Below are positions 1 to 64,000 of a stretch of DNA of 64,000 nt, piece by piece. Both the position numbers and the translations under genes were made by a program. Below the pieces are notes generated by a model that worked only from the letters and a program-made list of their open reading frames with translations, searched no databases and had not been told where the DNA came from. Origin of the DNA: Candidatus Onthoplasma sp. (lineage in GTDB: Bacteria; Bacillota; Clostridia; Christensenellales; UBA1242). Position 1 is the stretch's first letter. Every line of letters starts with the position of its first letter. The stretch spans positions 2,916-66,915 of the forward strand of contig JAZQYV010000017.1 in assembly GCA_045633705.1 (NCBI GenBank), in the 5' to 3' direction.

Positions 1-167
1 CCTGAAAGTATGGAAAGAATAGTTGTTTTGCCGCAACCAGAAGGACCAACAATGGACACAAACTCGCCAGGATTTATGTCAAAGCTGATGTTGTCAAGAG
101 CAAGAGTTTCTCCGGCCTTGCTATGATATGTTAAGCTTAAATTTTGTACTTCGATTACTTTTGTCAT
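1..167 (-). CDS. ABC transporter ATP-binding protein (N-terminal part only; gene continues past window start)
   Basis: Reverse translation from ATG at 167: [49 protein letters not shown] (Walker A); directly downstream of the binding-protein gene on the same strand. Confidence 0.85.
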
Positions 168-197
168 AAGGTGTGTTCCTTTATATAAGGGGTTTTG

Positions 198-1226
198 TTA
201 GCTTTGTTTTACAGCGTTTGCAAATTCGGTGTTTACAGCGTCAGAATATGCAACAGTTCCAGATAACTCTCCTGCATGTGTCATAATAGTTTGTAGCATA
301 GTCCAAGAAGTTTGGTTTAACACAAAGTCGTCAGCATACGCGCCAATACGAATATAGTTGCGTACCGCTGAAACAATCAATTCATCACTTGTAGTAGTAA
401 ATGATGGTTTTAGTGCGCTTATTATTTGGGTGTCAGTGGCAATCATTAAGTAATCATAACCTTTTTGTAATGCACGCATAAACTTTTCAATCTTTTCAGG
501 GTTCTTGTTAAGGAATGAACTGGTTGATGTAAACACGGTGTATGGGATATCACTAATTTCTTCGCCAAGAGCTGAAACTATTTTGCCAGTACCATCAAGT
601 TCGCACTGGCTGGCAGTTGGTTCAAACATTGTACAATAATCGCCAGTACCAGCCACAAAACTAGGAACATTTAGGTTGTAGGCAATGGTTGTATCAAGCA
701 CAACGTCTACACCATTACCAAGAGTGCTGCCAGTGGTCAATCCGTATAGCTCTTCCAAGATGTATTGCAATGTCATTGCAGGCATTCCACCTTTACGTCC
801 GGCAATAATATGCTTACCAATAAGGTCGTTGTAACTAAATGTGCCAGTATTTTCATCAGGGCGACCAACTAGGAATGATCCATCACAAGCGGTGAGTTGT
901 GCAAATATAATAGGTGCATTTTTCATTCCTTGTTTACGGACATAAATCATACCTTCTGGGCCAAGTAAACCGATATCGGCACTTTTGCTAGTTAGGGCAG
1001 TAGTAACTGCGTCACTTCCGCCAGCATTGGTAAGCTCAATTTCAAGACCCTCATCTGCAAAGTATCCATTATTCATTGCAATATAAAGTGGGGCATAGAA
1101 CAAACTATGTGTAACTTCACTTACACGGATTATGTTATCCTTTTTGTCCTTACCACAAGCTGTAAGACCTAGGCAGACCGACAACAGCGACATTATAGCC
1201 ACCATTAAAATTGTAATTTTTTTCAT
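198..1226 (-). CDS. ABC transporter substrate-binding lipoprotein, NMT1/THI5-SsuA/TauA-like
   Basis: 342 aa; signal peptide with lipobox LTAC; periplasmic-binding-protein-like sequence pattern; GGAGG RBS upstream of ATG. Confidence 0.75.
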   Translation of the reverse strand: MKKITILMVAIMSLLSVCLGLTACGKDKKDNIIRVSEVTHSLFYAPLYIAMNNGYFADEGLEIELTNAGGSDAVTTALTSKSADIGLLGPEGMIYVRKQGMKNAPIIFAQLTACDGSFLVGRPDENTGTFSYNDLIGKHIIAGRKGGMPAMTLQYILEELYGLTTGSTLGNGVDVVLDTTIAYNLNVPSFVAGTGDYCTMFEPTASQCELDGTGKIVSALGEEISDIPYTVFTSTSSFLNKNPEKIEKFMRALQKGYDYLMIATDTQIISALKPSFTTTSDELIVSAVRNYIRIGAYADDFVLNQTSWTMLQTIMTHAGELSGTVAYSDAVNTEFANAVKQS

Positions 1227-1402
1227 TTAACCTCCTATAAATACATTGTATGAAAATATCAAAAAAGTGTGTTATTCGAATGACAAAATAGGAAAATAAA
1301 GGAAATTTTTGTCAAATGCTTTATTTTGCTTGCTAAAATTTAAATTTTGGTATATTATACACTTGTAGATTAAATTATTGGACTTATTTAAGGAGAAATT
1401 TT

Positions 1403-1969
1403 ATGAATAATTATATGCGTTATCGTGGGTTGTTTGCAGCTGAAATTGCATTGTTACCATTGATTGTTGCCTTTAAGTTGATTATTGGCACATGGGCAGT
1501 ATGTATTCCATTAATTATGATTGCTGCTTGCCGTGGTATAATGATTTTGGTTAAAAATCGTGCAAAAATAAGCGACCATATTATTGAATGTGTTGGAGAT
1601 ACAATCGTTTTAGGCTTTTTGGCAATATACTTTAGTGTACTAGGATTTATTCCTAACTGGTTGAGTATTGTGGTATGTATTTTACTTCCATTGTACGAAA
1701 TTGCAAATGTGTATTTTTATGCAAAGCCTATGAGTGATATCATTGATGCATTGGATTTTTGTTTCCTAGCATTTGTATTTACAAGCATTATATCTTTAAG
1801 CTTTGTAATGGCGATTGATGTGGTGGCAAAAGTTTCATTTATTGCAATTATGCTAACAATGGCTATAGTAATTGCCTATAAGGTTTATAGATTTATGCGT
1901 TACTATATTATCAGCCGTAAAAGCAAAATGCAAAAGCAAATAGCAAAGGCTGAAAAAGCAAAAAAATAA
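1403..1969 (+). CDS. hypothetical polytopic membrane protein
   Basis: 188 aa, about 5 hydrophobic segments, basic C-terminal tail; AGGAG RBS; terminator at 2002-2026. Confidence 0.6.
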   Translation: MNNYMRYRGLFAAEIALLPLIVAFKLIIGTWAVCIPLIMIAACRGIMILVKNRAKISDHIIECVGDTIVLGFLAIYFSVLGFIPNWLSIVVCILLPLYEIANVYFYAKPMSDIIDALDFCFLAFVFTSIISLSFVMAIDVVAKVSFIAIMLTMAIVIAYKVYRFMRYYIISRKSKMQKQIAKAEKAKK

Positions 1970-2001
1970 ATAAACAGATTAAATTAATAACAACATAAAA
2001 G

Positions 2002-2026
2002 ATGCGGGCGGTTCCGCATTTTTTGT
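2002..2026 (+). terminator. rho-independent terminator
   Basis: ATGCGG-gcggtt-CCGCAT followed by TTTTTT. Confidence 0.75.
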
Positions 2027-2157
2027 TTGATAGAAAGTATTTAAAAAATTACATTTATATTTATTTAAATAAAAATAAATAAATTTACAAAAAATAGCAT
2101 AAAAGCTTTGACTTTTTTTGTTGTAAAATGTTAAAATTATTGCAAACGGAGGGGACT

Positions 2158-5100
2158 ATGAGTTTCAAAAAGAAAATACTATTAAGTCTGTCTATTTTCT
2201 TTTCATTTTTAATTATAGCGCTGATGGGGATTGCATTTAATGCTAAAGATGCATCATTTTCAAGCCCAGCTAACAAGGCAAGCGCAAGTAATGAAGAAAA
2301 GGTTTTAGTTGTGCCAAATGAGGGGAAAAACCCTATTAAGAGTAGTTTGGATTTTGTTTATGAGCCACATGCGATGGCAGCGTCATCAACAAGCGCAACC
2401 ACTAAGGTTTATGAATTTGCATTTGGTAACACCGGCAGTCAAACAATGGGTGTTGATTTGTATACAAGATTGTCTGAGATGGTGGGAGATGGTCAGGACT
2501 TGAATGTTAACGTCTCGTATGCTACAAGTGCTACACGATTGACATCTTTTACTGACAATACAACTTCTAGCTATTCAATTTCTAAAATTGAAAGGGGAAA
2601 TACACAATATGCTTATGTAATATTATCGGTTATTGATAAAACTAAACCAGTTGATTTTACTACTTCACTTGATTGGGTGTATGGTAAACCAATTGATATT
2701 ACATGCTACATAAAAGACGATTCGGTAGGATTGGATTATCAAGAAGAATTAACTTTAATTGCATCTACCAACATATACGAATCGCTAACCAAAATCAACG
2801 TTAGAGGAGGTTATGGTGTATTAGCATATTATAGTAATGAAGAAAAAACAGATGAAATCGACTTAAACACATTGGTGTATGACGGCATTAAAGTTTACTT
2901 TAAGCTTGATACAACAGGTGAATTTAATCCATACAACAATCCTAGATGGTTTGCGTTAATGGGGCCAGATGCTGATGGTGATGGAAAAGATGATGTGCAA
3001 AAATATTATAACACTGAGCTTGCTGGTGTGGATTTTTACTACTATAGAAACTTTTTAACATCTAAAGCAGATGTGTCTCCATACTACTTTCAAGTAATAC
3101 ATGGAAACACAACAATTAAAGTTGCAACAGAAGATAATGATTACGAATCGCTAGATAAATTAGGCCAATTAATTGTCCCAGCACAATATACTTTAAAAAA
3201 TACATCACTTACAATTCCAGTTAAGAAAATAGAGTCACTTGAAGTGTATAGTATTGTGAACGACCCTAATCCAATAGCAGTATTTTCTGGTCAAAAACAA
3301 ATTACATCAATAGTAATTTCCGAAGGTATTGAAACTATTGGTTATGGTTGCTTTAATGAGTGTGATAGCTTAAGGTATATTGAAATACCAAGCTCGGTTA
3401 CATATGTAAACAGGATGGCTTTCCAATATTGTGATAATTTGGAAGAGGTTAAATTTATTCCGCGTACGGATGATACGGAAGTTGTATTAGATAAGATTGT
3501 ATTCAATCAAAATCCAAAACTATCAAAAATAACTTTGCCAAACAATCTTAAAAATATTGACAACAATTGCTTTTATAAAAATCCAAACTTGAGAACAATA
3601 GATATTCCAAACTCGGTTACGTCAATTGGAATTAATGCTTTTCAAGGTTGTTCGGTATTAACTTCGCTATATTTTGAGGAAGGCACAAACATAACTTCTA
3701 TTGGACAACAAGCATTTTATCAATGCGGAAATTTGACAAGTATAGGCTCATTTGCGTATTCGTCAGATAACTATGTAGATGAATCTACAAGGCAAACCTC
3801 AACATATGGTTTTGATATGACATACATGGGAGATCTTGAATTAATTGCGCATGCAGCATTTGCACAATCTGGACTTAATAAAGTGGTAATACCATCAACC
3901 GTATCATCTTTATCTGGAGGCAATAGCCCAGAATCAAGTGGAAAAGTTTTCCAGGAGTGTACAAAACTCGTGGAGGTTGAGTTTAAAAGCAATACTCGTT
4001 TGGACGTAATACCCATTCAAACATTCCAATATTGTGCAAGTTTGCAGGTTGTTAAACAAATTCCATTGGTGTCTACAATATGTGCGTGGGCTTTTGACAA
4101 GTGTGCATCATTGCATACTATTACAACCGTAGATGATGCTACACAATATGTTGTTAATGTTCCTGGGACTGATATTGGCAAGCAGGCATTTAGCAGTTGT
4201 ACAAAATTAACAAAAGTTGTACTTATCGGGACTCCGGAAAATATTCTACAAAACACATTTGCTAGTTGTGAAAAACTTGAAACTGTTGATTTTGGAACAG
4301 CGACGCCAGAAATGATTGATCGTTTTGCATTTGCACATTGCGATGCTTTAAAATATTCTTTAATTAATGGCACACATTATAACTATTTTAAAATTCCTGA
4401 AGGCGTTAAGTTTATTGGTCATGGTGCTTTCTATGATTCATTAGGCTTGGTAGATGTAGAGTTGCCAAGCACATTGGTTCAGTCTTTTGAAGGTTCAGCT
4501 GATGGAGAAACTAACTATGGTATTGATAGTTTTGCGTTCCAAGCGTGTTTAAATTTAAAAACTGTTACATTGCATGGTTCAAGCGCTTCAGGTTCGTTAC
4601 AAACGTTAGCATCTAGCGTGTTTAATGGTTGTACAAATCTAGAAAAGGTTGTGATACCAAATAATATTAAAACCTTAGGAAATAATTTGTTTAATGGGTG
4701 TAAAAAAATCACTCAAATTACAAATGATTCGTCAGTAAGCAATGGTGTGATTATTTTGTCAGGCACCAATGATTTGGTTATAAATCAACAAAGCTTTGCA
4801 AATTGTACAGGTTTGCAGTCTATCAATTTTGGTAGAATTCAAACAATTGGTAATAGAGCATTCCAGGGATGTGCGGGGTTAACCACTATTACACTTCCTA
4901 AAACAGTTACATCAATTGGGGCATATGCATTCCAAGATTGTACTGCATTGACCACATTAACGTATGCAAATGACACCCCTTTGACAGCTGTGTCAGAAAA
5001 TATGTTTCAGGGGTGTACATCTTTAACAACAGTTAATATTCCGGCAACTATTAAAACAATTGGGCCATGTGCTTTCTTTAATTGTTATAAATTCAATCAA

Positions 5101-6042
5101 GCAAGTATTACTGCTAACGTAACTACAATTAGAAACAATGCATTCTGGAATTGTTATGCATTGGAAAGTGTTGATTTAACCAAGGTTACAACAATTGAAA
5201 AGCGTGCATTTACATATTCTGGAATTAAATCTCTTACACTGCCTAGTAATGTAACATTTGTTGGAGATTGGGCGTTTGCATATTGTGATGCACTTACGTC
5301 TGTTGATTTCTATCAGTGTTCCGGAGATGTGTTTAGTGGATCAAATATATTTAATAGTTGTAAATCATTAACTTCGGTTACAATTTCTGAAAATATAAAC
5401 TCGTTAGGAAATAATATGTTTAGTGGCTGTTCAAATTTACGAGATGTAACGTTTGAAGAAGGGTGTCAATTAACCACAATTGCAACAAACGCATTCCGTA
5501 ATACAGCAATAACAACCATATTATTACCAGATAGCGTTACAACTATTGGTACTTGGGCATTTGCAAATTGTACTAGTTTAGTATCAATTCAAATGGATTA
5601 TGTAACAGTGATTGACCACCAAGCATTTAGCGGCTGCTCTAGTTTGGCAAACACAATTATTGAAGGCGAGACACAACAAGGCTTTATTACAACAGATAGA
5701 CTGCAATCAATTGGTTTTGGCTCGTTCCATAAATGTTCATCACTAAAAACTTTGGAATTGGGGACTGGATTAAAAACAATTAAAGGTCACAGCTTCTTAG
5801 CTTCGGGATTAACTAGTGCTAAATTTAGAACGGGTAATCATAGTTGGAAACTATATAAAACCAGTGAAGGTACACCAACAGCAACAAGTTACGGAACAAT
5901 TACTATCACAAGTGATGGTGCTAAATACAAGTATGGTTCAAGTTCTGAAATTAGCTTGGTTGTGGGTTTAACAAGCATTACAACATCAATACCAAATCAG
6001 GGTGGTGTATACGCTGTTTACCTATATTGGGAAAAGCAATAA
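2158..6042 (+). CDS. cell-surface leucine-rich-repeat protein (BspA-type LRR)
   Basis: N-terminal TM/signal anchor, ~350-aa non-repeat region, then >25 tandem ~23-aa units of the form I-x-I-P-x-S-V-T-x-I-G-x-x-A-F-x-x-C-x-x-L; start placed at ATG 2158 behind GGAGGGG RBS (track ORF opens at 2128). Confidence 0.8.
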   Translation: MSFKKKILLSLSIFFSFLIIALMGIAFNAKDASFSSPANKASASNEEKVLVVPNEGKNPIKSSLDFVYEPHAMAASSTSATTKVYEFAFGNTGSQTMGVDLYTRLSEMVGDGQDLNVNVSYATSATRLTSFTDNTTSSYSISKIERGNTQYAYVILSVIDKTKPVDFTTSLDWVYGKPIDITCYIKDDSVGLDYQEELTLIASTNIYESLTKINVRGGYGVLAYYSNEEKTDEIDLNTLVYDGIKVYFKLDTTGEFNPYNNPRWFALMGPDADGDGKDDVQKYYNTELAGVDFYYYRNFLTSKADVSPYYFQVIHGNTTIKVATEDNDYESLDKLGQLIVPAQYTLKNTSLTIPVKKIESLEVYSIVNDPNPIAVFSGQKQITSIVISEGIETIGYGCFNECDSLRYIEIPSSVTYVNRMAFQYCDNLEEVKFIPRTDDTEVVLDKIVFNQNPKLSKITLPNNLKNIDNNCFYKNPNLRTIDIPNSVTSIGINAFQGCSVLTSLYFEEGTNITSIGQQAFYQCGNLTSIGSFAYSSDNYVDESTRQTSTYGFDMTYMGDLELIAHAAFAQSGLNKVVIPSTVSSLSGGNSPESSGKVFQECTKLVEVEFKSNTRLDVIPIQTFQYCASLQVVKQIPLVSTICAWAFDKCASLHTITTVDDATQYVVNVPGTDIGKQAFSSCTKLTKVVLIGTPENILQNTFASCEKLETVDFGTATPEMIDRFAFAHCDALKYSLINGTHYNYFKIPEGVKFIGHGAFYDSLGLVDVELPSTLVQSFEGSADGETNYGIDSFAFQACLNLKTVTLHGSSASGSLQTLASSVFNGCTNLEKVVIPNNIKTLGNNLFNGCKKITQITNDSSVSNGVIILSGTNDLVINQQSFANCTGLQSINFGRIQTIGNRAFQGCAGLTTITLPKTVTSIGAYAFQDCTALTTLTYANDTPLTAVSENMFQGCTSLTTVNIPATIKTIGPCAFFNCYKFNQASITANVTTIRNNAFWNCYALESVDLTKVTTIEKRAFTYSGIKSLTLPSNVTFVGDWAFAYCDALTSVDFYQCSGDVFSGSNIFNSCKSLTSVTISENINSLGNNMFSGCSNLRDVTFEEGCQLTTIATNAFRNTAITTILLPDSVTTIGTWAFANCTSLVSIQMDYVTVIDHQAFSGCSSLANTIIEGETQQGFITTDRLQSIGFGSFHKCSSLKTLELGTGLKTIKGHSFLASGLTSAKFRTGNHSWKLYKTSEGTPTATSYGTITITSDGAKYKYGSSSEISLVVGLTSITTSIPNQGGVYAVYLYWEKQ

Positions 6043-6122
6043 TCAAGTCTTTAAAAAGATTATGCAGATTGTCTAAATGTTTAAATTTTATAATTTAAAC
6101 TGATAATAATATTTAGAAATTC

Positions 6123-6150
6123 AAAAAACTTCCATTTGGAAGTTTTTTGT
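6123..6150. terminator. bidirectional-looking rho-independent terminator
   Basis: AAAAAACTTCCA-tt-TGGAAGTTTTTT. Confidence 0.8.
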
Positions 6151-6236
6151 TTTGTAGAACACAAATTTAAAAAAGCAGGCATTAAATTTTTACTGAATAA
6201 GCATTATAAAAATATTAATAAAATATTCTTTAGAGA

Positions 6237-6265
6237 TTGACACGCTGCTTTATAGCTGTTATAAT
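6237..6265 (+). promoter_or_regulatory. sigma-70-type promoter
   Basis: TTGACA (6237-6242), 17-nt spacer, TATAAT (6260-6265). Confidence 0.7.
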
Positions 6266-6288
6266 TAAATAAAGGTTAAGGGGAAGAT

Positions 6289-8328
6289 ATGTATAGCGCA
6301 ATTGAGTCTCAAAATATAAAATTATTTGATACTGACAATAATAAAACAAAATTAAATGTATTAAAATATGCGGATAGCCGTGATTTTGTTATGATCGATG
6401 GCAAGTTGACATACATTATGCCCGAAACTATTGAAGTTGTTGGTGAAAATGCCTTTAATGGCTCAAGTGTGCAACGTGTTGTGTTTTCACCTAATTTAAA
6501 AAAGATTTGTGCTGACGCTTTTTCCGCATCGTCAATTGAAGAAGCTGTTATTCCTGATAGTGTGGTAGCCATAGATAATGGCGCATTTATATATTGCAAG
6601 CAATTAAAAAGGGTTGTTTTACCAAATAAATTACAGATGTTAAAGGCACGTACTTTTTGCGACTGTATTAGCCTTGAAACAATTGATTTTCCTTCAACAT
6701 TATTTTATATTGGAGAAAGATGTTTTGAAATAAGTGGATTAAAACATATAACAATCCCAAGCGGTGTTAAGGTTGTTGATGACGGAGCATTTACTGGTTT
6801 AAAAATTGACGAATTAAATATTGAAAGCGATAAAATTAAACTTGCAAAACAAGCATTCTATGAATGTGAAATCAAACAGCTTTCGGTTAGCGGTAGGCAA
6901 TTCAATTTTACTAACTTAGATAGATATGAAAAACATTTATGCAAGAGCTTAACAAATGTAGATCTATTGAACAAGTTAAATACATTATCAACCATGCTTG
7001 GCAAACAACATGTTCAGTATGCTTTTGCATTAGAGGTAATTAATAGTAACAAGCAAGATGAATTTAGCACGGCATACTTTAAATATTACAATCAATTATA
7101 CAAATTATATTTTGGAGACACTGCCAATGCAAAGCCTGGGTTAGTAGCAGATTTTCAAAGATTATGTTTTAACCTGGGCGTATTTGATAGAGAAGTTGCG
7201 CAAAAGCCAGCAGAGTTTTTAAAATTAGTATATCAAGAACCAACAAAAAAGATTTCCAACATTGATGAGGAAGTGGCTGAAAATGATGTGCAATATGGCC
7301 TGTCTCCACGAGATATTACTACTTTGTTTCACGCTATGAACTTAAAGGGATATAACCAAAGTTTTACTAAATTTTTTTGTACGAGAAAGATTTTTAATGG
7401 TTTGATGCATAGAGCAGGTTTTGGGCATGATTTTATTGCTCGCGTATATAATGCTTACGATGAGGTTCAAAAGTATAATGTGTCAAAGAATGCTCAACAT
7501 CGCCAACTTGCGCCTACAATAGCAAAGTTTGAGCAATATTTTTCAACATCATTTAAGGGTGCAGATAGATATCCGGATATTGCGATGGAAATGGCAAAGT
7601 TTACTGACAAGCAAGAAGATTTTGACTATGCCGTACAGATATATGAAAAATACAAGCAAATGGTTGAAGAAACCAAGCTTGTTGATGAAGAGATAAAAGA
7701 AAATGATGTGTTTGAAGCAATTGATTTTTATTCAAAGCAAATTGTTGATAATATGATAGATACGGCTACAGTGTTGGGAGAACTTGCTAGCAAAGATTAT
7801 ACTTACGAGTGGCTTGCTAAAAACGACAAGAGAAATTTGATGTTAGGCTATTATTGTTCGTGCTGTGCACATATTGCTGGTGCAGGTGAAGGAATTGCTG
7901 AAGCAAGCATAATATTGCCTAATATGCAAAATTTAGCCATTATGGATAAGCTTGGAGACATTAAAGCAAAGTCCACAATATTTGTTAATGAGGAAATGGG
8001 ATATGCAGTTTGCAATAATGTTGAGATAAATATAGATTTGTTAGGTGATGAAAAAGCAATAAAGAAAATTTATGATAAGTTTATAGTGGCAATAAACGCA
8101 TTTGTTGAAAAATATAACGCAACACATGATAAACCCATAACTGAAGTTGTTGTTGGTATGGGCAAAAACGACTTAGAACCACTGCTAAAAGATGCGCCAA
8201 GACCATCACAACTATTAAAGGCAATTGATTTTAGCAAGTATGGAAGAAAGCAATACGATGGCGATTGGCAAAAAGGACAACGCATAGTTTATTCAAGTAA
8301 AGAGGGGGAAATACTATGGATAAAATAA
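6289..8328 (+). CDS. BspA-type LRR N-terminal domain fused to ~470-aa uncharacterised C-terminal domain
   Basis: Residues ~40-200 show the same LRR unit as the upstream gene (IPDSVVAIDNGAFIYCKQLKRV...). The rest has no motif I recognise (contains GYYCSCCAHIAGAGEG). No signal peptide. Confidence 0.7.
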   Translation: MYSAIESQNIKLFDTDNNKTKLNVLKYADSRDFVMIDGKLTYIMPETIEVVGENAFNGSSVQRVVFSPNLKKICADAFSASSIEEAVIPDSVVAIDNGAFIYCKQLKRVVLPNKLQMLKARTFCDCISLETIDFPSTLFYIGERCFEISGLKHITIPSGVKVVDDGAFTGLKIDELNIESDKIKLAKQAFYECEIKQLSVSGRQFNFTNLDRYEKHLCKSLTNVDLLNKLNTLSTMLGKQHVQYAFALEVINSNKQDEFSTAYFKYYNQLYKLYFGDTANAKPGLVADFQRLCFNLGVFDREVAQKPAEFLKLVYQEPTKKISNIDEEVAENDVQYGLSPRDITTLFHAMNLKGYNQSFTKFFCTRKIFNGLMHRAGFGHDFIARVYNAYDEVQKYNVSKNAQHRQLAPTIAKFEQYFSTSFKGADRYPDIAMEMAKFTDKQEDFDYAVQIYEKYKQMVEETKLVDEEIKENDVFEAIDFYSKQIVDNMIDTATVLGELASKDYTYEWLAKNDKRNLMLGYYCSCCAHIAGAGEGIAEASIILPNMQNLAIMDKLGDIKAKSTIFVNEEMGYAVCNNVEINIDLLGDEKAIKKIYDKFIVAINAFVEKYNATHDKPITEVVVGMGKNDLEPLLKDAPRPSQLLKAIDFSKYGRKQYDGDWQKGQRIVYSSKEGEILWIK

Positions 8329-8546
8329 TCGATGAATTTATGCGCATAACGACACAATTAAATGATTGTGCGCTTCAGTTTAAAATTTTACAAAACAAAG
8401 CAATAAAGCTAAAACAATCTTTTAGAAACACGCCAAAACAATTGGCTGAAATTGTAAAACTTGAAAAAGAATTTAAAAAGCTTAATATGGTAACCTATGA
8501 TTTGAGATTAAAGGCTTCAAAGTTAAAGGTGAGTAAGCCTGAATAA
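8316..8546 (+). CDS. hypothetical small coiled-coil protein
   Basis: 76 aa; ATG overlaps the stop of the upstream gene by 13 nt behind GAGGGGG (translational coupling). Confidence 0.5.
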   Translation: MDKIIDEFMRITTQLNDCALQFKILQNKAIKLKQSFRNTPKQLAEIVKLEKEFKKLNMVTYDLRLKASKLKVSKPE

Positions 8547-8598
8547 TCAATATAGCTTGTTTACCTAGCATAATGTATTAAAATATTTATTTTAGGTA

Positions 8599-8627
8599 TT
8601 GACAAACTAATAGATGTGTGTTAAAAT
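8599..8627 (+). promoter_or_regulatory. sigma-70-type promoter with extended -10
   Basis: TTGACA, 17 nt, TGtTAAAAT. Confidence 0.65.
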
Positions 8628-8648
8628 GCAAGCATAGGAGAAGAGATT

Positions 8649-8882
8649 ATGATTAATATTTTAGGTGTTACATTCAAGGAATTTATTCAAAAAGGAAATG
8701 TTATTATTGGTATAATTTTGGCAAGTTTGGGTATTGCTTGCTGGTTGTTAGCGCCTTATGTTACAAAGGCTATACGCAAAACTGAAAATCTTAAACCAAA
8801 TGATGTATGGTTGGTTGGGCTAAAAGTGGCTGCATTAGTATCTTTATTGATTGGTATGATACTAATTGCTATACCGGTGTAA
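8649..8882 (+). CDS. small two-TM membrane protein
   Basis: 77 aa, two hydrophobic helices; GGAGAAG RBS; terminator 8889-8912. Confidence 0.55.
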   Translation: MINILGVTFKEFIQKGNVIIGIILASLGIACWLLAPYVTKAIRKTENLKPNDVWLVGLKVAALVSLLIGMILIAIPV

Positions 8883-8888
8883 TCAAAA

Positions 8889-8912
8889 AATAAGCGAAAT
8901 GCTTATTTTTTT
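8889..8912 (+). terminator. rho-independent terminator
   Basis: AATAAGC-gaaat-GCTTATT followed by TTTTT. Confidence 0.75.
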
Positions 8913-8999
8913 GTTGCTATTTTAGTGTTTTTATATTAGTTGAGTAGCAAGTGCAATTAGGTATAATATTATTAAATTATAAATTATTTTATTTAGTAG

Positions 9000-9028
9000 T
9001 TGATTTTGCTTAAAAAAGATGTTAAAAT
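9000..9028 (+). promoter_or_regulatory. sigma-70-type promoter
   Basis: TTGATT (9000-9005), 17 nt, TAAAAT (9023-9028); predicted start just before element E1. Confidence 0.55.
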
Positions 9029-9042
9029 TATATCAAGTATTG

Positions 9043-9111
9043 CGCAAAGCAAAAGCTCAACAGCTTTATAAGGCATATTGTGCCTTGTTAGGCAAAGCCT
9101 CATGCTTTGCG
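9043..9111 (+). ncRNA. candidate structured element E1 (four-way junction, 5' leader of methyltransferase gene)
   Basis: 9-bp closing stem CGCAAAGCA/TGCTTTGCG enclosing hairpins 9052-9067, 9070-9086, 9090-9100; same architecture at 49454-49532 and 52098-52168. Confidence 0.45.
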
Positions 9112-9128
9112 TCTAAAGCGAGGATTTT

Positions 9129-9728
9129 ATGCAACATTATTTTATTGAAAAACAACACAAACCAAGTGATTATTTTGAATTTGAAGATGTGGTCGAGGAT
9201 ATGAAGTTAAAATTTCGTTCTTGTGATAGTATTTTTAGTAAGGATGAAATTGATATGGGCACACAAACCCTTTTAAACACAGTATTTGATAAGCTTGACC
9301 TTTCGGGCAATGGATTAGACTTGGGTTGCGGATATGGGGTTATTGGTATTTCAATTATTAAAAAATTAGGTCTTAATTGCGACATGGTAGATGTTAATGG
9401 CACAGCAGTTGATTTAGCATTACATAACTTGATGCTTAATGGCATTAGGGCGGGGGCAAATGTGTTTAAATCAAATGGTTTTGAAAGCGTACAAAACAAT
9501 TATGACTTTATTGTAACCAATCCACCAATTAAAACAGGCAAGAAACTTTTGTTTGAACTGATGGAAGGTTGTTTTAACCACTTAAATAATGGCGGAACCT
9601 TAACACTTGTAATACGTAAGGACCACGGCGAAGAAAGCCTTAAGAAAAAGCTAATTGAATTGTTTGGCAACTGCGAAATATTAAAACGTAACAAAGGGTT
9701 TTATATATTACACTGTATTAAACAATAA
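9129..9728 (+). CDS. class I SAM-dependent methyltransferase, RsmC/RlmG-type small domain
   Basis: 199 aa; motif I LDLGCGYGVIGI; motif IV DFIVTNPPI. Confidence 0.8.
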   Translation: MQHYFIEKQHKPSDYFEFEDVVEDMKLKFRSCDSIFSKDEIDMGTQTLLNTVFDKLDLSGNGLDLGCGYGVIGISIIKKLGLNCDMVDVNGTAVDLALHNLMLNGIRAGANVFKSNGFESVQNNYDFIVTNPPIKTGKKLLFELMEGCFNHLNNGGTLTLVIRKDHGEESLKKKLIELFGNCEILKRNKGFYILHCIKQ

Positions 9729-9730
9729 TT

Positions 9731-9762
9731 AAAAAAGTAGCACTACAAAAGTGCTATTTTTT
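9731..9762. terminator. bidirectional rho-independent terminator
   Basis: AAAAAAG-TAGCAC-tacaaaa-GTGCTA-TTTTTT; A-run and T-run flank the stem. Confidence 0.75.
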
Positions 9763-9886
9763 AACGCAAAAATATTTGAAAAACATCTATATTAGGATAG
9801 GTTATAACGTCAATTGGCGTGTTTAAATTGGATATCTTCACACAATTGCAATTACAACCTTTGCGGTATACAAATCTTGTTAGCAT
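9761..9886 (-). CDS. candidate small ORF (41 aa, Cys-containing)
   Basis: Below the ORF-track length cutoff. AGGAGG 9 nt upstream of ATG (9886). Peptide MLTRFVYRKGCNCNCVKISNLNTPIDVITYPNIDVFQIFLR ends at the bidirectional terminator. Confidence 0.25.
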   Translation of the reverse strand: MLTRFVYRKGCNCNCVKISNLNTPIDVITYPNIDVFQIFLR

Positions 9887-10048
9887 ATATAATAGCCTCC
9901 TAAGTCATCGTATGATTATTAATAATAAATGGTTATAGCATTAATTACAAAATAAGCCAAAGTTTTTGTGAGTAAATTTATATTTGTTGCATACGATATA
10001 TTAACGGGTTTTAAAATACAAAACTTAATAAACGTAAAAGGGGACTTT

Positions 10049-10780
10049 ATGTGGGAATTTTCTCTCGCTTGTGATAATAAAAATAAATACATAATTGATT
10101 ATATAAACAACTGCTTTTGTAAGGATTTGCCAGATTGTATGCTTACTACATATCAAGACGAACATTTCTCGTATTTGCTATTTGCAAGTGATGAAAGCAT
10201 TAAAAGTATATGTCAAGCTAAAATTAAGCACTGTATTGCAACTTACATAATTGATGTGTATAAATATGACTATTTTAAAAGTAGAATACGTGGTAACAAA
10301 AACCTTGTTTTTTTGGCATACATTAAGGCACTAACACTATATGATGTTGATACAGATATTGGACTTATAAATAGCTGTTTTGATGTTGAAAATCAGTTGC
10401 ATATAGATACCTTAATTAGATTTAAAATGGGCGATATCGTGCGTATGTGGCAGGAGCTTTGTGAGTTGATTACGAGCAATGTTAATTATTTAAATAGAGA
10501 TATGATGCTAGACGTTATGCGTCAATTTATTTCAACATTTAACATTTCTAATAATAGCATAAAAATTATTATAGACAACAATAGTTATGTGTTGTATAAA
10601 ATTGAGAAAAATAAAAATCCAATCAAATTAAAAGACACCGCCGAACCAATTGACATTATAAATTACACACTGCTTTCAAACCCAAGCAATATACAAATTT
10701 ATGGAGATGTTGGGGTTGGATTTTCTATTATTAGCTTACTAAAAGATTTGTATAAGGAAAAGGTTGAAATTTTTAATTAG
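10049..10780 (+). CDS. hypothetical protein (possibly YtxC-like, judged only from position upstream of the thrS operon)
   Basis: Start moved to ATG 10049 behind AAAGGGGA RBS (track opens at GTG 9968); 243 aa; no motif recognised. Confidence 0.55.
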   Translation: MWEFSLACDNKNKYIIDYINNCFCKDLPDCMLTTYQDEHFSYLLFASDESIKSICQAKIKHCIATYIIDVYKYDYFKSRIRGNKNLVFLAYIKALTLYDVDTDIGLINSCFDVENQLHIDTLIRFKMGDIVRMWQELCELITSNVNYLNRDMMLDVMRQFISTFNISNNSIKIIIDNNSYVLYKIEKNKNPIKLKDTAEPIDIINYTLLSNPSNIQIYGDVGVGFSIISLLKDLYKEKVEIFN

Positions 10781-10812
10781 ATTTTACATTTGTTTTATTG
10801 ATGCTGGCAATA

Positions 10813-10841
10813 TTGACAACTTCTTTAATATTTGATATAAT
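10813..10841 (+). promoter_or_regulatory. sigma-70-type promoter with extended -10
   Basis: TTGACA, 17 nt, TGaTATAAT. Confidence 0.7.
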
Positions 10842-10867
10842 TAATGCAATAAGTTAAAGGAGATAAT

Positions 10868-11800
10868 ATGAGCAAACCAACAAGTTCTATATTAAAGGAT
10901 AGGCTAAAAAGGGTGAGGATTGCCACCATTACGGGAGTTATGGCTGTTAGTGTGGTTATGGGTGCTGTGGCGTGCAATACATTAAGCGATATTACTGGTA
11001 GCAAAACAAGCCAATCGCATACAAAAAATATATCAACTGAAGAAGCTTACGCAAACTTGCAAGAAGTAAGAAAAACACAACTTGAAACACATGTTGTTAC
11101 GTGGACCGAAGAAGATGGCTCAAAAGCAAAGTATTTACAAGCAAATGAAGAAGATGTACTTGAATTAAGCAAAGATATGAGTGTTGCTATTGAAGATTAT
11201 TTTAAGGCTTGCGGTGCAACCGACTGGGTAAGTGATAAGGAAGAACAATTCTGGCCAGAAGATATTGAGTATATTGTAACAGCAATTGCATTTAATGAAA
11301 GCAGTTATCGTACTAATTGTATGAATGATGGTGGCAAGGCTGGAATTACTGGAATATATAAGAGTTCGTTGTTGAAAACTTTAGACACACAATGGCTTAT
11401 TCCACGAATTTGGGGAAATACGATTCCTCAAGTTAATTGCAATCCTAAAGAAGTTGATATATTTAATCCCACAACTTGTTTGGAACTTACCTATGAAAAT
11501 ATAGGTTATAATTTAGCAAACAGGTTTAAGGAAGATAAAGATTTTATTGACATTGATGGCCAGAAGAAGTGTGTTTGGGACATGCTGGAGTATAGTGAAG
11601 AATTGCAAATACGTTTAGTTGTTGCTGCGCATAGATTCGGGTTGGGGAATGTTATAAATTCGATATATGGCAGAAATTATAACGAGGAAGAAAAACGATA
11701 TGTGCCAATAGAAGAGTATATTTATGGCGGTTATGTAAACAGCGTTATGGAAAAGGCGTTAGAGCTTGAACAAACCTACGGACAGGGTTTTGCCTATTAA
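10868..11800 (+). CDS. lytic-transglycosylase-like (SLT-type) lipoprotein or anchored protein
   Basis: N-terminal hydrophobic segment ending GAVAC. AIAFNESSY...GKAGITGI resembles the SLT E-S catalytic motif plus GxxGLMQ; AAHRFGLGNV resembles AYNAGxGN. Confidence 0.55.
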   Translation: MSKPTSSILKDRLKRVRIATITGVMAVSVVMGAVACNTLSDITGSKTSQSHTKNISTEEAYANLQEVRKTQLETHVVTWTEEDGSKAKYLQANEEDVLELSKDMSVAIEDYFKACGATDWVSDKEEQFWPEDIEYIVTAIAFNESSYRTNCMNDGGKAGITGIYKSSLLKTLDTQWLIPRIWGNTIPQVNCNPKEVDIFNPTTCLELTYENIGYNLANRFKEDKDFIDIDGQKKCVWDMLEYSEELQIRLVVAAHRFGLGNVINSIYGRNYNEEEKRYVPIEEYIYGGYVNSVMEKALELEQTYGQGFAY

Positions 11801-11817
11801 ATCAGTGTAACAACTTT

Positions 11818-11856
11818 AAAAATCAAGTGAAATTTTAAATTTTGCTTGATTTTTTG
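11818..11856 (+). terminator. rho-independent terminator
   Basis: AATCAAGTGAAA...TTTTGCTTGATT long hairpin followed by TTTTT. Confidence 0.7.
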
Positions 11857-11886
11857 TTGACAAATATAGTTTTGATATGATATAAT
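11857..11886 (+). promoter_or_regulatory. sigma-70-type promoter with extended -10
   Basis: TTGACA, 18 nt, TGaTATAAT (TATAAT at 11881-11886). Confidence 0.65.
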
Positions 11887-11892
11887 AATATT

Positions 11893-12012
11893 ACCATAAA
11901 GAGTGCGTAAGGGACAGCCCCGTTGACCGCACGGCAACCTGCATATGTAAGGTGCCAAAGGCTGAATGATGGGTTTATTAGTAGGAAATCCATCTAACGA
12001 TGGCTTTTTTTA
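11893..12012 (+). promoter_or_regulatory. SAM riboswitch (SAM-I core with SAM-IV-like 3' side, i.e. SAM-I/IV type) with terminator expression platform
   Basis: AAGAG-UGCG-UAAGGGACAGCCCCGUUGAC-CGCA-CGGCAACCU...AGGUGCCAAAGGCUGAAUGAUGG matches the SAM-I core (GGGA..GCCC..UGA, GGCAACC...GGUGCC). GGCUG can pseudoknot with CAGCC. P1 is CCAU/AUGG. The 3' P1 strand GAUGG competes for CCAUC of the terminator CCATC-taac-GATGG + T7. Confidence 0.7.
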
Positions 12013-12054
12013 TTAAGTGTTCTTTGTGGGAGATTTTATTTAAGGAGAATATAT

Positions 12055-12330
12055 ATGAAACAAACACAAAGAAAACAACATTTAGTAAAACTAAACAATG
12101 CAAAGGAAGGGAATGAGTTTATTGAATATTTGGAGCAAAATGGTTTTGACAATATTCATAATCTTAGCTTTGAAAATTTGCGAATTAAAGTTATTGGTGT
12201 TACTGATAAGAAATTTGGAGCGGTAAGCGTTACTTGCTTGGCAGCGTTAGCAAGCAGTAAAATTTATCCTATTAGTGTTGATGAATTTAAAAATTGTGTT
12301 GAATTGAAAAATCAAGACTATAATTTATAA
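12055..12330 (+). CDS. hypothetical 91-aa protein, only gene downstream of the SAM riboswitch
   Basis: AAGGAGA RBS; no motif recognised; followed by an independent promoter for the T-box leader. Confidence 0.6.
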   Translation: MKQTQRKQHLVKLNNAKEGNEFIEYLEQNGFDNIHNLSFENLRIKVIGVTDKKFGAVSVTCLAALASSKIYPISVDEFKNCVELKNQDYNL

Positions 12331-12347
12331 AAATTTTTAAAAAGTTG

Positions 12348-12375
12348 TTGACTTTTTTATAAATTGATTTATAAT
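12348..12375 (+). promoter_or_regulatory. sigma-70-type promoter
   Basis: TTGACT, 16 nt, TATAAT. Confidence 0.65.
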
Positions 12376-12394
12376 ATATTATAGAAAGTTAAAT

Positions 12395-12645
12395 CTTTCG
12401 GTATCTTAATAAATCGTAGATTATAGACAAGTAGGCTATTAATCAACTGTTACAGAGAGTTCCCTGCAGGCTGAGATTGGGGCATAGTATTAATAATTGA
12501 AACCACTATATGAGATTTGACGTTAGGGAATAGTCCTAAAAATTGAGAGAATTAATACGCTATTTTATAGTGATTAGTTAAATAAGGTGGAACCGCGAGG
12601 AATATCGTCCTTATGTTGTTGCATAAGGGCGATATTTTTATTTTG
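12395..12645 (+). promoter_or_regulatory. T-box leader, threonine specifier (ACC)
   Basis: AG box AGAGAG (12453-58), GCUGAGA distal motif (12470-76), specifier loop GAA-ACC-A (ACC 12502-04), F-box-like CGUUA (12521-25), T-box AAUAAGGUGGAACCGCG (12581-97), 14-bp terminator 12602-12635 + U-run. Confidence 0.85.
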
Positions 12646-12721
12646 ATAGTGCAAAAACAATGATTAATAAAGAGTAAAAAATGAATAATTAATAATAAAA
12701 TTTATAAAAGGAGAATTTAAA

Positions 12722-12976
12722 ATGCATTATTCGTACAAAACTAAGGGCACTTGTAGCGCGCAAATTGAGTTTGATGTTATTGATGGCAAAGTTCATGGTG
12801 TTAAGTTTTTGGGTGGATGTAATGGTAATTTAAAGGGTATTTCAGCGCTGGTTGAAGGTATGAATGTGGAAGATGTTATTGCAAGGTGCAAGGACATTAA
12901 ATGTGGCTTTAAACCAACGTCTTGCCCAGACCAATTAGCAACCGCACTAAGTGGCGTGGCCACCTCAAATAAATAA
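12722..12976 (+). CDS. TSCPD-domain small protein (TIGR03905-like 4-Cys family)
   Basis: 84 aa; GTCS...GGCNGNLKGI...CGFKPTSCPDQLA pattern as I recall it for this family. Confidence 0.65.
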   Translation: MHYSYKTKGTCSAQIEFDVIDGKVHGVKFLGGCNGNLKGISALVEGMNVEDVIARCKDIKCGFKPTSCPDQLATALSGVATSNK

Positions 12977-12993
12977 TTTGAAAGGGTGTGGAT

Positions 12994-13314
12994 ATGAGTT
13001 ATAACAAATTAGTTAGAGATAAAATTATTGATATTATACGTAGTAATGGTGAAAATCCAGTATATCATACATTAAGCGATGAAGAGTATTTAGCGGAACT
13101 TCATAAAAAGTTGTTTGAAGAAGCAAACGAGTTTGTGGAAGCAGATGACCATGAAGAATTAGCCGATTTGCTTGAGGTGATATACGCTATTGCAAAACAC
13201 AAAAATATCAATATGGAAGAAGTTGAACAAATTCGATTAAATAAACGCGTAAAGCGTGGCGGTTTTGAAGATAAGATATACCTAGAAGGTGTAGAAGAAG
13301 AATTTAAAAGATAA
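12994..13314 (+). CDS. MazG-like nucleoside triphosphate pyrophosphohydrolase (house-cleaning type)
   Basis: MSYNKLVRDKI...EEANEF...EELADLLEVIYA...KRGGF pattern; ATG 12994 behind AAAGGG RBS (track opens at GTG 12988). Confidence 0.6.
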   Translation: MSYNKLVRDKIIDIIRSNGENPVYHTLSDEEYLAELHKKLFEEANEFVEADDHEELADLLEVIYAIAKHKNINMEEVEQIRLNKRVKRGGFEDKIYLEGVEEEFKR

Positions 13315-13325
13315 AGGAGTTGGAA

Positions 13326-13829
13326 GTGGAATATAAAATAAATAAAGAGGATTACGAAAAAATGTTATCAAAATTTTATTCTCATAAAGTTAAATGGCTA
13401 TTAATCCTCGCTTTTATGGCAATAGTTTTTGGGACTTATTGTTTATTTGTTGGGATTTTTTCTGACAAAGGGGCGTTCAAATATATGGGCGGTGGTTATG
13501 GTTGTTTTGTGCTATTTTTGTATGTATATATTGCTGGAGGTAAAACATATAAAAAGCAATCGTTAAATGCGATAAGGTTTAATGATAACAATGAAATTGA
13601 ATGTTATATGGAGCAACAAGATAATTCAATAAAATTATATGATTTAACAAATGACAATCATTCAACAATAAAAATAGAAGACATAACGGGAATTAAAACA
13701 TTTAATGACAAAGAGTATTCATTTATTGTTTGTGGACAGAGAGTATTTATTGTTAAAAATAATGAAGTTATGGATAACTTAAAACAACAATTAGAAAAAA
13801 ATAAAAAAATTAAAATAGGGAGAAAATAA
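13326..13829 (+). CDS. hypothetical membrane protein
   Basis: Two adjacent TM segments; GTG 13326 is 6 nt after AAAGGAG (track opens at TTG 13320, which abuts the RBS). Confidence 0.5.
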   Translation: MEYKINKEDYEKMLSKFYSHKVKWLLILAFMAIVFGTYCLFVGIFSDKGAFKYMGGGYGCFVLFLYVYIAGGKTYKKQSLNAIRFNDNNEIECYMEQQDNSIKLYDLTNDNHSTIKIEDITGIKTFNDKEYSFIVCGQRVFIVKNNEVMDNLKQQLEKNKKIKIGRK

Positions 13830-13833
13830 AAAA

Positions 13834-15624
13834 ATGGAAGAAAAAGATTTAGAAAAAGTAAAAGAATTACAACAAAAACAAGAAATGTATCGTCATAGTA
13901 TGAGCCATGTGCTTGCTAAGGCAATCAAAAGCATTTGGGGCGATGTAAAGTTGGCAATAGGACCTGCTATTGACAATGGTTTTTACTATGATATAGATAT
14001 GGAACAATCAATTAAGCCAGAAGATTTTGGCAAGATTGAAGACAAAATGCGTGAAATTATATGCAATAACGAAGATTTTGTACGTTTTGAACTAAGTAAG
14101 GAAGAGGCGTTGGAAAAGTTTAAGGACAATCCTTATAAAGTAGAATTGATTAATGAACTACCTGAAGGCGAACTTATTACAATGTATCGCACTGGCGATG
14201 ATTTTTATGATTTGTGTAGAGGATCACACGTAGAAAATACTAAATTTTTGCGTGGATTTGCTTATAAAATTAATCGTGTAAGCGGTGCTTACTGGCGTGG
14301 TAGCGAAAAGAATAAGATGTTACAACGTGTATATGTTTATGGTTTCCTAGACAAAAATGACCTTAAAGCATATATTCATCAAATGGAAGAAGCCCTAAAG
14401 CGCGACCATAACAAGTTGGGTAGAGAATTAGGCTTGTTTACAACTGTTGACTATATCGGCCAAGGTTTACCAATCTTGTTACCAAAGGGTGCAAGAATAG
14501 TTCAATTACTACAACGTTTTGTTGAAGATGAAGAACAAAAGCGTGGCTGGTTGTTAACCAAAACACCATTTATGGCAAAGAGTGACTTGTACAAGATTTC
14601 TGGCCACTGGGACCACTATAAAGATGGTATGTTTGTGTTGGGTGACGAAAATAAGGATAAGGAAGTGTTTGCACTTCGCCCTATGACTTGTCCTTTCCAA
14701 TATCAAGCATATTTAAATCAACCAAGGTCTTACAAAGATTTACCACTAAGATATAACGAAACTTCTACACTATTTAGAAATGAAGAAAGTGGCGAAATGC
14801 ATGGACTAATTCGTGTACGTCAATTTACAATTAGTGAAGGTCACTTAATGTGCACGCCTGACCAATTAGAAGATGAATTTAAGCGTTGCCTAGAACTAGC
14901 AATCTATATGCTTAAAACTTTGGGATTGTACGAAGACGCATCTTATCGTTTCTCACAATGGGACCCAGATAATCGTGCAAAATATATTGGTACTGATGAA
15001 CAATGGACGGCAGCTCAAGACAGCATGAAACGCATACTTGATAATCTTCAAGTTCCATATGAAATTGGTGTAGGGGAAGCGGCTTTCTACGGACCTAAAT
15101 TAGACATTCAAATCCGTAACGTTTGGGGCAAGGAAGATACGCTTATTACTATTCAAATTGACCAACTGCTTGCTGAAAAGTTTGGTATGGAATATACTGA
15201 TAGCGATGGAACTAAGAAACATCCTTACATCATTCATCGTACAAGTATTGGTTGCTATGAACGTACTTTGGCGTATCTAATTGAAAAATATGCAGGCGCA
15301 TTCCCAACATGGTTGGCTCCAAATCAAGTTAAGGTTATTACCGTTAGCGAAAAGAATAATGAGTATGCTGTTAGGGTGGCGGAAGAATTAAGTGCTTGTG
15401 GACTACGTGTTGAAACTGACCTAGATAACGAAAGTGTTGGTAAAAAGATTCGTAGTGCTGTTATGGAAAAGAACCCATATATTTTGATTCTTGGCGACAG
15501 AGAAATGGAAGAAGGAACCGTTGCTGTGCGTAAGCGTGGCAGTCAAGAAACAACTGCTATGAGCCTGGCTGAATTTAAGGCGGAAATCTTAAACAACATT
15601 GCAACCAAAAGTTTAACAGTTTAA
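13834..15624 (+). CDS. thrS: threonine--tRNA ligase, lacking the N-terminal TGS domain
   Basis: 596 aa; starts at the editing domain (HSMSHVLAKAI...AIGPAIDNGFYYD); class II motifs FRNEESGEMHGLIRVRQFTISEGH and anticodon-binding C-terminus. Confidence 0.95.
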   Translation: MEEKDLEKVKELQQKQEMYRHSMSHVLAKAIKSIWGDVKLAIGPAIDNGFYYDIDMEQSIKPEDFGKIEDKMREIICNNEDFVRFELSKEEALEKFKDNPYKVELINELPEGELITMYRTGDDFYDLCRGSHVENTKFLRGFAYKINRVSGAYWRGSEKNKMLQRVYVYGFLDKNDLKAYIHQMEEALKRDHNKLGRELGLFTTVDYIGQGLPILLPKGARIVQLLQRFVEDEEQKRGWLLTKTPFMAKSDLYKISGHWDHYKDGMFVLGDENKDKEVFALRPMTCPFQYQAYLNQPRSYKDLPLRYNETSTLFRNEESGEMHGLIRVRQFTISEGHLMCTPDQLEDEFKRCLELAIYMLKTLGLYEDASYRFSQWDPDNRAKYIGTDEQWTAAQDSMKRILDNLQVPYEIGVGEAAFYGPKLDIQIRNVWGKEDTLITIQIDQLLAEKFGMEYTDSDGTKKHPYIIHRTSIGCYERTLAYLIEKYAGAFPTWLAPNQVKVITVSEKNNEYAVRVAEELSACGLRVETDLDNESVGKKIRSAVMEKNPYILILGDREMEEGTVAVRKRGSQETTAMSLAEFKAEILNNIATKSLTV

Positions 15625-15726
15625 TAATTACATCTTAGATTTTGAAGAAATTATCAATATTATAAATGGCTCTTAAATTGCAATATGTTAACACAATAGA
15701 TATTAAAATTTAATAACATTGAACAT

Positions 15727-15757
15727 AAAAACTAGGAATTTCCCTGGTTTTTTTGTT
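15727..15757 (+). terminator. rho-independent terminator
   Basis: ACTAGG-aatttc-CCTGGT followed by T7. Confidence 0.65.
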
Positions 15758-15833
15758 AAGAAAACACTAGTATTTGCTTGACTAAATTATAGGTTGAATA
15801 TATAATAAAAATAGATAAAATTAAAAGGTGATT

Positions 15834-16568
15834 ATGAGAAAATTATCAAGCGCAGAAATTAAGAATATAAAAAAGTTGAAAGACAAAAAGCACCGAAAAG
15901 AGCAGGGTTTGTTTTTGGTAGAAGGACCAAAGTTATGTGAAGAGGTTCTTAATTCAAATTATGAAATTAAGCTTACTATAACATCTAACGAATTTAAGTA
16001 TAATGACTTTCCAAATGTTTGTGTTGTTGAGTATGACATAATCAAAACAATAAGCACAACCGAAACTCCACAAGATATTGTGTGTGTGGTTTGTGTCCCA
16101 AGTTTTGAATTAGGCGAACCTAAAGGCAATAGTTTAATTCTGGACGGTTTGCAAGACCCTGGCAATATTGGCACACTTATTAGAAGCGCAATGGCTTTTG
16201 GTTTTGACGATGTTTATTTTATAGATTGCCCTGATATTTATAGTGAAAAAGTTGTACGTGCAAGTATGGGTGGAATATTTAAAATTAATGCACATATTGT
16301 TACAAGACAAGAAATTGTAGAAAAAAAGCGAGAAATTTGCGATATTTTATTATCTACAACATTAAATGGTGAAAAAATGCCTGAAAAATATTTGCCAAGT
16401 AAGCGAATTGGTGTTATAATAGGTAATGAAGGAAACGGAGTAAGCGACATGCTTATTTCTGCTTGCGATAAGGCGATTACACTGCCTATGAGTGGCAAGG
16501 TTGAAAGCCTAAATGCTGGCGTTGCTGGCAGTATTATGATGTTTGAAATTTTTAAAGGAGAATTATAA
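15834..16568 (+). CDS. TrmH/SpoU-family RNA 2'-O-methyltransferase
   Basis: GLQDPGNIGTLIRSA, IGNEGNGVS, ESLNAGVAGSIMMFE; ATG 15834 behind AAAAGGTG. Confidence 0.85.
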   Translation: MRKLSSAEIKNIKKLKDKKHRKEQGLFLVEGPKLCEEVLNSNYEIKLTITSNEFKYNDFPNVCVVEYDIIKTISTTETPQDIVCVVCVPSFELGEPKGNSLILDGLQDPGNIGTLIRSAMAFGFDDVYFIDCPDIYSEKVVRASMGGIFKINAHIVTRQEIVEKKREICDILLSTTLNGEKMPEKYLPSKRIGVIIGNEGNGVSDMLISACDKAITLPMSGKVESLNAGVAGSIMMFEIFKGEL

Positions 16569-17287
16569 TGTCGGGACATAGTAAATGGAATAATATTAAA
16601 GGAAGAAAAGAAAAATCTGACGCACAACGTGCCAAGATGTTTACAATGCTTGGTCGTCAAATTATGGTGGCAATGGCAGGAGGTGCTGACCCTGAAAGCA
16701 ACCCAAGCCTTAAGAATGCTATTCAAAAAGCAAAGCAAAACAACATGCCTAATGATAAGATTAAAGCATTATTAGATAAGTCTAATAAGGACACATCAAA
16801 TTATAGCGAAAGCGTGTATGAAGGCTATGGCGTTGGCGGTGTTGCAGTGGTTGTTAAATGCCTAACAGACAACAAAAATCGTACAATATCTGACGTTCGC
16901 CATGCGTTTGATAAGTTTGGTGGAAGCCTTGGTGCTACTGGTAGCGTTACATATATGTTTGAAAACAAGGGTGTGGTAGTGCTTGAAAAGTCTGCTGATT
17001 TTGATGCTGATAAGGCTATGGAATTGGCGTTAGAAGTTGAAGCTTTGGACTGTGAAGATGACGAGGTGTTTACAGTATATACTGAAGCAACTGCTAGCGA
17101 AGTAAACCGCGTGTCTACAGCGTTTACAGACGCGGGTTACACAGTGCTTTCAGCAGAAGTGGAAATGATACCTCAAAATTATGTAACACTTGATGAACAT
17201 CAACGTGAAACATTTGAAAAAATGCTAGCAAAGCTTGATGAAAGCGATGATGTGCAAGAAGTAATACACAATTTAGAAGAAGAATAG
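16568..17287 (+). CDS. yebC: YebC/PmpR-family transcriptional regulator
   Basis: MSGHSKWNNIKGRKEKSDAQRAKMF...; 239 aa. Confidence 0.95.
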   Translation: MSGHSKWNNIKGRKEKSDAQRAKMFTMLGRQIMVAMAGGADPESNPSLKNAIQKAKQNNMPNDKIKALLDKSNKDTSNYSESVYEGYGVGGVAVVVKCLTDNKNRTISDVRHAFDKFGGSLGATGSVTYMFENKGVVVLEKSADFDADKAMELALEVEALDCEDDEVFTVYTEATASEVNRVSTAFTDAGYTVLSAEVEMIPQNYVTLDEHQRETFEKMLAKLDESDDVQEVIHNLEEE

Positions 17288-17314
17288 ACCAAATTTTAAC
17301 TAAGGGGACAAACT

Positions 17315-17914
17315 ATGGAAGAAACAAAAACACAAGATAAACAAACCAAATTATTAACAATATTAGAGCTATTAAACGGCGTTCGCGAAAAGCTTTATGC
17401 GACCTACAATCTTTTTGTTGCCAACGTAGAGCAAACCAAAACTATTAAGGAGTTTTCTGGTTTGAAGTACGAGCAATTATTAGATATTCGTAATGAGTTT
17501 AGCCAATTATTTAAAAGTGGCAAACCTGCTAAAATGCGTGTTGCAAAATTACGTAAGGATGCGGCTGCTCTTAAGGCGGAGCATGATGAGCAAATTGCTT
17601 TGGTAGGTGATGGTATGGAAGATGCAGAAGCTTGCCGTAAAACATATAAGCACGAAGTTGCATTATGCTGTGATACATACAAAAAATTAGGCGCTGTTGA
17701 AACAAAAACTGAAGAAAATACTGAACAAGCTGTACCTCTAGCAATTGAAAAGGGTTATAAGCAACAAGTAAAGCTTATAAGACGCATTCTTGATAAGATT
17801 GATGAAGTTAAGATTAGTTTTAAAAATGTTAAAGCTGATATTAAAGAACGTGTTAAATTGTTTAATGAATTGTTTGCCCAGTTAGAGGAGCAAACCCTTG
17901 CCATAGCTAAATAA
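17315..17914 (+). CDS. hypothetical coiled-coil protein
   Basis: 199 aa, K/E-rich heptad-like; GGGGA RBS; terminator 17960-17987. Confidence 0.55.
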   Translation: MEETKTQDKQTKLLTILELLNGVREKLYATYNLFVANVEQTKTIKEFSGLKYEQLLDIRNEFSQLFKSGKPAKMRVAKLRKDAAALKAEHDEQIALVGDGMEDAEACRKTYKHEVALCCDTYKKLGAVETKTEENTEQAVPLAIEKGYKQQVKLIRRILDKIDEVKISFKNVKADIKERVKLFNELFAQLEEQTLAIAK

Positions 17915-17959
17915 TAAACACAATAAAATGCTTAAGAAAATTTTATAATATATTTGAAT

Positions 17960-17987
17960 ACGCAACTTGGTTGCGTTTTCGTTTTTA
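17960..17987 (+). terminator. rho-independent terminator
   Basis: ACGCAAC-ttg-GTTGCGT followed by TTTCGTTTTT. Confidence 0.7.
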
Positions 17988-18002
17988 AATAAGGAGATGT
18001 GT

Positions 18003-18488
18003 ATGCGAGTATTGGGGATTGACCCTGGGTATAATATTATAGGCTTTGGGGTGGTGGAAAGCAATGGCAATCAAGTGATTGATTATGGTGTAATTACCAC
18101 ACCTAAAAATATGCCTATGAGTGAACGACTAAAGGTTATTTTTGAGGCGACAAATGAACTGATTGATAACTTTAAACCCGACCAAGTTGCGTTTGAAGAA
18201 TTGTTTTTTAACAACAATCAAAAGACCGCTGTACCAGTAGCTCAAGCGCGCGGAGTGTTGTTGCTGGCGTGTAAGCTAAAAATGGACGATTTGTACGAAT
18301 ATACACCACTTCAAATCAAGCAAGCTTTGACTGGTGTTGGTCGTGCCGAGAAAAAACAAGTACAATATATGGTTAAGTCGATATTAGGACTTGAAAGCAT
18401 ACCGCGCCCAGACGACGCTGCAGATGCTTTGGCAGTTGCCCTTTGCCATATTCAAACCAATAGCGTGTTAACCGATAACAGAGTGTAG
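18003..18488 (+). CDS. ruvC: crossover junction endodeoxyribonuclease RuvC
   Basis: MRVLGIDPGYNIIGFGVV...FEELFFNNN...DAADALAVALCH; ATG 18003 behind AAGGAGA (track opens at 17967). Confidence 0.93.
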   Translation: MRVLGIDPGYNIIGFGVVESNGNQVIDYGVITTPKNMPMSERLKVIFEATNELIDNFKPDQVAFEELFFNNNQKTAVPVAQARGVLLLACKLKMDDLYEYTPLQIKQALTGVGRAEKKQVQYMVKSILGLESIPRPDDAADALAVALCHIQTNSVLTDNRV

Positions 18489-18648
18489 GTGTCGTGGACA
18501 CCGGCAAGTAAGTTAATACGCCGATTTATATTGTTAACTATATTAATTTATTGGATGTTGCGTTATGTTGTGGCGACTGGATTGTCAATGTAAAAATAAT
18601 AGTAATAAACATATTTGTAAGTTTACAAGTGTGTTTTTTATTTGCCTA

Positions 18649-18676
18649 TTGACAAAATTTGTATTTGTGATATAAT
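18649..18676 (+). promoter_or_regulatory. sigma-70-type promoter inside a conserved 23-nt block
   Basis: TTGACA, 16 nt, TGaTATAAT; block TTTTTTATTTGCCTATTGACAAA at 18634-18656 recurs at 24661 and 63005. Confidence 0.7.
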
Positions 18677-18695
18677 TCGGTTATAGGAGTAGATT

Positions 18696-19286
18696 ATGAA
18701 AGTGGAAGTTAATAGCCTTGTGCGTGCAGGAGAAATTAAACACCTTGAAGATAAAGGTGCGGTGGCGGAATATGAAGTGCTTGAATTTACACGTCAAGAT
18801 ATAATTGATAAAACCGAAACAGCCGTTAAGTATTATGAGAGCCTTAAACAGTTGCTTGAAATTAAAACCAAGCAATACGTTGAATCTGGTATGGAAACTG
18901 ATGAACAAGAAAACAAAAAATTAAATTTACTAATTGATATTGAAGAATTGGTTTATACTTTTGCGTGGTATAATGACGTTTCATGGTTAGATGTTTGGAA
19001 CAGGGCAAAGCTTGGCAGTATGCAAACATTTGCAAAATATGCACGCGTTGGCGAGCCTAACTTTGCGGGCTGTGTTAAAGAATATTTAACATTTGAAGAT
19101 AAGGACGACTTAAGTTATATAGAAATGGCATTGTTTGATGAACTTAAAAAGTTTAGCGCTAGCCCTAGTTTTTATTTCAAGTTTCAAGATAGACGAAAAG
19201 CCAAGAAAAACAGGCTTGGTGGCTATAAGGCAGGCCATTATTTAAAGAGCATTGAATATGCAAATATTCAAGGGCAAAATAAATAG
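18696..19286 (+). CDS. hypothetical protein
   Basis: 196 aa; TAGGAG RBS; no motif recognised. Confidence 0.6.
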   Translation: MKVEVNSLVRAGEIKHLEDKGAVAEYEVLEFTRQDIIDKTETAVKYYESLKQLLEIKTKQYVESGMETDEQENKKLNLLIDIEELVYTFAWYNDVSWLDVWNRAKLGSMQTFAKYARVGEPNFAGCVKEYLTFEDKDDLSYIEMALFDELKKFSASPSFYFKFQDRRKAKKNRLGGYKAGHYLKSIEYANIQGQNK

Positions 19287-19355
19287 AATTTTAGTTAATT
19301 TGCTTTACAAATTTATAACAATCAATTATTATTAGTACACTTAAAAGGAAATACA

Positions 19356-19925
19356 ATGAAATTATTTGAACAAATACGTAAAAAGTATGAAGGCAGACTG
19401 CTTGCCAAGGAGCAAAAGAGGCAAGAAGAAATAAAGCGCCAACAACAAGAAAAACAAAACTATATTGAAGAGCTTTTGAACTCAACAGTTGAAGAGCAAT
19501 TTTTGTTGGAATTGTCGTGTGATTTTTATAACACAAAGGGCAAATACACATACAGCACATACGATTATTTTATTAGCGACACAAAGCGTAATGAGTTGAA
19601 GTATGGAGATAGGTTTACTATTACAAAAATTAGCGGGGGCAATATTGGAGGCAAATTTACAGCAACTGTAGGGAAAATGTCAAGTTTGAGCATGGCTAGG
19701 GCTACAAGCAATATTAAAGCATATGTTGATGGGGCAAAACTACAAGGCTTTACTGAAGATGTGCCATACATACCAGCAAAATGTAAAACTGAAGAAGGGG
19801 TTTCGGTAAGAGAGTTAAATATCTATGCAGACCAACAAAACAACAAACGTAGAGAAGATTATGCTCAAAATAAATTAAAGATGCAACAATTAGAACAGGA
19901 ACATCAAGACAAATTTTTTAGATAA
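19356..19925 (+). CDS. hypothetical protein (paralog family A, intact copy)
   Basis: 189 aa; N-terminus MKLFEQIRKKYEGRLLAK and core GDRFTITKISGGNIGGKFTATV are mirrored in the next reading frame. Confidence 0.6.
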   Translation: MKLFEQIRKKYEGRLLAKEQKRQEEIKRQQQEKQNYIEELLNSTVEEQFLLELSCDFYNTKGKYTYSTYDYFISDTKRNELKYGDRFTITKISGGNIGGKFTATVGKMSSLSMARATSNIKAYVDGAKLQGFTEDVPYIPAKCKTEEGVSVRELNIYADQQNNKRREDYAQNKLKMQQLEQEHQDKFFR

Positions 19926-19942
19926 CCACATAGGAGAACATA

Positions 19943-20548
19943 ATGACATTATTTGAACTAATACGTAAAAAGCATGAAGATAGAATACTTGCAAAAGCCA
20001 AATTAATAGAAGAAAATAGATTAAAGCAAGAGTAAACAGATGAAATATGTACAACACACGAAGTAGAAAGTGTTTGTGATGAACAAGCAGAAATTAAACA
20101 AGAGACATTAGAGGAGAAGATTCTAAATAGCAAAATACTAGTAGATTATGTTATATCTATGTATCACGACGTGAAAGGGGATTGGGAAAACAGAGATTTC
20201 CTTCAAGAATATTTTTTGAGTGACGTGGAAATAAAAGATATGCAACCTGGAGAAAAATATAGCGTAATGCAAATAACTGGCAAAAACATTGGCTTAAAAG
20301 CAACATTAATAATTAAATATGGAAGCCCTGTTGATGTTTCAGCAGAATTAGTAGATTGTGATGGAAAATTGTGGTTTGGAGATACTAGACTTTCTATGAC
20401 AAGATATATACATTTATATAAGGACGATACGATTTCAACGCTAAACGACATGGTAAATGAAAGAAATGTAAAAGTATTAGAAAGATATAAAGAAGATATT
20501 GTACTAAAACAAAAAGGTCAAGAAACAGTTAGTCAGATTTTTAAATAA
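19943..20548 (+). pseudogene. tandem paralog of 19356-19925 interrupted by one in-frame TAA (20033-20035)
   Basis: TAGGAGAAC RBS + ATG 19943 gives MTLFELIRKKHEDRILAK...KQE*. The same frame continues without further stops into the 20159-20548 track ORF (GEKYSVMQITGKNIGLKATLII). Confidence 0.6.
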
Positions 20549-20691
20549 AAAATTATATCTTTAACTAATTTACAATATAATCATAGTATTTTAGTTAAAG
20601 GTTTTTTTATTGCTTGATTTTATTTAATAATGTTGCTATAATCTAGTTATAATGAGATAATTGTGCTAAGTGGCACTAAAAGGAAGAGTTT

Positions 20692-21282
20692 ATGTTAGCG
20701 TTTATTAATGGAATTTTAAGGGAAAAATATGAAGGGATTGCAGTTATTGAGTGCAATGGATTAGGGTATGAGTTAATCCTTACCAATTCAGCATTTTGTA
20801 ATCTACCTAACGAGGACGAGCAAGTTAAACTTCCAACATACTTGCATATTAGGGAAGATGAATGGTTGATTTTTGGATTTAGTAGCGTGGAAGAAAAAAG
20901 TTTGTTCCTACAACTTATTACTGTTAGTGGTGTTGGGGCAAAGACGGCTATTCAAATTTTATCTGGTGTAAAACAAAGCGATTTGGTTAACTCGATTGTT
21001 AGTGGTGATAGCCACTTGATATCTACCGTTAAAGGTATTGGCAAAAAGACTGCTGAACGCATTGTATTGGAACTTAAGGACAAACTTAATCCATATGAAT
21101 ATGTATTGCCATTGTTTGAACAACGTGAAGAAAGTGACCCAACCGCCATTGAAGATGCAGTACTTGTGCTTACTAGCCTAGGCATTAACAAACATCAAGC
21201 AACACAACTAGCACGCAAGGTGGCAGAGCCTACCGATAATGCTGAGCAAATTGTGGCAAAAGCTTTACGAAACATGAACTAA
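20692..21282 (+). CDS. ruvA: Holliday junction DNA helicase subunit RuvA
   Basis: 196 aa; LITVSGVGAKTAIQILS and GIGKKTAERIVLELK HhH motifs. Confidence 0.9.
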   Translation: MLAFINGILREKYEGIAVIECNGLGYELILTNSAFCNLPNEDEQVKLPTYLHIREDEWLIFGFSSVEEKSLFLQLITVSGVGAKTAIQILSGVKQSDLVNSIVSGDSHLISTVKGIGKKTAERIVLELKDKLNPYEYVLPLFEQREESDPTAIEDAVLVLTSLGINKHQATQLARKVAEPTDNAEQIVAKALRNMN

Positions 21283-21315
21283 TAAACATCAAATACAATT
21301 TTAAAGGAAAACAAA

Positions 21316-22362
21316 ATGGAACAAGATAATAGATTTATATCAAGCACCAAAAATTTAAGTGATAGCGAAGTTGAAAACAAACTTCGCCCTATTACGTTTG
21401 ATGAATATGTTGGCCAAGAAAAGATTAAGGGAAATTTACGAGTGTATATAGATGCGGCTAAAAAGCGTAAAGAGGCGTTGGACCACGTGCTTTTATACGG
21501 ACCACCAGGACTTGGTAAAACCACGCTTAGCCATATTATAGCCAGTGAAATGGGCAGTCAAATTAAGGTAACTAGCGGTCCTGCTATTGAGCATGCGGCA
21601 GACCTTGCAGCAGTGCTAACCAACCTTAATAAAAATGATGTATTGTTTATTGACGAAATACACCGTCTTAATCGTAGCGTTGAAGAAATTTTGTACCCAG
21701 CAATGGAAGATTTTGCCCTTGACTTTATTGTAGGTAAGGGCCCATCAGCGCGCAGTATGAGATTGAAAATTCAACCATTTACGCTTATTGGTGCTACTAC
21801 CAAGGCAGGTAACCTTTCTAGCCCTTTGCGTGATAGATTTGGAGTGCTTGCACGTCTTGAAATGTACACCCCAGATGAGATTAAAACAATATTAAAGCGT
21901 AGTGCTAAAATATTGGGTGTAAATATTACTGATGAGGCTGCAGATGAGCTTGCACGCCGTAGCCGTGGCACACCACGTATTGCTAACCGCATTTTGCGCC
22001 GTGTGCGTGACTTCGTGCAAGTTGATGGTAAAAACATTATTGAAGTACAAGATGCTAAACGAGCACTTGACCTTATGGACATTGATACATTAGGATTAGA
22101 CTACACCGATAAAAAGGTGCTTGAAGCAATGATTGGCAAATTTGATGGCGGACCGGTGGGGCTTGATACACTTGCAGCATCAACTGGCGAAGAAAGTACA
22201 ACAATCGAAGATGTAATTGAGCCATATTTGTTGCAACTTGGATTTATTGCACGTACTCCACGTGGACGTGTGGTGCTTAGACCTGCATACGAGCATTTTG
22301 GAATGAAAGTGCCAAAACATTTGGAAAAAATTGACAACGAGGAAAACAATGAAGGAAATTAA
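21316..22362 (+). CDS. ruvB: Holliday junction DNA helicase RuvB
   Basis: [50 protein letters not shown]. Confidence 0.97.
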
Positions 22363-23386
22363 TTATACTAATTTAAATACTTACGATTACAACTTGCCTG
22401 AAGAGTTGATTGCGCAAACGCCATTGGAGCCTAGAGATAGTTCACGTATGTTGGTGTATAATCGTAAGATAGATACAATAGAACATAAACATTTTTACGA
22501 TATTGATAATTATTTAAAAGCGGGCGATGTGCTGGTTATAAACAACACTCGTGTAATACCTGCAAGATTGTATGGCTACAAAGCAACTGGAGCAAAGATT
22601 GAAACTTTGCTACTAAAGCGTCATAGCTTGACAGTGTGGGAATGTTTGATGAAGCCAGCCAAGCGTTTGCATATTGGTGATGAACTAGTGTTTAATGAAG
22701 AATTAAAATGTAAACTGCTTGAAATTATGCCAGATGGCAACCGTAAAATAGAGTTTATATATGATGGCGTGTTGGAAGATATTTTAACCCGTGTTGGGCA
22801 AATGCCATTGCCACCATATATACGTGAAAAACTTAAAAATCAAGAACGTTATCAAACCGTATACAACAAAGTCACTGGTTCGGCAGCAGCACCAACTGCA
22901 GGTCTGCACTTTACACCAGAACTTATTGAACGTTTAAAAGATAAAGGTGTGATATTTGCCGAAGTTACGCTTGATGTTGGGCTTGGCACATTTAGGCCTT
23001 GTAAGGAAGATGATATCACCAAGCACGATATGCATACCGAGCATTATAACATCAGCGCTGAAACTTGTGATATTATAAATAAAGCCAAGGCCGAAGGCAG
23101 ACGAGTGATTGCAGTAGGAACAACCAGTGTGCGCACGCTTGAAAGTGTGGCAAGATATGGCTTGCCATTAAAGGCTACCAGCGAAGATACATCGATATTT
23201 ATATATCCACCATATCAGTTTAAGGTGGTAGATGCTATGATTACCAATTTCCACTTGCCCAAATCTACACTTATAATGCTAGTATCAGCATTTGCAGGGC
23301 TAGACAATACTATGAAAATATACAATACTGCGGTGGCGGAAAAGTATAGGTTCTTTTCGTTTGGGGATTGTATGCTGGTGCTATAA
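22349..23386 (+). CDS. queA: S-adenosylmethionine:tRNA ribosyltransferase-isomerase
   Basis: [44 protein letters not shown]; ATG 22349 chosen (track opens at 22331). Confidence 0.94.
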
Positions 23387-23418
23387 AATAATAAACCTAG
23401 ACTTTTCTAAATGTATTT

Positions 23419-23446
23419 AATAAGGCTTTAATGCCTTATTTTTTAT
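23419..23446 (+). terminator. rho-independent terminator
   Basis: AATAAGGC-tttaat-GCCTTATT followed by TTTT. Confidence 0.8.
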
Positions 23447-23453
23447 TTATATC

Positions 23454-23481
23454 TTGACAAACGTTTAATTTGTGATATACT
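23454..23481 (+). promoter_or_regulatory. sigma-70-type promoter with extended -10
   Basis: TTGACA, 16 nt, TGaTATACT. Confidence 0.65.
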
Positions 23482-23507
23482 ATGGATACAAAATTAAGGA
23501 GAAGAAT

Positions 23508-24632
23508 ATGGACATGACACATATAGAAAATTATGATAAAATGAAAGTTCTTGAAATGGCTATTGAAAATATGCGAAAATATATGCGTGGCGGAGCAGGG
23601 TTTATTAATAAAGAAGTAGTCATCAACTATCTTATCGACCAAGGTCATAGAGGACTTGCTTTTGGTGAAGCGATAGAAAGGTTGTATAAAGAAACCTGTT
23701 TTACAGATAAGGCTGATTCAAGGGCTTTGGATATTTTGCGCTGGATGGCTAAAATATTTGGTAATGCTGAAATTTTTATGAACAGTGATTGCCCTACAAG
23801 AGCAAAAACAGGGTTTAAACAAATTGGCTATTGGTGTACATATGCTGATATATTAAGCCGAAGTGAAAAGGATATTAGAAAGCTTCGCAATATGGGTAAT
23901 AAAACATTTGAAGACTTCAAGGATTGGTTTGAATATCAAGGCTATGAGTTGTTTACTGAATTGGAATTAGATGTTTTAAGAAGTATTAATTTTAATTTTT
24001 ATGGTGAAAGTAGAAGTTTGGAAACCTTAAAAGAGTTATTGCATATGCCTCAAATTACCAGAAAGATTGCAAAAAATCATATGCTATGGAATCCAGTAAT
24101 AAAAATGTGGGAAGGCAATATGTTTGACAGGCTAAAACCTGAAGAACAAGTAGTAGAGACTATGGAAAGCCAAATAGAGCAACACAATGCAAGTTCAGAT
24201 AAACAAACTAAAGTAAATTTGCCTAGAAGGGCTACATTAATTAATATGGAGCCAGAGAAAGGAACGAAATATTTTACAATAGGTAAAGGCGAAGAAATTA
24301 GGCAAGAAATAAACAACGAAAGAGTTACAAGCCATAGTGAGCGTCTAATTCGTGAACGTATCACACATTATGCAGTTGAAATGACAAAACAAACACCAAA
24401 GGTTAAGAAAATTAAATTAGACGAAAAGAAATACATTACTAACAACGATTTGTTTAATATTATTAAAACTAATCCTAATAGCATATACGATATTGACCCA
24501 AATTATATCAGAATAAGTGGCGATATTATTTATGACTATATTATGAAAAGTGATTTAGATGTTAGGACAAAGTTTGATTTGATTGAATATGTTAAACGAG
24601 TTAATGATTTTAAAGAAGAGTTAAAATTTTAG
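23508..24632 (+). CDS. hypothetical protein with an RNA polymerase alpha-CTD-like helix-hairpin-helix module
   Basis: 374 aa; CPTRAKTGFKQIGYWCTYADILSRSEKDIRKLRNMGNKTFEDFKDWFEYQGYEL parallels alpha-CTD (SVRSYNCLKRAGINTV..L......L..VRNLGRKSLEEVK..L...GL); ATG 23508 behind AAGGAGAAG. Confidence 0.6.
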   Translation: MDMTHIENYDKMKVLEMAIENMRKYMRGGAGFINKEVVINYLIDQGHRGLAFGEAIERLYKETCFTDKADSRALDILRWMAKIFGNAEIFMNSDCPTRAKTGFKQIGYWCTYADILSRSEKDIRKLRNMGNKTFEDFKDWFEYQGYELFTELELDVLRSINFNFYGESRSLETLKELLHMPQITRKIAKNHMLWNPVIKMWEGNMFDRLKPEEQVVETMESQIEQHNASSDKQTKVNLPRRATLINMEPEKGTKYFTIGKGEEIRQEINNERVTSHSERLIRERITHYAVEMTKQTPKVKKIKLDEKKYITNNDLFNIIKTNPNSIYDIDPNYIRISGDIIYDYIMKSDLDVRTKFDLIEYVKRVNDFKEELKF

Positions 24633-24638
24633 TAAAAA

Positions 24639-24667
24639 TAGGGTGTAGAGGTACACCTTATTTTTTG
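24639..24667 (+). terminator. rho-independent terminator
   Basis: TAGGGTGTA-gagg-TACACCTTA followed by T6, which runs into the next promoter block. Confidence 0.7.
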
Positions 24668-24675
24668 TTTGCCTA

Positions 24676-24703
24676 TTGACAAATTTTAAATCTGTGGTAC
24701 AAT
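24676..24703 (+). promoter_or_regulatory. sigma-70-type promoter inside conserved 23-nt block
   Basis: TTGACA, 16 nt, TGgTACAAT; block TTTTTTGTTTGCCTATTGACAAA at 24661-24683. Confidence 0.7.
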
Positions 24704-24727
24704 ACACTTAAATACAAAGGAGAAAAT

Positions 24728-26758
24728 ATGGAAAGGATTATACCAGAATTAATTGAGAGATTATCACACGCTGAAAGGCTGGAAAGAGCAATTAATATAT
24801 TACATGCCTGGCATAAAGAATATGGCACATTAGGCAATATTAAAATAGACAGTGTACTTGTATATAATGGCGAATCTGTAAATATGAAGCCTATTATTAC
24901 TAAAATTAGAGGTCATTATAAGAACGGAAAATTAAATCAAGAAACAATTAAACTTCTAGAAGATATGGGATTTGAGTGGAAACATGATAGATGGTCGGCA
25001 ATCAGAGCATACTATGAGGAATTTGGTACACTAGAAGGAATAAACTATAAAACAACATATGAGCATAATGGGAAAACGGTCTGTATAAGCAACATAATTG
25101 GGATGTTACGCCAAGAATATAAAAAAGGGACACTACCACAAGAAATAATTGAAGAGTTTGGCAAAATGGGTATAGTTTGGTCAATCAAAATGCAATATGA
25201 AGACAAGGTGCTTATGTTTAAACAATATTGCTTAGATGGCGGAGAATTGAAAGACATATCTAAAACTACTACATATAAATATAATGGCAGAAATATTAAA
25301 ATAGGCGAAATTGTTAGCGATTTAAGAGAGAAGTACGCTAACGGAGAATTGCCTGAAGATATTATTAAGCAATTAAGTGAATTGGGCATGTTGTGGAGTG
25401 TTCGCCCACGAATTAATATGGATAAAATGTATGTGTTTAGAGCATATTTTAAGGAACACGGAACACTAGCGGATATAAAAAGTACCACTAAGTATACTTA
25501 TCAAGGCAAAGAAGTTGCTTTGGGTATGTTGGTATTTAATTGGAGAAGGGGCGAACGTAAAGAAAAGTTAACCCAACAAGAGATTGATGAATTAACCAGC
25601 ATGGGTATGGTATGGGAAAATAAAGATAAATCTACCGAACTTAAACTGGATATTTTAAAAGCATATGTTAGTGCTGGAAATGCTATAGAAGATGTTCAAA
25701 CAGACACAATATTTGAATATGATGGCAAACCTATCAAAATGTATAGTTTATTAATGAGATTGCGCAGTTTGAACAGAAAGAATAAATTATCTAACGAAGA
25801 AAAACAGATAATTAGTGGGCTTGGGGCAGTGAAAAGCAAAAAAACATTAGAAGAAAGATATGCGGTTTTAGTTGCGTATTACAATCAATATGGTTCGCTA
25901 GATAATATTGCTAGTGATGAAAAGTTTGAGTATAATGGAGTTATATATAATATTGGCAGTCAAATAGCAGCATTAAGATCAAGACACACGAATAATAGTT
26001 TGAAGCCAGATGTAATTGAATTTTTGGAAGGCTTGGGTATGGTGTGGCGAAAGCGTGATATTAGAATGTCGTTTGCTGATAAACTGGAGGTGCTAAAAAC
26101 ATATACACAACAAAACAACAAAACTCTTGCCGAGGTAGAAGTTGATGAAATATTTAAGTATGAGGGAAGAAACATTAAAATTCACATTTGGATTTCAGGA
26201 TTTAGAGTTGCATACGCAAGTGGTGAGCTAAGTGCAAATCAAGCGCAGGAATTAGAAAATTTAGGCATTATGTGGGACGGTAAACGAAATTATCGAAATA
26301 TGCATTTTAATAGGCAAATTGAAATCTTAGAACAATATGCGTCCGAGCATGGAGGAACTATACGCCAGGCGAAAGCAAAAGAAATATATTACTATAATGG
26401 TGAAAAATTTTATCTAAAAGATGTAATTTATCGTTTGCAGGGTAAATATGCTGAAACTCTTACTGAAGAACAAATCAGACGATTATCAGCTATAGGTATG
26501 ATTTGGAGTGGTGTAAGCGGTCACAAGATTAATGTCTTAAAAGCGTATGCTTCTAAATTTGGCTCAATTAAAGATATTAAAATGACTGAAAAGTTTGAGT
26601 ACAATGGTTATGAAGAATCTATTGGACGATGGATGCATGCTTATAGAACAGATTACAAATTTGATAAGCTAAAAGAGGACATAATTAAACAATTAGAAGA
26701 ATTGGGTATGGTTTGGAATATGACTCTTGGCAGGCGTCCAGCTGAACAATCGTTATAA
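24728..26758 (+). CDS. protein made of 9 tandem helicase-associated (HA)-domain-like repeats
   Basis: 676 aa; nine ~68-75-aa units with the pattern (Y/F)xxxxGxLxxI......Y.Y.G..(I/V).(I/L)G......R..Y..G.L....I..L...G(M/I)(V/I)W. Confidence 0.65.
   Translation: MERIIPELIERLSHAERLERAINILHAWHKEYGTLGNIKIDSVLVYNGESVNMKPIITKIRGHYKNGKLNQETIKLLEDMGFEWKHDRWSAIRAYYEEFGTLEGINYKTTYEHNGKTVCISNIIGMLRQEYKKGTLPQEIIEEFGKMGIVWSIKMQYEDKVLMFKQYCLDGGELKDISKTTTYKYNGRNIKIGEIVSDLREKYANGELPEDIIKQLSELGMLWSVRPRINMDKMYVFRAYFKEHGTLADIKSTTKYTYQGKEVALGMLVFNWRRGERKEKLTQQEIDELTSMGMVWENKDKSTELKLDILKAYVSAGNAIEDVQTDTIFEYDGKPIKMYSLLMRLRSLNRKNKLSNEEKQIISGLGAVKSKKTLEERYAVLVAYYNQYGSLDNIASDEKFEYNGVIYNIGSQIAALRSRHTNNSLKPDVIEFLEGLGMVWRKRDIRMSFADKLEVLKTYTQQNNKTLAEVEVDEIFKYEGRNIKIHIWISGFRVAYASGELSANQAQELENLGIMWDGKRNYRNMHFNRQIEILEQYASEHGGTIRQAKAKEIYYYNGEKFYLKDVIYRLQGKYAETLTEEQIRRLSAIGMIWSGVSGHKINVLKAYASKFGSIKDIKMTEKFEYNGYEESIGRWMHAYRTDYKFDKLKEDIIKQLEELGMVWNMTLGRRPAEQSL
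24770..26745 (+). repeat. nine in-frame tandem coding repeats (~205-225 nt each)
   Basis: Each repeat ends in MGFEWK / MGIVWS / LGMLWS / MGMVWE / LGAVKS / LGMVWR / LGIMWD / IGMIWS / LGMVWN. Confidence 0.7.
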
Positions 26759-26760
26759 TA

Positions 26761-26797
26761 AAAACAAGGTCGTATGTTTAATGCGACTTTGTTTTTT
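26761..26797 (+). terminator. rho-independent terminator
   Basis: AAAACAAGGTCG-loop-CGACTTTGTTTT. Confidence 0.75.
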
Positions 26798-26800
26798 GTC

Positions 26801-26829
26801 TTGACAACAATCAAGAATATAAGTATAAT
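26801..26829 (+). promoter_or_regulatory. sigma-70-type promoter
   Basis: TTGACA, 17 nt, TATAAT. Confidence 0.7.
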
Positions 26830-26884
26830 AAAATTATATAGTGGCGAAATATAATCACGCCTTAAAGACATTAAAGGTAAATAA

Positions 26885-28009
<1,125 letters not shown>

Positions 28010-28180
28010 GTATTGTTTTGTTTACAGTGGGTTAATATATAATTTATAGACAAATAAAAAGATGGAAATTTGATGTATTGAATAGAATTTTGTAGTTTTG
28101 ATATAAAAATAATTTTTATTTAGTAAATTGTTTGACTTTAATGGTTAATTTATGGTAAATTTAAATTGTGGGGGATAATT

Positions 28181-28528
28181 ATGGACTTTTCAAGTGTATT
28201 AATGATTGTTATTTTGTTATTCTTGGTTGCTTTAATGGTGATGGGCTATTTAAAACGTCGCAAGTTTTCAGCCTCATTACAACAACTTCGCAACGACATT
28301 AAAGTCGGCAACAAGGTTATGACCGACACTGGTGTTGTGGGTGAGATTGTTGATATTGCAACTGAAGGTGAACACAAATATTTTACAATCAAGTCTGGCA
28401 CTGACGATAAGTTTGGCTATGTTAAAGTTCACGCAAATGCAGTTTATTATGTATTTGATAAAGATGAGCCTAAATATGCCACAACTGAAAGTGCTGAAGA
28501 AGCTGAAGAAGATTCTAAAGCTGAATAA
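28181..28528 (+). CDS. yajC: preprotein translocase subunit YajC
   Basis: Single N-terminal TM then VGNKVMTDTGVVGEIVDI; ATG 28181 behind GGGGGA. Confidence 0.8.
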   Translation: MDFSSVLMIVILLFLVALMVMGYLKRRKFSASLQQLRNDIKVGNKVMTDTGVVGEIVDIATEGEHKYFTIKSGTDDKFGYVKVHANAVYYVFDKDEPKYATTESAEEAEEDSKAE

Positions 28529-28698
28529 TTGTGTTAGATTAGTTAATGTTTAGCATTAAACATAGCTAAAATTACAAAATAACTTAAAATTTTCATTAAA
28601 AAATGTTAAAAGAGCTAATATATTGGCTCTTTTTTTCATACATTTAAGTTATAAAAATAAAATTGAGCCCAGTAAGTATCAATTTTTAGGGAGGATAT

Positions 28699-29091
28699 AT
28701 GAAAGAAAAGTTAAAAAACATAAATTTTGCAAGCATTGCATCAATATTAAAATCCAGCTTGGTTGGGGTGATTGTTTCGATACTATTGGTACTAGTGTTT
28801 GCGTTCGTATTAAAGTTTGTTGATTTCAATTCTAATACAATTGCAATTGTAGACCAAATAATTAAGATAATTAGCATATTTATAGCAGTTGCTGTATTGA
28901 ATAAAAGCGTTGACAATCTTTTGCTTAAAGGCATTGTTGCTGGTGCGATATATGCTATAATCACTTTTATGGTGTTCTCGGTGCTAAATGGAGGCTTTAA
29001 CTTGGGTATTGGATTAATAAGCGATATTGCTTTTTCAGCCCTTGTAGGAGGGGTTGGTGCCATCGTCATTAATATTATAAAAAAGAAATAA
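28699..29091 (+). CDS. small multi-TM membrane protein (YrzE/TIGR04086-like by position after yajC)
   Basis: 130 aa, 4 hydrophobic segments; GGGAGGA RBS. Confidence 0.45.
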   Translation: MKEKLKNINFASIASILKSSLVGVIVSILLVLVFAFVLKFVDFNSNTIAIVDQIIKIISIFIAVAVLNKSVDNLLLKGIVAGAIYAIITFMVFSVLNGGFNLGIGLISDIAFSALVGGVGAIVINIIKKK

Positions 29092-29232
29092 TTTGTTAAA
29101 TATTTTATTAAAAATAAAGCTTAAAATTTTAAGTTTTATTTTTTGTTATATTTAAAGCATTTAAAAAAGTTTGATTTGTAGTTATTTTTAGCAATTTTTT
29201 GGTTAAAGATTGAGTAAGAGGGTAAAAATTAG

Positions 29233-29261
29233 TTGACATAAATTGATTAATCAACTATAAT
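29233..29261 (+). promoter_or_regulatory. sigma-70-type promoter
   Basis: TTGACA, 17 nt, TATAAT. Confidence 0.7.
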
Positions 29262-29283
29262 AACAAAGAAATTAGGAGAAGTT

Positions 29284-30621
29284 ATGACTAAAAATCGTTC
29301 TAAAATGCTTATTATATTTCTAACTCTTGTACTAATAGTAGGACTTGTGGCTAGCTTTGTAAGCTTCACATACCCACTTTCAATTGGTGGAGTTAAATAC
29401 AAATATTCAAGTTTTGTTAACGAACTTGTGTTAGGTTCGGATATCAGTGAGGGAGTGCTGATTGAATATCAAGCAAAAGCGCACGAAGACACAGATAACA
29501 ACAATTATGATAGGTTGATGGATTCAACTTTAAATGACCTTAGAAATATCTTAAAGGACAGTGGTTTTAAAAATAGCACTGTTGCACGTAAGGGTGAAGA
29601 CGGAATTCGTATTGAAGTTGGCGGAATTGTTGACAAAGATGATAGTGGTGAAGTGATTAATTTAATTGGTGCACCATCAAAATTGTCATTTAGCACAAGC
29701 ACAAGCGCTGATGATGCCTTTATGTATGGTTATGAATGTGTTAAAAGTGTAAAAGCAAACTCTATTGCCAATGGTAACCAAACTGCATATTATGTTGAAA
29801 TTACATTTACCGACAAAGGATTTGATATTATTAGTGCAAAATCTAAGGAAATTGTAAAAAACAGCGGCACTATATATATGTTGTTGGGCGATACTCAAGT
29901 TGGTAGCACCACTCAAGAAGTTACAACCAAGTCATTACAAATGTCTGGCGAGGGCTTTATCGATATGGCAACCACACGCGATTATGAAATTCAAATCCGC
30001 ACGGGTATGTTGGCACTGGATTTAGTGCGCACATATAATGGCACAATTTCGGCAACATCTGGTGTTCGTGGTAATGTTACCAATCCTATGTTGTTTGTAT
30101 GGGTTACTTTTGCAATTATGGTAATTGCAACCCTAGTATTCTTTGCAATTCGTTACAAACAAATTGGTTTAATGGCAATATTTAATATGCTATTCTATAT
30201 AGTATTAGGATTATTCTTCTTACAATCAGTACCATTGGTGCACATCAATTTAAGTGGCCTATTTGCAATAGTGCTTGGCTATGTAATGGCTGTAATTGCG
30301 CTAATGACCACATTAGAGCATGCTAAACATGCTTATGCAAGGGGCAGGAAGCTGCACACCAGCTTACATCAGGGTATAAATGCAAGCCTATCATCTACAT
30401 TAAGCATAAATGTAATGTTGATTTTGGCGGGTGTTGTATGTGCTTTGATGCCTACAATGGCTATACAATCATTTGGTATTGTAACCCTAGTGCTAGGCTT
30501 TGTAAATATATTCTGCGCTCAAGCTTTAATGAGATTAATGATAAATTTATATTTACCATTTAATGCAGAAGATGGTAAAAAATGTAACTTTACTAGAGAG
30601 GAGGGCTTGAAGAATGATTAA
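29284..30621 (+). CDS. secD: protein translocase subunit SecD
   Basis: 445 aa; N-terminal TM, large extracytoplasmic domain, 5 C-terminal TMs; overlaps secF by 8 nt. Confidence 0.8.
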   Translation: MTKNRSKMLIIFLTLVLIVGLVASFVSFTYPLSIGGVKYKYSSFVNELVLGSDISEGVLIEYQAKAHEDTDNNNYDRLMDSTLNDLRNILKDSGFKNSTVARKGEDGIRIEVGGIVDKDDSGEVINLIGAPSKLSFSTSTSADDAFMYGYECVKSVKANSIANGNQTAYYVEITFTDKGFDIISAKSKEIVKNSGTIYMLLGDTQVGSTTQEVTTKSLQMSGEGFIDMATTRDYEIQIRTGMLALDLVRTYNGTISATSGVRGNVTNPMLFVWVTFAIMVIATLVFFAIRYKQIGLMAIFNMLFYIVLGLFFLQSVPLVHINLSGLFAIVLGYVMAVIALMTTLEHAKHAYARGRKLHTSLHQGINASLSSTLSINVMLILAGVVCALMPTMAIQSFGIVTLVLGFVNIFCAQALMRLMINLYLPFNAEDGKKCNFTREEGLKND

Positions 30622-31681
30622 TAGAGATTTTTCAAAATCAGGAAAAGAATATATAAAGCAAAATAAGGTTGTTTTAATTGTTCTAGCAGTTATTCTTGCT
30701 TTAGGTGTTGTAATGCTGGCTGTGTTTGGTTTTAAGGGCGGAAGCGAGGTTAAGGGCTATAACACATTTTCGGTTACAATGGGCTCAACTTATGATGCTG
30801 GAGAACTGGAAAAATATACCGATACTTTAAAAAGTGCGGTAGCAAAAAATGGCGGAGATTTGCAATCAGTGCAAGTTACTGGCGAAGGGGATTATACAAC
30901 CCTTGTTGTAAAGTATTCTGGGAAAATTAAACAAATTTCTGAATTAAATGCAGATATTTCTTCAGAACTTAAAATAAGCGTACTACAAATTTCTGAACAT
31001 TCGCACGTTGAGGCAAGCTTAACTGGCAAAGATTATGTTTATGCTATTGCCGGCGGTTTGATTATATTAACATTGGCAGTTATATATGTTGCATTCAGAC
31101 ACAACATTGCCTGTGCCATCACATCTTTGGCTGGCTCACTTTTAGCTGTAGCATTATTGATGGCTATAACCGCAATATTTAGATTAACAATTAACAGCTC
31201 ATTCCTAGCAATTAATATTATTTCTATGTTGTTAGTTTTGGGCGAAAGCTTTATATTGTTTGACGGTATTGATAGAGAACGCACAAATAACAAATCTGAT
31301 CGTTCTGCTCAATTAACCAACACTTTAAAAGCAAATGCATTTAGACAAAAGATTATGTATGGCGCATTATTTGCCATAGCATTAATTTTTGTAATACTAA
31401 TGCCAAATACAATTAAACAAGCTAGTTTGATTGCCTTGTTTGCAACAGTTGTTGCACTATTTGTAACAATTTATGCTTTACCTTTATTATGGTGCTTGAC
31501 AATTACTCAAGTTAGTGATAAAATAAGAGTGAAAAAAGTTGAAAAAGTAAAAGCAGTACCAACTGCAGATGAAGTGGAAGGCGAATTGGAACAAAATTAT
31601 ACTGAAAATCAAGTGATTGAAGTAAAGGAAGATAATGGAGATAACACTCCATCTTCGGACGATAATATAACAATTGAGTAA
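30614..31681 (+). CDS. secF: protein translocase subunit SecF
   Basis: 355 aa; same topology class, directly coupled to secD; acidic C-terminal tail. Confidence 0.8.
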   Translation: MINRDFSKSGKEYIKQNKVVLIVLAVILALGVVMLAVFGFKGGSEVKGYNTFSVTMGSTYDAGELEKYTDTLKSAVAKNGGDLQSVQVTGEGDYTTLVVKYSGKIKQISELNADISSELKISVLQISEHSHVEASLTGKDYVYAIAGGLIILTLAVIYVAFRHNIACAITSLAGSLLAVALLMAITAIFRLTINSSFLAINIISMLLVLGESFILFDGIDRERTNNKSDRSAQLTNTLKANAFRQKIMYGALFAIALIFVILMPNTIKQASLIALFATVVALFVTIYALPLLWCLTITQVSDKIRVKKVEKVKAVPTADEVEGELEQNYTENQVIEVKEDNGDNTPSSDDNITIE

Positions 31682-31685
31682 ATTC

Positions 31686-31715
31686 AAGTCGCCTAAACTT
31701 TAGGCGACTTTTTGT
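31686..31715 (+). terminator. rho-independent terminator
   Basis: AAGTCGCCTA-aactt-TAGGCGACTT followed by TTT. Confidence 0.8.
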
Positions 31716-31749
31716 TGCCAATGGTTTGTGCTGTAAAGGTGGTGAATGT

Positions 31750-34131
31750 ATGAAATATATAAATTCGTGTGAGGGTGTGCAAATTGATGAACAATTTGTA
31801 AGCAATATGGCAAAAAAGTTTTTGCTAGATTCAAGAGTGGTTCGCTTGTTATATGTGCGAGGTTTTAACACTGAACAAGCGTTAAGAGATTATTTAAATC
31901 CTAATATTAGCCATTTGCATAATCCATTTTTGTTTGAAAATATGGCGCTTGTTGTGCAAAAGATTAAAGACTATATAGCAAGCAATAGCAAAATATTGAT
32001 ATATGGCGACTATGATGTTGATGGCATAACTGCAACTGCTACAATGTATGATTATTTAACCAAAATTGGAGCACGGGTTAGTACATTTTTACCTAATAGA
32101 TATATTGATGGTTATGGACTAAATATTGAAACAATTAATAAAGTATTGGAAACCAATTCGCCAGATTTGATTATAACCGTTGACTGCGGAATTACTGCAG
32201 TTAATGAAGTTGAATATTTAAAAAGTAAAGGCATTGATGTTATTGTAACCGATCACCACGAGAGTGATGGCAATTTGCCTGATTGCTTGATAGTTAATCC
32301 AAAGGTTAGTAAAACTTATCCATTTAAATATCTATGCGGGGCGGGTGTTGCGCTTAAGCTGGTGCAAGCTATAGGCGGTGTTGATGCAATAAAACCATAT
32401 CTTGCCACCACAGCAATTGCTACAATATCTGATATAGTAGAGATGGTTGGCGAAAATCGCGCAATAGTGTCAATGGGTTTAAATCAAACAAACAGCCTGC
32501 CTAAAGGACTACTTAAAATGCTACACGAATGTGGCATTGGAAGAACCCCTAAAGCAAACGAAATCGCCTTTAAACTAGCACCAAAAATCAACGCTTCAGG
32601 GCGTATGGGCGATGCGGATTTGTCGTTAAAACTATATCTAGAAACCCGACCAATAGAAATTAATAAGATATGTAAAACAATTATTGAATATAATACTAAG
32701 CGTCAACAATTATGTAACAAAATTTATGATGATGTAAAGCAATATTTGGCGGAGCAGGATATATATTCAATGAAGGCAATTGTATGTAAGTCGTCTGATT
32801 GGGAGGCGGGATTGCTTGGCATTGTGTGTGCAAAACTCAGCGAGGAATACCACAGGCCAACTTGCTTGTTTAGCGACACTGATGGTGTGCTTACAGGCTC
32901 TTGCAGAAGTGTTAATGGAGTAAACGTCCACACCTTAATGTGCAGCATGAGCAATATTTTGGAAAAGTTTGGTGGTCACACCATGGCTGCCGGTTTAACC
33001 ATGAAGGTTGAGCATTATGAAGAATTTTGTACCCAATTTAACGATTATGTAGAACAAAACTTAATAAAAGATGAATTTTTGCCAACCAAGGTGTATGATT
33101 TTGAAATTACACTTGATGAGGTCAATACTGGGCTTATTGAAAGTGTTGAACGTATGGAACCTTGTGGGCATGAAAACAGCAGGCCAGTGTTTAAGTTAAG
33201 TGTAACACGTGCCGATGTAAGTCCTATGAAATCACACCCAGAACATTTGCTGGTTAAGTACAACAATTTGTCGTTTTTGGCATTTAATGCGGCTTCTATG
33301 CAATATGTGTTGGCGGGAGATACCAATTGTAATATACTAGCAGATTTAAGCATTGAAATATACAAAAATGTTAAACGTGTTACTGGCGTTATTAAAAGTA
33401 TTGATTATGAAGATATTTATCGCCCGGAAGAAATGGGTGTTATAACCCATAATTATTTGCGTCAACTAACATTTACTGAAAGTGGGGATTGTCAGTTTGT
33501 AAACTATAATCGAGATAATCTAATTAGACTGTTGGTAGACATGGAAAAGAGCATATATGGGACACTAATTGTAACTAACAATTACAATTCGTATTTAAAT
33601 TTTAAAAGTATATATGACAATTTAAATATATTCAGAAATCGAATATTTGAAGTTGAGGACCAAACAGGGCTAAACACAATTTTGCTTGCACCAAACGGCT
33701 TTAAGAACTTTAATAGTTTTAAGCGCATAATATTTATTGACCCAATATTAAATTTAAACTACATTTCAGCTGTAAATAAGGCAACCAAGTCAGCAATATA
33801 TATCCCACACAAAAGTCAATTAAACTATTCGCTTTTACGTGAAATTAGTATGGATAGAAAAGTGTTTGGAGAATATTTTAAGGTTCTTAAGTTTGCGTGT
33901 GACAACAATATTTCAGCCCCAAGCGCTATACAATTTTTTGACAAAGTAACAAATGCTTGTAAGCGTAAGTTGTCATATCTGCAATTTATGATTTGCATGG
34001 ACGTGTTTAAGGAATTAAATATTATTGAAACTGAAAATGACCAAAAGATAATTAATTTATCAATGGACAAAAAATCACTTGAAGAAAGCGTTTTGTATAA
34101 TAGGTTAACGGCTATTAAAAATTTAAAATAA
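31750..34131 (+). CDS. recJ: single-stranded-DNA-specific exonuclease RecJ
   Basis: HNPFLF, GDYDVDGITA, DCGI, VIVTDHHE (DHH), GGHTMAAG (DHHA1); ATG 31750 behind AAAGGTGGTG. Confidence 0.9.
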   Translation: MKYINSCEGVQIDEQFVSNMAKKFLLDSRVVRLLYVRGFNTEQALRDYLNPNISHLHNPFLFENMALVVQKIKDYIASNSKILIYGDYDVDGITATATMYDYLTKIGARVSTFLPNRYIDGYGLNIETINKVLETNSPDLIITVDCGITAVNEVEYLKSKGIDVIVTDHHESDGNLPDCLIVNPKVSKTYPFKYLCGAGVALKLVQAIGGVDAIKPYLATTAIATISDIVEMVGENRAIVSMGLNQTNSLPKGLLKMLHECGIGRTPKANEIAFKLAPKINASGRMGDADLSLKLYLETRPIEINKICKTIIEYNTKRQQLCNKIYDDVKQYLAEQDIYSMKAIVCKSSDWEAGLLGIVCAKLSEEYHRPTCLFSDTDGVLTGSCRSVNGVNVHTLMCSMSNILEKFGGHTMAAGLTMKVEHYEEFCTQFNDYVEQNLIKDEFLPTKVYDFEITLDEVNTGLIESVERMEPCGHENSRPVFKLSVTRADVSPMKSHPEHLLVKYNNLSFLAFNAASMQYVLAGDTNCNILADLSIEIYKNVKRVTGVIKSIDYEDIYRPEEMGVITHNYLRQLTFTESGDCQFVNYNRDNLIRLLVDMEKSIYGTLIVTNNYNSYLNFKSIYDNLNIFRNRIFEVEDQTGLNTILLAPNGFKNFNSFKRIIFIDPILNLNYISAVNKATKSAIYIPHKSQLNYSLLREISMDRKVFGEYFKVLKFACDNNISAPSAIQFFDKVTNACKRKLSYLQFMICMDVFKELNIIETENDQKIINLSMDKKSLEESVLYNRLTAIKNLK

Positions 34132-34211
34132 AAGCGTTTTAACACAAGGCATAAATCATTTGGTTTAAGCTTTAACCTTTTTGCTGGGGGAAATTATTTT
34201 AAGGAGATAAA

Positions 34212-36266
34212 ATGAACTTAAATTCATATATAAAAAATGAAGAATATATAAAATTATTGCAAAAGTATTTTGACGAAACCACTCTTCCAACTAAGGAAGT
34301 AATATCTTATATTTATGATATATTAAAATCATACAATTTAGATGATTTTAGTTTTATTGCAACCGCATTGTTTGTTATAAAACCCAAGGAAGAAATTGAT
34401 TATGATGTTATTAAATCAGAGTTTGGACAAGATGTTAGCGACATTTTAAAAAATCTAAACTCGGTAGGTATAAGGCATTCGCTTGACAATAGTGCCGAAT
34501 TTGAAAGCATTAGAAATATGCTAATTGTGATGTCTAAAGATGTTCGAGTGCTTATTATTTTGCTGTCATACAATGTTTATAAGGTTCAACACTTGGAATT
34601 GATGCCAACAGATGAACAAAAAATGTTCGTAAAATCAGTTAAGGAAATTTATGCTCCGCTATCGGCAAGGCTTAGCCTTAACGAAATTAAAAATAGAATG
34701 GAGGACGCTTGTTTTAGATTTTTAGAACCTGAAATGTACAAGAAACTATCTGAAGACGAACGCTTAAACAAGGAAGAACGCCAACAACAGGTGGATTTGA
34801 TTATTAAATCAATTAAACAAGAGTTGGACGAGTCTGGTATGCAAAATTTCAAGGTGTATGGACGCGAAAAACACTTGGCAAGTGTTTATAACAAGCTTAA
34901 GTCTAAACAGCTTACCCTAGGTCAAATTTACGACCTAATGGCAGTTCGTGTGGTAGTTGACACTATCGAACAATGCTATTTAGTTCTAGGCAAAATCAAT
35001 TCGATGTTTACCATCATTCCTAACCGCTTTAAGGACTATATTGCAACACCTAAGCCAAATGGCTATCAATCAATCCACACTTGCATATTAGCAAACAACA
35101 ATCGTCCAGTAGAAGTGCAAATTAGAACACATCAAATGCATCACTTTAATGAATATGGTGTTGCGGCACACTGGATATATAAGGACAAAAGTCACAAAGC
35201 AAGTAGTTTTGATAAATCAATTAACTGGCTAAAGGAACTGATTGATGAAAATAAGGATTTGTCTGGCCGTGAATTTGCACAAAACATCAAAATTGATATG
35301 TTTAACAGTGAGATTTATGCCCAAACACCTAACGGCAAAATAATCAAATTTCCAGTTGGGGCAAATTGTATCGACTTTGCTTATGCTGTGCATACCAATA
35401 TTGGCAATCGTTGTGTTGGTGCTAAAGTTAATGGAAAGTTTGTGCCACTTACCACCGAACTTAAAAATGGCGACGTTTGTGAAATTTTACTAGGCAATGA
35501 AAACAAAGGGCCATCACGCGATTGGCTAAAAATAGTAAAAACAAGTTCTGCTAGAACAAAAATAAACAGCTATTTTAAAAAGCAAATGGTGGAGGAAAAT
35601 ATCCGCAACGGAAAATCAATGTTTGAAGCCAGTGCTAAAAACAATCAAATAAGTGTTGCAACACTATTATCAAGCGATAAATTAGATACTTTGCTTGCCA
35701 AATATGCCTTGTCAGATGTTGACGAAATGTATGCAATGATTGGAATAGGTACGCTTAGTGCCGAAGGTATGGTACGCAAGCTTATGCCACATATTGAAAC
35801 TGTTAAGGAAGAAAAAACATTTACTTACAAACCAATTAAGGTTAGTGGTAATGTATTGGTTGACAATAGTAGGGGAATGATGACCAGATTTGCAAAATGT
35901 TGTTTGCCGATCCCTGGTGATGACATTATTGGATTTGTGTCGCTAGGCAAAGGTGTTACCGTGCATCGTAGCGACTGCATAAATGTAAAGACACTAAATC
36001 ATGACAGATTTATACCTGTTAGCTGGGACGAGGACAAAAACTCTACATATCTTGCCAAAATTTGTGTTACTGGCGAAAATACAGTTATTGCTTCTATTAC
36101 CAATCTTTTAGACAAACTTGGCGTTAAAATTAACGCATTTGAGGTTAATCCGCTAAACCCTAATCAATATATGATAACAATTAGTTTGAAATCAAGCGCA
36201 GAACTAAACAAGGTTATTAATAAAATACGTCAAATAAACAAAGTTACAGCGGTAGAACGTGCATAA
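34212..36266 (+). CDS. relA: RelA/SpoT-family (p)ppGpp synthetase with degenerate HD hydrolase domain
   Basis: Synthetase motifs intact (DLMAVRVVV, GYQSIHT, EVQIRT, GVAAHWIYK), TGS and ACT-like C-terminus present. HD-domain positions read ALFVIKPKEE and LLSYNVYKV instead of ALLHDVvEDT and LADRLHNM. Confidence 0.88.
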   Translation: MNLNSYIKNEEYIKLLQKYFDETTLPTKEVISYIYDILKSYNLDDFSFIATALFVIKPKEEIDYDVIKSEFGQDVSDILKNLNSVGIRHSLDNSAEFESIRNMLIVMSKDVRVLIILLSYNVYKVQHLELMPTDEQKMFVKSVKEIYAPLSARLSLNEIKNRMEDACFRFLEPEMYKKLSEDERLNKEERQQQVDLIIKSIKQELDESGMQNFKVYGREKHLASVYNKLKSKQLTLGQIYDLMAVRVVVDTIEQCYLVLGKINSMFTIIPNRFKDYIATPKPNGYQSIHTCILANNNRPVEVQIRTHQMHHFNEYGVAAHWIYKDKSHKASSFDKSINWLKELIDENKDLSGREFAQNIKIDMFNSEIYAQTPNGKIIKFPVGANCIDFAYAVHTNIGNRCVGAKVNGKFVPLTTELKNGDVCEILLGNENKGPSRDWLKIVKTSSARTKINSYFKKQMVEENIRNGKSMFEASAKNNQISVATLLSSDKLDTLLAKYALSDVDEMYAMIGIGTLSAEGMVRKLMPHIETVKEEKTFTYKPIKVSGNVLVDNSRGMMTRFAKCCLPIPGDDIIGFVSLGKGVTVHRSDCINVKTLNHDRFIPVSWDEDKNSTYLAKICVTGENTVIASITNLLDKLGVKINAFEVNPLNPNQYMITISLKSSAELNKVINKIRQINKVTAVERA

Positions 36267-36270
36267 TAAA

Positions 36271-36298
36271 AATTGCCACCATTAGTGGCGATTTTTTA
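36271..36298 (+). terminator. rho-independent terminator
   Basis: AATTGCCAC-cattа-GTGGCGATT type hairpin (AATTGCCAC / GTGGCGATT) followed by TTTT. Confidence 0.75.
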
Positions 36299-36423
36299 TA
36301 CCCTGTTTAATGCAGTGAGACAAAATAATAAAGTTTATGTATTTGTTTGCTATAATTTTTCGATTGTGCTATAATTTTAATAGTATTATGCTTATTTTTA
36401 AGCCAAATTGATGGCTTTCCGGC

Positions 36424-37125
36424 ATGAATTTAGGATTAGTTATGATATTTTCAATATTTAATTACGATTTTGGATTAGGTGAAATTGTTATATTGCTATT
36501 AGCGATAACTTTGATTTATATGTTGTCGTTATCTTTTCACGAGCTTGCTCATGGGTTTGTAGCATTTAAGCAAGGGGACCCAACACCAAAAGCAACCGGA
36601 AGGCTTACACTTAATCCTTTGGCTCATATCGACACAACTGGATTTATAATGTTTTTATGTTTAGGTGTTGGCTGGGCAAAACCAGTGCCAGTTAATCCCA
36701 ATAACTTTAAAAAGTATCGTTCAGGAATAGCCAAAGTTTCTATTGCAGGAATTGTTGCAAACTTTATCTTATGCGTGTTAGGCAGCTTTTTGTATATATT
36801 AACCCTTAATTTAATTGGCGATAGTGCCGATTTATTAGTAACAATAGCCTTTTGGTTGATGTGGACTAATGCTTGCCTGATGATATTTAACCTAATCCCG
36901 CTATATCCATTAGATGGATTTAATTTTATTAGTTCGTTTATGCGCCCAAACAATAGATTTGTTCAGGCAAATATACGCAACGCAGGCAAAATATTTTTGT
37001 GGGTGTTAGTAATTGATTTGTTTATGGACTTGTTCTTTAATATATCGATTATAGGCTACTTTTTATCAACATTAGCGGGTTGGATATGTGAGCCATTATG
37101 TAGATTATGGCAATTAATGTTTTAG
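36424..37125 (+). CDS. site-2 protease family (M50) membrane metalloprotease
   Basis: HELAHG zinc motif in TM, NLIPLYPLDG second motif; 233 aa. Confidence 0.8.
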   Translation: MNLGLVMIFSIFNYDFGLGEIVILLLAITLIYMLSLSFHELAHGFVAFKQGDPTPKATGRLTLNPLAHIDTTGFIMFLCLGVGWAKPVPVNPNNFKKYRSGIAKVSIAGIVANFILCVLGSFLYILTLNLIGDSADLLVTIAFWLMWTNACLMIFNLIPLYPLDGFNFISSFMRPNNRFVQANIRNAGKIFLWVLVIDLFMDLFFNISIIGYFLSTLAGWICEPLCRLWQLMF

Positions 37126-37133
37126 AGGGGAAT

Positions 37134-37985
37134 ATGGCAGAAGAAAAACAAGAAGTGTTAAATCAGGCCGAACCTATATTGCAAGATGAAAATTTGGAAA
37201 CGGTTGACACCAGCGCCGAAGAGGTAATTGGTGATGCTGATAGTACAATAAAGTATAAATTGCAAGATTTCGAAGGTCCACTTGATTTGTTATTACACTT
37301 AATTAGAGAAAAAAAGATGGATATTATGGAAGTTAAGTTGGCGGAAATTACCGACCAATATCTTTGCTATATTCAAAATCTTAAATCAAGCGATATGGAG
37401 CTGGCAACCGAGTTTTTAGTTATGGCGACAAGACTTATGGAAATTAAGTCGTTTAAAATGCTTCCTGTAGAGCCTGTAGAAGATGATGAGGAACAAATAG
37501 ACCCAGAACTAGAGCTTAAAATGCAATTGCAAGAATATCAATTATTTAAAGAAGCTAGCGAAAGTTTGCACAATATTGAAAATATTGACCGCTTTTATAA
37601 AGCGCCAGATAAATCTGTGGGAGACCCACGCATTGTGTTTAACCAGTTTAATCTTGACAAGATGCTAGATGCCTTTGCGGTAATATTAATGCGTGCCGAG
37701 GACAAGGCAAACCCTGAAGCATCTAAAAAGATTAGCAAAGATAGATGGACTGTTGCTGAAAAATTGGACTTTTTAAAGGGCGTGTTAAAGGAAAATAAGG
37801 AAATTAATTTCTTTAGCTTGTTTGACGATAATTATTCACGCCTTGAAATTATAACAGTGTTTTTGGCAGTGCTAGAGTTATTAAAATTTCAGTATGCTGA
37901 AGTTGTACAAGCTGATAAATATGAAGATATCTTAATCAAGGCAAAAGAACGACCACAAGATGAAGAAACTGAAGCTATTGGTTAG
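37134..37985 (+). CDS. scpA: segregation and condensation protein A
   Basis: FEGPLDLLLHLIREKKMDIMEVKLAEITDQYL; ATG 37134 behind GAGGGG. Confidence 0.85.
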   Translation: MAEEKQEVLNQAEPILQDENLETVDTSAEEVIGDADSTIKYKLQDFEGPLDLLLHLIREKKMDIMEVKLAEITDQYLCYIQNLKSSDMELATEFLVMATRLMEIKSFKMLPVEPVEDDEEQIDPELELKMQLQEYQLFKEASESLHNIENIDRFYKAPDKSVGDPRIVFNQFNLDKMLDAFAVILMRAEDKANPEASKKISKDRWTVAEKLDFLKGVLKENKEINFFSLFDDNYSRLEIITVFLAVLELLKFQYAEVVQADKYEDILIKAKERPQDEETEAIG

Positions 37986-38010
37986 AAATATACAAACATA
38001 AGGAGATAAT

Positions 38011-38847
38011 ATGAAAATTGCGGAAATTGCACGTGTAATTGAAGCTGTGCTATTTGTGTCAGGCGATGGCGTGGATAGAGACGAATTTAAACGTATTTAT
38101 GATATGTCGGATAAGGAACTTAACAAGTGCCTTGATATTTTGCGCGAAAAATATAGTGGCGATAGTGGAATCCACTTAATTCAATATAAAAACAAAATGC
38201 AATTATGCTCAAACCCAGAGCTGGCTGAAAATGTTGCTGAGATTTTAAACCCAATAAGAGAACGTAGCCTAACCAAAGCAGCTCTTGAAACCGTTGCAAT
38301 TATTGCATATAAGCAACCTATTACACGTACCGAAATTGAGCAAATTCGTGGGGTTAATTGTGACTATGCGGTGCAACTGCTTCAAAACAATAATCTTATT
38401 GAAGTTGTTGGTCGTAAAGATGCGGTTGGTAAGCCACTTTTGTTTGGAACAACTGATAACTTCTTAAAACGCTTTGAATTAAACAGCCTTGAAGATTTGC
38501 CTAATTATAAAGAACTGCTTGACCGTATTCGTGTTATTCATAGTGAGGGTGATAGTTTGTATCGTGAATTTACCATTCCAGATGAAACAGCTGAAGGCGA
38601 AAATGCTGATAATGTAGAAGTTGCCACAACTGAAACCAACGAAACATCTGTAGAAAAAGAAACTGAACCAGTAATTGCTAAAGAAAGCATAAACAATAAT
38701 ATTGAACAAAATACTAGCGATAACGGCAATCAAGTTGACACTGAAAAGCCAAAAGTTAGTTGGCGTGATAAAATGAAAGCAAAAATGACCGAGAATGCCG
38801 AACACTATGAAAATCTTGACAGCGTGTTGGAAAAGAAAAATAAATAA
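38011..38847 (+). CDS. scpB: segregation and condensation protein B with ~100-aa acidic/N-rich C-terminal extension
   Basis: IEAVLFVSGDGV, TKAALETVAIIAYKQPITRTEIEQIRGV, GRKDAVGKPLLFGTT. Confidence 0.85.
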   Translation: MKIAEIARVIEAVLFVSGDGVDRDEFKRIYDMSDKELNKCLDILREKYSGDSGIHLIQYKNKMQLCSNPELAENVAEILNPIRERSLTKAALETVAIIAYKQPITRTEIEQIRGVNCDYAVQLLQNNNLIEVVGRKDAVGKPLLFGTTDNFLKRFELNSLEDLPNYKELLDRIRVIHSEGDSLYREFTIPDETAEGENADNVEVATTETNETSVEKETEPVIAKESINNNIEQNTSDNGNQVDTEKPKVSWRDKMKAKMTENAEHYENLDSVLEKKNK

Positions 38848-38867
38848 TCAAACAATAAGGAACAGAC

Positions 38868-39731
38868 ATGGGAATATTTGGAAATTTTTTTAAACGAGTT
38901 AAATATGTTTTTACTAAAAACGAACTAGACGATGATTTTTATGACGAACTAGAGCAAACTCTTATAAGCTCTGATATGGGTGTTATGACAAGTGAGGAAA
39001 TCATTGATGAATTTCGTGCTGAAGTAAAAAAACGTATGATTAAAGATACCGAAAATGCACAAAAAGTATTACGTGAAATTTTGGTTGAAAAATTGCAATT
39101 TGATGAAGTTGAATTTAGCTATCCAATGATAATAACAGTTGTTGGTGTAAATGGCGTTGGCAAAACTACCAGCATTGCAAAAATGGCTAATTATTTTAGC
39201 AAACAAAAAAAGAACGTTATGCTAGTGGCAGGTGACACTTTTAGAGCTGCCGCAACTGAGCAGCTTGATGAGTGGGCCAATCGCTTAAAATTAAAGATTG
39301 TAAAGCAAGGCGAGGGTGCTGATAGTGCAAGCGTGGTGTTTGATGGTATTGCTTCAATGAAAGCTAAAAATGCCGATGTGTTGATTGTTGATACGGCAGG
39401 AAGATTGCATACAAAAGTTAATCTTATGAAAGAACTTGAAAAAATCAATAATGTGGCCAAGCGTGAATATCCGGAAGCAAAACATCTTAACTTTATAGTG
39501 CTAGATGCAAGCATTGGCCAAAATTCGCTTGCTCAAGTAGAAGCTTTTAAGCAAAGTGTTGATATTGACGGCATTATTTTAACTAAGCTTGATGGTACGG
39601 CTAAAGGTGGTGTTGCATATCCTATCGTTAAGGAGCTGGAAGTGCCTATTGTGTTTACAGGTTTTGGTGAAACAATTAACGACCTATCAAAATTTAATGT
39701 TGAAGAATTTGTTGACAAAATTTTGATGTAA
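38868..39731 (+). CDS. ftsY: signal recognition particle receptor FtsY (NG domain only)
   Basis: VVGVNGVGKTTSIAK, DTAGRLH, LTKLDGTAKGG. Confidence 0.92.
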   Translation: MGIFGNFFKRVKYVFTKNELDDDFYDELEQTLISSDMGVMTSEEIIDEFRAEVKKRMIKDTENAQKVLREILVEKLQFDEVEFSYPMIITVVGVNGVGKTTSIAKMANYFSKQKKNVMLVAGDTFRAAATEQLDEWANRLKLKIVKQGEGADSASVVFDGIASMKAKNADVLIVDTAGRLHTKVNLMKELEKINNVAKREYPEAKHLNFIVLDASIGQNSLAQVEAFKQSVDIDGIILTKLDGTAKGGVAYPIVKELEVPIVFTGFGETINDLSKFNVEEFVDKILM

Positions 39732-39743
39732 TGAGGCTTTAAT

Positions 39744-39989
39744 ATGTTGCAAACTACAAAACTTTGTCCAGATTGTAAAGGGGTTATTTGTTGGGATAGT
39801 AGAATTCAAGCGTATAGACACGACTATATTGATGATTGCTGCTATATGGAAAATCTTAATGGAAAACGCATTTGGGACAATGCCAAAAGAGATGAAAGAT
39901 TGCAAAAGTTGAAAGATGGCAAGGCTAAAATAAGGCTTCTTACTGGCGATATTGTTGAAGAAGATGTTGAAGAAAATTTTTTAAGATAA
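39744..39989 (+). CDS. hypothetical small Cys-rich protein
   Basis: 81 aa; CPDC...C...CC pattern, K/E-rich tail; terminator 39996-40022. Confidence 0.5.
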   Translation: MLQTTKLCPDCKGVICWDSRIQAYRHDYIDDCCYMENLNGKRIWDNAKRDERLQKLKDGKAKIRLLTGDIVEEDVEENFLR

Positions 39990-39995
39990 TGATAA

Positions 39996-40022
39996 TAAAA
40001 AGACTTTAATTAGTCTTTTTTT
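39996..40022 (+). terminator. rho-independent terminator
   Basis: AAAAAGACT-ttaatt-AGTCTTTTT. Confidence 0.8.
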
Positions 40023-40042
40023 GTGCAAAAAAATAATGGGTA

Positions 40043-40071
40043 TTGACAAAGAAGGGTTTGTATGTTAGAAT
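40043..40071 (+). promoter_or_regulatory. sigma-70-type promoter with extended -10
   Basis: TTGACA, 17 nt, TGtTAGAAT; the track ORF start 40062 lies inside this promoter. Confidence 0.7.
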
Positions 40072-40094
40072 TAAGCACAAAAGAGGTAAAACAA

Positions 40095-41159
40095 ATGAAT
40101 CGTGAAGAATTTATGAAATTAAATCCTTGTATAAGGAAATCTTCCTGCAGTCAAAGAATTTCACAACAAGACATTCTTGCGCAGGCAATTTTTTTGTCGA
40201 AGCGTAAATTTATTTTTAATAAGTTAAGACAACGTGAAGCTGAACTGTTAAAGTTAAGACTTGGATTAGAAGATGGGAGAGTGCATACACAACTTCAAAT
40301 TGCTGAGTTGTGGGGTGTTTCTACTCCAAGAATACAACAATTAGAGAAATCGGCGTTGCGTAGGCTATCTACAGATGAAAATATAGAGCTATTAATGAAG
40401 TATGATGACACAACCATTGGTAACAGGATTATAAAAACAATGGTTAAGAATTTTAATTATAGGGAATTGATTTTTGAAGACATTCAAAAAGCGTTGTTAA
40501 CAGATAAAATGATTGTTAAAAGAGATGGTAATGTTTCTTCATTGTATATTCCTAGCACTTTTAATGGAAGTATAAAGAAAAAGCTTGTAGCGGGCGGCAT
40601 TACAACGGTTGAACAGTTAATTAAATATTTAAGTCAACATGACAACTTAAAAGAATTTGGATTGGGAGATACCACATATTCATCTGTTATATTTTCAATG
40701 GTTAGACTAATTGAAAACAGAACTGTAGTTATAGCATCAAAAGAACTTTTAGATAGCTATTATGCCAACAAGGCGAAATATTTAAATTATCTTACTGCAA
40801 ATAATCTTACGGACAAGGCAATATTTCCAGAAATTCAAGAGATTGAGGAAGAAATTGAACCAGCACAAAAAGATGAACAGGAAAAGAAAAGTATACTATG
40901 TTTTGCCGAAAAGGTGTTTGGAGCCAATCCTTCAAATGTGCTAATAGATGAATTAAGGTCACGCATAAGTGCAAGATCTTACAATGCACTAAGAAGGGCT
41001 CATATTGTAACAATAAGTGATTTAATCGATTATTATTACAATAACAATAGGGCATTTTCATCGATTAAGGGGATAAGTGCAATCAGTGAAACGGAAATAT
41101 TTGACGCATTGCAAGATGTTGGCCTAGAGCTAACTCAAAATGAACTACAATATGTTTAA
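40095..41159 (+). CDS. chimeric protein: sigma-70 region-4-like HTH plus two alpha-CTD-like modules
   Basis: LRQREAELLKLRLGLEDGRVHTQLQIAELWGVSTPRIQQLEKSALRRL = region 4.2 pattern. KKKLVAGGITTVEQLIKYL and SARSYNALRRAHIVTISDLIDY...IKGISAISETEIFDALQDVGLEL = alpha-CTD pattern. ATG 40095 behind AAAGAGG. Confidence 0.65.
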   Translation: MNREEFMKLNPCIRKSSCSQRISQQDILAQAIFLSKRKFIFNKLRQREAELLKLRLGLEDGRVHTQLQIAELWGVSTPRIQQLEKSALRRLSTDENIELLMKYDDTTIGNRIIKTMVKNFNYRELIFEDIQKALLTDKMIVKRDGNVSSLYIPSTFNGSIKKKLVAGGITTVEQLIKYLSQHDNLKEFGLGDTTYSSVIFSMVRLIENRTVVIASKELLDSYYANKAKYLNYLTANNLTDKAIFPEIQEIEEEIEPAQKDEQEKKSILCFAEKVFGANPSNVLIDELRSRISARSYNALRRAHIVTISDLIDYYYNNNRAFSSIKGISAISETEIFDALQDVGLELTQNELQYV

Positions 41160-41169
41160 GTGTTTAAAG

Positions 41170-41196
41170 ACCTCTATTTATAATAGAGGTTTTTTG
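41170..41196 (+). terminator. rho-independent terminator
   Basis: ACCTCTAT-ttata-ATAGAGGT followed by TTTTT. Confidence 0.8.
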
Positions 41197-41218
41197 TTTA
41201 AAAATTTTGTAAAAAGTG

Positions 41219-41247
41219 TTGACATACTGTTTTTTATGTGTTATAAT
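41219..41247 (+). promoter_or_regulatory. sigma-70-type promoter with extended -10
   Basis: TTGACA, 17 nt, TGtTATAAT. Confidence 0.75.
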
Positions 41248-41287
41248 GCAAGTGTTAAGTAAAAATACTTTACAGGGGGGGGCTTGA

Positions 41288-41608
41288 ATGGACATTGAAA
41301 CTAAAGTTGAAACATCGGCACTATTTGAAATTTATGGTAATAGTTTAACCGAAAAACAACAACAAGTGGTTGATTTGTGCGTGTTGCAAGACCTAAGCTT
41401 TGGAGAAGTTGGTGATTTACTTAACATTTCGCGCCAAGCAGTGAAGTATACGCTTGACAATGCAGTCCTTAGTATGTTAAAGTTAGAAGAGAAGTTAAAC
41501 ATTTTGAATAAATTTCAAAATATTAAACAAAAACTAACTAACTTGCTTAAAAATACAAATGATAATAAATTAAAGCAAGAAATTAACAAGATTTTGGAGG
41601 AATTATAA
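41288..41608 (+). CDS. ylxM: YlxM/p13-like putative DNA-binding protein (UPF0122)
   Basis: 106 aa; LTEKQQQVVDLCVLQDLSFGEVGDLLNISRQAV; immediately precedes and abuts ffh. Confidence 0.8.
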   Translation: MDIETKVETSALFEIYGNSLTEKQQQVVDLCVLQDLSFGEVGDLLNISRQAVKYTLDNAVLSMLKLEEKLNILNKFQNIKQKLTNLLKNTNDNKLKQEINKILEEL

Positions 41609-42948
41609 TGGCATTATTTCAAGGGCTAGGCGAAAGATTAAATCATATATTTAGCAAGCTTACAAAGCATGGCAAACTAACTGAGCTTGAAATCAAGGAA
41701 GCTATGCGTGAAGTGCGTGTTGCATTGCTTGAGGCTGACGTTAACTTTATGGTAGTAAAAAAATTTATTGCCAGTGTTAGCGAAAAAGCGGTAGGCGAGG
41801 AGATACTTAAAAGTTTAACACCAGCGCAACAGGTTATTAAGATTGTTCGTGATGAACTTACAACCCTAATGGGTGGCGAAAATGTTAAGCTGGAAGTAGC
41901 AAGTAAACCACCAACAGTTATTATGATGTGCGGCTTGCAAGGTAGTGGTAAAACAACCCTTAGCGGTAAACTCGCATTAAGCCTTAAAAAGCAGGGCAAA
42001 AAGCCGCTGTTAGTTGCGTGTGATGTGTATCGTCCTGCAGCAATTGAGCAGCTTAAAGTTCTAGGCAAATCAATCAATATTGATGTGTTTGAGCGCGGTA
42101 CTGACAATCCTGTTAAAACCAGCCGTGAGGCGATTAAGTATGCTGAAAAATATATGCTAGACACAGTGATTATTGATACGGCAGGACGTCTTCAAATCGA
42201 TGAAAAATTGATGCAAGAATTAAAGGAAATTAAAAAGGAAATTAATCCTACTGAAATCTTGCTTGTAATCGACTCGATGATTGGTCAAGAGGCTGTTAAT
42301 GTATCAACAGCATTTAATGATGCGCTTGATGTAACTGGTGTTGCACTTACTAAGCTTGATGGAGATACTCGTGGTGGCGTGGCATTAAGTGTGAGATCGG
42401 TAATTGGCAAGCCAATTAAATTTTGTAGCGTAGGCGAAAAGTTGACAGACCTTGAGACGTTCCACCCAGACCGTATGGCATCTCGTATCCTTGGTATGGG
42501 AGATATCCTAACTCTTATCGATAAGGCTCAAGAGGCAGTAGATGAAGCTCAAGTTAAGGAAATGGAAAAGAAGTTTAGAGAAAACTCTTTTACATTTAAC
42601 GACTATATTGCTCAAATGGACAATCTTAACAAAATGGGCGGTTTAAAATCGGTGCTTGGCATGTTGCCAGGTATTGGTGGTAAGTTACGACAAATTGAAG
42701 AATCGATTGACGAAAAGCAGTTGCTTAAAAACAAGGCAATAATCCAGTCGATGACAGAAAAAGAACGCGAAAATCCTGATATAATCAACGGTTCGCGTCG
42801 TACCCGTATTGCAAAAGGTGCAGGCGTAACGGTTAATGATGTAAACCAATTAATAAGGCAGTTTAATCAATCTAAAGAGATGATGAAACAGCTTAAAAAC
42901 AATAAGCGTGGCGGAATGGCCAATCTTATGAAGATGATGAGGGGATAG
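41608..42948 (+). CDS. ffh: signal recognition particle protein Ffh
   Basis: MMCGLQGSGKTT, DTAGRLQ, TKLDGDTRGG, Met-rich M domain. Confidence 0.97.
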   Translation: MALFQGLGERLNHIFSKLTKHGKLTELEIKEAMREVRVALLEADVNFMVVKKFIASVSEKAVGEEILKSLTPAQQVIKIVRDELTTLMGGENVKLEVASKPPTVIMMCGLQGSGKTTLSGKLALSLKKQGKKPLLVACDVYRPAAIEQLKVLGKSINIDVFERGTDNPVKTSREAIKYAEKYMLDTVIIDTAGRLQIDEKLMQELKEIKKEINPTEILLVIDSMIGQEAVNVSTAFNDALDVTGVALTKLDGDTRGGVALSVRSVIGKPIKFCSVGEKLTDLETFHPDRMASRILGMGDILTLIDKAQEAVDEAQVKEMEKKFRENSFTFNDYIAQMDNLNKMGGLKSVLGMLPGIGGKLRQIEESIDEKQLLKNKAIIQSMTEKERENPDIINGSRRTRIAKGAGVTVNDVNQLIRQFNQSKEMMKQLKNNKRGGMANLMKMMRG

Positions 42949-42960
42949 ATGCTCCACACA

Positions 42961-43012
42961 AATGAAAAATGAAGAATGAAAAGTGAAAAATTGCGGACGT
43001 TTTCACAGTATA
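42961..43012 (+). repeat. intercistronic repeat R, copy 1 (purine-rich run + hairpin + TATA)
   Basis: AATGAAAAATGAAGAATGAAAAGTGAAAAATTGCGGACGTTTTCACAGTATAAAA; hairpin GTGAAAA/TTTTCAC 42983-43006. Confidence 0.65.
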
Positions 43013-43077
43013 AAAAATTATCGATATAACCTACAATAGTAGTTATATATACAAAAAATTATAGGAGGAAAAATTTT

Positions 43078-43374
43078 ATGGCAGTAAGAATTAGATTAAC
43101 AAGACTTGGCGACAAAAAATCACCTTTTTATCGTGTGGTAGTTGCTGATTCTAGAACAGCTCGTGATGGTAAAGTTATCGAACAAATCGGTACTTATAAC
43201 CCACTTAAGAACCCAGCTGAAATCAACATCAATGCTGAACTAGCTAAAAAGTGGTTAGCTAATGGTGCTCAACCAACTGAAACTGCAAAAAGCATTTTGC
43301 AAACTGCAGGTGTGATTGAAGTTAAGGGCAATAGCGCAGCTAAAACAAATAATAAGAAAAAGAAGGCTAAATAA
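43078..43374 (+). CDS. rpsP: 30S ribosomal protein S16
   Basis: [31 protein letters not shown]. Confidence 0.97.
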
Positions 43375-43376
43375 TT

Positions 43377-43604
43377 ATGCAACAATTAATTGAATTTATG
43401 GTTAAATCAATTGTATCAGATAAAGATGCGGTTAGCGTTAACGAAGTGCAAGAAGAACGTGCTACAATATATAATGTAACAGTTGCGCAAAGCGACATTG
43501 GCGCAGTTATTGGCAAGGGTGGTAAAATTGCTGAAGCAATTCGTACAGTGGCAAAATCTGCTAGCCACAAGCGCTTTGTTCGTATCAAATTTGATGCAAA
43601 GTAA
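43377..43604 (+). CDS. KH-domain RNA-binding protein (YlqC family)
   Basis: 75 aa; VIGKGGKIAEAIRTV GXXG loop; conserved position after rpsP. Confidence 0.85.
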   Translation: MQQLIEFMVKSIVSDKDAVSVNEVQEERATIYNVTVAQSDIGAVIGKGGKIAEAIRTVAKSASHKRFVRIKFDAK

Positions 43605-43612
43605 AGGAAATT

Positions 43613-44107
43613 ATGAAAGAAGTACAAATAGCAAAAATATTACGCCCACATGGCGTTAAGGGTGCTGTTAAGATATCGGCAAGTTTGTCTGATATCTCTT
43701 TTTCTACATTTAAAAATGTATATTTAGGTAAGGCACGTATTCCAAGTAAAATTACAAAAATCATGCCACTTAATGGATTTTATTCAATTATGTTAGATAC
43801 TATTAAATCATGCGATGAGGCAGAGAAGTATCGCAATCAACCAATATATGTTAATCGTGAAGATTATGAGGTATTTGACGACGTTATGCTTATTAGCGAT
43901 TACATAGGCATAGAGGTTAAAACCAAAGAAGGCAAGTATATTGGCATCGTTGTAGATGTAGATAATTATGGCAGTGCAGATATTTTGTCAATTAACTGTA
44001 ACGGCACAACATATATGGTGCCTTATATCGAAGATACACTACACTTTGACAAATCTAAAAATGAATTTGTTATTGATTATAACAGATTTTTGGAGATACG
44101 TGTATGA
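43613..44107 (+). CDS. rimM: 16S rRNA processing protein RimM
   Basis: ILRPHGVKGAVKI, PRC-barrel C-terminus; conserved position. Confidence 0.85.
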   Translation: MKEVQIAKILRPHGVKGAVKISASLSDISFSTFKNVYLGKARIPSKITKIMPLNGFYSIMLDTIKSCDEAEKYRNQPIYVNREDYEVFDDVMLISDYIGIEVKTKEGKYIGIVVDVDNYGSADILSINCNGTTYMVPYIEDTLHFDKSKNEFVIDYNRFLEIRV

Positions 44108-44769
44108 GAATAGATGTATTAACACTATTTCCTGAAATGTTTGAAAGTCTTAATCACAGTATATTAAAACGCGCGCAAGAAGATGGCAAAATTAGTATTA
44201 ATGTAACTAATATTCGCGATTTTGCCGCTGCTCCTCATTTTAAATGTGATGATGAGCCATATGGTGGTGGTGCTGGTATGGTTATGCTATGCGAACCTTT
44301 GTTTAAGGCAATCGAAAGTGTGGTTAAGCCAAATTCTAAAGTGTATTATATGTCGCCACGTGGCAAAGTGTTTAAGCAGGCTATTGCCAAGCAAATGTCA
44401 ACATTAGAGCACATTGTGTTACTTTGCGGTCATTATGAAGGCATTGACCAACGAGTGATTGATTATTTTAATATTGAAGAACTTTCAATAGGTGATTATG
44501 TGCTGACAGGTGGTGAACTGCCTGCTATGGTTGTTATTGACGCTGTTGCACGTTTGATTCCAGATGTAATTACAGCAGATAGTCTTGATACCGAAAGCTT
44601 TAGTAATAATCTTCTTGAATACGACCAATACACTCGTCCAGCGGAATATAAGGGAATGAAAGTGCCAGATATACTACTTTCAGGTCATCACGCCAATATT
44701 GAAAAATGGCGACAACAAAACTCGTTGGCTAACACCAAGAAAAATCGACCTGATTTATTAGATAAATAA
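44104..44769 (+). CDS. trmD: tRNA (guanine37-N1)-methyltransferase
   Basis: MRIDVLTLFPEMF, DDEPYGGGAGMVM, LCGHYEGIDQRV. Confidence 0.96.
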   Translation: MRIDVLTLFPEMFESLNHSILKRAQEDGKISINVTNIRDFAAAPHFKCDDEPYGGGAGMVMLCEPLFKAIESVVKPNSKVYYMSPRGKVFKQAIAKQMSTLEHIVLLCGHYEGIDQRVIDYFNIEELSIGDYVLTGGELPAMVVIDAVARLIPDVITADSLDTESFSNNLLEYDQYTRPAEYKGMKVPDILLSGHHANIEKWRQQNSLANTKKNRPDLLDK

Positions 44770-44775
44770 TCAATT

Positions 44776-44806
44776 AAAGCATTACATAAAGGTGTAGTGC
44801 TTTTTT
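44776..44806 (+). terminator. rho-independent terminator
   Basis: AAGCATTACA-taaagg-TGTAGTGCTT followed by TTTT. Confidence 0.75.
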
Positions 44807-44807
44807 C

Positions 44808-44836
44808 TTGACAAAATCAAATTATTTAATTAAAAT
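44808..44836 (+). promoter_or_regulatory. sigma-70-type promoter
   Basis: TTGACA, 17 nt, TAAAAT. Confidence 0.65.
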
Positions 44837-44875
44837 AGAACTAAATTGAAGTGTGAAAATTAAAAGGAATGTATT

Positions 44876-45742
44876 ATGATTAACTGGTTTCCGGGACATA
44901 TGAGCAAAACATTAAAGCAAATGCACGAGTTAAATAAGTTGTGCAATTGTTTTGTGTATGTATTAGATGCACGCAGCCCAAAGGCATGCATAAACCCAGA
45001 ATTTGTAAAAGTTATTGGCGATAAGCCTATTGTATATGTGCTTAACAAAAGCGATAAGGCCAACGAAATGGCAACCACCCAATGGAAGCAATATTTTAAC
45101 GCCCTTCCTAACAGCAAGTGCGTGGTTACAAATGCAACTATTAGCAAAAATTGTAATGTGATAGTAAGCGCTATTATGGATTTGCTTAAAGACAAGGTAG
45201 AGATGAATAAGCAAAACCAAGTAAATTTTGTGTTCCGCGCAATGGTTATGGGTGTGCCCAATTCGGGTAAGTCAACCATTGTAAACAATCTTTGTGGTAA
45301 ATCTCGTGCAGTAACTGGCGATAAGGCGGGTGTTACCAAAAATGTACAATGGGTAACAGTTAACCCAACATTGCAAATTATGGACACTCCAGGTACATTG
45401 TGGCCAAGCTTTGAAGATGAGGATTTGGCATATCAACTGGCATATATTGGCAGCATTAAAGACGATGTATTAAATATTAATGAGGTGGCGGGCAAGCTAG
45501 CTATTAAATTAACTAATATCAAATCCAAGTTTGCTGAAAATTACAAGCTAACCCTAACACGTGAATATGATGCCAGCATCAACCAAGACTGGATTGAAAT
45601 GCTAGAACTTGTTGCACGTAAGCGTGGTTGTGTTTTGCGTGGTAACGAAATTGACTATGAGCGCGTATCTAAATTAATACTTGGAGATTTTAGAAAAGGA
45701 GTTTTAGGCAGGATTACATTTACTTTGCCGGAGGCAAACTAA
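44876..45742 (+). CDS. rbgA: ribosome biogenesis GTPase A (YlqF)
   Basis: INWFPGHMSKT, circularly permuted G motifs LNKSDKA ... GVPNSGKST ... DTPG. Confidence 0.9.
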   Translation: MINWFPGHMSKTLKQMHELNKLCNCFVYVLDARSPKACINPEFVKVIGDKPIVYVLNKSDKANEMATTQWKQYFNALPNSKCVVTNATISKNCNVIVSAIMDLLKDKVEMNKQNQVNFVFRAMVMGVPNSGKSTIVNNLCGKSRAVTGDKAGVTKNVQWVTVNPTLQIMDTPGTLWPSFEDEDLAYQLAYIGSIKDDVLNINEVAGKLAIKLTNIKSKFAENYKLTLTREYDASINQDWIEMLELVARKRGCVLRGNEIDYERVSKLILGDFRKGVLGRITFTLPEAN

Positions 45743-45800
45743 ATGGAGTGAAGAATGAAGAGTGAAAAGTGAAAAATTGCGGAAGCTTTCGCATTATATA
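45742..45800 (+). repeat. intercistronic repeat R, copy 2
   Basis: AATGGAGTGAAGAATGAAGAGTGAAAAGTGAAAAATTGCGGAAGCTTTCGCATTATATA; hairpin 45769-45792. Confidence 0.65.
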
Positions 45801-45814
45801 CAGGAGATAAAACA

Positions 45815-46117
45815 ATGTTAGAAAACATATTATTAGGGATTGTTTCAATTTGTACATTTATTTCATATTTTCCGCAAATTGTAAAGAGTTTAAGAACTAA
45901 ACAAGCGGAAGATTTAAGCATAGGTTCATGGATATTATGGGTTGTAAGTTCCGTTGCATATACTTTATGGGCATTTATATATGCAAATAGTTTTATGCTG
46001 ATATTTGAAACAGTTATGGAATTAAGTTTTTGCTTAATTATACTTATTTGTGCAATAGTATTTAGAAATAATAAACCAAATAAAAAGGAAGAAAAAACAC
46101 AGAATGATAGACACTAA
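45815..46117 (+). CDS. PQ-loop (SemiSWEET-like) 3-TM membrane protein
   Basis: 100 aa; three TMs with FPQIVKSLRTK PQ motif after TM1. Confidence 0.55.
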   Translation: MLENILLGIVSICTFISYFPQIVKSLRTKQAEDLSIGSWILWVVSSVAYTLWAFIYANSFMLIFETVMELSFCLIILICAIVFRNNKPNKKEEKTQNDRH

Positions 46118-46709
46118 ACCATTATTTGAACACGATTTAAAGATTAAGAAAAAATATAATCTAATTGCTGGGCTTGATGAAGTAGGGCGTGGACCACTGG
46201 CTGGCCCTGTTGTTACTGCGTGCGTGATTATGCCATATGATGAAATGATTGATGGTGTTTACGATAGCAAGCGTGTTAGTGCTAAAAAGCGTGAAAAGTT
46301 GTATGATGAGATTTTAAGTAAGGCGATTGCATACTCAATAACTCTTGAAACCGAAAAAACTATTGATGAAATTAATATTTTGCAAGCAACTAAAAAGAGT
46401 ATGTTAAACTCGTACAACACTTTAAGTATAAAGCCAGACGTATTGTTAGTAGACGCAGTTAAATTGGATGTAGACTGCGAAACTTTGCCTATAATTAAAG
46501 GTGATATGACAAGCTATGCCATCGCTTGCGCATCGATTGTGGCAAAGGTGTATAGGGACAGAATTATGGACAAATATCATGAGCAATATCCTGCATATGA
46601 CTTTATTAATAACAAGGGTTATGGAACTAAAAAACATATAGAGGCTCTTAAAGCATGTGGGAAGTGCCCAATACATAGAGATAGTTTTATATCCAATTTT
46701 GTAAAATAA
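46104..46709 (+). CDS. rnhB: ribonuclease HII
   Basis: AGLDEVGRGPLAGPVV, DSKRVSAKKRE, GYGTKKH. Confidence 0.92.
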   Translation: MIDTKPLFEHDLKIKKKYNLIAGLDEVGRGPLAGPVVTACVIMPYDEMIDGVYDSKRVSAKKREKLYDEILSKAIAYSITLETEKTIDEINILQATKKSMLNSYNTLSIKPDVLLVDAVKLDVDCETLPIIKGDMTSYAIACASIVAKVYRDRIMDKYHEQYPAYDFINNKGYGTKKHIEALKACGKCPIHRDSFISNFVK

Positions 46710-46843
46710 TTGGAATAGTACTGAACTTAATGGCAACCTGAATGGTATAATGTGAAAAGGCATGATATAATGTTGAGAGCTTTATATTTTGCGAATAGAT
46801 GCGGTTCTTTAGAAGAACAAATAACGGCAAGGGGAGTGAGATA

Positions 46844-47191
46844 ATGTTAAATACAAAAATACTTGGCGAAAAGTATGAAAATATGGCTATACATTATTTA
46901 AAAACACAAAAATACAAAATACTTGCACGCAATTTTTTGTGCCCAGCTGGGGAGATTGATATAATAGCTTACGACAAGGCAAATGATTATGTGGTGTTTG
47001 TTGAGGTTAAGTATAGGGCAACAAATGCTTTTGGTAGACCATTGGAGTCTGTTACAGCGGATAAACAGCGTAAAATTCATATAACATCACAAGTGTATTT
47101 AAAGCTTAAAGGCTGGCTTGATAAAAATTATAGATTTGATGCAATTGAGATTATTGATGACCAGCTTAGGCATATAATTAATGCCTTTTAG
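46844..47191 (+). CDS. YraN-family (UPF0102) putative endonuclease
   Basis: GEKYENMAIHYLKTQKYKILARNF..PAGEIDIIA...VFVEVKYR; ATG 46844 behind GGGGAG. Confidence 0.8.
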   Translation: MLNTKILGEKYENMAIHYLKTQKYKILARNFLCPAGEIDIIAYDKANDYVVFVEVKYRATNAFGRPLESVTADKQRKIHITSQVYLKLKGWLDKNYRFDAIEIIDDQLRHIINAF

Positions 47192-47331
47192 TGCCCATAG
47201 TATAGCAATTTGATAATGGTCTGTTTTGTGTTTTAATCGCAAAATAACAGTAAAAGTATATACAAAATTAAATATGAATACATGGTAAAATAAATTTGAC
47301 AAAATTTGTCGAATTTTTTTGTTTAAAAGTC

Positions 47332-47360
47332 TTGACAAGCTATTGTTTTTACTTTATAAT
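47332..47360 (+). promoter_or_regulatory. sigma-70-type promoter
   Basis: TTGACA, 17 nt, TATAAT. Confidence 0.7.
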
Positions 47361-47392
47361 GCGATTACCAATAAATTTTTAGGAGAATTAAT

Positions 47393-48043
47393 ATGAAACA
47401 ACAAATAGGTATGAACTCTAGCACTCTAGGGGAAATTTTTGCTCAAATCAAGGCGTACAACAAGGAAGGCAAGTCGTCATTACAATTAAAGGCCTCAATG
47501 CTTGAACAGAATATTTATAGGGCTTATCGTCCAATTATTGCAAGCTATTCAAAAAAATACAATATTCCATTAGATGAGGTTGAAATTACTTTTGATGAAG
47601 TGTTTAGTTTTGTTTATAACAACATGTTAAATGAAGTGATTGAGGCAGAAGATTTTAACCCTGCAATTAGAAACATTATGATTAAAAAGTGTCAGGCTTA
47701 CAATAATGATTCCCAAATTAAACATTCTGATCCAGTAATTCCTGCCGAAGAAGTGGCTAAGCAATCATATTTTTACACATTAATAATGATAGCTGAACTA
47801 AACAAAAATCCTAATTTAGCACAAGAGTTGGAGATATCTAAAGCCACACTTAAACTACTAAATGATTTTTATGGAATAAACAAAGAAGCGGTAAGGTATA
47901 CTCCTGACGATTTGGCTGAAAGATATGGTATATCGCCCGTTACAGTAAGAAGTAGAATAGTAATAAGCTTGAAAAAAATTAGAAACAGACACGCATTTGA
48001 ACTTACAAAAAAACAAAATCCAGACTTTAATTTTGGTTCATAA
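47393..48043 (+). CDS. divergent sigma-factor-like protein (clear region-4-like HTH, weak region-2-like N-terminus)
   Basis: 216 aa; C-terminus LKLLNDFYGINKEAVRYTPDDLAERYGISPVTVRSRIVISLKKIRN fits the region 4 pattern. Confidence 0.5.
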   Translation: MKQQIGMNSSTLGEIFAQIKAYNKEGKSSLQLKASMLEQNIYRAYRPIIASYSKKYNIPLDEVEITFDEVFSFVYNNMLNEVIEAEDFNPAIRNIMIKKCQAYNNDSQIKHSDPVIPAEEVAKQSYFYTLIMIAELNKNPNLAQELEISKATLKLLNDFYGINKEAVRYTPDDLAERYGISPVTVRSRIVISLKKIRNRHAFELTKKQNPDFNFGS

Positions 48044-48171
48044 GCATAAAAATAAAATATTTATAACAAATTTGAGTAAAACTCTTGATTAAATTGACGC
48101 AGTGTGATATAATTAAAATGTTTGAATGGTCCGCTGCGTCCAATTGCATGAACATTCACAAGGAGGTATAT

Positions 48172-48516
48172 ATGAATCCAATTATCGAACAAATTGAAAA
48201 GGAATCAATGAAATCTAGTATCACTCCATTTAATATTGGCGACACCGTTAAAGTTTATGTTAAGGTTGTTGAGGGTGATAAGGAAAGAATCCAAGCTTAC
48301 GAAGGTACTTGTATAGCTAAAAAGGGTTCTGGTATCCGTGAAACATTTACGGTAAGACGTATTTCTTTCGGTATTGGCGTTGAACGTACATTCCCATTAC
48401 ATTCACCACGTATTGATAAAATCGAAGTGGTTCGTAAGGGTCGCGTAAGACGTGCTAAACTTTACTATCTTCGCGATAGACAAGGTAAGGCAGCCAAAGT
48501 TAAAGAAGTTAAATAA
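48172..48516 (+). CDS. rplS: 50S ribosomal protein L19
   Basis: [26 protein letters not shown]...[18 protein letters not shown]; ATG 48172 behind AGGAGG (track opens at 48085). Confidence 0.97.
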
Positions 48517-48524
48517 TTGATTTC

Positions 48525-48556
48525 AAAAAATGATGAGAATAACTCATCTTTTTTTG
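48525..48556. terminator. bidirectional rho-independent terminator between convergent genes
   Basis: AAAAAA-TGATGAG-aataa-CTCATC-TTTTTTT. Confidence 0.8.
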
Positions 48557-48562
48557 TGCTTA

Positions 48563-49111
48563 TTAATTATATAATGTTATCTTTTTTAAATCATTTTCAT
48601 TAAATTTTTCAACCCAAATTATATCTTTTTTAAAGCTATATTCTTCATTGTTGTATAGGTTAATTATAATATATGGATATGCAGAAAGTTTGTTAAATTT
48701 TGTAATGTTTTTATCATCAATATAAGCAAAACATTTATGGCTATTGTTTACAATAAATTGACGTGTTAAAAATGTTTTTTCTTCCAAAGTTTGACTTTCG
48801 GCGTATATATAAATTAATTGCTCGTTTGCATATTTTTGTAATAATATTTGATATTGCTCGGGATTTTTAATTATATCAATATCGGTTAAAACTATTTTGA
48901 TGCTAATATTTTTACTTTTGTATCGTTTTTGTAAGTGTTTGCATGTTTTAAATGTAATATTGTCAAATTCATTGTTGGCACCAATTATAAAGGAGTTTAC
49001 TCCGTTGTGTATGGCATTTATGAAATGGCTTTCTAAATCTTTTTTTAGTATATTTGGTACAAATATTAAATTTTCATCACTTAAAACCCCATAACATTTT
49101 TCATTTAACAT
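48563..49111 (-). CDS. hypothetical protein (weak resemblance to YpsA/DUF1273 SLOG-type proteins)
   Basis: 182 aa; one of the few minus-strand genes; AAGGAGA RBS; strong own promoter. Confidence 0.5.
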   Translation of the reverse strand: MLNEKCYGVLSDENLIFVPNILKKDLESHFINAIHNGVNSFIIGANNEFDNITFKTCKHLQKRYKSKNISIKIVLTDIDIIKNPEQYQILLQKYANEQLIYIYAESQTLEEKTFLTRQFIVNNSHKCFAYIDDKNITKFNKLSAYPYIIINLYNNEEYSFKKDIIWVEKFNENDLKKITLYN

Positions 49112-49143
49112 AAATTTTTCTCCTTAAGTTTTAAAATCACCTA

Positions 49144-49188
49144 ATTGACTATAATTCAATTATAGCGAATGTCAGTCAATTAGTCAAT
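49144..49188. promoter_or_regulatory. candidate operator: inverted repeat plus palindrome in divergent promoter region
   Basis: ATTGACTA (49144-51) ... TAGTCAAT (49181-88); internal palindrome TATAATTcAATTATA (49150-64); direct GTCAAT repeats. Confidence 0.45.
49159..49187 (-). promoter_or_regulatory. sigma-70-type promoter for 48563-49111
   Basis: Minus strand reads TTGACT, 17 nt, TATAAT. Confidence 0.7.
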
Positions 49189-49228
49189 GAGTTTTTCGTA
49201 ATAAAATTTACATAGAAGGAGTTTTGTT

Positions 49229-49432
49229 ATGAAATTTGAAACTTTTGGTTTAAATGTTGCTAAACATAGGATAAAAAATAATTTATCTGCGTATGAATTA
49301 AGTTTAAGGTTAGGTAAAGATGCAAGTTATATAAACAAACTTGAAAATGCCAAAATAAACCCTAGCTTAAAAATGATGATAGCAATTAGTGAGAATTTAA
49401 AATTAAATATATGTGATTTATTTAAGGAATGA
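49229..49432 (+). CDS. XRE-family helix-turn-helix transcriptional regulator
   Basis: 67 aa; NLSAYELSLRLGKDASYINKLENAKINPSLKMMIAISENLKLNICDLF. Confidence 0.8.
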   Translation: MKFETFGLNVAKHRIKNNLSAYELSLRLGKDASYINKLENAKINPSLKMMIAISENLKLNICDLFKE

Positions 49433-49453
49433 AAACATATAGTATAATAGGGG

Positions 49454-49532
49454 CGGAGTCGGGAGCAAATTTTGCAAGCAAAATTTTGTATCGCGTAAGC
49501 GATTGGCAAGGCGGAGCCTTGCGCTCCCTCCG
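49454..49532 (+). ncRNA. candidate structured element E3 (four-way junction)
   Basis: Closing stem CGGA-(gtc)-GGGAGC / GCTCCC-TCCG. Hairpins 49467-49486 (AAATTTTGC..GCAAAATTT), 49490-49503 (ATCGC-gtaa-GCGAT) and 49506-49522 (GCAAGGC-gga-GCCTTGC). Confidence 0.45.
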
Positions 49533-49670
49533 TATTGTAAAATGATATATTTATTAGGTGTAGCAATGATATTGGATAGATTGAATTGTGGAGTAAAGCA
49601 ACAAATTGTTGCACTAAATTTTTGATTGTAGGAAAGTATCAACTGAATTTTGTAATTCAGGGAGATTTTA

Positions 49671-49718
49671 GTAACTATTTTTAAGTTATTGCACTTAAAA
49701 TAGTTGCTATTTTTTTTG
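49671..49718 (+). terminator. strong rho-independent terminator
   Basis: 14-bp stem GTAACTATTTTTAAG / CTTAAAATAGTTGC with one bulge, followed by TATTTTTTTT. Confidence 0.8.
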
Positions 49719-49786
49719 TTTTAATATATAATCCTTTTTGATAAATGTTTATTTATTAATATATTTTTATTTTAAGGAGATTTTAT

Positions 49787-50353
49787 ATGAACGAAATGGT
49801 AAATGAATATATGGAAAGCTATAAGCAAGACCTAAACAAGATTTTTGACAAACTTCAAGATGAGTTTGCAATGATACGTGTTGGCCGTGCTAATCCAAAG
49901 ATTGTTGAAAAGATTATGGTAGAATATTATGGTAGCCGTGTGCCACTATCTCAAGCTGCCAATATCAGTGTTCCAGAGGCAAGAATGTTGGTGGTAGCTC
50001 CTTGGGACGCAAGCTTGATTAAGGGCATTAAGTCATCTATTGATGAGGCAAACCTTGGGGTTAGTTGCAGCGATGACGGTCAAAAAATTCGTATCAACTT
50101 CCCACAACTTACTGAAGAACGTCGTGTGCAATACAGCAAGGAAGCAAAAAAGACATTGGAAAATTATAAGATTACAATGCGCAATGCACGCCGTGATGTG
50201 TTAGATATTCTTAAAGATATGAAAAAGGATTCAGAAATTAGCGAAGATGAATATAATACATTAGACAAAACTGTTCAAAAGCATTTGGACGAGGCAACAG
50301 CTAAAGCAGATGCTGCCTGCGAAAAGAAAGTTGCTGAAATTATGGAGGTTTAA
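49787..50353 (+). CDS. frr: ribosome recycling factor
   Basis: IRVGRANPKIVEKIMVEYYG, LTEERR, 188 aa. Confidence 0.95.
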   Translation: MNEMVNEYMESYKQDLNKIFDKLQDEFAMIRVGRANPKIVEKIMVEYYGSRVPLSQAANISVPEARMLVVAPWDASLIKGIKSSIDEANLGVSCSDDGQKIRINFPQLTEERRVQYSKEAKKTLENYKITMRNARRDVLDILKDMKKDSEISEDEYNTLDKTVQKHLDEATAKADAACEKKVAEIMEV

Positions 50354-50355
50354 TT

Positions 50356-51066
50356 TTGGAACTGGCCGAGCTGAAAGCAAACTATAAAATTCCAAACCAT
50401 ATATGCTTTATAATTGATGGAAATGGAAGATGGGCAAAACAAAGGCATTTGCCACGAAGTCAAGGGCATATCAAAGGCGCAGAAAAGATGGAAAAAATGT
50501 ATAGCATGGTGCGCGAAACGGGAATTAAATATATATCAATTTATGCATTTTCTACTGATAACTGGAACAGACCCAAAGAAGAGGTCGATGGTTTGATTAG
50601 GTTGTTTAGAAAGGCTATAAATACATTTAACCAAAAGAAATATAGTGATTGTCATATTGAGTTTTTGGGCGATTTAACTAGATTTGATAAGGATATACAA
50701 AATAGTGCCAAAGACATTATGAGAAGGACCGAACACAACGATAAATTTTATATAAACTTATGCTTGAATTATGGAGGAAGGGAAGATATCGTGCAAGCAG
50801 TAAACAAATTGATTGCTGAAGGCAAAACTGAAATTACAATGGCCGATATCAGTGCAAATTTGTATACTAAAAACTGTCCGGACCCGGATTTTATTGTACG
50901 AACAAGCGGCGAGCATAGGTTAAGCAATTTTATGCCATGGCAAAGCACATACGCCGAGCTGTATTTTCCAAAAGTGTTATGGCCAGATTTTGGCAAAAAT
51001 GATTTGATTGAAGCAATTAAAGAATATTCTTCACGCGATAGGCGATTTGGAGCAATTAAAGAATAG
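50356..51066 (+). CDS. uppS: isoprenyl transferase (undecaprenyl-diphosphate synthase)
   Basis: TTG start 6 nt after GGAGG; HICFIIDGNGRWAK, YAFSTDNWNRP, RTSGEHRLSNF. Confidence 0.95.
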   Translation: MELAELKANYKIPNHICFIIDGNGRWAKQRHLPRSQGHIKGAEKMEKMYSMVRETGIKYISIYAFSTDNWNRPKEEVDGLIRLFRKAINTFNQKKYSDCHIEFLGDLTRFDKDIQNSAKDIMRRTEHNDKFYINLCLNYGGREDIVQAVNKLIAEGKTEITMADISANLYTKNCPDPDFIVRTSGEHRLSNFMPWQSTYAELYFPKVLWPDFGKNDLIEAIKEYSSRDRRFGAIKE

Positions 51067-51084
51067 ATACAACCTTTGTTGTTA

Positions 51085-51137
51085 AATGAAAAACAAAGAA
51101 CTAAAAGTGAAAATTGAGGACGCTTTCGCATTATACT
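51085..51137 (+). repeat. intercistronic repeat R, copy 3
   Basis: AATGAAAAACAAAGAACTAAAAGTGAAAATTGAGGACGCTTTCGCATTATACTG; hairpin 51107-51129. Confidence 0.6.
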
Positions 51138-51179
51138 GATAATATAAAAGCGCAAACAAGCGATTATTAAGGAGTAATT

Positions 51180-52079
51180 ATGAAAAAAAGAGCAATTTCC
51201 AGCATATTTATTATGCTTGCAATAATTTTGGCAATTGCATCAAAATTTTTAATGGCGGAAATATTTGATATATTTGTAGCCGTTGTTGGTATCGTTGGAG
51301 CAGTAGAGATGTGCAACATTATGGACAAGCGTGGGATTAAAGTTAGCAGATTTTTAAGTAGTATGTTTATAGTGGCCCTATATCTAGCTATAACTATTGC
51401 TATTAATACAACAGTAGAATTGCATATTGCATTGCTATATATGCTAGATGCATTTATTATTTACAGTTTTGTAATATTTGTATATGAGACAATTATTACC
51501 AAGGAAGATAGATTTACAGAGGCTATGAGGGTAACACTAAACTCATTAAAGGTTATGGTTTATCCAGGCTTGTTGTTATCGGTGTTCTTTATTATAAATC
51601 ACATTGAAGTATTTAGTACGGTGGCGGTTACTGTGCCATATTTGTCATTTATTTTGATTGTGTTTATATGGGGCATAGCGCTACTTAGCGATACATTTGC
51701 ATATCTTGTTGGCTCTACTTTACGTGGACCAAAACTTTGTCCTAAAATTAGCCCTAATAAAAGTTGGAGCGGGGCAATTGGTGGCGTGATTGGTGGTGTA
51801 TTGATGGGTGTTATAACCTATTTGATTATTAAGAACGTGCCAAGTATGAGTGCCATTTTAACTAGCACCGATATTAATCTTGCATGGTTGATGGTGTTGG
51901 GCGGATTAGGTTCTGCAGTAAGCCAAGTGGGTGACATATTTGAAAGTTGGTTAAAGCGTAGAGCGGGTGTTAAGGATTCGGGCAACTTTATGCCTGGTCA
52001 TGGCGGCATGCTTGACCGAGTAGATGCATTAATGTTCTGTTTGGTGTTTGTGGGCGGAATATTATTATTCTTAATTTAA
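51180..52079 (+). CDS. cdsA: phosphatidate cytidylyltransferase
   Basis: SDTFAYLVG, KRRAGVKDSGNFMPGHGGMLDRVD. Confidence 0.88.
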   Translation: MKKRAISSIFIMLAIILAIASKFLMAEIFDIFVAVVGIVGAVEMCNIMDKRGIKVSRFLSSMFIVALYLAITIAINTTVELHIALLYMLDAFIIYSFVIFVYETIITKEDRFTEAMRVTLNSLKVMVYPGLLLSVFFIINHIEVFSTVAVTVPYLSFILIVFIWGIALLSDTFAYLVGSTLRGPKLCPKISPNKSWSGAIGGVIGGVLMGVITYLIIKNVPSMSAILTSTDINLAWLMVLGGLGSAVSQVGDIFESWLKRRAGVKDSGNFMPGHGGMLDRVDALMFCLVFVGGILLFLI

Positions 52080-52097
52080 TAAAAAATAGGCGATGTG

Positions 52098-52168
52098 GGA
52101 CAAAGCGTGCGGCAATGCCGCACAAAATGCTGGCGCATTTAAATAGGCGTGTAGCCTTTGCTTTGTCC
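52098..52168 (+). ncRNA. candidate structured element E2 (four-way junction)
   Basis: 9-bp closing stem GGACAAAGC/GCTTTGTCC. Hairpins GTGCGGC-aat-GCCGCAC (52107-23), AAATGC-tggc-GCATTT (52125-40), AGGC-gtgta-GCCT (52145-57). Confidence 0.45.
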
Positions 52169-52239
52169 TTTATTATAAATAAGCAAAATTGTTCATATAA
52201 TTGGACAACTTTGTAATATAATAATATAAAGGAGTAAAC

Positions 52240-53367
52240 GTGAATTATTTATTATCAATAGGCTCGGTATTATCATATGGTTGGTATATTTTAGTAGCAA
52301 TTCTAGCATTGCTTTTGATGGTGATGATACACGAGTTTGGACACTATATTGCAGGGAAAATTTTAGGCTTTAAAATTAACGAATTTTCAGTTGGTTTTGG
52401 CCCTAAAATATTTCAAAAAAAGAAGAAAAATGGTGAAGTTTTTAGTCTTCGTACAATTCCATTAGGTGGTTATTGTGCATTTGATGGGGAGGACGAAAAA
52501 AGTGATAGCCCAACAGCATTTAATAATCAAAAAGCTTGGAAGCGTTTGATAGTTCTATTTATGGGTGCATTCTTTAACTTCCTATCAGCAATAATATTTT
52601 CATATATCTTGTTGGTAAGTTGTGGTTACGAGCACGTGCAAGTTAAAACTATGCAAAACACATCATTTCAATACCAGGTAGAAAACCACCTTGAAGTTGA
52701 TGACCGCATTTATGGTATTAATGGTACCGAATTTGATTTTGTATCAGATGATTATTTCAATAGCTTACTTGGAGATTATGTGCGTAATAATTTGGACTTT
52801 GAAGAGGACGGCTGGACAAGCGAGGGGGTACAATATAGCACAATACCACTAAATGTTGAACGTGATGGACAGAAGATTGTGGTTGATGGTGTGTTGCAAA
52901 AACAAGTTGTTGATGATGAAGAAGTTTGGAGTTTTGTATCAGTTGATGGGAACGAATTTCAACTTAAAACTTATCGTCATGGCTTTGTAGAAGCAATAGG
53001 TGAAAGCTTTACGTTTACTTGCCGTTGGGCTGTAAAAATTATGATAATACTGGGTGATTTATTTACCGGTCAATTATCAATAAAATCATTAGGTGGGCCA
53101 GTAACAACAATTAAGGTTATGGCAGAAACCACACAACAAAGTTATAGCTACTTACTACTATTGTTGCCAGTAATTGCAGTAAATTTGGCGGTATTTAATC
53201 TACTTCCAATACCTAGCTTGGATGGTGCGCGTATGGTGTTTGTTGGTATTGAAATGGTTAGACGTAAACCAATCAATCGTGATGTTGAAGCATATATTCA
53301 TGGATTTGGATTATTGTTACTGCTAGGATTTGTGGTAGTGGTAGACATTTTGCAGTTTGTCCTGTAA
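52240..53367 (+). CDS. rseP: RIP metalloprotease RseP (M50)
   Basis: GTG start 5 nt after AAAGGAG; HEFGHY in TM1, NLLPIPSLDGARM near C-terminus. Confidence 0.85.
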   Translation: MNYLLSIGSVLSYGWYILVAILALLLMVMIHEFGHYIAGKILGFKINEFSVGFGPKIFQKKKKNGEVFSLRTIPLGGYCAFDGEDEKSDSPTAFNNQKAWKRLIVLFMGAFFNFLSAIIFSYILLVSCGYEHVQVKTMQNTSFQYQVENHLEVDDRIYGINGTEFDFVSDDYFNSLLGDYVRNNLDFEEDGWTSEGVQYSTIPLNVERDGQKIVVDGVLQKQVVDDEEVWSFVSVDGNEFQLKTYRHGFVEAIGESFTFTCRWAVKIMIILGDLFTGQLSIKSLGGPVTTIKVMAETTQQSYSYLLLLLPVIAVNLAVFNLLPIPSLDGARMVFVGIEMVRRKPINRDVEAYIHGFGLLLLLGFVVVVDILQFVL

Positions 53368-53451
53368 GTGTAGTGTATTTAAATAAATAAAGAAATATAG
53401 CCATATATCTTGTACAACGTAATGGTATAACGATGCTGTAGGTGTAAAATA

Positions 53452-53485
53452 AAAACAAAGTGTAAAAAATGCACTTTGTTTTTGA
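53452..53485 (+). terminator. rho-independent terminator
   Basis: AAAACAAAGTG-loop-CACTTTGTTTT. Confidence 0.8.
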
Positions 53486-53493
53486 TTTAATTG

Positions 53494-53522
53494 TTGACAA
53501 TATGCGGCACTTATGTTAAATT
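53494..53522 (+). promoter_or_regulatory. sigma-70-type promoter with extended -10
   Basis: TTGACA, 17 nt, TGtTAAATT. Confidence 0.6.
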
Positions 53523-53540
53523 AGAAATAGGAGAAATATT

Positions 53541-53915
53541 ATGGAAGACACATTAATTGGAAGAATAATTAAAATTATATCACTTAACAAAGAACTATCA
53601 CAGATTAACAGAGATGTAAATAAATTGATTAAGTTAAGGAAATCAACCATTTTTAGCAAACAAGTTGATGAATATGGCGGGTTCTTAAAAATAAGTGCAT
53701 CCAGCACTGATATTGAAGAGATGAAAAAGATTGAAGAAGTGTTATTGTGTGTTGATAAAAAATTTCGCTATTATATGAAATGTCATTGGAAAACAATTGC
53801 CATGAATTCATCATTGGTTAAACCTGCACTAAAGATATCAAACAAAATAAATAATGAAAAAAGGTTCTACAAAATGTCGATATCGTATGAACCCATCAAT
53901 AATAAAAATAAGTAA
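53541..53915 (+). CDS. hypothetical protein
   Basis: 124 aa; TAGGAGA RBS; own promoter and terminator. Confidence 0.55.
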   Translation: MEDTLIGRIIKIISLNKELSQINRDVNKLIKLRKSTIFSKQVDEYGGFLKISASSTDIEEMKKIEEVLLCVDKKFRYYMKCHWKTIAMNSSLVKPALKISNKINNEKRFYKMSISYEPINNKNK

Positions 53916-53930
53916 TGATAAAAATTGTTA

Positions 53931-53960
53931 AATCAAGAGAAATTAATCTCTTGATTTTTT
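53931..53960 (+). terminator. rho-independent terminator
   Basis: AATCAAGAGA-aattaa-TCTCTTGATT followed by TTTT. Confidence 0.85.
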
Positions 53961-53969
53961 ATTATGTAA

Positions 53970-53997
53970 TTGACAAAGTTTAAATTTTTGATATAAT
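53970..53997 (+). promoter_or_regulatory. sigma-70-type promoter with extended -10
   Basis: TTGACA, 16 nt, TGaTATAAT. Confidence 0.7.
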
Positions 53998-54003
53998 ATT
54001 ATT

Positions 54004-54459
54004 ATGAATAATTTAAGATTAAGGAATAACAATCCTACCGAAGAAAATGTATTGAAAATCATCAACCACATAAAAGACATTGAAACTGAAAGAGGTTTGA
54101 CCAAAGATGAAATAGAGTATAAATATACACAGGGTCATTGTTCTTCATTGGTGGAAATGGTACAACATTTTTTACCCAGTGTTAGGCCAATATGGTTTTG
54201 GAATTATGAGGAGTGTTCGCATTATTGTTTAGCTATTGAAAATCCGGATAAAAATAGTGGTAAATATTTAGATTTGGATTATTTTGATATTAATGGTAAA
54301 AAGAGTTATAAGCAAATAACTGATTGGATGTACGAATACTTTGGTTTGAATATAAAGTGTTTTAATGTGGGAGAAGAGTCACCAAGTAGATCGAACGAAA
54401 TAAAGGAAGATGTATATAATTCGATTGTTATTGAAAACGAACAAGTTTTGCAAATGTAA
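54004..54459 (+). CDS. hypothetical protein
   Basis: 151 aa; very short leader after the promoter; no motif recognised. Confidence 0.5.
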   Translation: MNNLRLRNNNPTEENVLKIINHIKDIETERGLTKDEIEYKYTQGHCSSLVEMVQHFLPSVRPIWFWNYEECSHYCLAIENPDKNSGKYLDLDYFDINGKKSYKQITDWMYEYFGLNIKCFNVGEESPSRSNEIKEDVYNSIVIENEQVLQM

Positions 54460-54485
54460 AACTTAATAAAAACATAAGGAAGATT

Positions 54486-56015
54486 ATGAATATATTACAA
54501 CAAATTGAAAGTTATGAAGGGCTAAAACTTAAGGATATAGTGTTTAATAAGGGAGTGCGCAAACTTACTGCCACATTTTTGTATAACCCAAGTATTTTTG
54601 TGGTGGCGGATAAGGTGGAAGAAATTGAAAGTTTGCTTAAGTCCACTGTGCCTAGCGATGTGGTGGTCGAAACCAAGTTTAATCGCAGCAGTTTAGATAA
54701 AGCTACCATTGCAATGTTTATATTAAACACAATGACAAACAACTTTCCAAGCATGGCAAAAAACTTTTCGTTAGATGATATAAAACTTACTATTGATAGT
54801 ATGCAGATTTTAGTGGATTTATATATAGATGCAGGAGTGTATGAATTTAGCGCAAAAGCAGGTCGAGAAGACGATATTATAAATAAACTGCAAGAAAACT
54901 TTTTTGGCAGTTTTAAAGTAATTTTACACAAGAAGGAAGACTTTGTTGGTGGTAGTGTAGATGCCATTGCCGACACTAAAGAATTTCAAGATAGTATTAA
55001 ATTGCTAGATAATAAAGTATTTTACAAGATAACTAATGTAAATCATATTGTTGGAAAAGTAGAGTATAATATGGCACTTGATTTTAGTAAGGTACAAGAG
55101 CCAATTAGCAACTGTGTTATTTGTGGTACGATTACAAGGCTAGAAAAGCGTACCTACATGCGAAAATCTACACGCAATGGTCGCACAACCGAGCAAGAGC
55201 ACGTATTTTATACATTTTCACTAATGAATGACGGCAAATATTTAAGTGGTTCGATTTTTCCGCGTGTTGCGGAAGAAAAGAAGGTGGAAGTGGTAGAGGT
55301 TGGGCGCAAGGTGGCTATGAGTGGTAAGTTTGATAATTATAAAGGCAGACTTAACTTTACTGCTGACACTTTATGTGTGTGTGATTTTGAAAAATACGTA
55401 CCACCTGTTAAATATAAGCATGTAAATCAAAGCTATCACACAATAAAACCAGAGCCTTATGAGGACTTTGAGCAAAGCAATATGTTTGGCGAGATTAATG
55501 AGGGAGTATCTGCAGACGCATTAGATAGTGATTTTGTAGTGTTTGACTTTGAAACCACGGGCTTAGAAAGTAGTAAAGATGAAATTATTGAAATTGGTGC
55601 CGTAAAGATTTCTAAAGGCAAAATTATATCAACATTTTCAACATTTATTAAGCCAAGCGTACCAATACCGGCAGAAATCACTGAACTTACTAACATTACC
55701 GAAGATATGGTGGCGGATGCACCAGCAATTAACTATGTGTTGCCGGACTTTTATAAGTACTGCTATGGTTGTGGTTTGGTGGCGCACAATATAGCATTTG
55801 ACTATGGATTTTTAAATGCTATTGCTAAAAAGATGCAGTATAATTTTGACAATCCTCAATATGATACCATGATATTGGGTAGAAACAAGTTAAAGGGACT
55901 AAAGAACTATAAACTGGGCACAATTTGCGAATATTTAGGTGTGTCATTAGTTGGCGCACACCGTGCAGTAAACGACTGTTTGGCTACCGCAAAAGTATTT
56001 TTGAAGTTAATTTAA
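54486..56015 (+). CDS. PolC-like N-terminal region + OB fold + DEDDh 3'-5' exonuclease, no PHP or polymerase domains
   Basis: Exo I FVVFDFETTGL, Exo II AHNIAFDYGFL, Exo III GAHRAVNDCLATAKVF. Preceding OB-like segment VICGTITRLEKRTY...FYTFSLMNDGKYLSGSIFPR. Sits between rseP and rimP, where Firmicutes carry polC. Confidence 0.75.
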   Translation: MNILQQIESYEGLKLKDIVFNKGVRKLTATFLYNPSIFVVADKVEEIESLLKSTVPSDVVVETKFNRSSLDKATIAMFILNTMTNNFPSMAKNFSLDDIKLTIDSMQILVDLYIDAGVYEFSAKAGREDDIINKLQENFFGSFKVILHKKEDFVGGSVDAIADTKEFQDSIKLLDNKVFYKITNVNHIVGKVEYNMALDFSKVQEPISNCVICGTITRLEKRTYMRKSTRNGRTTEQEHVFYTFSLMNDGKYLSGSIFPRVAEEKKVEVVEVGRKVAMSGKFDNYKGRLNFTADTLCVCDFEKYVPPVKYKHVNQSYHTIKPEPYEDFEQSNMFGEINEGVSADALDSDFVVFDFETTGLESSKDEIIEIGAVKISKGKIISTFSTFIKPSVPIPAEITELTNITEDMVADAPAINYVLPDFYKYCYGCGLVAHNIAFDYGFLNAIAKKMQYNFDNPQYDTMILGRNKLKGLKNYKLGTICEYLGVSLVGAHRAVNDCLATAKVFLKLI

Positions 56016-56020
56016 TATAT

Positions 56021-56050
56021 AAAACTCTGTTTTACATTGCAGAGTTTTTT
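56021..56050 (+). terminator. rho-independent terminator
   Basis: AAAACTCTG-loop-CAGAGTTTT. Confidence 0.8.
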
Positions 56051-56079
56051 AATTGTTGTATAATATTTATGATTATTGT

Positions 56080-56108
56080 TTGACAGGTATGTTAAAATAT
56101 GATAATAT
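56080..56108 (+). promoter_or_regulatory. sigma-70-type promoter
   Basis: TTGACA, 17 nt, TAATAT. Confidence 0.6.
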
Positions 56109-56130
56109 GCAAAATATAAGGAGAACTAAT

Positions 56131-56418
56131 ATGCAGATACAACTAAAAAACAAAAAATACGAGCACGTGATTGAAGATAAATGTGCCGCAGCGGATAGAT
56201 TGATAGCTAAAATGTTGAGGTTTGGATATCTAAAACACCAAATTATGCGTGATGCAACAAATAAGGCAACTATTGTGTGTGAGAATTTTGGAACACTAAA
56301 TATAACCAAGCAGCAGGCAAAAGCATTAAGAAAAATAGCTGATGAAAAAGTTAAAGAATTGATTATGAAAGATGTTAAAGAAGGCGTAGATGTGGAATTT
56401 ATGTTTTCGGTTAAATAA
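56131..56418 (+). CDS. hypothetical small protein
   Basis: 95 aa from ATG 56131 behind AAGGAGA (track opens at 56053, inside the promoter). Confidence 0.5.
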   Translation: MQIQLKNKKYEHVIEDKCAAADRLIAKMLRFGYLKHQIMRDATNKATIVCENFGTLNITKQQAKALRKIADEKVKELIMKDVKEGVDVEFMFSVK

Positions 56419-56534
56419 CATAAATACAAATTTTTAGTCAAAATAATATAAGGCGATAAAAATAAATAACTGCATTAAAACTTTGTAAATTTTGTAGGAA
56501 TTTGTTAAAGAATTATGTAACAAAAGGAGAAGAT

Positions 56535-56822
56535 ATGAAAATTTGTTTTGAAACAGCAGAACAGGTAATGGAATTTATTGAAAAGGCAGAAGAATTATTC
56601 GGTACTGAAAGGCCAGTATCATATCAATATATGTCATACATGATAGAATCAATTGAACACATAAGGAAGCAAATAAGATTTAAGCCTGAAGTGTATGAGA
56701 GGGCTTTGCGTGATTTGAAACCAAGGATGTCAGAAGAAATGATTGAAAATGCTAAAGTTAAATATTTTGAGTTTGAGAAATACTATAATTCAAAAAAACA
56801 AGAACAGAGCTTTAATTTGTAG
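56535..56822 (+). CDS. hypothetical small protein
   Basis: 95 aa from ATG 56535 behind AAAGGAGAAG. Confidence 0.5.
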   Translation: MKICFETAEQVMEFIEKAEELFGTERPVSYQYMSYMIESIEHIRKQIRFKPEVYERALRDLKPRMSEEMIENAKVKYFEFEKYYNSKKQEQSFNL

Positions 56823-56914
56823 GGTTGTGGCTGTAAAAAAACGATTGAAAGGGCGATTTTGCATTAAAACAAACATAATTTTTAAATAAATTTAAAAAAG
56901 TTTATTAAAAACTA

Positions 56915-56943
56915 TTGTAAAATAATTAAAAGTGTGTTATTAT
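56915..56943 (+). promoter_or_regulatory. candidate promoter of the rimP-nusA-infB operon
   Basis: TTGTAA, 17 nt, TGtTATTAT; followed by 8-bp leader hairpin AGGAGTGG/CCACTCCT at 56957-56981. Confidence 0.45.
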
Positions 56944-57044
56944 AATAACGCAGAGTAGGAGTGGGCTTTAGGTCCACTCCTAATTGTTTGAATAAGGCAA
57001 TTTAGCCCTATTTAAACCAAATTTAAATTTAAAAGGATTTTTAT

Positions 57045-57497
57045 ATGAAAGTTGCAGAGTTAGTGCATAATGCAATCAGCCCTTTGTTTGAGGGGACAGA
57101 TGTTAAACTTGTAGACGTTGAATACGTTAAAAAATTTGATGACATGCACCTTATTGTGTATATCGACAAGGATAGCGGCATAACAATTGAAGATTGTGAA
57201 CGTGTTAGCAAAATGATTGACCCGGTTGTTGAGGAACTTAACCCAACACAAGACGCGAGTTATTGCTTAGATGTGTCATCATATGGTATTGATAAACCAT
57301 TAAAATTTGATTGGCAGTTTGAAAAGTATTTAAATCAAAAAGTGTCAGTTAAACTTTATAAAAAGGTTGACAATCTAAAAGAATTTGACGCTATATTAAA
57401 GGGCTATAAAGATGCATATGTGTTTGACTTGGACGGAACTGAAATAAATTTAGAAAAAGAAGTTGTGGCATACATATTGCCATACATTGAGTTTTAA
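57045..57497 (+). CDS. rimP: ribosome maturation factor RimP
   Basis: 150 aa; conserved position before nusA; LVDVEYVKK...LIVYIDKD.GITIEDCERVS. Confidence 0.85.
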   Translation: MKVAELVHNAISPLFEGTDVKLVDVEYVKKFDDMHLIVYIDKDSGITIEDCERVSKMIDPVVEELNPTQDASYCLDVSSYGIDKPLKFDWQFEKYLNQKVSVKLYKKVDNLKEFDAILKGYKDAYVFDLDGTEINLEKEVVAYILPYIEF

Positions 57498-57508
57498 GGA
57501 GAAATATT

Positions 57509-58633
57509 ATGGTAAACAAAGATTTTTTTGAAGCATTAAGATTATTAGAACAAGAACGTGGTATTCCACAAGACCAAATGATTGGTATGTTGGAAGCAGG
57601 CCTTACAGCTGCATATAAAAAGCACAAAGGCGAAGCTATGCTTGCGCAAGTTAAGCTTAATCCAGAAAAGCATACAATCAAGTTTTATTCTGGTAAGATG
57701 GTGGTTGAAACTGTTGAAGATAGCGATAAGGAAATTAGTCTTGAAGATGCCAAGGAAATTAAAAAGTCATACAAACTTGGCGACATTGTGTTAAAGGAAG
57801 AAAACCCTAAAGACTTTAACCGTATTGCAGTGCAAACAGCTAAACAAGTGGTTGTTCAAAGCATTAAAGAAATTGAAAAGAAAACTATATATAACGACAT
57901 CGCTGAAAAGGAAGGCAAGCTAATTGTTGCCAATGTACGTCGTATTGATGGCGATAATGTGTATCTTGAAATTGGCGGAACAACACTTGAAGGTTTGCTA
58001 ACTGAACGTGACTGCTTGCCAGACGACAAGTTCCGTACAGGTGATAAAATTAAAGTATTTGTTCGTCACATTCGTGATGATTACAAGGGTGCTGTTGTAC
58101 AAGTTACACGCGCAAATACTTCATTTGTTAAAAAATTATTGGAAATCGAAGTTCCTGAAATTGCAAATGGCGATATTGAAATTGTAAACATTGTGCGTGA
58201 AGCTGGTCTTAGAACTAAAGTGTCAGTTAAGACATCTATTGAAGGTTTGGACGCTGTTGGTGCTTGTATTGGTAACAAAGGTATGCGTATTAATACAATT
58301 ATTAACGAATTGCATGGCGAAAAGATTGATATAATCAATTATTCAGAAGATGCTGTTGAATATATTACAGCAGCGCTTAGCCCAGCAACCGTAAATGAAG
58401 TAATTGTAAACGAAAATGAACAATCTGCAAAAGTTTTGGTACCAGAAAACAAATTGTCACTTGCAATTGGTAAGGGCGGACACAATGTACGCCTTGCAGC
58501 AAAGCTTACTGGCTACAAACTTGACGTTAAGGGTGAAAAAGAACGCGCTAAAACAAATGACGTGCTAGTAGCAGGTGATGTAAACATTATTGTTGATGAT
58601 GTTGATGAAAACATCTTTGATGATATCGACTAG
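57509..58633 (+). CDS. nusA: transcription termination/antitermination factor NusA
   Basis: N-terminal domain, S1 (GKLIVANVRRIDGDNVYLEIG), two KH (GACIGNKGMRI; LAIGKGGHNVRLA). Confidence 0.96.
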   Translation: MVNKDFFEALRLLEQERGIPQDQMIGMLEAGLTAAYKKHKGEAMLAQVKLNPEKHTIKFYSGKMVVETVEDSDKEISLEDAKEIKKSYKLGDIVLKEENPKDFNRIAVQTAKQVVVQSIKEIEKKTIYNDIAEKEGKLIVANVRRIDGDNVYLEIGGTTLEGLLTERDCLPDDKFRTGDKIKVFVRHIRDDYKGAVVQVTRANTSFVKKLLEIEVPEIANGDIEIVNIVREAGLRTKVSVKTSIEGLDAVGACIGNKGMRINTIINELHGEKIDIINYSEDAVEYITAALSPATVNEVIVNENEQSAKVLVPENKLSLAIGKGGHNVRLAAKLTGYKLDVKGEKERAKTNDVLVAGDVNIIVDDVDENIFDDID

Positions 58634-58888
58634 GTGGCTATGCACACAACATATCAACGCAGATGTGTTGCTTGTAGGCAGCCACATCTTAAACAAGAGA
58701 TGGTGCGCATAACCAAGATTAATGACGATTATGTTATAGATGAAACATACAAATTAAATGGTAGAAGCGCATATATTTGCAAAAATAAAGAATGCATAAC
58801 TAAAGTTATTGATAAAAAGCTATTAAATCGAAGCTTTAAAACCAATTTAAATGAGATTTATAGCAATTTGAGAGGGTATATTGAATAA
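58634..58888 (+). CDS. ylxR: YlxR/RnpM-family (DUF448) RNA-binding protein
   Basis: RRCVACRQ...GRSAYIC; GTG 58634 or ATG 58640 possible. Confidence 0.85.
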   Translation: MAMHTTYQRRCVACRQPHLKQEMVRITKINDDYVIDETYKLNGRSAYICKNKECITKVIDKKLLNRSFKTNLNEIYSNLRGYIE

Positions 58889-59198
58889 ACTAATAAAGAC
58901 ATACCTAGGTTTTAGTATAAAATCTAGAGCAGTTGTAATAGGACAAGATAGATTAAAGGCAACTAAAGATAAAGTGTGTTTAATTATATGTTGCACATCA
59001 GCCAGTCAAAATTTAAAGGACTTGGCAATAAGACAAGCTGAAAGGTTTAAATGTAAACTGATATATTTAGACGAAACGTTAGAAAACTACACAAGCCTAG
59101 ACGGCTGTAAAGTTATAGGACTTACAAATCAGTCACTGGCTAATGCAATATTAAAAGTTGCGGAAAATAAACAAGAGGGAGAGATTAATGGAAAATAA
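58881..59198 (+). CDS. L7Ae/L30e-family protein (YlxQ-like)
   Basis: TTG start after AGAGGG; 105 aa; conserved slot between ylxR and infB. Confidence 0.7.
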   Translation: MNKLIKTYLGFSIKSRAVVIGQDRLKATKDKVCLIICCTSASQNLKDLAIRQAERFKCKLIYLDETLENYTSLDGCKVIGLTNQSLANAILKVAENKQEGEINGK

Positions 59199-61758
59199 GA
59201 AAACAGTATCATTTGACAATATCAATTTGTTAAAAACCTTTATAAAAGAAGGTAAATTTTCCGCGCTTACTGGAAGTATTAAAAATTTGAAATTAAAGAT
59301 GGATGCTTTGTGTAAAAATGCGCGCGCAAGGGAAAAGCAATTGCTTGCTACAGCTGAGGCGGAAAAACTTGAAACTCAAAGATTAGAACAAGCAAAGCAA
59401 GTTGTTGTTGAACAGCCTAAAAAGGAAGAGGTTAAAGTTGAACCAAAGGTAGAAGCACCAACGCAACCAGCACAACCTCAAAGACCTCAACAAAACAATC
59501 AACGCCCACAACAAAATCAACAAGGCCAACGATTTAACCAAAATCAACAAGGTCAATTTAATCGTGGACTAAATCAAAACAATCGCAATAACTATAATAA
59601 CAATTTTAACCGTAATCAAAATGGGCAAGGTGCGCAAGGTCAAGGATTTAATAAGTTTAATAAGCAAAATGGTCAACAAGGTCAATTCCAACGTAATAAC
59701 AACCAACAAGGCAAGGCGCCATTTAATAAGGCTGGTGGCTTAAAAACAAACATTGCAAAGCCAAGCTTTATGAACAAGCCAAAGCCTGTGTTTGTTGCAC
59801 CTATTATTGAAAATCAACCACAACGTGACCATGGCAACAAAAAGAAGGGCGGAACACAATACGAAGAAAAGAAAGCATACACCAAGCGCGACCTGTTAAA
59901 GCGCGGTATGATTGAAGAGGAAAACACCGAAGACAGAATGCTTTCTCGTAAGGTTCGCACCAAGAAGAAGGAAGAAAAGACAGTTGTTGTTAAGCCAAGT
60001 GGTCCAGCAGTTATTACAACTGATAATATTACCGTTAAGCTACTAAGTGAGGTTACCGGTAAAACGGTTAGTGAAATTATGAAGAAGTTTATGTTACTTG
60101 GAATGATGGTTACAATTAACTCGGTAGTAGACTTCCAAACAGCAGAACTTATAGCTAGCGAAATGGGTGTTGAAATTATCCAAAAACTTGATAAGACTAG
60201 TGAAGAAAAATTGCAAGAAGTTCAAAATACGATTGCCAACTATAGCGATGAAGAGGCTGTTGTGCGCCCTCCAATTGTAACAGTTATGGGCCACGTAGAC
60301 CATGGTAAAACATCATTACTAGACTATATACGTAAGGCAAAAGTTACACTTGGCGAAGCGGGTGGTATTACACAGCACATTGGTGCATATCGTGTTGAAA
60401 TTGATGGTAAAAATATTACATTTATCGATACACCAGGTCACGAAGCATTTACTGAAATGCGTGCACGTGGTACATCAGTTACTGATATAGCAATACTTGT
60501 GGTGGCGGCTGATGATGGTATAATGCCACAAACAATCGAGGCTATTAATCATATCAAATCGGCTGGCGTGCCTATGATTGTTGCAATTAATAAAATGGAT
60601 AAAGAACAAGCCAACCCAGAACGCATCAAGCAACAACTTGCTGAAAACAATGTGTTGCCAGAAGAATGGGGCGGCGATGCAATATTAGTGCCAATTTCAG
60701 CTAAAACTGGTATGGGTATTGATAAATTGCTTGAAACCATATTATTAGTTGCCGAAATGGGCGAATTAAAGGCAAATCCAAATGCTCCAGCTATGGGCAC
60801 AATTCTAGAATCCCGTCTTGACAAAGGCCGTGGTGCTGTTGCTTCACTTATTGTGCGCAATGGTAGCCTAAAAGTGGGCGACACACTTGTAAGTGGCACA
60901 TGTATTTGTAAGGTTAAGGCAATGATTGACGAGCATAACAAGAGTGTTAAGGTGGCAACTCCATCAACACCAGTATCAGTACTTGGATTTAGCGAAGTGC
61001 CATCAGCAGGTGAAAGCTTTACAGTGGTTGATGAAAAACTATCTAAGGAAATTGTTGAAGAGCGTAAGGCTAAGATTAAGAATGAAATGGCTAACACTTC
61101 TAGTGCAAACACACTTGAAGACCTTATGGCTAAAACCAGTGAAGGCGACATTAAAATTCTTAATGTATTGCTTAAAACTGACGTTGGCGGAAGTTTGGAA
61201 GCAATCAAGCAATCTATTGCTAAAATTACAAACGACGAAGTGCGCGTAAACATATTGCACAGCGGTGTTGGTGGTATATCTGAATCAGATGTAATACTTG
61301 CAAACGCATCAAACGCTGTAATTTTAGGATTTAACACTCATATTGATAGCAAGGTTAAAACAGTTGCTGAACGCTTAAAAGTTAATATCAAGAACTACAA
61401 GATTATTTACGAACTACTTGAAGACCTTGAAGCCGTTATGAAGGGTATGAAAGAACCTAAATATGAAAAGGTTGAAATGGGCAAGGCTGAAGTTCTTGTT
61501 GTATTCAAACTTACTGGTATTGGTATTGTTGCAGGTTCAATCGTAAAAGACGGCGTGATTGCACGTAACACTCATGCTCGTGTTATTCGTGATGGCGAAG
61601 TAATTGTAGAAGATTGTGAATTGTCTAGCGTTAAGATTGTAAAAGATGATGTTAAGGAAGCTGGAAAGGGACGTGAATGTGGTATTAAGTTAGCTTTCAA
61701 TGAAATTAAAGTGGGCGATATTATTGAATGTTTCGCACTTAAAAGGATTGAAGAATAA
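59188..61758 (+). CDS. infB: translation initiation factor IF-2 with Q/N-rich N-terminal low-complexity region
   Basis: GHVDHGKTSLLD, DTPGHEAF, NKMD; ATG 59188 behind GGGAGAG (track opens at 59158). Confidence 0.97.
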   Translation: MENKKTVSFDNINLLKTFIKEGKFSALTGSIKNLKLKMDALCKNARAREKQLLATAEAEKLETQRLEQAKQVVVEQPKKEEVKVEPKVEAPTQPAQPQRPQQNNQRPQQNQQGQRFNQNQQGQFNRGLNQNNRNNYNNNFNRNQNGQGAQGQGFNKFNKQNGQQGQFQRNNNQQGKAPFNKAGGLKTNIAKPSFMNKPKPVFVAPIIENQPQRDHGNKKKGGTQYEEKKAYTKRDLLKRGMIEEENTEDRMLSRKVRTKKKEEKTVVVKPSGPAVITTDNITVKLLSEVTGKTVSEIMKKFMLLGMMVTINSVVDFQTAELIASEMGVEIIQKLDKTSEEKLQEVQNTIANYSDEEAVVRPPIVTVMGHVDHGKTSLLDYIRKAKVTLGEAGGITQHIGAYRVEIDGKNITFIDTPGHEAFTEMRARGTSVTDIAILVVAADDGIMPQTIEAINHIKSAGVPMIVAINKMDKEQANPERIKQQLAENNVLPEEWGGDAILVPISAKTGMGIDKLLETILLVAEMGELKANPNAPAMGTILESRLDKGRGAVASLIVRNGSLKVGDTLVSGTCICKVKAMIDEHNKSVKVATPSTPVSVLGFSEVPSAGESFTVVDEKLSKEIVEERKAKIKNEMANTSSANTLEDLMAKTSEGDIKILNVLLKTDVGGSLEAIKQSIAKITNDEVRVNILHSGVGGISESDVILANASNAVILGFNTHIDSKVKTVAERLKVNIKNYKIIYELLEDLEAVMKGMKEPKYEKVEMGKAEVLVVFKLTGIGIVAGSIVKDGVIARNTHARVIRDGEVIVEDCELSSVKIVKDDVKEAGKGRECGIKLAFNEIKVGDIIECFALKRIEE

Positions 61759-62135
61759 TGAAAAATAACAGATTAGAACGTGTAAATTCAGAACTTCAAA
61801 AAGAAATTGCTATGATTATAAACAACGAGCTTCGTGACCCTCAAATCACCAGTATGATTGGGGTTAGCGAAGTGGACGTTGCACCAGACCTTGCAAATGC
61901 AAAAGTGTATTTGTCAGTGTATGGCGGTGATGCGCAAGATACGCTTAATCGTGTAAAAGGTGCAGGCTCGTTTATTCGTGGCAGACTTTCACAAAAAATC
62001 CGTTTGCGTATTACTCCAAGATTAGATTTTTATCTTGACAATTCGCAAGTTTATGGTCAAAAGATTGACGAGTTGTTAAACAATATCACTTATACAACCA
62101 ATCCAGATGACCAATTTGATTATGAGGAAGATTAA
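61758..62135 (+). CDS. rbfA: ribosome-binding factor A
   Basis: RVNSELQKEIAMII...LRDP...VEVSPDL-like pattern, 125 aa, coupled to infB stop. Confidence 0.9.
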   Translation: MKNNRLERVNSELQKEIAMIINNELRDPQITSMIGVSEVDVAPDLANAKVYLSVYGGDAQDTLNRVKGAGSFIRGRLSQKIRLRITPRLDFYLDNSQVYGQKIDELLNNITYTTNPDDQFDYEED

Positions 62136-62983
62136 TGAGAGGAATATTATTAGTAAATAAACGTCAAGGCTGGACTAGCTTTGACGTTGTTAATTTTTGT
62201 AAACGGGTGTTTGGTACACGTGAGATAGGGCATCTTGGCACACTAGACCCTATGGCAACTGGCGTGCTTGCCGTAACAGTAGGCAGTGCCACAAAACTGT
62301 TTGATATGTTTTTAAATAAAACTAAAACGTATGTAGCCGAATTTACTTTTGGATATAGCACCGATACACTTGATGCTGAAGGTCAAGTAGAAAATAAGTG
62401 CGATATAATTCCAACACTAGAACAAATACAACAAGTTTTGCCAGCATTTATAGGCGAGATTGAGCAAATGCCACCAAAGTATAGTGCTAAAAAGATTAAT
62501 GGTAAAAAAGCCTATGATTTGGCTAGAAGCGGTAAGGACTTTGAACTTAAACCAAGCAAAGTTACTATACATAATCTTAAAATTTTGGATTATAGTAATG
62601 GCGTTTTAAAACTTGAAATCGAATGTGGGGCAGGCACCTATATTCGTTCACTTGGTCGTGACATTGCCCTTAAACTTAATAGTTTGGCTACTATGACAAG
62701 CCTTGTAAGAACCAAACTAGGTGCATGGAATATTGAAGATTGTATTGATGTTAAGGACAATACAAACGAGTTTATAATGTCTAAATTATTACCAATAGAT
62801 AGTGTATTTAATAATCTATCTACACTAGATGATGTAGAGATGGTTAAGCGCCTACTTAATGGTCAAACAGTGGTTGTAGATATAAAAGATGGCGATTATA
62901 GACTATATAAGGATAATGGATTTGTAGCAATAGCAACCGCAAAAGATAAACATATTAAGATGAGCAAATATTTTAAAATATAA
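62135..62983 (+). CDS. truB: tRNA pseudouridine(55) synthase
   Basis: GILLVNKRQGWTSFDVV, GHLGTLDPMATGVL, GAGTYIRSL. Confidence 0.94.
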   Translation: MRGILLVNKRQGWTSFDVVNFCKRVFGTREIGHLGTLDPMATGVLAVTVGSATKLFDMFLNKTKTYVAEFTFGYSTDTLDAEGQVENKCDIIPTLEQIQQVLPAFIGEIEQMPPKYSAKKINGKKAYDLARSGKDFELKPSKVTIHNLKILDYSNGVLKLEIECGAGTYIRSLGRDIALKLNSLATMTSLVRTKLGAWNIEDCIDVKDNTNEFIMSKLLPIDSVFNNLSTLDDVEMVKRLLNGQTVVVDIKDGDYRLYKDNGFVAIATAKDKHIKMSKYFKI

Positions 62984-63010
62984 AACTACAATTTTAGGTT
63001 GTAGTTTTTT
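62983..63010 (+). terminator. rho-independent terminator
   Basis: AAACTACAA-loop-TTGTAGTTT followed by TTT, running into the next promoter block. Confidence 0.75.
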
Positions 63011-63019
63011 ATTTGCCTA

Positions 63020-63048
63020 TTGACAAAGTTAATAACATATTATATAAT
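63020..63048 (+). promoter_or_regulatory. sigma-70-type promoter inside conserved 23-nt block
   Basis: TTGACA, 17 nt, TATAAT; block TTTTTTATTTGCCTATTGACAAA at 63005-63027. Confidence 0.7.
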
Positions 63049-63072
63049 AAAGCAAATTTAAAGGAGAAAATT

Positions 63073-63609
63073 ATGGAAAAATTCGATTTATATATGTCAT
63101 CAATACAAACCGAGTCTATGGTTCCAACAAAAGAGAATGAAAAGAGTTTTCGTTTTGTTGGGTATTTTGTAAATAAAAAGGATGCAGAAAATGCGGCTAA
63201 AATATATGAAGTGGTATATAGAGCTATGGGTATGAAACTTTTACATACATATAAAGTAGAAAAAAAATCGTTTTCTAAAAATTTAAGATTAAGAACTACA
63301 ATTATAGATAGACAAGGTGAATTTTACTATAAATCATTAGATGAATTTATTTATTGCAACCAAAATATTAAACGTTATCTAGAAGTTAATAAATTAACCG
63401 CAGATGAGCTTTTAAGTCAAATAAATGAAAATGATAGTAAAATAGAAAAAGAACTTCGTATTATTGAAAGAATGATAAAAGAATATAATGATAAACTTCA
63501 TTTTGCTTTACGAACATCAAGCACCAGTGAAGAAAGTATTGAAAAGATTAAAGAAAGTATTAAATATCTAGAAAGTTTGCGTGAGAAGACAACAGGATTT
63601 ACCAAGTAG
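63073..63609 (+). CDS. hypothetical protein (paralog family B, copy 1)
   Basis: 178 aa from ATG 63073 behind AAAGGAGAA; shares DAENAAKIYE.../YKSLDEFI/LRIIERMI with the next ORF. Confidence 0.55.
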   Translation: MEKFDLYMSSIQTESMVPTKENEKSFRFVGYFVNKKDAENAAKIYEVVYRAMGMKLLHTYKVEKKSFSKNLRLRTTIIDRQGEFYYKSLDEFIYCNQNIKRYLEVNKLTADELLSQINENDSKIEKELRIIERMIKEYNDKLHFALRTSSTSEESIEKIKESIKYLESLREKTTGFTK

Positions 63610-63619
63610 GAGAGACTTA

Positions 63620-64000
63620 TGGAAAAGATTACATTATATGAAGCAGTTGTTGAATTTCAACATAAATTTATATGGCACAATGATGAGCCCCAAAACACAT
63701 TTTGGCAAATTGGCTTATTTGAAAACGAACAAGACGCAAATTATGCCATTCAAATATATGAGAAAGCGCACAGCATTAAGAAAAGTAAATGCACAGGCAA
63801 TCATTATGTGGCTAGTTATGAATATCCTAAACGCTTAAACGTTAGGTATTATAAAAATTTAGATGAATTTATAAATAATAACGTTCCAGTTATGGAATAT
63901 ATTGCATTTATTGGTCAAGATGGGCTAGATAAACTTTTAAAGGAAATTGGTTTTGAACCGCAAGAAGAAAAAAATCTTAGAATAATCGAAAGAATGATAA
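63620..64000 (+). CDS. hypothetical protein (paralog family B, copy 2; 3' end beyond window)
   Basis: Not in the track because it has no stop in the window. TAGGAGAGA RBS + ATG 63620: MEKITLYEAVVEFQHKF...DANYAIQIYEKAH...YKNLDEFINN...NLRIIERMI. Confidence 0.55.

Follow-up and report, generated by a model that had tools for sequence, protein, structure and literature searches.

A four-way-junction element between cdsA and rseP of Candidatus Onthoplasma belongs to a small, lineage-restricted family and keeps its fold through in-place inversion

Several classes of small structured elements are known from bacterial intergenic DNA. REP/BIME sequences of Enterobacteria and Pseudomonas, including REPINs, are GC-rich, structured and intergenic, occur in either orientation and are patchily distributed (PMC3116915, PMC3184786). 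A REP typically lies just past a stop codon within an operon, is a single imperfect hairpin of 20-40 nt with a family consensus, and is present in hundreds of copies with a linked RAYT transposase. Bacterial MITEs with folded transcripts, specifically Correia, RUP, BOX and Bcr1, are small, non-coding, dispersed and lineage-specific, are often co-transcribed and can change mRNA stability or termination (reviewed in PMC10969869). Mobile/repeat sequence candidates (MRSC), recovered in ncRNA surveys of GC-rich IGRs, are GC-rich intergenic motifs of AT-rich genomes that are found in several copies and show covariation (PMC11109978). Two simpler comparisons are the intrinsic terminator, a simple stem-loop with a short loop whose GC-rich helix closes straight onto a U-rich tail, and the tRNA cloverleaf, which is likewise a four-way junction (about 71 nt) closed by a long terminal helix. 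The GC clusters and double-hairpin elements of fungal mitochondria are short, GC-rich, multi-hairpin elements of AT-rich intergenic DNA that are found in both orientations and are conserved in structure more than in sequence. In E. coli, REPs are said, after work by Newbury and co-workers in 1987, to stabilize upstream mRNA against 3' exonucleases and to be able to attenuate read-through.

The element described here, termed E2, is a 71-nt four-way junction (52098..52168, + strand) in the window, i.e. the whole 64,000-nt stretch of DNA analyzed, and is a member of a small lineage-restricted family in Candidatus Onthoplasma-like Christensenellales. The family resembles REP/BIME sequences in its GC-rich, structured, intergenic, either-orientation and patchy character and in its position, with four of its five loci lying 7-20 nt after a stop codon. 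However, its members are four-way junctions without a consensus beyond the junction-proximal pairs, about one copy per 25 kb was found in the DNA searched, and no RAYT gene was seen in the annotated parts. The family may share with intrinsic terminators a GC-rich helix that closes straight onto a U-rich tail 7-20 nt past a stop codon, but the interior of E2 is a branched 53 nt and its tail is modest, and a second family member, E1, is located in a 5' UTR. The size, the four-way junction and the long terminal helix are those of a tRNA, and the spacing is tRNA-like as well, hairpins H1 and H2 being 1 nt and H2 and H3 being 3-4 nt apart; family loops, however, are 3-6 nt in length compared with 7-9 nt in tRNAs and are without conserved D-, anticodon or T-loop bases or CCA. 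Like MRSC, the family consists of a GC-rich intergenic motif in several copies with covariation in an AT-rich genome, yet the dozens of sequence-similar copies and the nearby transposase or integrase genes usual for MRSC were not seen. Fungal mitochondrial GC clusters belong to an organelle and have another architecture, and nothing links them to the E2 family.

E2 separates cdsA (CTP_transf_1, 51180..52079, + strand, Pfam E = 3.9e-46) from rseP (Peptidase_M50, 52240..53367, + strand, GTG start, Pfam E = 2.6e-59). Its closing helix is formed by the 5' arm GGACAAAGC (52098..52106) and the 3' arm GCTTTGTCC (52160..52168), with an additional G52097.T52169 wobble pair possible, and encloses the hairpins H1 (GTGCGGC-aat-GCCGCAC, 52107..52123), H2 (AAATGC-tggc-GCATTT, 52125..52140) and H3 (AGGC-gtgta-GCCT, 52145..52157), all on the + strand. 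The coordinates and pairings given for E2 in an earlier note on this DNA were all found to be correct, as was its start 18 nt past the cdsA stop codon (52077-52079). The minimum free energy (MFE) fold of the element itself is the junction. When folded with its flanks (52090-52176), the + strand reaches -40.3 kcal/mol (z = -5.5) and the - strand -37.1 kcal/mol (z = -5.9), in both cases with none of 200 shuffles as good, and the covariance model R1 scores E2 at 78 bits. Directly abutting the closing helix is the U-rich tail TTTATTAT (52169..52176, + strand). Further downstream, a block of sequence, TTGGACAACTTTGTAATATAAT (52201..52222, + strand; by-eye alignment of 9 loci), is conserved upstream of rseP and is kept in the E2-less relatives L001 and L006 as well; being present with or without E2, it is not part of the element, and a simple promoter scan calls no sigma-70 promoter in it. 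The motif GGACAA recurs in this block and reads GTACAA in L007, L125, L139 and L140. Two ideas built on it were rejected, namely a palindromic operator split by the insertion and an alternative pairing of the E2 3' arm with the downstream GGACAA: the block does not covary with the closing stem and is not palindromic in all lineages. A small ORF running across E2 was also discarded, as the covarying H1 would scramble it.

Intact or decaying E2 is found in the cdsA-rseP spacer of 11 relatives whose RseP proteins are 84-95% identical to that of the window, starting 8-18 nt past the cdsA stop, and a remnant persists in a lineage with 77% identical RseP. In an alignment of 8 orthologs, 96.4% of pair cells are paired and both sides have changed at 6 pairs. 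The covariation score, 0.186, exceeds the shuffled mean of 0.105 and is reached by 0 of 500 shuffles (8 orthologs), and sliding the structure by 1-3 columns leaves only 32-51% of the same alignment paired. Compensatory double changes affect 4 of 6 pairs in H1, where all cells are paired, and 2 of 5 pairs in H3, whose stem is lengthened to AAAGGC/GCCTTT in most orthologs. The closing helix, invariant in each of its arms across all 8 aligned orthologs, and the H2 stem are unchanged, while third codon positions of rseP are only 64% identical. In the closest relatives found, L140 and L139, the H2 stem reads GATGC/GCATC, a compensatory change, and GGTGC/GCATC, with two G.U pairs on the sense strand, respectively. 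It should be noted that double changes in hairpins can also arise by arm-to-arm templated mutation of DNA, with no selection on RNA.

At four loci (L004, L125, L139 and L140) the interior of E2 is flipped within the two arms of the closing stem, and the flanks have not moved. The inversion shared by L004 and L125 is independent of that in L139 and L140, so that at least two events have taken place, and all helices are intact afterwards. Function therefore cannot depend on the order of the hairpins or on their loop sequences. The earlier note had reasoned that copies in both orientations with flanking duplications would speak for a mobile DNA element; both orientations do occur, in the unforeseen form of an interior that flips in place. 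The opposite outcome considered there, copies that are unique and lack conservation, is rejected. E2 is decaying in two lineages, L141 and L145, and absent from L001/L143, L006 and the more distant L146/L147. E2 is an old insert in the cdsA-rseP spacer whose shape is kept by selection, yet which is dispensable.

A scan of the window for folds with a closing stem and three hairpins yielded three outstanding cases, E1, E2 (core energy -36.1 kcal/mol) and E3, and no other such structures occur in it. E1 (9042..9112, + strand; detected by folding and R1) lies within the 5' UTR of a gene that begins with the ATG at 9129 and encodes a class I methyltransferase; it has MFE values of -29.4 to -31.4 kcal/mol, the window scan placing the fold at 9043-9111 (-29.4), and R1 E-values of 0.007 on the - strand and 0.025 on the + strand. 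It is missing at the same spot from 8 loci of 3 related lineages and is a window-specific insert. A promoter-like sequence, TTGATT-17-TAAAAT with a TG (9000..9028, + strand; promoter scan), would place E1 at about +8 of the transcript and is also kept in relatives without E1. E3 (49453..49533, + strand; detected by folding and R1) lies 20 nt past the stop codon of an Xre-type HTH ORF with an HTH_3 Pfam match. It has a core at 49461-49528 and an extended, bulged closing stem, with MFE values of -31.0 and -37.4 kcal/mol and an R1 E-value of 0.009. E3 is part of a window-specific 1.12-kb insertion (48556..49678) that also carries a YpsA-like SLOG gene on the - strand and the HTH gene on the + strand, and whose flanks adjoin each other in L001, L003-L006 and L008. 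At this locus L141 has a YpsA-like gene of 32% identity, and the variable YpsA/HTH island of L141 ends in a canonical terminator where the window has E3.

Together with copies following rnhB (L001/L143) and infC (L095), five independent loci are known: cdsA (E2), the methyltransferase 5' UTR (E1), the HTH ORF (E3), rnhB and infC, all but the 5' UTR being post-stop positions. Presence is patchy, E1 being found in the window genome only, the rnhB copy in L001/L143 only and the infC copy in L095 only. The elements are GC-rich islands of 67-88 nt in a genome of 34% GC, with closing helices of 6-13 bp around three short hairpins and 1-7 unpaired junction bases in MFE folds (2-4 in most copies). There are three copies in the 64-kb window and 0-1 per 10-21 kb in relatives. 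Closing stems differ among copies (GGACAAAGC, GCGCAAAGC, GGGAGC, GGGCTGAAAGC and GCGAAT), AGC...GCT being found in most and AAAGC in E2, E1 and the rnhB copy L001:700. The earlier note had matched E1 and E2 by a CAAAGC/GCTTTG stem and an AGGC/GCCT hairpin, both of which are real, and the AGGC/GCCT H3 stem extends to E3. The degenerate copy between infC and rpmI of L095 carries the same H2 stem as E2. Using blastn-short, no sequence similarity was detected among E1, E2, E3, L001:700 and the L095 copy. Relaxed scanning of 292 kb of clade DNA for four-way junctions gave 33 matches against 15 in a block-shuffled control; every match at or below -29 kcal/mol and shorter than 90 nt was a family member, and a coding-region match (L141:9725-9823, 99 nt, -34.8 kcal/mol) also passes on energy. 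GC-island analysis, the relaxed scan and R1 with filters off added nothing to the family except the degenerate L095 copy. Two GC islands, at 12.9 kb and 43.5 kb, resemble short coding regions, and one at 56.9 kb consists of three tandem hairpins without a closing stem.

A search of the whole window against Rfam 15 at the gathering threshold and at E <= 1 returned only a SAM riboswitch and a sub-threshold T-box, and positions 52000-52300 at E <= 10 gave only weak matches well under the gathering score of each family, the best at 22 bits against a cutoff of 45. ARAGORN found 0 tRNA or tmRNA genes in the window, and the E2 loops measure 3-5 nt. E2 had no blastn match in plasmids and phages. A pattern search for the closing stem yielded 18 loci in a viral collection, all chance matches without the fold, and 36 in a metagenome collection, of which only L125 was real, so the clade is barely represented in that collection. 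Nothing comparable in architecture was present in about 1.1 Mb of cdsA-rseP loci from outside the clade (distant Clostridia, Desulfosporosinus and others), and literature searches returned no description of such a four-way-junction element. An integron attC site was considered and rejected: the element ends in ...CAAAGC/GCTTTG... and has no GTTRRRY and no R''/R' boxes (RYYYAAC...GTTRRRY), and on the right the E3 island ends about 140 nt past E3 and not within it.

The sense fold is at least as stable as the antisense fold in 14 of 15 copies (equal in one), and 9 G.U pairs are found on the sense strand compared with 2 on the antisense strand, including the two in H2 of L139, which become A.C mismatches on the opposite strand. 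These sequence-based asymmetries favor the sense strand as the probable acting strand. The sense strand is also skewed toward G over C, which confounds its excess of G.U pairs. The tail of window E2 scores 4.33, the 99th percentile of window positions, and TTTATTAT closely resembles TTTATTATGT, the tail of a site at 53930-53957 that was flagged as terminator-like. Sense tails of E2 orthologs score 2.7-4.3 (background mean 2.24, 95th percentile 3.55), with 3.67 for L001:700, 4.07 for L145, 2.60 for E3 and 1.95 for E1. True T-runs follow L001:700 (GTTTTTT) and the L145 remnant (ATTTTTTT), and most E2 tails, e.g. TATTATAATG, are modestly U-rich within an AT-rich genome. The element-less L006 carries TTTTATTAT at the place of the E2 tail, so the tail may be mere pre-existing spacer. 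E1, whose position in a 5' UTR would make termination harmful, has a non-U tail. Canonical terminators, those of the window at 48532-48548 and 53450-53484 among them, consist of a simple hairpin with a 3-8-nt loop and a clear U-run, and pattern-based terminator scanning is blind to branched stems. The earlier note had seen no T-run after E2 and concluded that it is not a standard terminator; this holds for the shape of the element, whereas its tail is U-rich, though not a canonical U-run.

We hypothesize, tentatively and at somewhat less than even confidence, that E2 forms a structural RNA module at the 3' terminus of the cdsA transcript and works in either orientation as a leaky branched terminator or exonuclease barrier, with a REP-like history at the DNA level. 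E2 would be transcribed and act in the sense transcript purely by its structure. A leaky, branched intrinsic terminator, an obstacle to exonucleases degrading from the 3' end, or both, would be built from the long-range closing helix and the U-rich tail behind it, and cdsA would gain some insulation from rseP. By compacting the 53-nt interior, the three inner hairpins would allow the closing helix to form. At the DNA level, copies behave in a REP-type manner, being gained, lost and inverted in place between their arms, and decaying. A role of structure only leaves two observations unexplained, a closing helix that keeps its sequence instead of covarying and the recurrence of exactly three hairpins in unrelated copies. 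Further, the lineages that do without E2 and the two that let it decay speak against this reading. The earlier note had offered an RNA structure, a protein-binding site or a REP/MITE-like element. A structure-constrained element of a dispersed family is supported by the covariation among orthologs and the patchy paralogs at unrelated loci.

A rather unlikely alternative is that E2 is a purely selfish DNA-level repeat, REP/MITE-like or GC-cluster-like, that spreads or is copied into intergenic DNA, has no host function and persists through mutual correction of its hairpin arms. The scatter of GC-rich islands over five unrelated loci of a 34% GC genome with lineage-specific presence, the position of E3 inside a strain-specific island, the loss and decay of copies, the occurrence of both interior orientations and a TATAATA beside the GGG end of the closing stem at three loci, which could be a target preference, would all suit such a repeat. 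On the other hand, the paralogs are without sequence similarity and so are not recent copies of one master, their density in the DNA searched is low, the sequence examined showed no transposase or RAYT gene, and E2, its closing helix unchanged, has remained intact across a divergence that leaves synonymous sites only about 64% identical. The MITE version, for which the earlier note had proposed a search for flanking duplications, fails on several counts: conserved terminal inverted repeats, target-site duplications and inter-copy identity are features of MITEs, and none of these was found in this family, which has few copies in the DNA searched. No direct repeats were seen when filled and empty sites were compared at cdsA-rseP (L001/L006), at the methyltransferase (L095-L102) and at the rnhB 3' end. 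If E2 is selfish DNA, it would still be a tidy example of a structured repeat limited to one clade.

We consider it improbable that the elements represent an undescribed class of compact four-way-junction RNA modules that are selected for architecture and not for sequence, as tRNAs or terminators are, and serve as caps or punctuation of transcript ends. Were this true, the modules would be recognized by their shape, they might be read by an RNase or RNA-binding protein specific for junctions, some copying mechanism would have to yield divergent but isomorphic elements, and interiors could flip without loss of function.

Similarly doubtful is an independent small-RNA gene of about 75-90 nt, of tRNA-like size and, for E2, on the minus strand. 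Beyond the GGG end of the closing stem, at a distance of 1-9 nt, a -10-like TATAAT reads into the element, TATAATAGGG stands directly 5' of E3 and L001:700, and its reverse complement CCCTATTATA follows E2 in L003, L005, L007 and L141. A closing helix with a T-run would end such a transcript, as at the GTTTTTT of L001:700, and minus-strand E2 tails are T-rich in some orthologs, e.g. TTCGTTTTTTTT in L007. However, -10 look-alikes abound in AT-rich spacers, the hexamer is degraded to TATAAC or TTTAAT in several orthologs, and the element-less L006 has TTATTAT at the same place. There is no conserved -35 box and a simple scan calls no promoter at these sites. The antisense tail of window E2 scores only 1.71, and it is the sense strand that folds better and has more G.U pairs.

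To about the same low degree, E2 might be a structural site at the DNA level, either a cruciform or four-way junction or a set of three palindromes, bound by a junction-binding or sequence-specific protein or flipped by a recombinase. The folds of the two strands are nearly equal in stability, the sequence of the closing stem does not vary, the interior has repeatedly been inverted between 10-bp inverted arms, and GGACAA recurs in the block upstream of rseP. Yet the downstream GGACAA does not covary with the stem, the closing stems of paralogs differ in sequence, G.U pairs matter in RNA only, and an invertible segment of 53 bp is very short for recombinase synapsis. Compared with invertons, in which inverted repeats enclose a segment bearing a promoter, an invertase is nearby and populations are mixed in orientation, inverted arms and evolutionary flips are present in E2, with a 53-bp GC-rich hairpin segment that lacks a promoter, and no invertase was seen near the inverted segment in the sequence examined. 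Small hairpin-associated inversions arise without dedicated enzymes and are common in chloroplast spacers. Finally, a cis-regulator of rseP alone that senses a ligand or factor, as a riboswitch or attenuator does, and which the position upstream of rseP and the conserved structure might suggest, is very unlikely and largely refuted by the inversion and the paralog contexts: similar elements follow unrelated genes, the loops and hairpin order vary freely around an invertible interior (inverted at four loci), whereas a riboswitch or leader would have a fixed orientation and conserved unpaired nucleotides, almost no unpaired nucleotides are conserved here, E2 ends 71 nt before the start codon with the RBS (AGGAG, 52230-52234) untouched, and L001, L006 and L146 lack it.

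E2 is unusual rather than revolutionary and, on the likeliest reading, would be an RNA end-cap or weak stop signal. The family may serve as a study system in which a fold is kept while hairpins covary, a long-range helix is frozen and the interior flips repeatedly. Such elements are missed by terminator finders due to their loop-size limits and would be flagged as riboswitch-like candidates by GC-rich-IGR pipelines. The origin of isomorphic, sequence-unrelated copies is a question that standard transposition models do not answer. If the reading of E2 as a structural module of the cdsA transcript end is correct, an uncultured group of gut Christensenellales would use a branched, cloverleaf-like RNA where other bacteria use REPs or terminators, and this module would shape both 3' and 5' ends of operon transcripts.

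The 71-nt element E2 (52098-52168) lies in the spacer between cdsA (51180-52079) and rseP (52240-53367), the latter encoding an M50 site-2 protease; both gene identities, assigned from sequence in an earlier note, were borne out by Pfam. E2 reads GGACAAAGC, H1, A, H2, AAAT, H3, TT, GCTTTGTCC, where the terminal arms GGACAAAGC and GCTTTGTCC form a closing helix around the hairpins H1 (GTGCGGC-aat-GCCGCAC), H2 (AAATGC-tggc-GCATTT) and H3 (AGGC-gtgta-GCCT). The four-way junction proposed in the same note is real, as sequence and folding agree: it is the exact MFE fold of 52090-52176. The + strand of this segment folds at -40.3 kcal/mol (z = -5.5), equalled by none of 200 shuffles, and the reverse strand gives a nearly equal fold (-37.1 kcal/mol, z = -5.9).

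RseP-based retrieval identified the window organism as a relative of Candidatus Onthoplasma. Its relatives are Christensenellales MAGs from animal guts, all metagenome-assembled and compared as short loci against 64 kb of source genome. At the cdsA-rseP spacer, E2 is found in the window orientation in L002, L003, L005, L007, L008 and L141/L142 and with an inverted interior in L004, L125, L139 and L140. RNAalifold recovered the four-way junction from seven orthologs. In a covariance-model alignment of eight orthologs, standard pairs make up 96.4% of pair cells and six pairs are altered on both sides; the covariation score (0.186 vs a shuffled mean of 0.105) was reached by none of 500 shuffles, and control structures slid by 1-3 columns were only 32-51% paired. 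Covariation is seen in four of the six H1 pairs; the closing helix and H2 do not vary among these eight orthologs. H2 is compensatorily changed to GATGC/GCATC in L140 and reads GGTGC/GCATC in L139, a form with two G.U pairs confined to the sense strand. Because the genomes compared show just 64% identity at rseP third codon positions and the spacer sequence on either side of E2 defies alignment, E2 is, judging by these comparisons, under constraint. A lack of conservation, envisaged in the earlier note, is thus contradicted for E2 by a structure that is kept and covaries. Constraint has lapsed in L141, whose E2 has broken pairs and a score of 60 bits, as well as in L145 (RseP 77% identical), where an AT-rich remnant occupies the spacer. 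The element is absent from this spacer in L001/L143 (RseP 86-87%), L006 (82%) and L146/L147 (69%), and cases such as L001 and L006 make it clearly dispensable.

In L004/L125 and L139/L140 the hairpin order is reversed, with closing-stem arms and both flanks unaltered. As L139 and L140 are the nearest relatives found (RseP 95% and 93%) and L004 is more distant (84%), the E2 interior has flipped at least twice independently. Inverting perfect hairpins keeps all stems and changes only loops and hairpin order, so the function of E2, whatever that may be, tolerates such change. DNA that forms hairpins is known to give rise to small inversions where short inverted repeats flank a segment; a recombinase is unnecessary for these flips, yet possible.

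A covariance model trained on E2 orthologs only (R1) had as its best non-self matches in the window E1 (9042-9112; E = 0.007) and E3 (49453-49533; E = 0.009), and it found two further copies in relatives. One copy, in L001/L143, is 88 nt long and lies 20 nt after rnhB, with closing stem GGGCTGAAAGC...GCTTTCAGCCC followed by GTTTTTT. The other (L095:20133-20199), in the infC-rpmI spacer 7 nt past infC, is degenerate (-18 kcal/mol, 25 bits) and carries an E2-type H2 stem (GAATGC...GCATTT). No element follows rnhB in the window or occupies the 35-nt infC-rpmI spacer of L096, and eight loci from three related lineages lack E1 in the corresponding 5' UTR; every paralog is lineage-specific. No sequence similarity among paralogs was detected by blastn-short. 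Common to them are architecture, size and junction-proximal pairs, with AAAGC...GCTTT in three, and exactly three hairpins recur in copies without sequence relationship. Upstream of the iscS-nifU region, one related lineage carries a gene of ~640-666 aa (L099:794-2710, L100:227-2218, L101:1-2001) whose matches to HNH and HA domains are weak; the window, L095 and L096 lack it.

Scanning the 64-kb window for a perfect closing stem plus three hairpins gave three outliers, E1 (9043-9111, -29.4 kcal/mol), E3 (49461-49528, -31.0) and E2 (-36.1); the remaining matches are weak folds within coding sequence. A relaxed four-way-junction scan of 292 kb of clade DNA yielded 33 matches vs 15 in a block-shuffled control. 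At or below -29 kcal/mol and under 90 nt only family members were returned, the one longer exception being a coding-region match of 99 nt (L141:9725-9823, -34.8). Comparable elements were not found in more distant Clostridia or in viral contigs, plasmids or phages, and a metagenome scan returned a single additional E2 ortholog and no other family match. The 34% GC window also has no unexplained GC-rich non-coding island besides E1, E2 and E3, setting aside a SAM-I riboswitch (S box; 11891-11975, +; 48.5 bits, over the Rfam gathering score) just 3' of ORF 10868-11800 and a T-box leader match (12408-12615, +; 76 bits, E = 1.2e-14, under the family gathering score of 93) upstream of small ORFs ahead of thrS (13834-15624). 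Three strong hairpins in series (56933-57017, +; z = -4.5 for 56900-57044) immediately 5' of rimP-nusA-ylxR-infB have no closing stem and so fall outside the family; an operon leader or a terminator cluster is a possible identity. Almost every long ORF in the window (1-64000) is on the + strand and GC skew is positive in all 2-kb bins (0.07-0.36), a pattern compatible with a leading-strand segment remote from an origin or terminus switch.

E1 sits at a predicted ~+8 of the transcript from promoter TTGATT-17-TAAAAT, which is conserved in E1-less loci and there runs directly into the RBS. Within 9105-9123 (+), its 3' arm (CTTTGC) can pair alternatively with GCGAGG, which contains the Shine-Dalgarno of the methyltransferase gene, and the state of the helix could therefore influence translation initiation. 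E3 lies in a window-specific 1.12-kb insertion (48556-49678), flanked by the terminator of the L19 gene and by frr, together with a YpsA-like SLOG gene (48563-49111, - strand) and an Xre HTH gene (49229-49432). The corresponding locus of L141 holds a YpsA-like gene 32% identical and a different HTH gene, which suggests a variable accessory hotspot, perhaps toxin-antitoxin-like or defence-like. In L141, a canonical terminator closes the island at the position that E3 takes in the window.

Four of the five independent family loci, a small number for statements on position and tails, lie 7-20 nt past a stop codon; the fifth is at the 5' end of a UTR. True T-runs follow the L001 copy and the L145 remnant. 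E2 sense-strand tails score 2.7-4.3 on a scale of the d'Aubenton-Carafa type, for which the background has a mean of 2.24 and a 95th percentile of 3.55. The window tail TTTATTAT scores 4.33 and closely resembles that of a flagged terminator-like site (53930-53957), TTTATTATGT. The E1 tail scores 1.95, and termination at that location would be harmful. The sense strand is at least as stable as the antisense in 14 of 15 copies (equal in one), and G.U pairs number 9 sense vs 2 antisense, a count confounded by the G>C skew of the sense strand.

The 10-mer TATAATAGGG abuts the G-rich (GGG) closing-stem end at three independent loci: left of E3 (49443-49452), at L001:685-697 and, as its reverse complement CCCTATTATA, right of E2 in L003, L005, L007 and L141. 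It could be the -10 box of a small RNA, reflect a preferred insertion target or have arisen by chance in spacers rich in AT; no conserved -35 box lies nearby and a promoter scan was silent there. Upstream of rseP, the block TTGGACAACTTTGTAATATAAT (52201-52222, +) is kept in every relative, whether E2 is present or not, and is a perfect palindrome, TTGTACAAG, in L007, L125, L139 and L140. Its spacing does not fit a sigma-70 promoter; it may be an operator or alternative-sigma promoter for rseP.

Among known systems, REP/BIME elements come nearest in lifestyle and probable effect, and intrinsic terminators in position. Gain, loss and decay of E2 at the DNA level are, on our analysis, REP-like; canonical REPs differ in being single hairpins with a consensus, and the family has low copy number where sampled. 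The MITE half of the earlier REP/MITE-like proposal fails its defining tests: interiors are inverted in place, but no target-site duplications, conserved terminal repeats or copy identity were found. GC-rich-IGR surveys would class E2 as a 'mobile/repeat sequence candidate' (PMC11109978), although such candidates usually have sequence-similar copies or a transposase neighbour, and neither was seen here. E2 matches no Rfam family, and it lacks the defining features of tRNA-like elements, attC sites and riboswitches. Its variable loops and its independence of orientation also argue against a riboswitch, as they do against a base-pairing sRNA or a protein that reads the loops.

The closing-helix sequence is frozen, without covariation. 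Possibly compensation is easy in local hairpins and hard between arms 53 nt apart; possibly some factor reads the sequence. Position, tails, strand bias, the terminator substitution in L141, orientation independence and loop variability together lead us to favour, tentatively, a role at the ends of transcripts that E2 plays as RNA, through its structure alone. Between cdsA and rseP, E2 may act as a leaky branched terminator and/or exonuclease barrier; the part of the inner hairpins would be to make the 53-nt interior compact enough for the long-range helix to close.
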